From Atractiella rhizophila (Eukaryota), in NCBI GenBank assembly GCA_021432655.1, contig MU271208.1, positions 78,037 to 128,646 on the forward strand: a stretch of 50,610 nucleotides of DNA. Direction: 5' to 3'. This document shows, one piece after another, positions 1 to 50,610 of this stretch. Below the pieces are notes generated by a model. It did not search any database. It worked only from the letters and a program-made list of their open reading frames with translations, and had not been told where the DNA came from. Every line of letters begins with the position of its first letter. Within the stretch, counting starts at the first letter, position 1. The position numbers and the translations under genes were made by a program.

Positions 1-2759
1 AAGGATTGATTATTAGCAGATCTAGCTGCGATCCGTTTCATATTCTCCACCTTCTCTTGATATTCGTGTGCTTCAGACGCGACAGAGGTAAGAGCGGAAG
101 CTGTGACGCTCAAAATCTATACTGCATTGAACGGGGAGAAAACGGATCTTTAATTTGAACACGTACTTGCTTGAGCTGGTCTTCAAGATTAGTCGTAAAG
201 CCAGGCTTTGACCCTATCAATCCAGCTGCGGCGAGGTCGAGAAGATTTCCCATCGAGTTGAGGAACGCGAACTGGGGCCGATAGCCGATTTGCTTTGCTA
301 ATTCCTTGATGTTCCCGCATTGTCACAGCTAGTCGAAAGAAAGGATAGAGGAGCGTACTGCTACTAGCTGGTTGTCGCTCGATGTTTTTGCTAAACTTTC
401 ACAGTCGAGGACGAGGATGTGCCTGTTGAGTGAATGGCGAGTCAGACGATTCTCTCCACACACATAAACATATCGTAGCATACTTTTGAGTTTGGAGAAT
501 ATTATCTACCAGGGCTTTCTTCCCGCTACCCTTAGGTCCGGTCTACAAGAGAACTCGAGTTATTCTCGGAACAATCCAAAACGAAATAGACACACAATTG
601 CGATGAAATTATCTGGAAAGTTCGTCAGAGGACACGATGCACGTCCAAGCAAACACTCACCCGGCCAATCCGTCAACCATCCTTCCAATCGATGCGTCGC
701 ATCTTCTCTCGCCTTCCCAATACCACTAGTCGCCGCCTGTTCCTGTTCCTTCTCCACCTTCAATCCCAACCTGCAGCCACCATTAGCAGTCCTCTACTCT
801 AAAAGGGCTCCAAAGCGCACCTCCCCAAAGTCTCCCTCTCAATCCACCTCACAAACGCCCAATCCCCAAGCTTATCCTTCCACCACTTCTTAACCTTCGC
901 TTCCACAAACAGCTTTCTAATCGGGTCAAAAATGAGCACCGTAGTGTACCCAAGGATGACGACGAGGATCGGGAATACGATCCTCGGATGTGAGGTGATC
1001 CAGTCGCGAATCACATGTCCCCTGATACGGGGGACGTAGTTGATGCGCAACTTGAGGAAGGTGTTGGGGAGCGTGTAGCCGTGCAGACACGAGCGAGCGG
1101 CCGTGGCGGACCGCATCGACCAGTATGTTATGGTTGCCGTTCGTGGGACGTCCTTAGCTGGTGACAGCGTGAGAGAGCTGATTTTACCGTACTGTTAACC
1201 GATTAAGTTAGCTGGTTTAGTTATAGTGGGTTAATATCTTTGTGGACAGAAAGGTTTGAATAGATGTGCTCGTGTGCAGGGAGGCAAGATCAATGGTTTC
1301 CTGCTCGGTCCAGTCGCTCCTTTAATGGAACTTGATAACGGAAGTGAATGGTTACATCTTTCTGACTGTAAAACGAAGAGAGAGTTCATAACCAAGCAAC
1401 CACATTTTCTGCGTCCTCCCTCTGGCCCCAAAGGAGTAACAGGCAATGATAGAAACGAAGAGGTGAAAATAACATAGGAATAAAAATACTCAACGACGAA
1501 GCAGGACCCATTCTGTTTGATGCACATTTCCCGTCCATAGAACAATTGTTCCTCTGCGTGTCATTTATCAAGACATGCAACTCGAACACCTCTTAACATA
1601 CAGGAACCACCAAAACAGAAACGATGACAAGCTACTCCTTGATCCAAGAGCAATCCAGAAAGGGCGCAAACCGAGCAGCCCACCATTCGCTTCAAGGTGC
1701 AACACTTCAATCAACAAGGGGATAGACACAATACTCAACAGGAAGACTTTCTCTCGTAGACAATGTCCACAATATTTATCTGCAAGCAACCACCACCATG
1801 TGCGCATTTCTGAATGTCAGCTCCGTCCATCCATCCATCCTTCATTCGTGGACGAGACTTGACCAGTTGATGTGCATGACGCTATCCTCGAAGTAATGGG
1901 GATATGTCTCATTGTGGCCAAGCAACGGAGAAAGAGTTCAAAAGGATTCCTTCGTTCTCTTGCGAAATGACGCTCAATGAACCCATCCTCTCTCCATCAA
2001 GTTTATCTGAAGCATCCGCCTCCTCTCCACAAAGCCAGAATCTCTCCAAAAAGGACACCACCGTCGCAAAAAGAAAAGACGAACCTCCCGAAACACCTCC
2101 CAGACCTGTTCCTCGCCCACCGTCTCCCCCCCACCGCCCATCAACTCGACCCTGATCTCCGAATTGGGCCACCGATCCAAATCCTCCAACCACGGCTGGC
2201 CTCTCACCACATACGCCTCCCTCCCACCCCCATCTCCTCCCTCGCCCATCGCCACGCCCGACGCGACGAACGAGGGGATGTACCACGGGACATTGGTTGG
2301 GAGCTTCCGCAACTTCTCCGCCACCCTCTCCACATCCACCTCCACCTCCTCCACCCCATCCTTCTTTCCACCCTCCTCGACCGTAGCAGTTGGCGGAAGG
2401 AAAACAAACATGCCCCCCTCCTTCGCCCTCGTCAACACCCTCACCCGTCCCTCCCCCTCGCCCTCCTTCAAGCCGAGCGCCTCCCTCACCTGCTGGAGGA
2501 CGCGCTGCTGCAGCCGCTCCGTCTCGCCGAGGAGGAGGGTGAGGAGGGGGCGGAGGTCGTACCGCGTGTGGCGGAGGGGGAGGAGGTGCGGGTAGTAGAG
2601 CGAGGCGCGGAGGGGTGGGAGTGGGGGTGGAGGTGGAGATGTGGATGTTGAGGGAGATGGGGAAGGCGAAGGCGAAGGGGAGGGAGGGAGGGAAGCGGAT
2701 AGCAAGCGCCGCGGGAGGAGAGTGGGACGGAGAAGACGGAGGCCGCGGGAGGGCATCAT
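1..2759 (-). CDS. YME2: Mitochondrial escape protein 2 (Yme2/RNA12-like; RRM, TM segment, P-loop region); 3' part runs off the window
   Basis: Arg/Leu-rich presequence MMPSRGLRLLRPTLLPRRLLS. Motif GQPWLEDLDRWP..IRVE. An 893-nt intron (2084-1192, GTTCGT...GCTAAC...AG) joins VFRE to YGKISSL..ATITYWSMRSATAARSCLHG (RRM-like), then RDWITSHPRIVFP..IFDPIRKLFVEAK. Further short introns follow towards base 1. Confidence 0.88.
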
Positions 2760-3479
2760 TGTTGTGATGAGTGGTTTGGGCGTTGAGTGGCTCGCTGTGG
2801 TGGTTGGATTGAGGAAAGCAAGAAGAGTGATGCCAGTGACGTCACGCGTGAAGTCAGACGGTCGGAAAAGGAAAAGAGAAGAAAGGAAATACACTTCTGC
2901 TTTCGCTTTGACAGAGTGTTACTGTGTTACTGAAGGTTGATTCATCGATTGACCACGCTGCAGACATTGATGCATACGCGTATCCTGATTGTACCACAAT
3001 TTGATGCCATCCCACATCAAAGGTCCAGAAAGATGATTCGCGAATGCCCCTGCGATACCCTCTGTGTGGCCATTCCGCGCACTGGCAGTTAATTGCACAA
3101 AATCCAAAGACACGACATTGATGTGAGTAGCAAGTTTACGAATTGTATTACTATACTGATTCCTTATTGGGTGTAAAAAGAAAGTCTTCCTAATTATACT
3201 GTGACACCGTGAGGTGCAGTCAAGCCAAGCCGATAACAATCAGGTCCAGAGATGATCATATAAAAAACCATTATCATTACGCGGTGGAGCGTAATCCGCA
3301 CGGCACCTCTTTGATGATCCGCAATTTCAAAACTGGCAAGAGGAGACGCTTTCCCTAGCAGAGCAAGGAGGACAGCCGCTTAAAAATGGGATAAATGCGG
3401 ATGTAGTCCAGAAGCCACAGGCGACTCTTCAAAACGGATTCCTTCTGCTGTTACACCTCTCAGCTACCTGGAAAACATC

Positions 3480-4481
3480 ATGCCTTCAGCAAATAAAGAA
3501 TCGATAGAGATGGAGGTGATAGGTGCAGGTTTAGGACGTGTAGGTCTAATCCTTCCATCCTCCTTCAATTGTTGACACCTCCCTTGGCGGTAGACCGGAA
3601 CATTATCTCTCTTTCACGCCCTAACCATCCTAGGATACAACTGCCACCACATGGAGACAGTAGCTCGCGACTCCAAACGAGGGAAAATGCTGCTCTCCAT
3701 AGCAGAGCACCAAAACGCCGGTTTGGGGACCGCAGACGTGGATTGGAAGCATGTGTGGAAGGGCTACTCAGCAGCGGTGGACAGTCCAATGGCCGACTGG
3801 TACCACGAAGCCGCACAGGCTTTTCCAAATGCAAAAGTCATCCTCACGACTCGAGAGCCAGACGCTTGGTGGAACTCTTACTACACCACGCGTGCGTTCA
3901 TTCTATTCTCTTTCCTTCCTTCATACAGAAGATGATGATCGAACGGACTTGAATTGGTAGTGCTGGAACCGTGGTTGTGGAATTGGGCTGCGAGACTTGC
4001 GATGCGTTGGATCCCGGGGATTTTTTGGCAGTCGAAACTGACGGATCAGCTTTTAATTCGCTGGGGAAAGCTATACGGGTCTCCTATTGGTCCACAAACG
4101 ATAGTCCGACATTCGGAAGAGGTCAGAAAAAGGTTCGCAATCATCTACATTTCCTACTGTCTCGAACATAATTGAGATGAGTCCAGAATACCCAAAGAGC
4201 GGTTGCTGGAATTTAACGTAAAGCAAGGCTGGGAGCCTTTGTGCAAAGTAAGCAACCGCTCTATAATTCGTCCAAGGCGCTGAACAGTGTAGTTTCTCGG
4301 AAAACCAATCCCTCCTGAACCTTTCCCAAGGGCGAACGACGGAGCGGGGACGAGGAGGATCCTGATGATTGTCAAAACTTTCGGTCTTGGAATGTGGGCA
4401 CTTTCGTTTACAGGTGTGGGAATGGCTGTTTGGTGGACTCTGAAGAAGATAAATTGGATAGAAGGAATATCTTCGCAGTAG
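3480..4481 (+). CDS. P-loop sulfotransferase-like protein (Sulfotransfer_4-type) with C-terminal hydrophobic segment
   Basis: Spliced frame gives EVIGAGLGRTGTLSL..ALTILGYNCHHM, YSAAVDSP, FPNAKVILTTREPDAWWNS, LLEFNVKQGWEPLCKFLGKPIPPEPFPRAND. Stop TAG at 4479-4481. Confidence 0.85.
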
Positions 4482-5112
4482 TTCTCAGCAACCTCTTCTT
4501 TTGGGCTGTTTGATATTTCTGCCGTATTTAGGACATTTCAACTACTTTCAACCCTCTGTGAATTAATGTGCTTTGACAGCTAAACTGAATTTCGGTATCA
4601 AAGACAGAAGACATGCGGGTTTGCATCATTGCGGCATCAAACTTGATGCCTTGAGGATTGAGCTTGACGCGTCAAGTAGCAAAACCACATTACTGGCTCA
4701 CGTTGCGTTTGCTAACAACAATGCCGCTGTTGTCATGCACACACAACATTGGCTCCAAGGAGGCCGCTTCCTCCTTGTTCATGGAGAGTGACTTCTGAGA
4801 CTTGGTTTAGTTCCGCCATGAGGAAAGTAATACACATCACGAATACATCACGGCATGTACTCTTGTTACTGACGGTTCCCACCTAGCCCTTTTCAAATTC
4901 GAGACAATGAGAAAACAGCGGAACCGAACTTGTTCAAAAGGACAAGGTCGGAACAAAGGCAAAAGCAAAACATGCGTTTTTCTACAGAAACGACGGAGCT
5001 CTAAGGAGCTGATGGATTGGGATCTGAGCTGATGCGAGTCCAGTTGTGCGTACTCTGTTTGTTAGAAGTGGTGCTAGTCTCATGAGCCTGCCTCAAAGTT
5101 TCCAATTTGAAC

Positions 5113-6982
5113 ATGTCGCGTACACAAGTGCTGCAGCTCAAGCAATTTCTTCTTCAAACCCGCTTCCCTCTCCCAACCGTCATTCCAGTAACCAACTGCG
5201 GCACATCAGGCTACATACCCAAGCGGGTCATTGCATCCCTTCCATATGCAGCTATGCGGGAGCCAGACATGGCTCTGCGCCTCAGCCAACAACTGTTTGC
5301 TTTTTTGGACAGCCCGGACATGACAGATGACTTCCTTGTCCCTGGAGCTGTTGAAAAACTCGCCATGAAGTTTATGGTGCACACTGAGGACATGACTGAG
5401 GATGAACTCCGGCTAGAAGACGATGTTTTGACCAAATACGAACGTCGAGTGATACCAGTCATGAACGACCTTTACAAGATTTTCAAAGTGCATGCTAACT
5501 CGCCTCTGCTGTATAAAAAGCAGAGTAGTCTCAACGGGTTTTATCCTGATCATGCCATTGTGGCACAACAGAAGATGCTGACGATGACGGAGGAGAAAGG
5601 GCCTTCGGTGTACAAGAAATTCAGAGAGGACATGGACGGGTATGTCGAAGCGAATACCCCTACTGTCTTTGATTTCAGCAAGACATCGGAAGGCGGACAG
5701 TCCATTATTGATAAGGTGCGCGGTTCGAAGATTGCGGTCTCAGTGCGCCGGCTTCTTACCTGTTGATTTTAGTTCTCCTGTGCATTTTCTGCCACGGAGG
5801 CCAAATATGGATGTATACACGACCTGTTCGAGACTGACCTCTCCGAAAAAGTTTCCGTTGAGGGGCGGACGTGTTTGACGTTTTCGAGTCCGATCGCACT
5901 AACTTCCGAATATTACCTTCCATCCATGTTCTGGACATTGTTAGTTCAGTCGCCCCATCTTGGGGATGCCATTTCCCGTTTTGATCGACAATCCCTCTTG
6001 GTGGATCGATTTCGAAGTGCGCTCCCTTCGACGAATCCACCTCAACCAGAGAAAGAACTTGGCAGCGGTAGTTCTGTTTATGGTCGAATGGCAGATATTT
6101 CTCTTTCTACATCCGGCAAAGGCGATGCTAGCGGCAAAAAGAGGCAAAATGCTTGCGAGAGTCTTCATGGATTCACATTCTGGGGTAGGCGATCCAAAAA
6201 TCCAAAAAGCCTTTCTTTTGACCTTGCAAGGGTAATGTTTTAGCCATCATGTCCTCGCTAAAGCTGACCAATGCATAGATTCATCATCTACGAATTTTGA
6301 TCAACTTAAGAAACTTTGTCCTTCAGACCTACGATCTCACTCCCGTCTATGCGGGGACGGTCTTAGGTGGTAACGAGTTGCCCCCATCACCTCCATCCAC
6401 GCCGAGCGAGGAACCTCATATTTGTTTGAATTACGAATGCGATATTAGCGACGGAGACGCATGGGTCTTCAAAGGACATCTTCCTGGGACGTCTTTCACC
6501 CTCGTTGCAAAGACATTTGATGATAACGTCAAAGCAACGATGCTCCATGAGCTATCAATCTATCAGTATCTCGCTCCACACCGCCTCCCATTCGTTCCGG
6601 AGGTTTATGGGGTCTGGCAACTTGGGGAAGAGTACCCAATGTATTTTCTCCTGCTTGAAGATGTCGGGCAGCCGGTGGGGAATCTGTCAAAGCTAACTCA
6701 AAGCGACAAGTGCGTTCTTCTTCCATGTGATGGCTGGCCTGGTTCTGAAACCAAACTATCAGGGAAAAGCTCATGCAGAACGTGGTGGACCTGCATTCTG
6801 TCGGCGTTAAGCATGAGGACATTCATCCTCTCAACATACTTCGCAGACCTGACGGCCGTCTCGCTCTCATCGATTTCCATATGGCGGAAATCGGGCATAA
6901 ATGCGCAGGGCCGGACGCTTGCTCAGAATTGAGAATATTGAAGACGCAACTTTACCCCTCGGAGAAGAAATACTTGTGTTAG
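5113..6982 (+). CDS. Putative PD-(D/E)xK nuclease-like domain plus C-terminal protein-kinase-like domain
   Basis: Exons 5113-5715, 5773-6231, 6279-6709 and 6763-6982 splice in frame. N-terminal GFYPDHAIV..MTEEK and KYGCIHD. C-terminal LVAK, HELSIY, LLLEDVG, VKHEDIHPLNIL, LALIDFH. Confidence 0.72.
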
Positions 6983-7520
6983 AGCCTCAAATGATTGCAT
7001 ATGTGTATTATATAAGGCTTCCTTTGTTGGATCAGGTCACATTTGTACATACCACGAGTGACGACGTTCTTATCCTTCACTTGTCTGTCTGATGTACAAC
7101 TGGCAAAGTCGAGTCTTTTACCTACTAGAGAAGGAGTGAGGATCGTGCATACGAAGCTTGATAGATTCTCTACTCGGATCTTTACACGTCAGGCCGCCCG
7201 TTATTTCCGTGATGCGATGGAGTTGGAGATTGAACGAAACGAAGCTTTGCAGATTGAGTATTCGTCTCTATTATAAACGGTATATTACATTGACCAGCTC
7301 GAACATGAGTAGGCTGTCACTCGTAGCTTAAAGAAACTCGGACAGACCGTGCCAGTTTAAGATTGCTTACACACATCGTTGAAGGTGACATATGTCATTT
7401 CATAATGTCATTTCAAATTGCGAATTGCTGACGAAAGTGGAGGATCATTGTGTGATCTAACCAACATCCAAATAATTGTCTAAATCGATCCCACGCTACA
7501 GTTATTACGAGATAGATATT

Positions 7521-8987
7521 ATGTCAGTTCCAAAAGTTGGAGTAGCGCTGTTAGGAGCAGGCATTTTCGCGAAGGAGGCGTGAGTGGTCCGATATTTGAT
7601 CAGCATTTATCTCCTCCAGTTCACAATGGGGAGAGCTGAGTTGGTGTCATAAACTTCGCGGAACTCTCTAGAAGCAAACAGTATTCAAAGATCTCAAAGC
7701 ATTGAAGCAGAAGCTCTTTCAGTGTTCAACAAGGTTGTTCATTCTGTGAAGTGGTTCTTCAACTTGTCTACAGATTGCAATCGCGGTCGGATGACATCAT
7801 ATTTTGTTGCTGGGAGTGGAACAGAGGGCATGAGAGGAAGAATCTTGGCGATACGGAGACCAAGCTGTGGCTAACGTATGGGCAAACAGACACGTCCCTG
7901 TGCTTCTATCACATGAATCTATCGATTTTCTGGCCGTCTACTCCCGCTCTCACAAGACTGCCTCAACCATCGTCTCCTCCGTGCCGTTCTCTGAGGTCGA
8001 GAAGATCAAAATCTATTCGGACGACTCGACGACTGGCGATACGCTCCCTACCCTCCTCTCACGCTCCGACATCCACGCCGTCGTCATCGCTCTCCCGATA
8101 GTAGTGCAACCAGATTACATTGAAAAGTGTCTCGAAGCTGGGAAGCATGTGTTGTGTGAGAAGCCTGTGGCGAAGGACATGGCAAGTGCTAGAGAGATCA
8201 TCAAGATTTACAAGGAGAAATATGAACCCAAAGGACTGCTCTGGGTGACCGCAGAGAACTTTGGATTCGAGACTGCCATACTGAAAGCGGGAGAAATCGT
8301 GAAGAGTGGCAAGCTGGGAACAATCAGGCACTTCTCTTTGGAGCAATATAGCTTTACCCCGAAGTGTGCGTCCGACTTTCCCAATTCCCATCGCCCATCG
8401 CCAATGACCGAATGATAGCATCGAAGTATTACAACACCCCTTGGCGCACGATCCCAGACTACCAAGGAGGATTTTTGCTTGATGGAGGGGTTCATTCCAC
8501 CGCCCTCCTTTCTCGCGTTGTGCTTCACTCACCTGTGGTCGAAGTGAGCGCCTACACAGACCTTTTGCACAAGCACCTCGCGCCGGAGGACTCAATCCGA
8601 AGCATCATCAAGTTGGAAGATGGAACTAAGGGGACTTTCAATCTCAGCTTCGGGATGGAGGAGAAGCCGATCACGAGGCGCTGGCTCACTGTTCTCGGGA
8701 GTGAAGGAGCACTCGAGCTTCTGTCACCGTTTGGAACACAAGGTTATAAACTGTCGTTGAGAACGAAAGGAAGCGAAGAGGTGGAGGAGAAGGAGTGGAA
8801 GAGCGATGGAATCGTGAATGAGATTGGAGAGTGGATCGAAGCCATCAAGAAAGGAAGTAAGAGCGCTGAGTGGGCTTCAGTCGTCAAGAAGGGCGGACCT
8901 GAGTTTGCGTTACTCGATTTATCTATCATCGAGGCATGCTTGAACAGCGGAAAAGATGGAAAGGTCGTCAAATTGGCTGATCTCTAA
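7521..8987 (+). CDS. Gfo/Idh/MocA-family NAD(P)-dependent oxidoreductase
   Basis: VALLGAGIFAKEAH, DIHAVVIALPI, AGKHVLCEKPVA, WRTIPDYQGGFLLDGGVH. Intron 1 at 7580-7889 and a second short intron near 8365-8418. Confidence 0.92.
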
Positions 8988-9059
8988 CTTGACCAAATAT
9001 CAAATATTGTAAACAAATAGTTCTTGAATAGATTTGAAAGAAGAAATGTTGTGTTCACA

Positions 9060-9506
9060 TCAATCTTCCCCAACCCCAGCCCCCGAAACAGTTGCCAGAT
9101 CATCATCATCTGCCTCTTCTCCTTCTTGAATGGTCTCCTCCTTTCTCTTTATCTGATCCACCAGCTTCTGAACACCTACGTGTACTTCTTCCCCATGATC
9201 AAGAGCGAACGTCTGCAGCGCACGCACCCAGCGACCATCGTCTTCTCCTGCTGCGATTTCTATGGTGAGTGTCTTTTCGATAGCATGGGGGCTCATCGGC
9301 CTGACGGTGGAGGTGGATGAAGGACGAGAAGTTGAAGGTGTTGGTGAGGAAGGGTCATCATGCTGGAGCGAGGTAGACGTGGAGGGTTTGGGGGTTGTGA
9401 GCCTAAAGTTAACGTCATTTCTGCGCTAAAGGGAGGAATAGTAAGAATCTGACAGTTCTGCATCCGATGTGTTAAGACTTGTGGAAGACTCCTCGTTATT
9501 CATCAT
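9060..9506 (-). CDS. Small hypothetical protein (Ser/Pro-rich N-terminus, acidic C-terminus)
   Basis: ATG at 9506 and one GTCAGA...TTAAC..TAG intron link MMNNEESS..EL in frame to LTTPKPST..MSPHAIEK..GVGED*. No recognisable domain. Confidence 0.45.
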
Positions 9507-9959
9507 TATGGCGAGAACGCAGTGTTAATCTCTAGTAACTGTTGGTGGACTTGCTCACGATAGATCGTATTCGAACCGAATTACCTTTTGATTCTTAAGG
9601 CTATCCTCCCAAGGGCATCGGTTTGCGTCTTCGCACTTCCAAAGGAGGAGGCGCAGACGGGCTTCGGTTTTTGTTGATGACTACCACGCTCAGAAAAAAG
9701 TATTGAGGGGATGAAACGATATGAAATTTGCACCAAGTTGACTCAGGGAATGTCTTGGAACTAAAACACCATCCTAGGTATCGACATTACCAGGTTAACT
9801 TTAGGCCAAAGAAACGTCCCTGGAAGGCAAGGCTGCTCACGTTATCAGCCAATCACCTAATCTGGATGGCAATCGAACAAAGGAAGGCGACGTAACGACT
9901 TTCGCAAAGGTTATTTCTTCTTACTCCAATGAAGGAAGCTGCGAAATATCAGGACTCTC

Positions 9960-9979
9960 GGGAAGGGAAGGGGTTTGGG
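9960..9979 (+). promoter_or_regulatory. G-quadruplex-forming motif upstream of GIS2
   Basis: GGGAAGGGAAGGGGTTTGGG: four G-runs with 2-3 nt loops, ~210 nt before the GIS2 ATG. Function not shown. Confidence 0.35.
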
Positions 9980-10189
9980 TTCGTGTTATCAAGTGATTAG
10001 CAAGTTAGGGTCAGGGCTTTCCGCCACAGAAACGCCCTTAAAAATTCGAGTGTACACAGCGATCAGTCAATCTCCTCCATCATTTTCCCTTCAGTTTTAC
10101 GTGTTCGACTCCTGCGTCTCAGCACCGCACAACAAATTGCTCGACCAGTTCCCCGAATTAACCAAAGACTTTTTAACGACAGATCAAGA

Positions 10190-11816
10190 ATGGATACTCG
10201 AACTTGCTACAACTGCAATCAACGTAGGTTTCGTTGGACTCCAGCTCCAGGTTATGATTACCAAAGCCCGCATCCACTGGAAAATGATTGTCATCGACTT
10301 CGGTGGAAGAAATCAATTCCTGGGTTGAAAGAACGAAAATATTGGAGAAGTGGCAACAACCATCGGGAGGTGGGAGTGTCAGCTTTTTCCAGTTTCTTTC
10401 TCGCGAAGACGGAGACGATCGTCCCGTCTTTACCCCTCATGGGAGATTTAATGGGTTTTACTTATTTTTTTCGTTCGTCCGGTCGCTTTACGTCGCTGAC
10501 CACATGGACGGACGTGAACGACTTGCGGAAGTTTTTCTGAACGAAGGCTTTGAAGGAGTCGAGTTTTCTTTGTTTCTAGATCGAAGACGTTTAATAGTTT
10601 TTAAGTGTTGGGATGGGGAGCGAGTGGGTGACGATCGCTGTCAATACTCTAGCTTAACCAATGACCAACCTTTTTCTCAGCCACACTTGCGGGTAATGCG
10701 TATCTTTGAACCTCAACCTTGTGAACTTGTGAACTTGAACTTAGCCTTAGCCTTAAGTGTTGTGTGATGGGGACGGAACTGACGAGGGGTGTTGGGTGTG
10801 CGATGCGATGTGTGGACGATGACGGTGACGAATGACGGTATGAATGACGGGGACGATCGATTGTGACGTGCGGATGGGGTGTCGTGTGTGATGTTGTGGA
10901 TTGATGGCTGCCGATGTGGTGAACTGTGGATGAACTGACCTGCAGCTGGCCACACCGCCGCTTCTTGCCCGACTGCTGGCTCTCCCGCTTGCTACAATGT
11001 ACGTCTGACACTCTGTTCTTGTCTCTCCAATGGAGAGTATTTGTTGACGCCAACGTGCAATGGATCAGTGTGGAGAGACTGGCCACATGTCCCGTGACTG
11101 CCCTCAAGAGAGGAAGCCAAAGAGCTGCTACAAATGTGGAGAGGAAGGCCACTTGTCTGTACGTCTGTGCTCCGCTCAGTGCCTGTCAGAAGAAGGCAAA
11201 GAGCTAATAGCATGCTGATGTAGAGGGACTGCCCTGCTGGCGGTAACGCTGGAGGATACGGAGGCGGATATGGCGGCGGCAGTGCTGGAGCTTGCTACAA
11301 GGTGTGTTTTCAGTTATCCTGCTCGAGCTGTGGGACTCACGACAAATGGGGCACAGTGTGGAAAGCCAGGACATATCAGCAGAAACTGCACATCTGGAGG
11401 TGGTGGAGGATACGGTGGTGGAGGATATGGAGGCCAGAAGACGTGCTACGTTCGTGTTCTGCCTACTTCTTTTTGTGCCCGCTAAAAATGAATTAGACTT
11501 GCGGTGGTGTTGGTCATCTCAGCAGGGACTGCGTCCAGTCGGCCAAGTGCTTTAACTGTGGACAAGACGGCCATATTAGCGTGAGTACCCTTGCGGTCCA
11601 TTGCTTCATTGCTACTACAGTCACGGTTTTGGTTATGGGTTCTGACATGTGGTTATTGGTGATAGAGGGATTGCACCTCTGGACCTCAGCAAAAGGCCTG
11701 CTACACCTGCGGTCAATCTGGTTAGTTTATCCGCATGATCTTGGATCAATAACTGAGTGATATGCCATATAGGTCATCTCTCCCGTGACTGCCCTCAAGC
11801 CGGTGGAAGCATGTAA
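10190..11816 (+). CDS. GIS2: CNBP/Gis2/Byr3-type seven CCHC zinc-knuckle nucleic-acid-binding protein
   Basis: Eight exons give seven CX2CX4HX4C knuckles (CYNCNQPGHTAASC, CYNCGETGHMSRDC, CYKCGEEGHLSRDC, CYKCGKPGHISRNC, CYTCGGVGHLSRDC, CFNCGQDGHISRDC, CYTCGQSGHLSRDC) with GGY linkers. Intron 1 is 10224-10945. Confidence 0.95.
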
Positions 11817-12436
11817 TCCCTCGAACATCGCGAGAGAATCATCTTCCTTTTTTCTCTACTCTGATTCATGGGAGCTTATGTGTCCACAAACAAGCGTTTC
11901 CTTTTCCTCATTCTCCTCCCATGCCAAAATTTGTTCACAACATTTTACTCCATAAAATGATGCCTTGACCATGGCCATGTATCAACTGTTACCTTACCAC
12001 TTCTTGTGCTTGTAATGAGATGGAGGATGGGTTGGATAAGGCGATTATGGTTCCTCCTTTGAGCTCCTTTGAGTTATGAGATTATCCACTGGTTGCAGTT
12101 GTGAGGTGTAAACCCTTCACTGACAGGTTCGGAGAGCAAACAAGGTCTTGATTGACCTGCTTGTTGGCTTAACCCTGTCTTCCAGCAACTTCATTCTCCT
12201 CCACGTCTCCTTTATCCTCACAAGTGATCTCTCCCATCCTGACAACTTGAATGGTCGCAACGATTCAAGCGGCTCGTCGTGACGCGGGTCAGCTTATTAC
12301 TAGGCAAGATCCGAGCACTGTCTCTGGATGCCTTCTTCTTATCCTGCCTCATCCTCATGTAGATTTATGGGCTCTGTAGATACCAACCTCGACCGCACTC
12401 ATCAATCTCATCACCCCAGTAGATCACCCCACTACA

Positions 12437-14008
12437 GTGCAGCTCTCCATTCTTCCCTCTTTCTTGTCTTGCCTACCTTCGTCATTCCACACTCTCCGGA
12501 TCTCTTTTGGGTTACCTCGACATGTCAACCAACTTCAGTTTCGACGGTCGAGATTGTCCTTTTTCTCCGTTAGACTTAGCGACGACGGAGTTGAAAACGA
12601 TGGTGTAGTGAATCTTTGGATCATTTTCGAGGAGAAAAGTTTCACAGTATCATTTGAGGAGGCCGAATGGCAAGCACCGATCGATTTGAAGTATGCCTCA
12701 AAGCTCTTCACCTGCACCTTCCCTCTCCTCCCAGAAAATCCCACACAGCCCATCTTCACTTCCATTGCTCAATATTCAGACGCCTCAAACAACCCTGTCC
12801 CTATCAGCCATGACGCATCATCACCCCTCGCCCCTCGCGGCGCTGTGATCGTCCAACTGTCGTCCTTCCCAACTCCAGCACCGTGCCATATCTCAAGCCT
12901 GCCTGTGGAGCTTCTCTGCCTTATGTTCGATTTTCTCGATGACCCTGGTGAATGCTTCAGGATCTCCAACGTCTGCCAGCTCTGGAAGTTTGCATCTGTT
13001 CCTTTTTGGAAGGAGCCTGATTCTTTGAAAGAGAAGTATGCTCGTTTGCGACTCTATCCTTATGCCGGACGCCTATGGACTCGCTTGCGGCTTGAAGGGG
13101 ATACAAATGTTGCGATGGTGAAGGAGATCATCGCTGGCTCACCGAATGTCACAGAAGTCTATGTGGATGCACTGTGGAATGCAGAGGAGAAAATGGTGGT
13201 GTTGAATGCAATCGAAGCCTTGGAAACGGTGGAAATCATAAGCTTCAGACCTTACCGTTGGAAGAAGTGGAGCAACAAGGACGTGGTGAACTTTATGCGG
13301 AGGACGAGAGGAAGGATCAAGAAGCTTGTCGCTTTCTTTGTGGAAGACTTTTTTTCCTCCTCGGCCCCTTCAGCATCAGCAGACCTTCAATTACCTCCTG
13401 GTCTAACATTTCTTGACCTTCGACTTTACCCGCCTATCCCATCACTCTCGCTCCCAACCAGCCTCCTGCATCTGGCTCTCGTCAAAATGTGTCCCCTCCC
13501 TCCGTCTATCTCAACCTCTCCTCTTCCCCCATATCTAGAATATGTCGACATCAAACTTGCACCTTTCTATGCTGGTGGAGAGTTCTCCATTCTCCTTACT
13601 CCGCTCGACTTTTCGCAGCTCACAAACCTCACCGAACTCAAACTCGACGGCGGCGGGGAAACGTCAAATCTCGTTCACCCCAAGTTCTTCGGCACTCTCC
13701 AAAGTGCAAAGGCAATAAAAACAATCGGCCTGACGTATTGTGTGGTGGAATGGACGGGCTTCCCAGACTTCATTTGCTGGTTCTTTGGCGATCGCCGGGA
13801 GACAGTCGAGGTGAGAGATGCGGCTGAAGAGTATGGATATGAAGATTCAGAAGAGAGGTCTTTACAGATACTTTTATTGTTTGGAGAGTGGGATGAGGCG
13901 CAGATAGAGAACTCCAGGAGGACAATGAAAGACGTTGCCGCAAGACGGTTTGAGATGGGATCTGCAGGGGTTTGGGAGTCTGGCCAACTGCAACACGATT
14001 TTCTTTGA
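12437..14008 (+). CDS. F-box protein with LRR-like C-terminus; true start not resolved
   Basis: 523-codon ORF with HISSLPVELLCLMFDFL..CFRISNVCQLWK (F-box) followed by LxxLxL repeats (LTFLDL, LLHLAL, LEYVDI, LTELKL). Confidence 0.8.
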   Translation: MQLSILPSFLSCLPSSFHTLRISFGLPRHVNQLQFRRSRLSFFSVRLSDDGVENDGVVNLWIIFEEKSFTVSFEEAEWQAPIDLKYASKLFTCTFPLLPENPTQPIFTSIAQYSDASNNPVPISHDASSPLAPRGAVIVQLSSFPTPAPCHISSLPVELLCLMFDFLDDPGECFRISNVCQLWKFASVPFWKEPDSLKEKYARLRLYPYAGRLWTRLRLEGDTNVAMVKEIIAGSPNVTEVYVDALWNAEEKMVVLNAIEALETVEIISFRPYRWKKWSNKDVVNFMRRTRGRIKKLVAFFVEDFFSSSAPSASADLQLPPGLTFLDLRLYPPIPSLSLPTSLLHLALVKMCPLPPSISTSPLPPYLEYVDIKLAPFYAGGEFSILLTPLDFSQLTNLTELKLDGGGETSNLVHPKFFGTLQSAKAIKTIGLTYCVVEWTGFPDFICWFFGDRRETVEVRDAAEEYGYEDSEERSLQILLLFGEWDEAQIENSRRTMKDVAARRFEMGSAGVWESGQLQHDFL

Positions 14009-15200
14009 CAGTCAGTCGGAAAACATCGACTGGAAGATTTCATACCCTCATATCGCAACGGTTAGCCACAATTGGAGAACTGCCGGAAACGATGGAACTC
14101 ATGAGGTGATCTAGGTATATGTTACTAACAGCTCACCCTTACCCATAAATGGTCAGAGCACACCTATCATGATGGTAATTGTAGAATTGTCTTAATCTCC
14201 TAATCTTCTACATTTAGATTATAGGACTGGTTATGGCACAAGCTGATGTCTAGGCAATCGTAATATTGATTGATAAAGATTCACTGGCACCGATATTTCT
14301 CCCACACCTCACAGTCTTATAGTTGTGATCCACGAGAAAAGCTCCGTATTCAACCTCAGTTGAACTGGTCGAGTGATCTTCCAGAGCAGCGAGAGACTTC
14401 AAGTCTGACCCGAACATTGGCACATCGTCCAATTCCATCGACATGAATACCTTCGCTTCTAAAGTCATTGCGCAGATCTGAGCTGGTTCAGAGTGGATGG
14501 CAAATGTTCGCACACTTTAAGATGCATTTGAACGAGTCGAAGAACTCTTGAATCGAGCTATGTCAAGACGGCGGGCAATCGTGGAAGGAAGATGATGGAG
14601 TGAAATCAATCTTTCTTTATGACCTTCAAAGCATTACTGTCCTTCCGCACGGCATGCTTAACAAATATTCGGTTGGTTGAACGCTCAGTTGAGAGAGAAA
14701 GGCAAAGAGTGGTGTCTCACAGGGAGGGACAGTCTTTGGTGTGCCTTCTGTACTTTCTTGAGTGTTTCAATTTGAGGATGATTCGACCTGAGTTTGGTGG
14801 TGGCTCCTGAGCGTGATTGAAGGGACCATAAAACGCTGCCGCATGCTTGTTTCCTGTATAGAATAATATTAGAATCAGTATATAGTTTTGGTATGGAGTA
14901 CTTGCTCCCATGTCCCTCTTCTCACACGATCAAACTGCCAATCGCGTCAACAACAGTCCTGTAGTTTCGTTTGAGGTGAGATGGCCGCTCGAATCTGAAT
15001 ACAATTGAATCATCAGCGAGCTACTGCCAGCGAAGACAAGATCCAGAGGTGATGTGGAATGCTATGATCTTCAGCACTGGACATGCACGAGGCGACACGT
15101 TCAGTTACTGATACAGTCTCGAACGGACGGTGCTGTCTATCATACTATTCAACTTGCATGCAGGACTTCGGGAAGGGTAAAAAAAACAACAGATCAAAAG

Positions 15201-15210
15201 ATCACGTGAT
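15201..15210. promoter_or_regulatory. Palindromic E-box ATCACGTGAT (bHLH/SREBP-type site) upstream of the ErdS-like gene
   Basis: Perfect 10-bp palindrome ~330 nt upstream of ATG 15541. A probable 5'-UTR intron (15336-15389, GTAAGT...CTGAT...TAG) lies between them. Confidence 0.35.
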
Positions 15211-15540
15211 ATTATGATCGCTAATCTCCTGACATCCGACAGACCGAAGTCCTTCCCACCGTCTCTTCAAAAATCGTCTTCCCTCAGTTGCAGAGCAGCC
15301 CCCTCTATCGCCAGCCTCTCATCCAGTCAGCATCAGTAAGTGCCATCACCTTCGCAGATCCTCAACTGATCTTTTATTTTTCCTTTTAGCCCGTGACGCG
15401 GATTCTCTGCAAAAGACGTCACAATCCAGCTTTTTTAGGAGCTGCATCTCATCACCTCCCACTTCATCCGATAATCCAAATACACATCAGCTGAAGTTAC
15501 GCAATACCCAGCCAGACAGCTACATAGGCAGCGACGCAAC

Positions 15541-18500
15541 ATGCCCACCAACTACTCTTCTCAGTCCCTCGAAGACCTCATCGCGGCCTATGGGGAGTCT
15601 CAAAACACAGTCTGGATCGAAGACAAGTTCCAAGTCTGGAGACACCCTGAACTGGGCATTCCGATCGGCTACGCGATCTCCAAAGACTACTGCATAACAT
15701 GGTGCAATCCGCTCTGCAAGCCCGAAGACTACCCGGCCGCCACCAGCGCCTTCGTGGACTGGTGCACGAAGGAGAAGGGATTGAAACCGATCTGGGGATG
15801 TCTTAACGAACCGATGTCACAAGTCCTCGGAGGCTCTCCTCACAATTGGAGCGTCCTCAGTTGTATCCAGGACGATCGACTTGATCCGACAAAGGTCGAT
15901 CCCCTCAATGATAATAAAGCCGGAGTGAGGAGGCCGGCGAAGCATGCGGAGAGTGAGGGAGTGAGCGTTGTGAGGGAACCGGAGGCGCCGACTGGGAAGA
16001 TTAGGGAAGGAATCGATGAGTGTTGTTTGGAGTGGAAGAGGGGGAGGAAGGGAGTTCAAGTCCACACATCGAACCTCGAGCCGTGGAACGATACCGCCCA
16101 CAGAGTCTATTATACTGCGAGGAGGAGCGTAGGCGACGACCCGAACAAGATCGTGGGATTCATGTTCATGACCAAACTCAGGGAGGGATATGTCATCAAG
16201 GACTGTCTCGAGTATCCTAAGCTTGCACCCAAGGGAACTAGCGAGCTCCTCATTCTCACAGCCATCAAGGATCTCGGGAACAGGGGCGTCGACCAGCTCA
16301 CGTTTGGTCCCTCTGCCGCCAAACAGATGACGGTCGTAGCCAACCTCAAGGGAATCAGAGTCAAAGGTCTCCAGGCGACGTACAACACGTTCGTCCTCCC
16401 TCCTTCCCGCTCTTTCCTGATTTGATAGTCGATTGGGTACACAGGATCGCTGATAAGATGGGTTTGATCAATCGCGGTTCTTTCCGTGCAAAATTTTCAA
16501 CAACAGTTCGTCATTTCTCTATCGAGGGTTAAGGAAACTGACGCACAACTCATAGCCCAAACCCCTCTACGTCGCTTTCCCCAAAGGTGGAATGGGCTCT
16601 AAAGGCGTCTTCGCCCTCATGGCGGTTCTGAAATCCGTGCGTGCTCCCTCCCACCTTCCTATCTTGCCTCCTCGTGTTTAAATCCAACCAACTGAGAGCG
16701 GTGCTACGGGATGGCTTAGGATCCGAAAGAAGATGCGGAAAGGGCTGCGAAGAAGAATCAACAGTACGGAATTGGAGGCGAGGGAGGAGATGAGTCGCCT
16801 CCTGTCTTTGGGAAAGTCTCTAGCGATTTGCCCAATCATGGAATGATCAGTCCTTTCTCGTTCGTCTCCTTCACTCTTCCCCATCCCGTGCATCTTAGTA
16901 GCTGAACCTTGGCGCTCTGGTCACAGTGTGCCCGCTCTACATGTCGTCAGGGATAGGATGAGCAGGATCAGCAATTCGATCAGGAGGAAACCTAACGGGA
17001 CAGTTAAGTCTAAGCCTTCGTCTAAAGTAGCGTGGGTCTCACCTCCTTCCTTCAAGAGTTTGGAGTGGATTGATGATGGCCGAAATTTTTTTGGTTTAGG
17101 AGCGGGACGGCGACCCCGAAAGAGGGGAAGGTGGCTAAGAACCAGTTGAAGAAGAAGAGAAGGGCAGAGCGGAAAGCAGAGAAGAAAAAGAAGAGGCAGG
17201 ACGCTTTGAAGGAGAAGCTTGGAGATAAGTACGTGCCTCCTGGACAGGAACCTGGTATGCCCGAAGACGTCAAGAACGAGGAGGTTCGTCCTCCCACCTC
17301 TATGAGGACTGAAGTTGAGTCTTGGGTAAAGGACTTCTCCAAAGGCAAATACGGGTTCTTGCCCTCTAATCTCAGCTTTGCGGAGACACCTTCGGTCGGG
17401 AACAAGAGGTATAAGATCGAAGAGATGACGGAGGAGAACGACGGGAGGAGAGTCGTGTTCCGTGCACGGTTGGAGCACTTCCGCATCCTCGGTTCGCCTT
17501 TCCCCCATCCGAGTTCTCATTCATGGACTCTGATTATGACGCTCTGTTCTGCGAACAGGATCGAAGATGGCCTTCATCATCCTCCGCCAGAGGACGTCCA
17601 CCATCCAAGCCGTTCTTAAATACGAACCTCCGATGGTGAGCAAGAAGATGGTCCGGTGGATAAGCCACATTCCTCTCGAATCTATCGTTCTCGTAGACGG
17701 CATCCTAGGCAAGACGGATAAAGAAATCAAGACGACAACTATCAAACACATGGAGATTCGTGTCGCTATGGTTCGTTCCTTCCCTTTCTCTGAGCGCGCA
17801 CTGATAAAGTTTGCTAGTTGCACGTCATCGCAAAGGCATCTATGAGACCCGTCTTCGATGTGGAAGACGCAGCTAGGCCAACGGCGGAGACGAATAGGGT
17901 GGGTCTGTTGTCTCCCTCCCGGTTGAAAGGTGGGAGGGTATGTTTGCAGCTACTAACAATGGCCTCCGTAGATTGATGCTCGCTTCACCAAGATCAAGCT
18001 CGAGACGCGCCTGGATAATCGAGTGTTGGATTTGAGGGTTTGTTGCTCCATTGCCTGAGTGTTGCTGGACTCGAGCTGATAATGATGATGTAGACCATTG
18101 AGAACCAAGCCATCTTCCGCATCAATTCCGGAGTCGTGAAGCTCTTCAGAACTTTCCTCGATGGAAAGGATTTCACGGAGATTCATACTCCAAAATTGCA
18201 GTTCGCAGCTACGGAGAGCGGAGCGAGTGTGTTCAAAGTCCAATATTTTAAGAGTGCGTTTTCCCTTCGTTCTTGATTCCGGTTGAGATCATACCTAACA
18301 TCCATGTACGTATAAAGCGACGGCGTTCTTGGCTCAGTCCCCCCAACTTCACAAGCAGATGTGTATTGCAGCGGATATGGAGCGAGTGTACGAGATCGGC
18401 CCAGGTATGCCTCCTCATTCTTCCTTCTAACTTCATTTAAAGGGTATGCATTCAGTCTTCCGAGCGGAGGATTCAAATACCCATCGCCATCTTACCGAGT

Positions 18501-19313
18501 TCACTGGCCTCGACCTTGAGATGGCATTCGAAGAGCATTATCACGAAGTCATGAATCTGGTTGACACCATGCTCAAGTTCATCTTTTCCGGCTTGCGGGA
18601 GCAATATAAGCGCGATATCGAAATCGTTCGGGAGCAATTCCCATCCGACGACTTCGTCTGGCTAGATGAGACCCTTCGCCTCACGTACCCCGAAGCCGTA
18701 GCGTTGTTGAGGGAGCATGGACATGAGATTGGGGATTACGAGGATATGAGGTTCTTTTCTCCTTCACAGAGCTCGAGCAGTTGTTGATGACTTCTCGTTG
18801 CGATAGCACGGAGAAGGAGAGAGCACTTGGTGGGATTGTCAGGGAGAAGTATAAGACCGACTACTACATCATCGACAAGTTCCCTGCTGAAGTTCGACCT
18901 TTTTACACTATGCCAGATCCGGACAATCCAGTTCGTCCTTCTTTCCCCCTACCCACCTTTGACCGTTCTGAACTTCGCGTAGAAACTGTCGAACGCTTTT
19001 GACTTTTTCATGCGCGGAGAAGAGATCCTGTCTGGCGCCCAGCGAGTAAACGATGCCAAGCTGCTCATCGAGCAGATGAAGAGGGTAGGCATCGAGAGGG
19101 ATCAAATGAAAGCCTATGTAGAGGCATTTGAGCTTGGAGCCCCTCCGCACGCTGGTGCTGGTCTCGGTGCGCCGTGTTTCCCTGTCTTAGTGAAATTGCG
19201 TGCTAATGTAGGGGGATAAAGGTCTCGAGCGTGTCACGATGCTCTTCCTTAAGCTTGGTAACATCAGGAGGTCCAGCCTCTTCCCTCGTGATCCGAAGAG
19301 GTTAGAACCTTGA
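15541..19313 (+). CDS. erdS: DUF2156 (aminoacyl-tRNA transferase)-aspartyl-tRNA synthetase fusion; ErdS-like sterol aspartylation enzyme with reversed domain order
   Basis: DUF2156-like part: [61 protein letters not shown]. Exons 15541-16388, 16445-16505, 16556-16636, 16720-16859, 16927-17031 and 17100 onward stay in frame into AspRS ([84 protein letters not shown]). Confidence 0.85.
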
Positions 19314-19555
19314 GCTGGCCACACCTTTCTAAAAGGTCATCTTCGATTTCCTAGATTGATCTTTAATTCTACCTCTTTTCCGTGTGTTTTGGGATTCTTC
19401 AATGGATGAAAGAAATGTATCCAAAGCGACCATGAGTCGCAGATTGTGCAATCGATACCGATTAGAACCTTCATTTCCATAGTTAACCAACTTGAAAGAA
19501 CATTGCGGCATACATGAACCAATTTCTTTTGGGCATTGTTACAACTCACTTATTG

Positions 19556-20979
19556 TCAATAGCTACTCGTCAATCTCGATATCACATATTCCCTCGGTGT
19601 AATAGGTTCAGGATATCTATCAGGCTGATCCGGCGTGATACAGCTCTCGATTGTCTTCACGGGCATGTCGAAGTTACTCCCAACAAACTGATTGTATCCA
19701 TCACCCGTCAGTGGGAATAGAGGATCAGTGATGGACATACGAAAGGGATCGACCATCTTTCTTTTGTCATTTGCCCTTCCAACGCCTCGGGAGGAGCACG
19801 AACGCGATGGATCGTGCTCTTCAGATAGTCGTTGCTCCCTATCCCAGTAAACGTCAATTTTCTCAATGACATGATTATTGCAAGAAAAGACGAACAACGC
19901 ATCAGAAAGTCTCCAGTGTTGAGGACGCAAGTTCCTTTGATTGGTGGAACGGGTCTGAAGCTCCCAGTCCCACTTCCCGCGCCGGGTTTTGCATGTTCCT
20001 CGATCTCGAGACCCCCAACATCGTCTTGCCACAAAAGGGTGAAGGTATCATAATCTGAATGAGCGCTGATCCTCTCCGCCTTCCCAGATAGAAGGTTCGA
20101 AGAAGGAATTGAAGGGTAGTGAAGAAGGCGAAGTTGATGCCCAGAGTTCGCGTGGTAAGGAAGAAAGAAGTCTTCTCGCGCTCCTAAGCCTATGGCGATC
20201 GCTTGCATGATTATTTGCGATGCTGCTTCGCACAGCTGTGGAAACGACTCAGGAAATTCCCAAAATAAAAGTCGAAGTAATGCTTACAGCATAGAACTTG
20301 GCACATTGGGCTTTGAAGCCAGGAACTTTCTCTTCAGGAGGGACGATATTGGGTTGATCGACTGCACATAAAGCACATCACTAATTTCGCTTGAAGAGAC
20401 GGGACGAGGGAGAAGAGCGAGAGGAGCGTGCTTCACCATTCGTATCTGACCCAAACTCAAAGCTCTCTTTCCAATCCATCGCTTTGACTCTTGCGGCTTG
20501 TACCGATTCTTCGTCTTGCAACCCATTTACTACTTTTTCGCGTCCAATTCCAGAGTAACCTCGATGGTGTGCACTATTCACTATTTGTCAATTTGAGATT
20601 GTTCAAAGATAATGCGACTAACGCACCCATTGGAAGGATGAGGAGCGAGCATCTTTGTTTCAAGCGGAGAATTGAAAAACTTCTTGCTCTGCCATAGGAA
20701 GTCAGTGCATTGTCCCTAGGCAAAGGAAAAGGACAAACCATTGAGAACATTTCTTCCACTTCTGCTGCTCCAACGATAGGAAGATTTCGGATGTACACAA
20801 AGCCAACGTTGCGCATTGCCTGGATGAGGGAGGAGGCGATGGCACTGCGTCTTTCCTGCCAGTCAAAGAGTGCTTGAGTCAGTCTAGCTGGCATGTACAG
20901 AAGGAGAGACGCCTACTGCACCTCCACCTTCGAAATCCGCGAAATCCACAATCGCTAAATCAAGGGGGGAAGAAGACAT
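19556..20979 (-). CDS. 2-oxoglutarate/Fe(II)-dependent dioxygenase (IPNS/DIOX-like)
   Basis: LAIVDF, AMRNVGFVYIRN, HRGYSGIGREKV, DWKESFEFG, LRLLHYP, HSDYDTFTLLWQD (HxD), KSTIHRV, RWSIPFF. Multi-exon. Confidence 0.92.
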
Positions 20980-22226
20980 CGCTTGACTATCTTCGGGTTT
21001 AAGAGGCCAATAGAGATTCGGAGGGTACTAAAGGGTAGAAGGGTAGGATTGCTTTTATAGGCAGGCTGCAACTTGAATGCGGTGCTTGTATTTGCTGTGG
21101 CCAACGGAACCTCCTCCAGGATTTGAAGTGGTTTAGGGCTTGTTCTAAAATATATCGATAGGTAGTCGTCAGAGCCTCGGCCACAGTCGGGCTATCGCGC
21201 GCCATCCCTGCACCATCTGTGGACAACCTTCATGCCAATTTAAGCGTATGACCACCTTTGAAGCTGTTTGACTCGGAAAAGGAGGCTAACGGATCGGCCT
21301 CGCCAGAGTAGTCCTAGGAGCTGTGTTAGAGGTTCGAAATTCAACCCGACCATAGTGATCGCTGTACCATTGGTGTTGGAATCGGTTGGAACGGTAATTT
21401 TTGATCAGTTTTTGCTATTCCTCTTTTTCAGAGTGTATGTATACATCTCCAGTCTCTGTCGGCAAGTTATCTACTACCCACCCCTTTGTGCTGTTTCCCT
21501 TTCCTTGCTCTCTGACTGATATTTCCTAGACATAGCCGTTAATCCCATATAGACTTCTCACCGCAGGAGTCTACTGGGTTCAGTTTGTCTTGTCGACAGG
21601 GTCCGCTTGCAGGCGTTTCTTAGCCCGCTTCCCCATCGCAACCTTCCAAACGGCTCAGTGTCCCATCCCCCGCATGGCTAAGGAAGTCACAGGCTGCAGG
21701 TATCACGGTGTGATATACACCTTCCTTTACGGCTAGCCATTACTAGAGACCTCAGCCAAGAATGCACACATAGACCTGGCTGCTGTCCTCTCATCCTCGG
21801 AGCACGACCTCTATGACGGCGCAAAAACTCAGCTATACTTTCTGCGACTTTGTACACTGGCACCAGAAGCGCATGGGAGGATACCTTGACATAGATGGAT
21901 TGGAATATATTATTGTATCCCTTAACCCTTAACATCCTACCCCGTCTTCATTTAACTAGTGCTTGCTTGGTAAGAATTGCATCTTAAACTCACTGCCAAC
22001 AGTCAGACAATGTGATGCGGAACATTACAAAGAACCCTTGCTATTGTGCAGGCAGATGTACACAGGACGTCCATCGGCCACAGCAATGTCACAAGCCTGG
22101 GGACAGTGAGGATCCCAATTATCTCAGTGATACAGGTTGTTAACAGTTGATTTCTCACAGCACGATAGCATGATGAACGGCGGATGAAACGCGCCTTAAA
22201 GTATTGCGCTAAACAATAGCATTGTA

Positions 22227-24373
22227 TCACATTTTCCAATCTATGTCAAAATAACCCCACTTCATTTTCCTAACAATGTTCCAGATCTCTGAAGGTGAAC
22301 TTTGGTGAAGCTTGCGGACATTCCACTGGAGAGCAATGCGAACCATGGCGCTGAAATTTGCAGAATCTTCAGTGACAGGAAAGTCCCAGGCGTCTTCCGA
22401 CAGCAGAGTAGTTTCGTCCATGTGAACTTCATTGGCCATCCCAAAGTCGAGCAGAACGACACCAGGAGAGTGACCTGGTGTAGTCGGTGGACATAACACT
22501 TGATCCGGTTGGAACTCCAAATCACCGTGCACAATTCCCAAGAGAAAGATTGCGCCAATGACAACCATTCCTTTTACATACTAAAGACCGGTCAGCTTTC
22601 AGTGAAATGAGATATTGCACGTACAAAGGTCTCCTGTTCTTTGTCGGAGAGAGTGTGCACATCTGCTCTATCCAACGTGGGTCCTTCCACGTATTCCATC
22701 AAGTGTGCTCGGCAGATAGCGCCATCTCCTAACTCGACCTAAAACAATGTGTCGGAAAGGAGAAGGCAACAAAAAAGCAAGAAAAAACCAGACGGCGTAA
22801 AACCCGTAAGATCTCGCAATAGCTGATCCTTGAAGCAATCGCAAAACTGTATACGCATTCTCTTCCTTTCTCATCGAAGCCTCAGCATCTGGCCATCGCC
22901 GTATTCGATCGATGCCTTCATAATCCATGTCCCATTCAGGGAAGGGAAATAAGCGTTCGTCATAAATCTTGAGCACAAATGGAGAAGCCTCCCCTTCAAC
23001 AGCAACAAGAAAAGTCTGAGCGTGCAATTGAGGGCCTGAACGGATGGATCGGAGAAGCTTGATTCGATCCCCGACGTTGAGGGCTGAGAAGGAAGGAGAT
23101 GTAGGGCGGACGGAGCTGGTGGCATGAAATAAGATGTTTTGGAACCAGAGCAGCGTTGGATCATCTACCGTTAGAATCAACGGAGGGGAAATGGCATGGT
23201 TGCTCGTGGTCGATAGCACTGACGCAACGGTGATATCTGTGTCAAGGAAAGTCAAACTATCAAGCCATCGTTCTCCATCCTTCATTCGTCTATGATGCCA
23301 GTCGATAAAGCAGCCTTGAAAATACCGGTCTCCTGTCTGAGCCTCATAGAGGTCGTGTTCTGAAGATGCTAACACGGGGGACAGGTCTATGTGCGCATTC
23401 GTGGCAGGGTCTCTCGCACACCCGGAGACAAGGGTTCGAGGGAAGCAGGCGGGTCCGGTTTGGTTAGAGTACTTCGAACAGTCCCATTTGGCAGAGAACA
23501 TTTCGCTCATGAGAGCGAAAACTTGGAAATATGGGTCAGATTCAAAAGCACAAACAAAGCGGTAAGATCCACGGCCACGGAAGACCACCGACGATTTAAG
23601 ATCCAGGAAGGCCGCAAAGTGGTCCCCTTTGAAGTCGTGGGGCAACGTCTCCAGAAATGACACATAGTTCCGTGCAAACTTGTTAGATTCATCCAGCGTG
23701 TCGATCTCCCAGTCTTCAGGTACCAAGGAATTGGTTGGCTCCCGTCGAAATACAATGAGCCGACGACTTACGCAAAATTAAACAATGTACATACCAACAA
23801 AACGAACTTGATTAGGACCTCATCCTGACACATGAGGCTTACAATATCCAACAAGTCACCTGTAACAAAAGTCAACCGCGACCTCAATGAATATTGGCCG
23901 ACCTTTGTCTATTTGAATGGTCGGAGGACCGGGTGCTCTTGCAGGATACATGTATCGAAGGAACACTCGAAGGTCGTCCAAAAACTGCGCGGTATGTTTC
24001 GTCCTGGCAACTGTCCTTTGGTTCATTCTAGTGAAGGTAAAGGTACATACTGGTCCACTGTATTGCAGACAATCAGGTCCTGCCAGAACAGCGCTTTGAT
24101 GTTGGCAGGGAGGATGGTGAGATCTTTCCGGAAGTGGTCGTGATATGTAACATTAATATCCTTATCCGTTTGACGCTGTGGCCAGCTATGACAGAAAGGT
24201 AATATCGTGCGTTTTTGAGGCCAATGACCCAAAGCATCTTCATGCCACATGTGAGATTGAGTGATCACGTCGTTCGGTTGCTCCGATGGCGGGAGCGGCG
24301 TCAGGAATGCCTGTAAACGAAAATTTTCGACGAAGCAAACCGATTCGGTCGATTGCTGGGGTTTGAAGGCCAT
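22227..24373 (-). CDS. Atypical protein-kinase-like protein with long unknown N-terminal region
   Basis: FVLKIYD, RKEENAYTVLRLLQGSAIARSYGFY, LLMEYVEG, GIVHGDLEFQPDQVL, VVLLDFGMA. The ORF blocks are separated by short introns. Confidence 0.7.
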
Positions 24374-24528
24374 GACTATTGATCAGCCAAGTCAGGTATC
24401 AGTTATGTGGCAAAGCAGGGCAGCATCAGTGTATAAGAAGTACCGGCATGAATGCCTTCTGAGGGTGCCTGGAAGACAAGGGAACACCTTCATGAAATGC
24501 GCACAACGTCCGGGAAAATAGTCGAACA

Positions 24529-27326
24529 ATGGAGGAGTGCGTGGGAAAAAGTACCGTAAGGTGAAGTACGCGAAGAATAAGGCCCAGAGAGCGATCAACG
24601 GCGCATCCTTCATGAAAAGTTTGCAACAAGCGGAGAGACAAGCCTTTGAGAAAGGGGAACGTATCAAAAAGAAACACGCACTACATGCTCAGGGATATAT
24701 ATATAGGAGGCGTATTCGTGAGACAACGTCCAGACAACTCGTCATTGCGATGGCAGACAAACTCATCCTTGAACTGCGTGAACCAGAAGAGGATTTTATC
24801 CCACTAGAAAGGTCTTTGATGACGATACTCACTCACTCAACAGCGGCCGTCAACGGCAGGCGGATCGATTGAGTAAAGGCGAAGTAGCCTCAGGCCACCT
24901 TTCAGTTCCAAGTTCTAAGCCAATCTCGAGCTTTTCTTCGAAAGGGAGCCAGGAGATGCCTGACAGGCTGAAGCCTAGTGTAGTGCAGTTCCAGAGACTC
25001 GACTGGTGGAAACAGGAACATGACAACACGATCACAGCTAAACGTACGGAATAGAGGACTTTGTTTGGTTCTTGAAGAAGGAGGTCAACGTTTCGGACAC
25101 CCGAGAGGATAAAAAAAAATGTCGGCGTGAAACGAGCGGTCGAGGCGAAGAAGGCTTCCGGGGAGAATAAAGTTATCCTGGAGCACGAAGCAAACCAAAA
25201 GCACGAAGCTTCAGTCTAGAAGGCAGCCAAAGAGCCGTGCAAGAAAGCGCTGAAAGACTTGTTGGTCCCCATACCTAACGGAAAACCGACCCATGGTTAT
25301 CCAAGAAATGAGGAAGATGCTTCGTAAGTTTTTGGTTACGATTTGGGAACAGGAACTGAGTAAAGGAACAGATTGCATGTTAGTCGCGACGTCCTCGCAC
25401 CAGTTTGCCAGGTTTTAGGCAAAATGATTTATGCACTTCAGCTGGTTCAAACGAGGCAACAACTGAACAATACCCGATTGACAGGAATGCTAGAATGCCT
25501 TTCAGAAGTGCACCGTTCAGCACACGATGTTGGTCGCTCTAGTGCGTGTGTTAACGGATAAAGATGCTCCATCTGACGACTGTCCTCGAACAGCACGAGT
25601 TGACCATGTCATTGGTTTTTTTGCCAAGGAGCTCCTAGAGGTCATGACTGAAAATTCAAACCAGGCTGGAACAGAGCACAAAGCGGAGGGGTTCAAGATA
25701 TGGCTAGCGCGAGCAACATCAATGTCTCTTTTCTGGAGGTGAAGGTGAGCGTGTACCACCCCAAAGCTTGACTTGACTTAATGACATGAGTAGAAAAAGG
25801 GTGCTGTCTTGGAGAAAGACTTCCAGGAGGTTCAAGACGTATTGGAAGCATGGGCGAAGAAGAGTGCTCATTATCGACAGCGCACCAATACCTGACAAGG
25901 CGTAATACCGCGTGAAAACGCGTTGCATTACGTTTACCCCCCAGATTATAAACTACACAGAGAGCTATAAGACCCGATTCGGCGCTTTGACCGACCACGA
26001 CTCTACAACATTGACCTACGTGGTCAAGGACCATGATCACTTCAGAGTTTATTGGAGTCCAATTGCTAAAGGCGAAGTGAGGTTTGCTTTTGCTTTTTAT
26101 ACCTGGCTGGCTTTGAAAGCAAAAGGCATGAACGACCAAGGGTTATTGGGGCAAGCAAAGATGAAGCCTAGTGTAGTGCAGTTCCAGAGACTCGACTGGT
26201 GGAAACAGGAACGTGACAACACGATCACAGCTAAACGTACGGAATAGAGGACTTTGTTGGGTTCTTGAAGAAGGAGGTCAACGAAATGTCGGCGTGAAAC
26301 GAGCGGTCGAGGCGAAGAAGGCTTCCGGGGAGAATAAAGCTATCCTGGAGCAGGAAGCAAACCAAAAGCACGAAGCTTCTGTCAAGAGAGCAGTCAAACA
26401 GCCGTGCAAGAGAGCGCTGAAAGACTTGTTGGTCCCCATACCTAACGCAAAACCGACCTATGGTTATCCAAGAAATGAGGAAGATGTTTCGTAAGTTTGT
26501 GGTTACGATTTGGGAACAGAAACTGAGTGAAGGAACAGCTTGCATGTTAGTCGCGACGTCTTCGCACCCGTTTGCCAGGCTTTAGGCAAAATGATTTACG
26601 CACTTCAGCCGGTTCAAACGAGACAACAAGTGAACATTACGACAGGAATGCTAGAATGCCTTTCAGAAGTGCATCGTTCAGTACACGATAATGATCGCTC
26701 TAGTGCGTGTGTTAACGGAAAAAGATACTCCATCTGACGACTGGCCTCGAACAGCGCGAGTTAACCGTGTCATTGGTTTTTTTGCCAAGGAGCTCCGAGA
26801 GGTCATGACTGGAATTCAAACCAAGCTGGCTGGAACAGAGCACAGAGCGGAGGGGTTCAAGATATGGCTAGCGCGAGCAGTATCAATCTCTCTTTGCTGG
26901 AGGTGAAAGTGAGCGTGTACAACCCCAAAGCTTGATTTAATGACATTAGCTGAAAAGGGTGCTGTCTTGGAGAAAGACTTCCAGGAGGTTCAAGACGTAC
27001 TGGAAGCATGGGCAAAGAAGAGTGTTCGTGATCGAAAGCTCACCGATACCTGGCAGGACGTAATATCGCGTGAAAACGCGTTGCATTACGTTTACCCCCA
27101 GATTATCAACTAGACAGAGAGCTATGAGACCCGATTGGAGCTTTGACCGACCACGACTCTACAACATTGACCTACGTGGTGAAGGACCATGATCTCTTCA
27201 GAGTTTATTGGAGTCCCGTTCTTCAAGGCGAAGTGACATTTGCTTTTGCTTTCTATACCTGGTCGGCTTTGAAAGAAAGCAAAAGGCATGAACGACCAAG
27301 GGTTATTGGGCAAACAAAGAATTAGA
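24529..27326 (+). pseudogene. Decayed gene of a possible nuclease-like family, internally duplicated
   Basis: Coding-like fragments (ARVDHVIG, QIINYTESYKTRFGALTDHD, RVYWSPI) interrupted by stops and frameshifts in both repeat copies. Confidence 0.45.
24969..27319. repeat. Direct tandem duplication, unit ~1193 bp (24969-26161 and 26162-27319)
   Basis: TGAAGCCTAGTGTAGTGCAGTTCCAGAGACTCGACTGG starts both copies and both end near GGTTATTGGG..CAAAG. Scattered substitutions and a 26-nt indel at 25091-25116. Confidence 0.95.
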
Positions 27327-28536
27327 TGTCGATGTATCCGATCTACATATAAGAGCTAAGTCCGATGCAACGGCTGACTTGAAATATAGACTTTGGTTTT
27401 GAAGCACCTGATCTGATGATGGTTCACTATACGAACAATTTTTCGCACAAGTGACCATGAACGCCAAAAAAATGTACGTCGTTTATCTGAAATATGCTTT
27501 GTTTCCTTGTTCAACTTCATGAAGATTTGGAAAGGATCGGAAGGCTGCAGGTACTTCATACATGAATTATTGAGATAGAAAGATAGAGATCATATGGCGA
27601 AGAGATTCCCGTGCAAAAACTCCGCGACTTTGACCGCTTCAAGACTGTAGAAACCAGTGTAGAAACGTTTACTGATGCAAATGTGGTCCGTCAGTCTTGT
27701 GGCTAGGTGCTTGACAACAGCACATCGGTCTCGTGTAATGATTGAAAACTTGTCACAATGCACCAGAGAGGCAAAATACAAGGCTCAAGGACAGCACACT
27801 CCCCACATCCCCCTCTCTCGGAAAGGAAGTGACCTACATGTGTGCAAAGCAAAAAGGCTGAAATCCTTTACGCTGTCCAATGTCCACAAGTGCAGGTGAT
27901 CATTGCCATAAAATAACACGCCGTCCTGCCACAAGCTCCCCTCTTCGTCTGGTCAAATGAACGAAAGGAGGAGAAAGATCACACAATGCACAACGCTCGA
28001 TCGATTTGGTTGTTTTGTTTTGAAGTTGTTGTGTTTCGATTTCCGTCCATTTGAAATGAAGAGAGCAGCGCCAGCGAGGCAGGGCAAAAGCATGTAACAG
28101 AGTGGAGGGGCTTCGACTTTATGTAACGACGAGATGAAGCTCGTCCTGAGGTGAGCCCACCATTGGATAGCTGATAGGGGATGCCTAGATGGATGGACAT
28201 GAATAACAACAGCCCTACATTGCGATATCAAAGAGTGCCACTGGGCCGTGTTGTTCTTCAACTTTTGTATTGATTTCAATCAAAAATGATTGGCGGCAAA
28301 ATAAAAGTTTTCACGCGTATTGTCGCCCCATTTTCCTTCTGATACCCACCGTTCTCCATTCGTCCCATCATCCTCTTCGGTTTTCGTGAAGGGTTCGCAT
28401 TTGCCGCCGAAGAAAGCGTCATGATGGGTTCACAACTGGCAATGGAAGATTGAAGGTCAGAGACGTCGAAGATGCTTCGTTCCCTTTATGCGAGTGAGCT
28501 TGAATGATCTGTTGAGTACTAAACAGAATGAAAGGC

Positions 28537-29064
28537 TCACCTTTGCCTCTCTTTGCGCTGTTTGTGTCGATCAAGCTGGATAGTCTTTGCTGCTTCTGAA
28601 CGATATCCCCAACTTCCCTGTGCGGAAGGTGGCGTCTGCACGCTGGTATATGCCGGGGGGTCATCGTTCCCGAAAGGAAGCTGAAACAGCTCCTGTGGTT
28701 TCGCGCGATGACTTTCGCAATCAGAATGGACTGGCTCCTCCACATCCATCGAATCTTCAAGGTAGCCCCAGTGCGCTCCGGTAAAGGCACTATTGCAAGG
28801 AATTGATTGAGAAAAGTGGTCGAAGTCCATCTCTTCCTGCTTGGTTGTGTTCTGTTCATCAAGAAGCATCTGTTGATTCAGGCCATCATCCCACTTTCTC
28901 TCAACCAGATTTTGAACCCCTCTAGAGAAGAAAGTTCCAGCTTTCGTTGACGTCGACGGTAGGTTATCTGTTGAGAAGAGGGAAGGTCCTGAGTGCGCTG
29001 CATAGCTGTAGCGAGAAGTTGAAGAGAGGGAGGATGCCGTTGAGGTGTCTGAGAGATAGCACAT
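28537..29064 (-). CDS. Hypothetical protein
   Basis: 175-codon ATG-initiated ORF, divergent from the gene at 29510. No recognisable domain. Confidence 0.3.
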   Translation of the reverse strand: MCYLSDTSTASSLSSTSRYSYAAHSGPSLFSTDNLPSTSTKAGTFFSRGVQNLVERKWDDGLNQQMLLDEQNTTKQEEMDFDHFSQSIPCNSAFTGAHWGYLEDSMDVEEPVHSDCESHRAKPQELFQLPFGNDDPPAYTSVQTPPSAQGSWGYRSEAAKTIQLDRHKQRKERQR

Positions 29065-29509
29065 CGCGGTTGTTTGCAGGATCAGATGAAAATTCCTTGT
29101 GGTCTTATACTCCGCCGCTTGTTACGGCGAATAAAGGGCAGGCCCTGAAGGGTACAAAGAGGTTTGTTTCAGAATACTATAGAGAGTCTTATCGCCTTGT
29201 AGGTTCTGCTGCAATGCTGCATCAAGGCACATCTTTACCACTTCCATAAGTGAAGACACAAACGGTCTGTGCATCCTCTGAACATGGGTTACGGGCCGCA
29301 TTATGGATCCCGGTATCGATAGCGACGACATTTGAGTCACGTTGTGCATTTACTTGACGCGATGTTCTTTGTTCCCCTCGCATTACAGGTCGGTTACTGA
29401 TAACTATCTCAGGGCTATAAAGATGTGTCCCAGTAGCTCAAATATCGTAGAAAGCATCAGCTAAGGACTTTCGATTCGAGAGTCCCTCGATTGTGAATCT
29501 AGGTCGAAC

Positions 29510-31653
29510 ATGCCACTAGCTTCCAGATCTTCGAAGAAACGACCTTTCCATTTCACCACACGAGATCCAGGCATCGAGAACAACGATTCCTCTTCTCCCG
29601 TCAAAAGAAGGCGATCTCTTCCGAAAATCATTAGTGAATTAGCACCCATGTCTCTGTTGCTTCCTACTGGCGTCACTGGGACAACAACCGTCGCATGCAC
29701 ACCTCCTACAACCCTCCTTGACCTTCAGGACTCTTTCTCTCAGTTTCCGGATGACCTCAACTGGGAGCACGGATCTCTGTCGAGCTTTCATTACGATTGG
29801 GATCCCCCTCAGATGTTTCCATCAACCCTTCCGCTTGACTCCACCAGCGGCACGTTGGCCTTTGATGAGCTACTGACAACCCAACAATACTACGATGATC
29901 TCCAAAGAGATATACCTGGGCTCCCGGATTTTGACCCATCAGAGGTCACCCTCTGTCCTTCTCAGAATGATGTGCTGGCAACGACTACATTCTGGCAGCC
30001 ACACTCGTTTGCTTGCGTGGAAGATGCTGTCGCTTGTATAAGACATTTGTGCGTCCTTCCTCTTCTCTCCCGCCACATGAGGTATTCATTTCGATGCACA
30101 CAGTATTGCAAGGAACCCCGAGGACATCAAGAAAAACGTCTGGCGTGAGGATCGAGAATTACTGTAGGTCATATCCGGATTTTGGGCCTAGTCTGAACTT
30201 GAATAATAGTTTGTCCGCTCTCCTGCACATCAGCGTTGACAAGGACAAGAAGTATGAACTGTTTCAACAAACTTTTCGTCACGCGAATGTCGATATTCTT
30301 CGTAGCGCTGTCGATGGGATCTTTGCCCTCCCTCGAGTCTCTCTCGTCGCCATCGACATAATCATGGCCTTCTGCGCATCTACGGCGTATCCATCGGACG
30401 CCAAAACAGGAGAATTAAAAGACTCTCCACAGATGACAGTGTCCAGAAATTCGATTGTGAACTTGAACGCCGCTGAGCGAAAAGAAAGGCAGACAGAACT
30501 GAAGATGGCGAAAAAGGAGGGTATGCCCAAGGGGAAGGTGATGCAGAAGGAGGCTCGCGCGGCGAACGCAGCCAAATGGTTGCTTACAGCGAACAGCGAG
30601 AGGCAGCAAGGGACTGAAGAGGAAGAACACCTCCTTCAGATGGTGTTGGAAAGTATAGGAGAACGGAGGAGTGTAGCGAGAAGGTGGACGAGTGCGTGTA
30701 ATTCCACCAGCTCCCATGGTCTCTTACACCGTTTTGCGACAGGCATCGGGAAGAGCAAGGAAGGTATTCACCCTCTCACCTCCTTGTGGAGGTCGAATGA
30801 AGAGCTTGGTATTTTCTCGCTGGCCTCCCTTTGCGGTTCTCATCGTTCGTTGCAGAAGCGGGAAAGTTCGACAACTGCAGGACATTTTTTCGTACCACAG
30901 TTGCAACTCACATCTGGTTGGCCCTTCAGGTCACAAAGGATCAACTCATTCGTGGATCTTCCGAACATGCTTTTGCCAGGTTGGTTTTCCTGTTCGACCC
31001 TTCATTGGCTCGCTTCTAATGTGTTGCGGTGTAGGCTGCTGGTCGACGCTTGTTGGAATCTCCCCGGTCGCACGGTGCCCGATAACTGGGGAGAGGTCAA
31101 GGAAACCGTTCTCCATCACTGCGCTGGTCCGGGATGGTTTGAACCTTTCACGCTGAACGAGTTCTGGAAGGCAGTCGCAATCGTTGGAAAGACTATCCAG
31201 AAGGAGCATAAAACAGGCAGGTTCTTTCTTTATCCGCCTTATCTTGCCGGCTGATCAAGGGACCCAGGTCGAGTGTCAAATCTCCCTACCGCCGTTGCAA
31301 CATGTCACCCGCCGCGCGAATCTGCACAGTCAGAAGAGAGCGATGATTCCACGAAAGAACCTCCAAGGAAAGGTGACCCAAGGAGCAAACGAGGTAACTT
31401 GCGAGAGGGGAGGAAGAAGAGGGTCCAGAGCGAAGGAGAAGAGGGTCTGATCAACGCGACGAGCGGGGAAAAGATTGTGGATGTCTCTCAGATCAGAAGG
31501 AGGGGGACCGAGAACAAGAATTCCACTGGCACCAATGAGCTTGAACCTGGAATTCCCCTTGGTGCTTCCCGCACAGTATGGAATCACCGTAATAAGTCTG
31601 GGAACAACAAACAGCACTTTGGAAAATACCCTCCCCTCAGGAACGCCTCTTAG
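29510..31653 (+). CDS. Hypothetical protein, basic NLS-like motifs, no recognised domain
   Basis: ORFs 29510-30148, 30013-31254 and 31273-31653 can be joined through short introns (~30049-30103 GTGCGT..CAG; ~31216-31267 GC-AG). PVKRRRS motif. Confidence 0.55.
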
Positions 31654-31989
31654 ACGGGATGATCAGCAAACAAGATATGTAGTTGCCGTAGCCTTTCCTC
31701 TGTTGGCCAACTTTACGTCAGGAGAACAGTTTTCCTTTCGAGTCTTTCCTTCCGAGAAAGCGCGCCGTCTTCTAACGTGCCCTCTCATTCATTCAAGACG
31801 CTCGACATTCAAATGTCCAAATTTATATAAATTGAAAGGCTGTAGTGTACATCATGCAATACAAGCAATGTTGCAGGACTCCAATTCTACAAGTGCAATG
31901 AGAACAACCGCATGGGAAAAAGGGAATGCAGAGCCTGTTTCGGGTTGCAACTGTGCTCTTACTAGGCAGGTTCAAGGTCGAACTCTTCA

Positions 31990-33474
31990 GAGGGATCGCT
32001 CGTGTGGACATTATATCTCGTTCAGTTGATGGAGACACAGCTTGCGGCTCCAATCTCACCTCAAGAGCTGTCCTTCAGCATCCGGATAGAAATTGCAGAA
32101 AAAGTAGATAACGCAGTAGATTACGGGCTCGATGTCATCCATAACTGACTGCCCGTACATAGCCTCCTCGTTCCTCAACGCGTTCAGTACGCATCGAGAC
32201 AGGAAGAGGAAGGTCCGCTTAATGAAAGGTCAAGGTCAAGAACAAACATATAGGGGTAGGCAGGCTACTCACTGAAAGTGGATGTGGCTTTGCCCTGTCG
32301 TATCGAGAAGTCGAAATCATTCAGCCATCCGACAACTGGAGCATTCCCGCCATTCGCGTTCGTCTGAAATTCGCTAATAAAGATGTTGGCATAGGAAACA
32401 TCCCGATGGATAAAGTTGTGATCGTTTAACATCGCAAATTCTGCCCACACATCAACGCAAGGCCCAAAACAAACAAAGAGCACATACGCTTTAAGACACC
32501 TTTGAACGCGTCGAGCACATCGTCAAGACGTTTAGCTGAAGAAAGAGGGAGGCCCGCCGTAGAATGATAGATGAGGACGGGAATTAGGTCTGTCTCCATG
32601 ATCTCCGAAACATCGACGTCAGTCCAGAGAGCATTTTTGGAGAGGGTTTTTCTGGTTGACAGATCAGGCTGAGAAAGAATGAGACGAGGAGCGACCTGAC
32701 GCGGGAACTTGAGTCGGAAGAGTGGTTCGTGAAGGCCAGCTCCTCAGTTCGAGACCGACTGCCTACCTCCCAGGTGAAGTGCCACGCTGGGTCGTGCTCA
32801 AAGATGTTGAGAAATCCGATCTGTTCCTCCCTCGCTTTCGCAAACCGTGCGATGGTCTGTGCGACTTCTTTGAAGTGGTCTTCGAGCTGTTTTGGTTTTC
32901 CCTGAAAGTGCCCACCACGCATACTATTAATCCAAGAGTAATGTTTATCTCCAGCTGTATCAATGAACAGAGTCCAGACAAAACAGCGAGGTCTCGCCCC
33001 GAGAGTGTAGGCGGCGTTCCGTGCTAGTTGTGTGATCCCATCCGAAGTAGCACTCTGGAGATGGTCTCTGAGTTCTAATACCAGCGATATGTTCGAGTAC
33101 GCCTTCACAGGAGGGTTGATCTCATGGTGGACCAAGATTCCGTCCTGGTCGACGGATTCTCTGACGACTGCATTCGTGTATCACCTTTGCTGTATCTGGA
33201 CTTTTCCTTGCGCACGACCTGGAGCACCGTCTCTTCATTCATGATGCTCAATCAACTGTGAATTACTCACGCGATACAGCTCGTCCATCCAGGTTTTAAT
33301 CGAGTTCTCATTCTTCCAGTCCGCTGCAGTATACGTCGTTAGCTCGGGTGGCAGTTTGACCTCAGGTATGTCTATGTTTGGACATAGATCCTCCAAGACC
33401 ACAGCTGGTGATTCCAAGTTGAGTCGTTCACCTCGCGACAGGTTGCGCTGCAATGGTCTGAAGTTTACGGGCAT
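31990..33474 (-). pseudogene. FunK1 (Pkinase_fungal) kinase pseudogene, paralog of 45413-47890
   Basis: VLELR..QLARNA..RPRCFVW, HRDVSYANI, GWLNDFDFS, GTFLFLS, DDIEPVIYC. Frameshifting internal deletion near 32698 and a premature stop near 32055. Confidence 0.8.
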
Positions 33475-33770
33475 ATTTCTTGGCGTTTCTCCCTTTCAAT
33501 GTAATAGGGTTTTGCGACGCGACGGGAGAAACGAGTAGTGCCTAGATCCTATCTTTTATGTCTTCACGTGGAATGAAATGACTTCGTCAGAACTTCTCGA
33601 TCACGATGCTTCTCGAAACGTTGCCTGCGCCAAAGCGAAATACTCGGAGATTGAAGCTTCCTACCCCACATCATGAAGTTTTCTCTGGGCGAATTCCATC
33701 TTTGACAACGGTTGCAGCGTTAGCAGAGTTTCGAGTTGCTGGAGGCAATTATTTGCACGACGAGCCATCT

Positions 33771-36231
33771 TTACAAATAGAAATTGAGTGGCAAAGCGAG
33801 CACATTGCATTGTTTAGTGTCTCTCCAATCCACCTGTCTACTGGTCGGATAATCCCATTCTCTAACTTGCTGACCAACAGTGGCTCCAACAGGTTTCCAG
33901 TTTGGATTATTCCTGGCAATCTTGGCAGAATCGATGTAATTTCTTCCTTCCAAGTATGAAACTGTGGGATTCGGATCGTGATTCCACGCAAAAGAGGCGA
34001 GGCTGTCTAGGACATGTTGGGAGAAGTAGAGATCAGCTTCATCCCTGTAGGAGACATCCGCAAACTGGGAGAAGCTAGAAAATAGGTAGAAAAGTTCCCC
34101 GGAGTGGCACCTAAAATAGGGGAGGGAAGTGTCCCTGCTCACATCAGATGATCAGTGAGCTGCTAAGTTGTGCAAACATTGAGCCGTACCCAAGCGGATG
34201 CTCCTTCGTTCGCGGTGCCTCGCAAGTCGGAGGATTGGGGCTCCATTGAACAATTTGGTACGCTCTCCAGATTTCGTATACGTAAATCTTCTGGAATGCT
34301 TGCCTTTGGGTCGCTGCATGAGCCGAAGCTTGATTAGCGCACCTCACTAGAAGATCAGTCTCTATCCTCGCCGTTGTGTTGAACATGTTCAGTGTGCTGT
34401 TAGTTCCCTCACTGGGAACCGGAAATGCTCCACTTTCCACAATGCTATCGATCTGGGTGTCATTGAACCCAAAGCTGACCAAATTGTCTTCCAAAGTTGA
34501 TCCTGGAGCAGGAAAGCCAATGAACGGGCCGCCGTCGTCCCTCATGAATCCCCAGATGAGTGGTACATCATTGGATGGCTCTCCTTTGACGAAAGGAACC
34601 GTGTCATGAAGGAGATACTCGCCATCTTGCACCATCGACCGGGAGTTGATGAAGTTGGAAGCGAAGGCAGCCGCCGACACACTAAGGAGACAAGATTTCG
34701 TTTCTTCAGCGCTGGTTAAGTTACCGCAGCCATGAGCACTTGCGACTTGGGCTCCAGATTGCGCAGCGACGGAGGGTGGAACGAACTGCGGGTCTGCACT
34801 CCAGAGCACGGTTAGGTTGCACTTGTTTGAGAAGATTGTAGACGCACTGCTGGTGACGTCTGAGGCCAGCATGGCGGCCGAAAACAGTCCTTTCGCTTTG
34901 GGAGTCGTGAGGAGAGCCGCAACACTGATTGCTCCAGCAGATTGACCGAAGATCATTACTCGTGTTGGCTTCAGAGTTTAAATGTCATCAGCCGGAGAAA
35001 TTGAGCACTGCAAACGAACGCACGTCTCCTCCAAAAGAAGCAATGTTTTTTTGTACCCATGTAAGCGCGGAGAGTTGATCCGACTATGCATTCAAGGTTT
35101 CATTGATCCTCTAACTCGTAGCGAGCAGGATGGAGAAGGAAGAGAACGCACCAATCCATAGTTTCCATTTACAATCTTGTCGTCTAGATAAAGATACCCT
35201 AAAGCACCAAGACGATAGTTAATGGTGACGACAACCACATCCCCTCTACTAGCCAAGTTGCCCCCGTCGAAAGTCGGATCTGAACCAGCGCCGTTGACGA
35301 AACCACCACCATGGACCCTATTTTGCTCTCAGTAGTATCTTCTCATTGTATACAAGGGATAAAGCAAACCAAATCATGACGGGTTTTCCACCATTTTGTA
35401 TCTTCCCAGGACTGGGAAGATAAGGGGTGAAGACGTTGAGGAATTGACAGTTTTCGGAAGAAGGAAGCGTTGAGTTCTGGGGACATTGTGGTCCATAATG
35501 CGTTGCGTCGAAGCGCTGGGTGGTGTTAGAAGAACTGTAGACTGTGGAATGCGTCCATCGTGGAGTTGGATTCGCTGTCACTGCGTGTCAACAGCTTACC
35601 ATTGGCGGAAGGCAAGCATTTACTATATTGTATGCCTAAGAAGCGGAAGGAGACTTTATCTCGAAACCTTGAAAGCCATTTTGAGCTCTCTTTTCTCACC
35701 AGAATGAACGTCGTACCCCATGTAAGTGTTGCCCTCCCGGTCCAACACAGAGTGTTGGAATTGCTTGGATGTGTCCGAAAAGTTGGATGGCTTAAACGGT
35801 CCTGATTGAGAACAAAGCACAGGAAGTTGAGAGTTACAGTCTACGCTCGACTTCTGCAATGTTCCCTGCTTCGGTCCCAAGCTCACTGCGCTACACTTCT
35901 GCCTCTGATCCGATGTCGTAGATGTCCAAAATTTCTGACCCTTGTGGAACCCATTTAGGTTGCTGATTTGATAGGCGAGCTGGAAGGCCAAGTCGTCTTC
36001 CTCCCCGTCAATGGCATAGAGTTGCTCCCCAATGCCTGCGCAAGCGGAGCCGGCATTCTCGAACACGAAAAAAGAGGGAAGAAGGAGTGCGCCCTTCGTA
36101 TCAGCAGCGGTGCGGTAGTCCAAAGTATTCTGGAAGAGGTGGACGATCGCACTTTGGTTTTGGCTCGATAGTTGCGATCGAGATTCCAACGCAAGGGCGA
36201 ACGCGAGTGAAGGGAGGAGGAAGAACCGCAT
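33771..36231 (-). CDS. Secreted type-B carboxylesterase (COesterase family), complete copy
   Basis: Signal peptide MRFFLLPSLAFALA. FRFLGIQY, SENCQFLNVFTP, VHGGGF, VVVTINYRLGALGYL, FGQSAGA (catalytic Ser), RCHSGEL (catalytic His, codon 34104-34106). Confidence 0.9.
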
Positions 36232-39200
36232 GGCGCAGAGAGAAGATTGTCTTCTTTTCTTTCCTTTCACTTTTATGACGCTACCTCGGGCGAAACGGAC
36301 GTTCATCAGGAGGTGGGGAGAGGATCACATCACTTTGCACTAGCGACGTGACCATGCGGCTACGCTTGAACGTTAAAGCTGTTCTGCTTTCCGAGAGTAG
36401 CAAGGGTACTTAGATGACGGTGAGCTCGCCTCTGAGCGTCTAGATAGCAGACGTGATATAAGACGTGAAATGGACACTCGAAAGGCGCATGCGAGGCAAT
36501 TCGGACGGGATGGCAGCAGCGTGACGGACAAGTCGAGATGGGAGATACGGAACGCAGGCCGTCAGATAAACAGCTGGTGGCCATGTGAAGATGAAGTTGA
36601 AATTGAATGCAATGCGTTGCAAGTTGGCTGAGAACAGGGTAGCTCAATTTAATATCACCCTCTTCCCGCAGCAGCCATGATCGACACAAACTTGAAGAAC
36701 CACGATGCAAGTTGACCGCACGTCTGGTTCACCAACTGGGGATCGATCAGGATCGATGAACAGGTTTCCACTGGTTTCAAGCGCAAAGGACGCAATTCCG
36801 GAGTATTGCAAGCCTGTATTGACGCTATTGGGACTTTTTCCATCCGTTTCTGGTTCCTTCAACCTCTCGACGTCAGCTCCACTTCCAACAAAGAAAGACA
36901 AGAATATCTCATTGTCGCATTCAGTATCGATCGACCAAGGGGTCACCAATATCGAGATTTATGCCTACATGCTCTAGTCTCTTCGCCAAGCGCATTATTC
37001 CCTGATATGCGTCCTCGTTCTCAGTCCAGTCTGTAATCGCTCCGTCTCTTAGATGCAGCACGCGCAAGGTATCCATGAAGCGAACAGCAGTCTCGTACAA
37101 AATGTCCGGGAGTGTACCCTTTCCGAAGCAAGCGTTAAGGGCTAATTGTCGAATGTTGGGGGCGAAAGGACCCGTACAGGGAAACTTCCACTCCGCCAAG
37201 GGGTACAGACGGAGCTCAAGGACTTGTAAAGAATGTAGTTGTTCAACGTGCGAATAGAAGATGTTGTCGAGTCGATTGGGAGCTTCATCAAGCTCAAAGA
37301 GCCCAATAAGATATTCCTCTTCATTTGAATGTGAGAGTCGCACAATTTCCAAAGTCCCCTTGCAATCTCGCAAAATTGGGTAAACGTAGGTTTCGAATGT
37401 GTCACCGAATAGGAGAAGCTCTAACAATCGCAGAGGCGGAAGTGGTTTGCTTTGCTGGAGTGTATTGGTAAGGAGTTGAAGCATAAACGCAGCCTGGCGT
37501 TCAGATCCCTCCGCTCTCACGCGCAAGTTCCGGAGAGTCTTTGGGAAAACGAGTTCTACAGGTGCGTGTATAGGTGTCTCAATCGAAGGCAAAAAATCCC
37601 TCGAATTTGGTATGTCATCTTCGCGTGTGAATTCAAAATTCTCAGGAGGTTGTGAAACCCAAAGGGCGTTCACAGGCGTCAGACTGCAGTTGCGGCGCCA
37701 TTCCTCAAAAACGTTGATTGTTTTCAGTCGATCCATGCATTGGATGAGCTGGGGAAGATGTCGTCTGATATCGTGAACACCTTCTGGCTCCGTCAGGAGC
37801 GAGTGGTCGTTAAAACTAGGTAGAAAGTGGAAGAGCTCAGGCAGGTCGGCAAAAATAGTCAAGGTACACAAACAAGTGCACTTCGAAAGAACCATGAGAA
37901 TGAAAAGACGTTGCTGCATTTCTAGTTCCGGGGGATTTATCGCATATCGAAGGTGTCGAACAAATGTGGCAATCTCAGGGCGCTTCTGTAATGCTCGTTG
38001 TAAGGAAAGGACGTCGTCTAGGCTGCGTAGAGTTGGTGGAGTGTGATATAGTGCTCGTTGGACCTATGAAGTTCTGGTATGAGTCAATTGCCCGACTGAA
38101 CGAAGAGGACATGTACCACCCGATACAACGGCTTGGATAAACACAATAGCGCGACTGTGTCCTCATTGTATTCCATCACGACTTCATCGAAGATGTGCTG
38201 TAAAACCTCTATCGGAAGCCTCTCTAACCTGCTCGAAGACGAGGACTGTTGCAATGAGTTCGCTTGACGCTGCGGAGCCTCGCAAGTCGGAGGATTGGGG
38301 CTCCATTGAACAATTTGGTACGCTCTCCAGATTTCGTATACGTAAATCTTCTGGAATGCTTGCCTTTGGGTCGCTGCATGAGCCGAAGCTTGATTAGCGC
38401 ACCTCACTAGAAGATCAGTCTCTATCCTCGCCGTTGTGTTGAACATGTTCAGTGTGCTGTTAGTTCCCTCACTGGGAACCGGAAATGCTCCACTTTCCAC
38501 AATGCTATCGATCTGGGTGTCATTGAACCCAAAGCTGACCAAATTGTCTTCCAAAGTTGATCCTGGAGCAGGAAAGCCAATGAACGGGCCGCCGTCGTCC
38601 CTCATGAATCCCCAGATGAGTGGTACATCATTGGATGGCTCTCCTTTGACGAAAGGAACCGTGTCATGAAGGAGGTAGTCGCCATCTTGCACCATCGACC
38701 GGGAGTTGATGAAGTTGGAAGCGAAGGCAGCCGCCGACACGCTAAGGAGACAAGATTTCGTTTCTTCAGCGCTGGTTAAGTTACCGCAGCCATGAGCACT
38801 TGCGACTTGGGCTCCAGATTGCGCAGCGACGGAGGGTGGAACGAACTGCGGGTCTGCACTCCAGAGCACGGTTAGGTTGCACTTGTTTGAGAAGATTGTA
38901 GACGCACTGCTGGTGACGTCTGAGGCCAGCATGGCGGCCGAAAACAGTCCTTTCGCTTTGGGAGTCGTGAGGAGAGCCGCAACACTGATTGCTCCAGCAG
39001 ATTGACCGAAGATCATTACTCGTGTTGGCTTCAGAGTTTAAATGTCATCAGCCGGAGAAATTGAGCACTGCAAACGAACGCACGTCTCCTCCAAAAGAAG
39101 CAATGTTTTTTTGTACCCATGTAAGCGCGGAGAGTTGATCCGACTATGCATTCAAGGTTTCATTGATCCTCTAACTCGTAGCGAGCAGGATGGAGAAGGA

Positions 39201-42200
39201 AGAGAACGCACCAATCCATAGTTTCCATTTACAATCTTGTCGTCTAGATAAAGATACCCTAAAGCACCAAGACGATAGTTAATGGTGACGACAACCACAT
39301 CCCCTCTACTAGCCAAGTTGCCCCCGTCGAAAGTCGGATCTGAACCAGCGCCGTTGACGAAACCACCACCATGGACCCTATTTTGCTCTCAGTAGTATCT
39401 TCTCATTGTATACAAGGGATAAAGCAAACCAAATCATGACGGGTTTTCCACCATTTCGTATCTTCCCAGGACCGGGAAGATAAGGGGTGAAGACGTTGAG
39501 GAATTGACAGTTTTCGGAAGAAGGAAGCGTTGAGTTCTGGGGACATTGTGGTCCATAATGCGTTGCGTCGAAGCGCTGGGTGGTGTTAGAAGAACTGTAG
39601 ACTGTGGAATGCGTCCATCGTGGAGTTGGATTCGCTGTTCCACTGCGTGTCAACAGCTTACCATTGGCGGAAGGCAAACATTTACCATATTGTATGCCTA
39701 AGAAGCGGAAGGAGACTTTATCTCGAAACCTTGAAAGCCATTTTGAGCTCTCTTTTCTCACCAGAATGAACGTCGTACCCCATGTAAGTGTTGCCCTCCC
39801 GGTCCAACACAGAGTGTTGGAATTGCTTGGATGTGTCCGAAAAGTTGGATGGCTTAAACGGTCCTGATTGAGAACAAAGCACAGGAAGTTGAGAGTTACA
39901 GTCTACGCTCGACTTCTGCAATGTTCCCTGCTTCGGTCCCAAGCTCACTGCGCTACACTTCTGCCTCTGATCCGATGTCGTAGATGTCCAAAATTTCTGA
40001 CCCTTGTGGAACCCATTTAGGTTGCTGATTTGATAGGCGAGCTGGAAGGCCAAGTCGTCTTCCTCCCCGTCAATGGCATAGAGTTGCTCCCCAATGCCTG
40101 CGCAAGCGGAACCGGCATTCTCGAACACGAAAAAAGAGGGAAGAAGGAGTGCGCCCTTCGTATCAGCAGCGGTGCGGTAGTCCAAAGTATTCTGGAAGAG
40201 GTGGACGATCGCACTTCGGTTTTGGCTCGATAGTTGCGATCGAGATTCCAACGCAAGGGCGAACGCGAGTGAAGGGAGGAGGAAGAACCGCATGGCGCAG
40301 AGAGAAGATTGTCTTCTTTTCTTTCCTTTCACTTTTATGACGCTACCTCGGGCGAAACGGACGTTCATCAGGAGGTGGGGAGAGGGTCACATCACTTTGC
40401 ACTAGCGACGGGACCATGCGGCTACGCTTGAACGTTAAAGCTGTTCTGCTTTCCGAGAGTAGTAATGGCATATAGAAGACGTTGAGCTCGCCTCTTAGCC
40501 GCTAGATGGCAGACGTGATATAAGACGTGAAATAGACGCTCGGATGGTGCATGCGAGGCGATTCGGACTGGGGTGGCAGCAGCGTGACGGACAAGTAGAG
40601 GTGGGAGATACGGAAGGCAGGCTGTCAGATAAATAGCTGGTGGCCATGTGAAGATGAATTTGAAGTTGAATACAATGCGTTGCAAGTTGACTGAGAACAG
40701 CGTAGTTAATATCATACTCTTCCCGCAGCAGCCATGATCGGCACAAGTTGACCGCACGTCTGGTTCACCAACTGGGGATCAGGATGGATGAACAGGTTTA
40801 CACTGGTTTCAAGCGCAAAGGACGCAATTCCGGAGTATTGCAAGCCTGTGTTGACGCTATTGGGATTTTTCCAGTTCCTTCAACCTCTCAACGTCCTCCA
40901 CTTCCAAACAAAGAAAGACAAGAATATCTCATTGTCGCATACAGTATCAATCGACCAACGGGCCACCAATATCAAGCTTTATGCCTACATGCTCTAGTCT
41001 CTTTCGCCAAGCGCATTATACCCTGATATGCGTCCTCGTTCTCAGTCCAGTCTGTAATAGCTCCGTCTCTTAGATGCAGCACGCGCAAGGTATCCATGAA
41101 GCGGACAGCAGTCTCGTACAAAATGTCCGGGAGTGTACCATTTCCAAAGCAAGCGTTAAGGGCTAATTGTCGAATGTTGGGGGCGAAAGGACCCGTACAG
41201 GGAAACCTCCACTCCGCCAAGGGTACAGACGGAGCGCAAGGACTTGTAAAGAATGTAGTTGTTCAACGGCGAATAGAAGATGTTGTCGAGTCGGTTGGGA
41301 GCTTGATCAGGCTCAAAGAGCCCAATAAGATATTCATCTTCATCTGAATGGGAGAGTCGCACAATTTCCAAAGTCCCTTTGCAATCTCGCAAAATTGGGT
41401 AAACGTAGGTTTCGAATGTCTCACCGAATAGGAGAAGCCCTAAAAGTCGCAGAGGCGGAAGTGGTTTGCTTTGCTGGAGTGTATTGGTTAGGAGTTGAAG
41501 CATAAACGCAGCCTGGCGTTCAGATCCGTCCGCTCTCACGCGCAAGTTCCGGAGAGTCTTTGGGAAAACGAGTTCTACAGGGGCGTGTATAGGTGTCTCA
41601 ATCGAAGGCAAAAAATCCCTCGAAAGTGGTATGTCATCTTCACGTGTGAATTCAAAATTCTCGGTAGGTTGTGAAACCCAAAGCTCAGCCACAGGCGTCA
41701 GACTGTCACCACGGCGCCATTCCTCAAAAATATTGATCGTTTTCACTCTATCCATGCATCGGATGAGCTCGGGAAGATGTAGTCTGATATCGTTGACAGC
41801 TTCTGGCTCCGTCAGGAGCGTCAGGAGCGAGTTGGCGTCAAAAATAGGTAGGCCGTCGAAGAGTTCAGTCAGGTCAGCAAAAACAGTCAAAGTGCTTAAA
41901 CAAGTGCACTTCGAAAGAACCATGAGAATGAAAAGGCGTTGGTGCATTTCTAGTTCCGGGGGATTTATCGCATATCGAAGGTGTCGAACAAAGGAGGCAA
42001 TCTCAGAGCGCTTCTGTAATGCTCGTTGTAAGGAGAGGACGTCGTCTAGGCTGCGTAGAGTTGGTGGAGTGTGATATAATGCTTTTTGGACCTATGAAGT
42101 TCTGGTGTGAGTCAATTGCCTGGCTGAACTGAGAGGACACGCACCACCCGATACAACGGCTTGGATAAACACAATAGCGCGACTGTGTCCTCATTGTATT

Positions 42201-42304
42201 CCATCACCACTTCATCGAAGATATGTTGTAAAACCTCTATCGGAAGCCTCTCTAACCTGCTCGAAGACGAGGACGGTTGGAATGAGTTCGCTTGAGGTTG
42301 CGGT
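34212..42304. repeat. Direct tandem duplication, unit ~4.06 kb (34212-38271 and 38272-42299)
   Basis: The esterase 5' portion, intergenic spacer and F-box gene are repeated. GCGG(T) microhomology at 34212, 38272 and 42300. Confidence 0.96.
36921..40293 (-). CDS. Chimeric gene: truncated secreted carboxylesterase fused in frame to F-box/LRR-like protein
   Basis: ORF 38084-39016 reads through the junction (SPNPPTCEAP|QRQANSLQQSSSSSRLERLPIEVLQHIFDEVV). A 53-nt intron (GTACAT..CATAG) joins LYRV to VQRALYH, and the frame stays open to the stop at 36921. Confidence 0.6.
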
Positions 42305-42650
42305 CTTGATAAATTGGCTGGTGATGATGAATGCGAAAACGAGATTTGTTCTTGCTGCCATCGTTCGGGTTCGATTGGTGACGTTGGGGCTCCTGACTCT
42401 GACTCTGGCTCAAAAAATTCACTTCAATTGTGACTGCAATTAGCTCCACTAACCTCTACATCTGCCGAACGACTTACTTGAGCGTATCAGTCAGGGGTAC
42501 AAACCTCCGACCACACGTCGTGCAGCTGTCTCCCTGACTTCGAACTCTCAAATTTGACCAGTTTTCCCATTTGAGAACCCAGTCGTTTAGCAAAGTAGTA
42601 ACCTCCTTCAGGGACTTTTCCGCCAGACCCGTGGAATCAAAGCGGTACAT
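40941..42650 (-). pseudogene. Parental F-box/LRR-like gene, frameshifted
   Basis: Own ATG (MYRFDST, 42650) and RLERLPIEVLQHIF F-box. Relative to the left copy it has a 1-nt deletion at 41268/41269 (stop at 41156), a 1-nt insertion near 41002 and loss of the stop codon. Confidence 0.7.
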
Positions 42651-43499
42651 AATTATCGAAGAAGATTGGAAGAGTAGATGAGGTCCGTTTCCGACATCAG
42701 CACCTGTTTTTATTGCCTGTTGCTTTGTAAACGTGCAAGCTGTCGGAAGGGACGATAATTGTGAACAGGATAGAGTGAAAGGTGGAGGATTGCATTTAGG
42801 GGTGATACATAGAGTCGAAGAAGGCATTCATCGTGGTTTGTACTCGTACACGACATGTTGAAGCTTGGGAACAGGTTCCCACTGGATCCAGTCTGGCCCT
42901 TCTCGAGAATTCACCCTCCAGCCACGGTCACGCTATCAGCTCTTTCTTTTTCTCTCACTATCATCGGGGACAGCTGCAGCGCAGCTGGTCCCTTATGGGG
43001 TCATATGGTCCCTCGTGTCACAAGTGCCAATTCCGAGACTGACGGCTTGCTTCCAGGAGTAGCACGTGCCTCCTCGGCCTGTCATTCATTCATTCTTTTT
43101 TCAGGCATTTTTCGGTTGCTTTCGACACGAGAAACGATATAATTGACTGGTAAGGATAGATCAAGATAGATGCCTAGAACTTCATTCCCACGAGCCAAAT
43201 GTCGAAGGATCGAGTTCGGCAGAGCGATAACTCTCACGCCTCTCCATTCCGTGGATCTGGACACAGAAAGCATCGGATTCCTAACCCCCCACTCAACCTC
43301 TTAATTTTCTTCCTGAAGTCCTATACCTATACGCTTCCCAATCAAAAAAGGTTTTCGTCGCTCCTCCTTGTGCCCATTCCGAACCGTCGTGGCGATAGAT
43401 TGCGCAATTCAACAACAGCCATGCAAGTTTATTAGCACTACGAAGTTCTTCACAACTTCCCCTCCCTCCAGATCCTGTTGTTCTTGGATTGGGAAGACG

Positions 43500-44084
43500 A
43501 TGGACGCGCTAAAGCGCAGAGGAAAGGATGGAAAGGATCACTTCTTTCATGGGCGGCGTCGATATTCTTTTATTACGCACGATATTGACGAGCTTACCGA
43601 GTTGCGAGCAAGAGAGAGGACTTTTGATGGTTCGTTTTGTTAAACGGGCAAACGTGCATTGACAACTGTCAACAATGACAACACAATGGATAGGAGCATA
43701 CATCCGTACTTCACTCGTCATGTTAACCTATGCTCTCATATTCCTCAAAATCTTCTCTCCAGAATTTGCACGCAGTCTGTCCCTTCCTCCGTTTGATTCG
43801 CCTCCATTTATGGCACCCCACTGGCAGTTGGCATCTGTTACATTATCATTTCCTTCGTCCTCCTTGTCATTTCCCTCCTTCGACGTTCTCATTCCAATCA
43901 CGACCTCGCAGATGTGTACAAGCCCAAAGAACCGCATCGAGAAGCGAAAGGAGGCACTTGGACAAGCGGAATGATTTGGGGACGCGCTTTTCGGACAAGC
44001 GGAAGAAGCGTGCTCCTTTTGAGTGCATTAGTAGGAGCGTTAGAGGTCACGCTTCTCGTTTTGGTGTGGCGGCTTCGCGATTAG
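43500..44084 (+). CDS. Small membrane protein, DUF202-like
   Basis: Spliced product ELTELRARERTFDGAYIRTSLVMLTYALIFLKIFSPEFARIGICYIII..RAFRTSGRSVLLLSALVGALEVTLLVLVWRLRD*, with three hydrophobic segments. Confidence 0.7.
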
Positions 44085-44169
44085 CCTTTCATCTTAACCT
44101 TGGAGCAGTGTAGAAAGGATATCAGCTCATTCGCAATCAGGATCTCTCCCCTGCATAACGGTCAGGATT

Positions 44170-45213
44170 TGGGATCAACCCGCCCCACGGTTTTCCTTTC
44201 ACTTCCTCTGCATAACTTCCCATACCCTTCGTCTCCCACCCCGCGCCCTTAAGTATCTTATCCCCTGACCCGACGTGATCGCAGATGCTCTCTCTACTAG
44301 CGATTCTATTGAGCGGGAAATTTCCTCATAAATCCCAAAATGCTCCTATAGTACAATACAGAGCGGCAAGGAAATGAGGGAAATCGTTTGCTTTATTCTC
44401 TCATACTCGTATCTCTCCTCCTGAACAGGCGTGAAATGAAGCTCGAAGCTATCTCCGGATTCGAACATTCAGCCGTTCTTTATGCAGCCTGCGAGAAGAC
44501 ACTTATAACAAACTCTGACATGCGCATCCGGCCTCCCCGTTCGTTCCTCCCTCCTCCGAAGCAATCTCGCACACCGTCAGTACGAAGAATCCAACGTCGT
44601 CAAGGGAAGTCAGAGCCCACCTGACTTCGCCCGCCCTATGAGCGTCCACTTATTGTCTCTGCGTATCCACTCCTATAACCAACATCATCAGTATTCGCTT
44701 CAGCGTAGGAGGAGTTCTAGAGAAAGCTCCACCATCGCGGCATGTGCCGCGTACACCTGCAACTTTCGCAGGTTCGACATGCTCCTGCGTAGAAATAAAG
44801 AGCGAGTGTGGCATTCCCGTTCGATGAATAAAGGACAAACGGTCCGTCTCGAATTCATACAGATGTATACCTTTACGTCTGCTATTAGCGCTGTCCTTCA
44901 TCCTCAATATCACCTTCACGCTTCTACAAAATGAACAGTACAGGGCTGGCATACTAGCTTTTATGAGGGCCGCACCCACAGGCGCATACAATCAACGATT
45001 GCCTGAACACCTCCACCTCAACCAAGGCACTGACATATAGTACACCTGCACGATCTCTACCCTCCCCCTCCACCCTTCAGGAATCTCCGGCTCGAGTGCA
45101 CGGAGGAAGGGCGCGTGAAGATCTTTAGTGCGAGGAAGGGTTGCCAGAGAGAGGAGGCGGTGGCGGAGAGGGGTGGCGACGAGCCCTTGACATCCGATGA
45201 TGGAGAGAGGTAT
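44170..45213 (-). pseudogene. NmrA-like/isoflavone-reductase-like pseudogene, paralog of 48205-49398
   Basis: Colinear similarity to 48205-49398. Start codon changed to ATA, several deletions and frameshifts. Confidence 0.8.
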
Positions 45214-45412
45214 GTTGCATGTCTTGTTCGATAGGGAAACTGAGCGAGAGAGAGACAGGGCAGAAGAGATATCCACCTAGAATCTCATATAACTACATTA
45301 CTAATTATGGACGTCTGGCGAAAATGAATTTGCTACATTATCTACAACACCACAAGAAAGAAATTGCAATAAAACCCTGTAGAAAACTATGTCAACAACT
45401 TGCTCAAGTTCG

Positions 45413-47890
45413 TTAAGGTTTTAGAAGACACAAAGACTCATCACTGGAACTCCCATTGAATCTTTTCTTTCCCTCTTCCAACGCTTCTATCATCGCCTGA
45501 ACAATATTCCTGACTTCATCCTTCCGATCACAGCCTGCGGGAAACAAAGATTCCCAACCATCCCCAACTTTGACGAGTTGGTAACGCAATCGAAGTGGAA
45601 GAGAGATTTCCCAAAGGAGTGATACAACATGCTCCTTGTCTTTCTCCCACTTCCAACTCTCAGGATCACCGCGTATCAGCAGCTCGAGTATTTCATCATT
45701 GAACAGATTGCGCAAAGCCGTCATTTCCAGTTCAGGGGGTAATCTCTCAAGAAGATTGCCTTTGGATGTGAGCGCCGCGGTTGGGTCCAACCAATGTCGA
45801 AGTGGATAGCGATCCTTTTGCTCGATAGGTGGGACAGACAAAACTGAATTTGTTGTCATGGATCCGTGAGTCCTTTGCCCAGTCGGGGTGTCAAGAATGC
45901 GGCTCCAATCCCGAAACGCGAAGGGTCCACGTTGTCCTTCAGTCTGTGGGACGTAATGACAGAAAAAGTAGACTAGGCAGTAGAAAAGAGATTCGACATC
46001 ATCCATAATTTCCTGGCGGTATGAATCATTCGTCTTCATCGCCGCTTTAAGCGCGCATCGTGATAGGAATGGCAAAGTACCCTTAGAAAAGGTCCATTCA
46101 GAATCACTGAAGAGTAAGACTAGCGAGCCACTCACTGAGATAGGATGATGTTGATTTTGCCCACCATACTTCATGTTCATGTTCACAGATAGGTCAAAAT
46201 CGTTCAACCAACCGATCACAGGAATACGTCCAGCGTCCTTTCCTGGCTGAAATTCGTGAATAAAGATGTTCGCATAGGAAACATCTCGATGAACAAAATC
46301 GTGATCATTCAAGGTTGCCAATTCTATTGAAGCGTCAAGCAAGGTTCTGAAATACATCAGTACTTACGGTTTAAGACACCTTTGAGTGTATCGAGGACAT
46401 CGTCAAGAGACTTCGCTGATGCAAGTGGGAAGCCGACCGTCGAATGAAAAATCAGGACGGGAATTCGATTCATCTTCATTACCTCAGAAGCATTTCCGCC
46501 TTTCCACAGAGCAGTCGCGGTAAGGATGTTTCTGGTGGAAAGGAGAGGTTGAGAAAGGATGACATGGGGAGCATGTTCGAGCCAGGCACAAGCTCTCGCA
46601 CGATCGTCATTTACTGCCAATTTATCCGAACGCTCCCTCCGCCAAGAATTGAATAGTTCGATGTGCTGCTTCAACCTCTCCAACAGGTCCTCCGACAGCC
46701 ACATATGTTTAATGACTCCATAACGTTCCGTCCCTTCATCCAACTCGCATGCCCATACCTGCGTGCCACTCCCGGTGAGAGAGTACGATCGAAATAGTAT
46801 CTCTTCCACCCAGTTTGTAAAGAACCCGTCACCGACGACATCCCACTTGTTCTCCTTCAAACGTCCACCTAGGTCCAGCATAAATTTGTGCAGAGGACGG
46901 CACGTCGAATGTTCAGGACAGAAGGAGGTGGAAGATGGTGCACTCAGGCCGGCTGCCGATGTTGTTGATGTCTTGGCTGGAGACGCGGGTTGGGATGGTG
47001 ACGAACGCGAAGAGTATGCAGTGCGAGCAGGTTGCTTGGAAATAGGCTGACGGAAAGGGTCCCAGCTGAACTGCCACTCAGGTTTGTGATCGAAAATGTC
47101 GAGAAACCCGATTTCCTCCTCACTCCCTTTCGCGAAGCCTGCGATGGTCTGTGCAACATCTTCGAAGTTCTCCTCTAGATCCTTCGCATTCGACTGAAAG
47201 CGCCCACCACGGGTACAGACGGTCCAGCAGTATTGCGTGTTAGGCCCAGACTTATCGATCAATAGACTCCAGAGAAATGTTCGTGGTCTCCCTGCGAGCA
47301 TGTAGACCGCCCCTCGAGCTAGCTGAATATTCCCTCCCGCAGCGGTACTCTCCTTCCGATCCTTAAACTCGAAGACCAGCGCAATATTCGAATACGACTC
47401 TGTCGGTGGATCGATTTTGTAATAGATTATCATTCCGCCCACCTTCACGGATTCCGTGTTCGTCGGATTATCTGACAATTGCACCCGTTTATCGACTTTG
47501 AAATATCGAGAAGTTGGAGACTTGGGGAACAAATGCTGATACATCATATCCACCATATCAACATCTACTTGGTTCAGAAAAGTACGAATTACTCACTCCG
47601 TACATATGCTGCATAAAAATTTTGATCGACTCCTCATCCTTCCATTCTGTTGCATGATATCGCAGGAGCTCGAGTGGCAGCTCCACCTTGGTGATCTTTG
47701 GGCGTAAGTCTTCCAACATCACGGCGGCAGCTTGCTGCTTTGACCAATTTGCGTGCTGGTGGCGGCTCGCAACATGTTCGAACTTGGAAGTCATTTTGTT
47801 TGGCGATATACCTTGTTGACTATCGGTCGGCAACGAGGACAAGGCGGGAGAAGGTAGAGAAGTCGATGTGTTTCCCGCCGTATTCGACAT
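45413..47890 (-). CDS. FunK1 (Pkinase_fungal) protein kinase
   Basis: VFEFK..QLARGA..RPRTFLW, LTGSGTQVW, GVIKHMW, HRDVSYANI, GWLNDFDLS, GTLPFLS, DDVESLFYCL. Three ORF blocks joined by short introns. Confidence 0.88.
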
Positions 47891-48204
47891 TAAATCTTCA
47901 AATTGGTGTGCCTAACTGAATGAAAAAGGTGATATATTGATAGCGGAGGCTGAGGGTGGTTTACTTCTGGTAATCCATCAGGTAGATACATCACGTGAGA
48001 AGAAAATACAGGACTGCCTTCTGGGGTTTGTTATTAGATCGAGCCTCTAAGGTCTAACCAAGGGGATTGGAAACTCGTTATTATTTGCGGATACAGTGGA
48101 TACGTGAGGTGAGCAGCGGAGCACAAATAATGACATTGTGTGTAAATCTTTCCCCTGCAATCAGTACTACTACATTGTGCATGACTGGATTCGACACCAC
48201 CAGC

Positions 48205-49398
48205 TTAAAATTTTAGATCAACCCCGTCCCACGGCTTCCCTCTCACTTCCTCAGCGTAATTTTCCAGACTCCTCGTTTTCCACTTGGCGCCTTTAAGCAG
48301 AATCTCGTTCTTATCCCCCAACCCAATGTGATCGTAGATGCCTTCTCCACCAGCGATTCCAATGAGCGGCCTATTTCTTTTATGAATCCCAGAAAGCTCC
48401 TATTTCGCCAGAGTGAGTAGCAAGGACTGACCCGAGCAAATGAGGAGGGATTGTATGTTTTATCCTCTCGTACTCCTCCCTCTTCTCCTGAACAGGCGTG
48501 AATTCAAGCTCTAATTTATCTCCCGAGAAGCGTTCGAAGACCCCAGCGTATTCTTTGTATGTCCTTCGGTTACAATATCAGGTTTATCCACGTTGGAGTG
48601 AACAGACGAACCAACACTCCGAATAGACTCTCACGTGCTCTCCCAGCCTTTCCTTCCCTCCCTCTTCCAAGGCAATCTCGCACACCCTCAGCACGAAGAA
48701 TCCAACGTCGTCAAGGGATGTCAGAGCCCATTTCTCCTCGCCAGTCCCAACGAGCGACCACTTCCGCTTCTGTGTATCTACGCCTGTTATACTTCATTAG
48801 CCGTCCATTCGGATGTGGGAGGAGGAAAGGACGGACCAAACCATCTAGAGAACGCCATTTCCATGATCAACGCGATATACACCGCGTGCACCTGCAATCC
48901 GAGCTCCTTCGCATGCTGCATATGCTTCTGTTTCGAGATAAAGAGTGGGTGTGTTATCCCCGTTTGCCGAAAGAAGGACAAATGGTCCGTCCCGAACTCG
49001 GACGGGATGTAGACTTTCACCCCTGCCTTTGCGGCTATCATTCATCCTCAATATCAGCTTCATACTTTCTCCAAAATGAAGGGTAGCCGGACAACATACC
49101 AGCTTCTACGAGGGCCGTCTTGTTCGCTTCCCAATCCCCCTTTGTACCCATACAATTAACGATCACCTCCACCCCCTTCAATCGCTCCTCCAACGCACCG
49201 ACATCCTTATAGTCCACCTGCACGATCTCTACCTTCCCCTTGCCCTCTTTTGGAATCTCTACCTCAGGGGGAAGGGAGGAAGAGCGCGTGAAGACCTTGA
49301 GATTTTGGAGGCGAGGAAGGTTGGGGGAGCGACGAGGAAGCGGAGGGAGGGGTAGCGATGAGGCCTTGGGATCCGATGAGGGCGAGGGAGAGAGGCAT
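48205..49398 (-). CDS. NmrA-like/isoflavone-reductase-like protein; apparent frameshift(s) in the first exon
   Basis: ALIGSQGLIA, VFTRS, VQVDY..LKGVEVIVNC, GVKVYIPSEFGTD, LTSLDDVG. Downstream exons are intact, but ATG 49398 is out of frame with 49223 (175 nt apart). Confidence 0.65.
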
Positions 49399-49686
49399 GT
49401 TTGTTCGACTGTTGAAACTGGGGGAGAGAAAGAAATGGAGCGAGAGAGAGAAAGGGTGATATACTTGCACTCTGACCACGACGGCTTAAAATGATTTGCC
49501 GATTTGGTGGATCCACAATGTACGATGGATAACGATGTCGAATTCGAATTGTTTCAATATACATAATTACAACAGGCGAAATTATTTTGAAAGCGCGTTG
49601 ACGCAGGACGCTGACAAGACACCAAAGAAAACGAAATCAATAAGAAACGGCGTACCTCTCACCCAACAAAATCACACAAAAGGGGT

Positions 49687-50610
49687 TCACTCCACTCTCC
49701 GTCTCTTCCTCCTCCCCTCGCCCCCTCCATCTCCATCCGGTGCCATTCCAGGCTGAGAAAACACCTTAATATCCGTTCCACCTCCTCCCTCCTCCAACGC
49801 CGGATCGAGGGGCACCTCTCCCATTCCACTCTCCACACCATGACCATGACCATGACCATCCACCCCCTCTCCTCCTCCCACTTCCACGCCGACGTCCAAC
49901 CCCATATCCAATCCCATCTCCAGCCCCTGCATCTGCATCTGCATCTCCATGTCCATCGCGCCCCACCGCCGCTCCCTCCCTCTCCGTTGTCGTCGCAGTC
50001 GCCAGGTCCGTTCGTGCTCCCGTTGAGGTTAAGAGAGGAGGAGGGATCGACGGATGAGGGTTGGAGGTGGGAGGTGGCCGATTTTTCGGCTTCTCTCCTC
50101 TCTTTGCGTTTCTTGGCTTCTGCTCTCTGTTCACCGACCGTCATTAGTGATCAGGGATGAGCTCGGTTTGGCTTGAGAGACTAAGAGAGACAAAGGATGA
50201 TGTTACGACGCTTTCCAAGGGATAAACGCGCTCACGAAAGGATGTACTTTAATCGCACTTTAAAATATTGAATGCTCTTTCGACGCACTTATGTGCGCAT
50301 TTCGGGCCTTTCCCTCAACTACAACGATGGAATTCCTCCCACTCGAAAAACAAAGTAAATTGAAATGCAGTTCATCGCATCGTCGCACTTTTTAGCAGAC
50401 GACCGTCCTCCTAAGACGAGCTCCCAGCTGCCATTCCCAACAACAAACACATCACCAACAAACAAAAAAAACAAACAAAAGATCAAAAAAAAGCACACAC
50501 CTTATACCTCCTATGTTCGGGCCTCTTCTTCCCGCGTCCGATCGCCCGCACGATTATCCAGGAACCGAAATGATGAGCTGCTGCGCCTTCCAGCTGCCTT
50601 CACAGAGCCT
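49687..50610 (-). CDS. 3' end of an unidentified gene entering from beyond the window; low-complexity C-terminus ending RRKRRRVE
   Basis: RLCEGSWKAQQLIISV exon, a 374-nt intron (50500-50127), then RAEAKKRKERRE and a Gly/Met/Asp-rich tail. Apparent single-base frameshifts. Confidence 0.45.

Follow-up and report, generated by a model that had tools for sequence, protein, structure and literature searches.

No eukaryotic enzyme other than ErdS is known in which a synthetase domain channels its charged tRNA to a lipid-modifying domain of the same protein. According to the accessible text of the two papers that describe it, ErdS of A. fumigatus is an ergosteryl-3beta-O-L-aspartate synthase (PDB 9w9e/9w9f/9w9g; PMC7334510, PMC13219428), in which the AspRS precedes the DUF2156 domain (PMC7334510). 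In the available portion of the 2026 cryo-EM report (PMC13219428), its xSKxxLKKxx motif clamps the tRNA elbow, and the tRNA is argued to be held captive like a swinging arm by three features: the fused architecture, the helix at the N-terminus and a transferase that acts in trans. ErgS of Ascomycota is a free-standing DUF2156 protein that uses Gly-tRNA from an independent GlyRS (PMC8913301). LysX of mycobacteria and corynebacteria, as far as the accessible text of PMC10580965 describes it, combines an MprF-type membrane domain, a GNAT transferase and a C-terminal LysRS.

Atractiella rhizophila is a root-associated basidiomycete fungus. In the window, by which we mean the whole stretch of its DNA that was analysed (50,610 nucleotides), positions 15541-19313 of the + strand form one gene, and this gene is expressed as a single spliced mRNA for a fused DUF2156-AspRS protein. 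The RNA evidence consists of contigs from four public runs among the 23 listed (X19, X1, X2 and X8, the last labelled a metatranscriptome), and the features are as follows.

15277..15540, + strand: 5' UTR, with an intron at 15336-15389 (joint 15335>15390, GT..AG, in X19, X1 and X2)
15541-16388, 16445-16505 and 16556-16636, + strand: exons 1-3, DUF2156 domain, aa 1-330 (PF09924, RNA joints)
16637..16719, + strand: intron 3 (joint 16636>16720 in 4/4 runs, X8 included)
16720..17130, + strand: linker, about aa 331-422, comprising exon 4 (16720-16859), exon 5 (16927-17031) and the start of exon 6 (joints in RNA)
17131..17283, + strand: Lys-rich helix of the AspRS N-terminal extension, aligned to ErdS chain residues 50 onwards
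17284..17331, + strand: 48-nt intron (joint 17281>17330, GT..AG, cut +2, in 4/4 runs), absent from the deposited protein P0001
17332..19313, + strand: AspRS body, with the OB fold exon at 17559-17770, then the class II catalytic domain, and the stop at 19311-19313
17492-17558, 17771-17817, 17899-17971, 18038-18093 and 18254-18317, + strand: first five introns of the AspRS body
18405-18455, 18751-18806, 18931-18982 and 19167-19221, + strand: last four introns of the AspRS body
19314..19687, + strand: 3' UTR of uncertain extent (X19 record 8 reaches 19687; the X1, X2 and X8 contigs stop at 19425-19459)

The open frame from ATG 15541 runs unbroken across five GT..AG introns (16389-16444, 16506-16555, 16637-16719, 16860-16926 and 17032-17099). 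The initial annotation had placed these five introns in one frame, and the RNA contigs agree: the coordinates of the last three, which it quoted, are exact, and all five are spliced out. Joint 16505>16556, like that of intron 3, is present in all four runs, and joints 16388>16445, 16859>16927 and 17031>17100 are each present in three of the four. One spliced contig of 1210 bases (X19 record 6) extends from 16022 to about 17670, leading from exon 1 into the exon of the AspRS anticodon-binding domain across seven introns. The five named introns thus stood, whereas a stretch presumed to be a single exon is split by the 48-nt intron at 17284-17331. In the AspRS body, eight of the nine joints are listed in the RNA contigs, and the intron at 19167-19221 is inferred from adjoining pieces (18983-19165 and 19221 onwards) that lie in single records of X19, X1 and X8. 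At the 5' end, X19 record 5 (660 bases) covers 15390-15990 with 601 bases and has the other 59 upstream of the UTR joint, and an in-frame stop (15472-15474) precedes the first ATG. The coding sequence contains 15 introns, and the RNA-supported protein has 959 aa. Comparison of the window with the contigs revealed 56 differences; among the 40 listed, all 35 coding ones are synonymous when the fusion is read as one frame (3 in DUF2156, 1 in the linker and 31 in the AspRS), and the other five are non-coding.

The protein consists of a DUF2156 transferase (aa 1-330), a low-complexity linker (aa 331-420), a Lys-rich tRNA-binding helix and a complete AspRS. When nine exon translations were scanned against Pfam, exon 1 alone matched PF09924 (LPG_synthase_C, that is DUF2156; E 5.9e-11, 42.4 bits, cut-off 27.5), exon 7 matched the OB fold PF01336, and four later exons matched PF00152, three above the cut-off and one at 17.3 bits; the pieces from exons 3, 4 and 6 matched no Pfam family. 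The deposited protein P0001, identical to the window at 100% over exon 1, carries PF09924 at 22-310, PF01336, and PF00152 at 647-966 (E 6.9e-83). Both ends of the fusion had been predicted, the first as DUF2156-like and the second as a complete AspRS, and both assignments are borne out. DUF2156 is an aminoacyl-tRNA transferase domain of the double-GNAT type, and in A. fumigatus ErdS (9w9f) the whole transferase domain aligns with that of the window protein at 197.5 bits (query 8-325 versus chain 628-942 of 947). The ErdS structure 9w9f is also the best PDB match of the whole protein. In most aligned relatives, the DUF2156 domain reaches the C-terminus or ends a few residues short of it; in the window protein, the domain ends with exon 3, about where most relatives' proteins stop.

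Beyond this point, splicing at three junctions leaves an unbroken run of about 90 linker codons, which leads into the AspRS in the correct frame. The linker (aa 328-420) is composed of 40 G/S/P/N/Q/T, 16 K/R and 10 D/E among 93 residues, and an internal ATG at 16958 (MSRISNS...) lies within it, possibly the former start of the AspRS. The Lys-rich helix VAKNQLKKK (aa 423-431) fits the xSKxxLKKxx motif and is internal here rather than N-terminal. Its counterpart in P0199, the second and canonical AspRS of Atractiella rhizophila (543 aa, assigned to this species by NCBI), reads LSKNELKKR. The charged linker of the initial annotation is therefore open in frame as described, but part of it is the normal Lys-rich tRNA-binding helix of a eukaryotic AspRS and not new spacer. 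In the alignment of the AspRS part, the class II motifs are intact, GAGLGLER included. This part is 58% identical to P0199. Because it is a second copy, the fused AspRS is probably not the housekeeping enzyme; translation would be served by P0199.

Comparison of domain orders, determined for 13 two-domain relatives, revealed that 12 of them place AspRS before DUF2156 and that the window protein alone has the reverse, so the proposed ErdS-like enzyme with the order inverted is supported, and this order was seen in only one genome. The scarcity is to be read with the scope of the searches in mind. A search aligning longer proteins gave only five matches among 8000 word-sharing candidates, making the absence of further reversed fusions weak evidence; the library of 1.84 billion representatives omits the window's own protein, and fusions clustered under AspRS representatives are invisible there. 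A metagenome scan for relatives with a reduced alignment returned one locus (L001; 25% identity over 97 residues) without an AspRS and was uninformative. The AspRS matches with the highest bit scores, P0174 and P0175 from Entrophospora, were considered as fusion relatives and rejected: they are models of a canonical AspRS in which the catalytic domain occurs twice. The fused model of Atractiella is already deposited, under the name "aspartyl-tRNA synthetase" only. The searchable ErdS literature contains no description of the reversed order, and two of its supplementary figures (Supplementary Fig. 15 of the 2026 paper, SI Fig. S1 of the 2020 paper) may show Pucciniomycotina architectures.

On balance, we lean towards the following reading: one gene and one mRNA specify a 959-aa bifunctional protein, in which an N-terminal DUF2156 transferase, a flexible linker of about 90 aa, a Lys-rich helix and a cytosolic-type AspRS would together aspartylate a lipid, by analogy with ErdS, and which probably arose by a fusion independent of ErdS. 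The data show directly the domain architecture, the single spliced RNA, the intact catalytic motifs and the presence of a second AspRS; we infer the activity, the product, the channelling and the route of origin. In analogy with ErdS, the AspRS dimer would charge tRNA-Asp while the Lys-rich helix grips the tRNA elbow; the tethered transferase domain would then receive the CCA-Asp end and transfer the aspartate to a membrane sterol at its 3-OH, or perhaps to another lipid hydroxyl. The geometry of the tRNA hand-over might differ from that in ErdS, as the initial annotation suggested.

The accessible text of PMC13219428 names ErdS residues whose mutation abolishes or lowers activity and defines 16 residues of the sterol pocket. 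We mapped the CCA-pocket and catalytic residues by hand on the HMMER alignment and then checked them against the ErdS column consensus. All eight CCA-pocket sites are identical in the window protein (W785, R789, K790, G791, Q793, H795, F913 and K916), including the proposed general base H795, and with the proposed catalytic R914, also identical, the count is 9/9. In the alpha(+) helix, R749 alone is kept (K750>P, R752>K, R753>H), and an extra R lies just before it, leaving the charge partly retained. In the sterol pocket, seven of the 16 positions are identical (Y637, T643, W645, N677, C728, W802 and K838), three carry conservative changes (D647>E, R649>K, E731>D), S642 is replaced by N (a residue shared with 9 of 12 ErdS rows), and five differ. 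The last include changes at two sensitive positions, S644>V and Q836>V, position 836 being Q in all 12 ErdS rows. Because the pocket is identical at only 7/16 positions, with S644 and Q836 changed, the acceptor may not be ergosterol, or not any sterol. The fused enzyme could accordingly use Asp-tRNA with another acceptor, such as another sterol class of the Pucciniomycotina, a glycerolipid, or another hydroxyl or amine compound. The diverged pocket speaks for this alternative, as does the position of the window transferase outside the ErdS clade; Pucciniomycotina use sterols of the 24-ethylcholesterol family, and ErdS is promiscuous for sterols (both in the accessible part of PMC13219428). The retained core of the pocket and general base argue against it, together with the fact that the nearest relatives of characterised activity all modify sterols, and we regard it as possible, though doubtful.

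Regarding the origin of the fusion, separate trees of the two domains were built, and, in line with the phylogenies proposed at the outset, both domains fall outside the ErdS clades. In the AspRS tree (38 rows, without any ascomycete canonical AspRS), the window row lies outside the ErdS clade (100/100) and is sister to P0199 (86/92). In the DUF2156 tree (28 rows), it lies outside the ErdS clade (99/94) and is sister to a free-standing protein of Phellopilus (P0005, KAH8119712.1; 98/90). A grouping of the window AspRS with ErdS is not rejected by the AU test (p 0.451, lnL difference 1.26), and the corresponding grouping of DUF2156 is rejected at the borderline (p 0.041). Nine columns separate ErdS from canonical AspRS under relaxed thresholds (strict ones gave four columns, two of them edge effects), and the window shows the canonical state at six, the ErdS state at one and another residue at two. 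The initial annotation had left the choice between an independent fusion and a domain swap; the trees favour the former, while the link to ErdS is not firmly rejected. Because the AU tests speak only weakly against descent from ErdS, a fusion independent of ErdS is favoured but not proven by these comparisons.

The opposite view, in which an ancestral AspRS-DUF2156 protein was split or permuted and re-fused in the other order, so that both domains derive from ErdS, appears unlikely to us. It can draw on the AU result for the AspRS, on the top PDB match, on the Phe at the N(S/A)F motif (F in 12/12 ErdS rows and Y in 25/25 canonical rows), and on His at the H795 position, which is shared by the window and ErdS and is Ala in 7 of 9 free-standing rows. 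Set against it are the full or near-full support that places the window rows outside both ErdS clades, the canonical state at 6/9 diagnostic columns, the higher score of the AspRS part against the canonical yeast AspRS 1asy (543 bits) than against the AspRS part of ErdS (497 bits), and the DUF2156 AU test. In the favoured independent fusion, a free-standing DUF2156 gene would have joined a duplicated canonical AspRS gene lying downstream of it, in an event separate from the one that gave ErdS, and the old stop codon of the DUF2156 gene would now lie within intron 3. We find the arguments evenly poised for the broader proposal that fungi fused the DUF2156 transferase and AspRS twice, independently and in opposite orders; that the Atractiella transferase captured a downstream AspRS duplicate, its stop and spacer becoming intron and linker; that the product may be a non-ergosteryl aspartyl-lipid; and that the choice between splicing intron 3 and retaining it could act as a switch from a fused to a free transferase.

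If intron 3 is retained, the frame continues for 14 codons to a stop at 16679-16681 and yields a 344-aa free-standing DUF2156 protein (ORF 16556..16681). The contigs cannot show true RNA ends, nor exclude extra separate transcripts or such retention; in the contigs of the four runs, no contig end or loose end is reported near 16700, where a separate transcript might have ended had the two domains been made apart. A read-through transcript carrying two units, a free DUF2156 protein from intron-3 retention and an AspRS from ATG 16958, with the fusion protein minor or absent, is very improbable: the 344 aa do match the size of free-standing relatives (348-358 aa), ATG 16958 sits 35 codons ahead of the Lys-rich motif (22 in P0199), RNA ends are not visible and intron 5 is unspliced in the X2 contig, yet all five junctions keep the frame, the linker is open, the spliced form is assembled in every run including the metatranscriptome, nothing ends near 16700, and only about 275 nt separate the stop from ATG 16958.

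Returning to the single fused enzyme, an independent origin would make it a second, opposite-order fusion and would mean that selection repeatedly favours the physical coupling of AspRS and transferase. The reversed fusion would then also be a test of what is indispensable in the ErdS geometry, since its transferase is attached to the elbow-clamping helix instead of the C-terminus of the catalytic domain. If the reading is true, nature has performed a permutation experiment on the swinging-arm hand-over of tRNA. The analysis also brought up free-standing ErdS-like transferases in Basidiomycota, which are not discussed in the literature searched.

In the neighbourhood of the fusion lie an F-box-like gene and a 2OG-Fe(II) oxygenase. 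A divergent erdH gene (PF07859) is a usual, not a universal, neighbour of ErdS. Among 27 ORFs of at least about 148 aa in the 50.6-kb window, no PF07859 (ErdH-type hydrolase) was found, and small exons could escape such a scan.

Compared with ErdS, the window protein has the same modules, an AspRS paralogue and a DUF2156 double-GNAT transferase, with a Lys-rich tRNA-elbow helix ahead of the anticodon-binding domain, conserved CCA-pocket residues and H795/R914, and a separate canonical AspRS in the genome. Unlike in ErdS, where the transferase is at the AspRS C-terminus, it is N-terminal here and joined to the helix by a linker of about 90 aa; neither domain belongs to the ErdS clades, the sterol pocket is kept only in part, and no erdH-type neighbour was found in the window. 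LysX resembles the window protein in placing the transferase first, followed by a class IIb synthetase (OB fold and catalytic domain) that supplies aminoacyl-tRNA to it. LysX differs in being bacterial, with an integral-membrane flippase domain, Lys and glycerolipid acceptors, whereas the window protein has AspRS and its DUF2156 starts from aa 8; the comparison gave no sequence-level sign of common descent of the two fusions. The free-standing fungal DUF2156 proteins (ErgS and the unnamed basidiomycete proteins of about 350 aa) lack a synthetase; the Phellopilus protein, sister to the window transferase, shares its end point, and most of the basidiomycete rows have Ala where the window has the His of H795. 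With canonical cytosolic AspRS (yeast Dps1, 1asy/1eov; P0199), the window protein shares 55-64% identity, the Lys-rich extension, the OB fold and the class II motifs, and it differs from them in being a second copy with 420 extra N-terminal residues that include the transferase.

The gene at 15541-19313 (+) was read from the DNA, with an exon model built by script, as a multi-exon fungal gene. The initial annotation had proposed five GT..AG introns within a single frame; the exon model places all five at the same positions, holds the frame from the ATG at 15541, and reaches the stop at 19311-19313 via nine more GT..AG introns. Assembled RNA contigs support a further intron in the 5' UTR and show the removal of a 48-nt intron (17284-17331), which the annotation had overlooked and which is likewise absent from the deposited protein.

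15336-15389, + strand, 5' UTR intron, from RNA contigs
16389-16444, + strand, intron 1, GT..AG
16506-16555, + strand, intron 2, GT..AG
16637-16719, + strand, intron 3, GT..AG
16860-16926, + strand, intron 4, GT..AG
17032-17099, + strand, intron 5, GT..AG

A Pfam scan of nine single-exon translations bore out the N-terminal DUF2156 and the downstream AspRS, with PF09924 (LPG_synthase_C, equivalent to DUF2156) matched on exon 1 (E 5.9e-11, 42.4 bits, cut-off 27.5), PF01336 (OB fold) on exon 7, and PF00152 (class II D/K/N synthetase) on four of the exons downstream, with one match under the cut-off; the translations of exons 3, 4, and 6 matched no Pfam family. Comparison of exon 1 with longer proteins found four among 1528 candidates, the first being P0001, a 100% identical Atractiella protein of 972 aa that NCBI names "aspartyl-tRNA synthetase [Atractiella rhizophila]". 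The transferase and the synthetase thus lie on one deposited protein, and therefore the fused model is already public, under a name that conceals its transferase domain. P0001 retains 13 residues from the intron at 17899-17971, all 73 nt of which are removed in contigs of three public RNA runs (X19, X2, and X8), leaving the public model with 13 aa too many at this point; the RNA-supported model gives a protein of 959 aa. The Pfam domains of P0001 follow the order opposite to that of ErdS, the fungal ergosteryl-aspartate synthase, as the annotation had claimed:

22-310, PF09924, DUF2156 transferase
525-594, PF01336, OB fold
647-966, PF00152, class II synthetase

ErdS was defined in 2020 as DUF2156 joined to the C-terminus of an aaRS (PMC7334510, in excerpt). 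Among the proteins with both domains, their order set by Pfam, 12 of 13 (from Elaphomyces, Filobasidium, two Tilletia, and metagenomes) carry AspRS followed by DUF2156, and P0001 alone is reversed. In an exhaustive phmmer search with exon 1, all 13 proteins of at least 800 aa among the 150 listed of 303 matched from residue 403 or later, a result less telling than it seems, because the window's own protein is not among the matches listed and two word-based protein searches for longer relatives returned only 4 and 5 matches. The reversed order is unmentioned in the excerpted literature, supplements apart, on ErdS, DUF2156 and ergosteryl, on fungal DUF2156-AspRS, and on the A. rhizophila genome, including PMC7334510, PMC8913301, and PMC13219428. 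The reversed fusion is known so far from one lineage; the observation behind the annotation is confirmed, and the architectural core of its interpretation is supported.

Among relatives of solved structure, A. fumigatus ErdS (PDB 9w9f, 947 aa) matches best: its residues 628-942 align with residues 8-325 of the window protein (197.5 bits) and its residues 50-593 with residues 414-972 of P0001 (497 bits). Over just the AspRS part, yeast canonical AspRS (1asy) scores 543 bits. In most relatives, fused or free-standing, DUF2156 reaches the C-terminus or stops a few residues short; in the window protein its boundary at aa 330 coincides with the end of exon 3. Retention of intron 3 would add 14 codons before a stop at 16679-16681, and the predicted 344-aa product has the size of free-standing DUF2156 relatives. 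The linker at aa 331-420 is of low complexity (G/S/P/N/Q/T at 40 of 93 residues over aa 328-420). The Lys-rich part of the charged linker in the annotation is not a novel spacer: the segment from aa 423 parallels LSKNELKKRAKEEEKARKKAEREAKE near the N-terminus of P0199, the canonical Atractiella AspRS, and also fits the xSKxxLKKxx motif in the N-terminal helix of ErdS; in the cryo-EM structure, this helix clamps the tRNA from its elbow down to the anticodon stem (PMC13219428, in excerpt).

Catalytic residues were mapped with an HMMER alignment to ErdS and the residue lists excerpted from PMC13219428, checked against the make-up of the alignment columns (ErdS numbering). The window protein matches ErdS at each of the eight CCA-pocket positions that were mutated (W785, R789, K790, G791, Q793, H795, F913, and K916), which include the proposed general base H795, and at R914, proposed to stabilize charge. 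In the alpha(+) helix, R749 is kept and K750, R752, and R753 are replaced by P, K, and H, respectively. The 16 sterol-pocket residues comprise seven identical, three conservative, and five different ones, plus one N as in 9 of 12 ErdS rows. The differences include S644 to V, at a position where change had the strongest partial effect among the ErdS mutations, and Q836 to V, at a position that is Q in all 12 ErdS rows and where Q836R abolishes ErdS activity (PMC13219428, in excerpt). The class II motifs of the AspRS part are intact in the alignment.

The AspRS part is nearest to canonical basidiomycete AspRS (55-60% identity, Pucciniomycotina first) and is 58% identical to P0199 (543 aa), the second AspRS of Atractiella. 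In the AspRS tree (38 rows, 489 columns, IQ-TREE mixture model, Mucoromycota outgroup, without ascomycete canonical AspRS), the 12 ErdS domains form one clade (100/100) that leaves out the window row, whose sister is P0199 (86/92); the backbone among the ErdS, window, and canonical groups is unresolved. At nine columns separating ErdS from canonical AspRS, the window protein has the canonical state in six, another residue in two, and the ErdS state in one (the Phe in N-S/A-F). In the DUF2156 tree (28 rows, 328 columns), the ErdS domains again form a clade (99/94) that excludes the window row, whose sister here is a free-standing Phellopilus nigrolimitatus protein of 355 aa (98/90); a further seven free-standing proteins from basidiomycetes group in a clade of their own (100/100). 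Between the independent fusion and the domain swap offered by the annotation, the two trees taken together favor a separate fusion, which would have joined a free-standing transferase gene to a lineage-specific AspRS duplicate. A rearranged ErdS is a possible source: both trees place the window rows outside the ErdS clades, yet the AU test did not reject a window+ErdS clade for AspRS (lnL difference 1.26, p 0.451) and was borderline for DUF2156 (lnL difference 11.0, p 0.041). Under a separate fusion, the old transferase stop would now lie within intron 3, and the ATG at 16958 may be a former AspRS start.

Four RNA runs (X19, X1, X2, and X8), of 23 holding part of the stretch and all Logan contigs, were aligned to the window. 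GT..AG skips at 16505>16556 and 16636>16720 occur in all four runs and those at 16388>16445, 16859>16927, and 17031>17100 in three of four each; introns 16637-16719, 16860-16926, and 17032-17099 are thus spliced, as annotated. X8, labelled a metatranscriptomic library, has the first three upstream joints. Record 6 of X19 (1210 bases) crosses all linker introns in spliced form, covering 16022-16388, 16720-16859, 16927-17031, and 17100-17281, and in length its unlisted parts correspond exactly to exons 2+3 and to 17330-17490 together with 113 bases of the exon that follows; it therefore represents one assembled molecule from the DUF2156 exon to the anticodon-binding exon, although a contig spanning two genes is no proof of one transcript. 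A chance or read-through chimera of DUF2156 and AspRS genes is argued against by the ~90 open linker codons, the frame kept at every junction, the synonymy in the fused frame of all 35 coding window-versus-contig differences (from a listing of 40 that omits 16 more; the linker holds just one of the 35), and the lack of any reported contig or loose end near 16700 in the four runs, whose contigs cannot show RNA ends. In X2, some contigs retain intron 5 (17032-17099), with single bases missing at 17059 and 17086; these contigs could be pre-mRNA, library DNA, or a related strain.

The 50.6-kb window lacks the synteny with erdH that erdS loci typically show, with no PF07859 (erdH family) among 27 ORFs of about 148 aa or more; the fusion gene has an F-box-like gene and a 2OG-Fe(II) oxygenase as neighbors. 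Two carboxylesterase-family (PF00135) ORFs, 34144-34977 (-) and 38084-39037 (-), lie 15-20 kb downstream; they differ in family from ErdH, yet are esterases near a lipid-aminoacylation gene. ORFs matching PF17667 (fungal protein kinase), two of them adjacent to each other, lie at 32584-33180 (-) and 45413-47592 (-). Free-standing ErdS-like DUF2156 proteins of ~300-500 aa (P0005, P0158, P0014, P0019, P0023, P0034, P0031, P0049, and P0054) come from Phellopilus, Jaminaea, Pseudohyphozyma, Tulasnella, Rhodotorula, Flammula, Marasmius, Psilocybe, and a Microbotryomycetes sp. Seven of these nine basidiomycete rows have Ala at the His795 position, which hints at another acceptor or chemistry; ErgS is reported absent from Basidiomycota except one species (2022 ErgS paper, PMC8913301, in excerpt). 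A 631-aa protein of the amoebozoan Planoprotostelium fungivorum (P0041) carries DUF2156 at its C-terminus, after ~295 residues; this domain matches that of the window protein at E 5e-48, falls among fungal rows in the tree, and may reflect transfer between fungi and a fungus-eating amoeba. Two Entrophospora sp. AspRS models (P0174 and P0175) contain the catalytic domain twice, with faint spurious Pfam matches between the copies; the doubling is probably an artefact of the gene model or of the assembly.

In ErdS, the helix has its N-terminal end at the elbow of the tRNA, which is also the resting site of the cis transferase domain, and the CCA-Asp end reaches the other protomer's transferase by a swing of 23 Å (PMC13219428, in excerpt). 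The Atractiella transferase would be tethered by ~90 flexible residues to this elbow end of the helix, and its resting position may therefore resemble that in ErdS; the linker would be long enough for it to reach the CCA end in cis or in trans. By analogy with ErdS, an aspartylated sterol is the likeliest product. Because the pocket has diverged and Pucciniomycotina use sterols of the 24-ethylcholesterol family (PMC13219428, in excerpt), the acceptor may not be ergosterol. The reversed fusion is relevant to aaRS evolution and to probing the hand-over mechanism of ErdS. Bacterial LysX shares the window order, with a membrane domain, a GNAT transferase, and a C-terminal LysRS with an OB fold (PMC10580965, in excerpt); the Atractiella gene is an ErdS-like fusion in LysX order, real at the RNA level.
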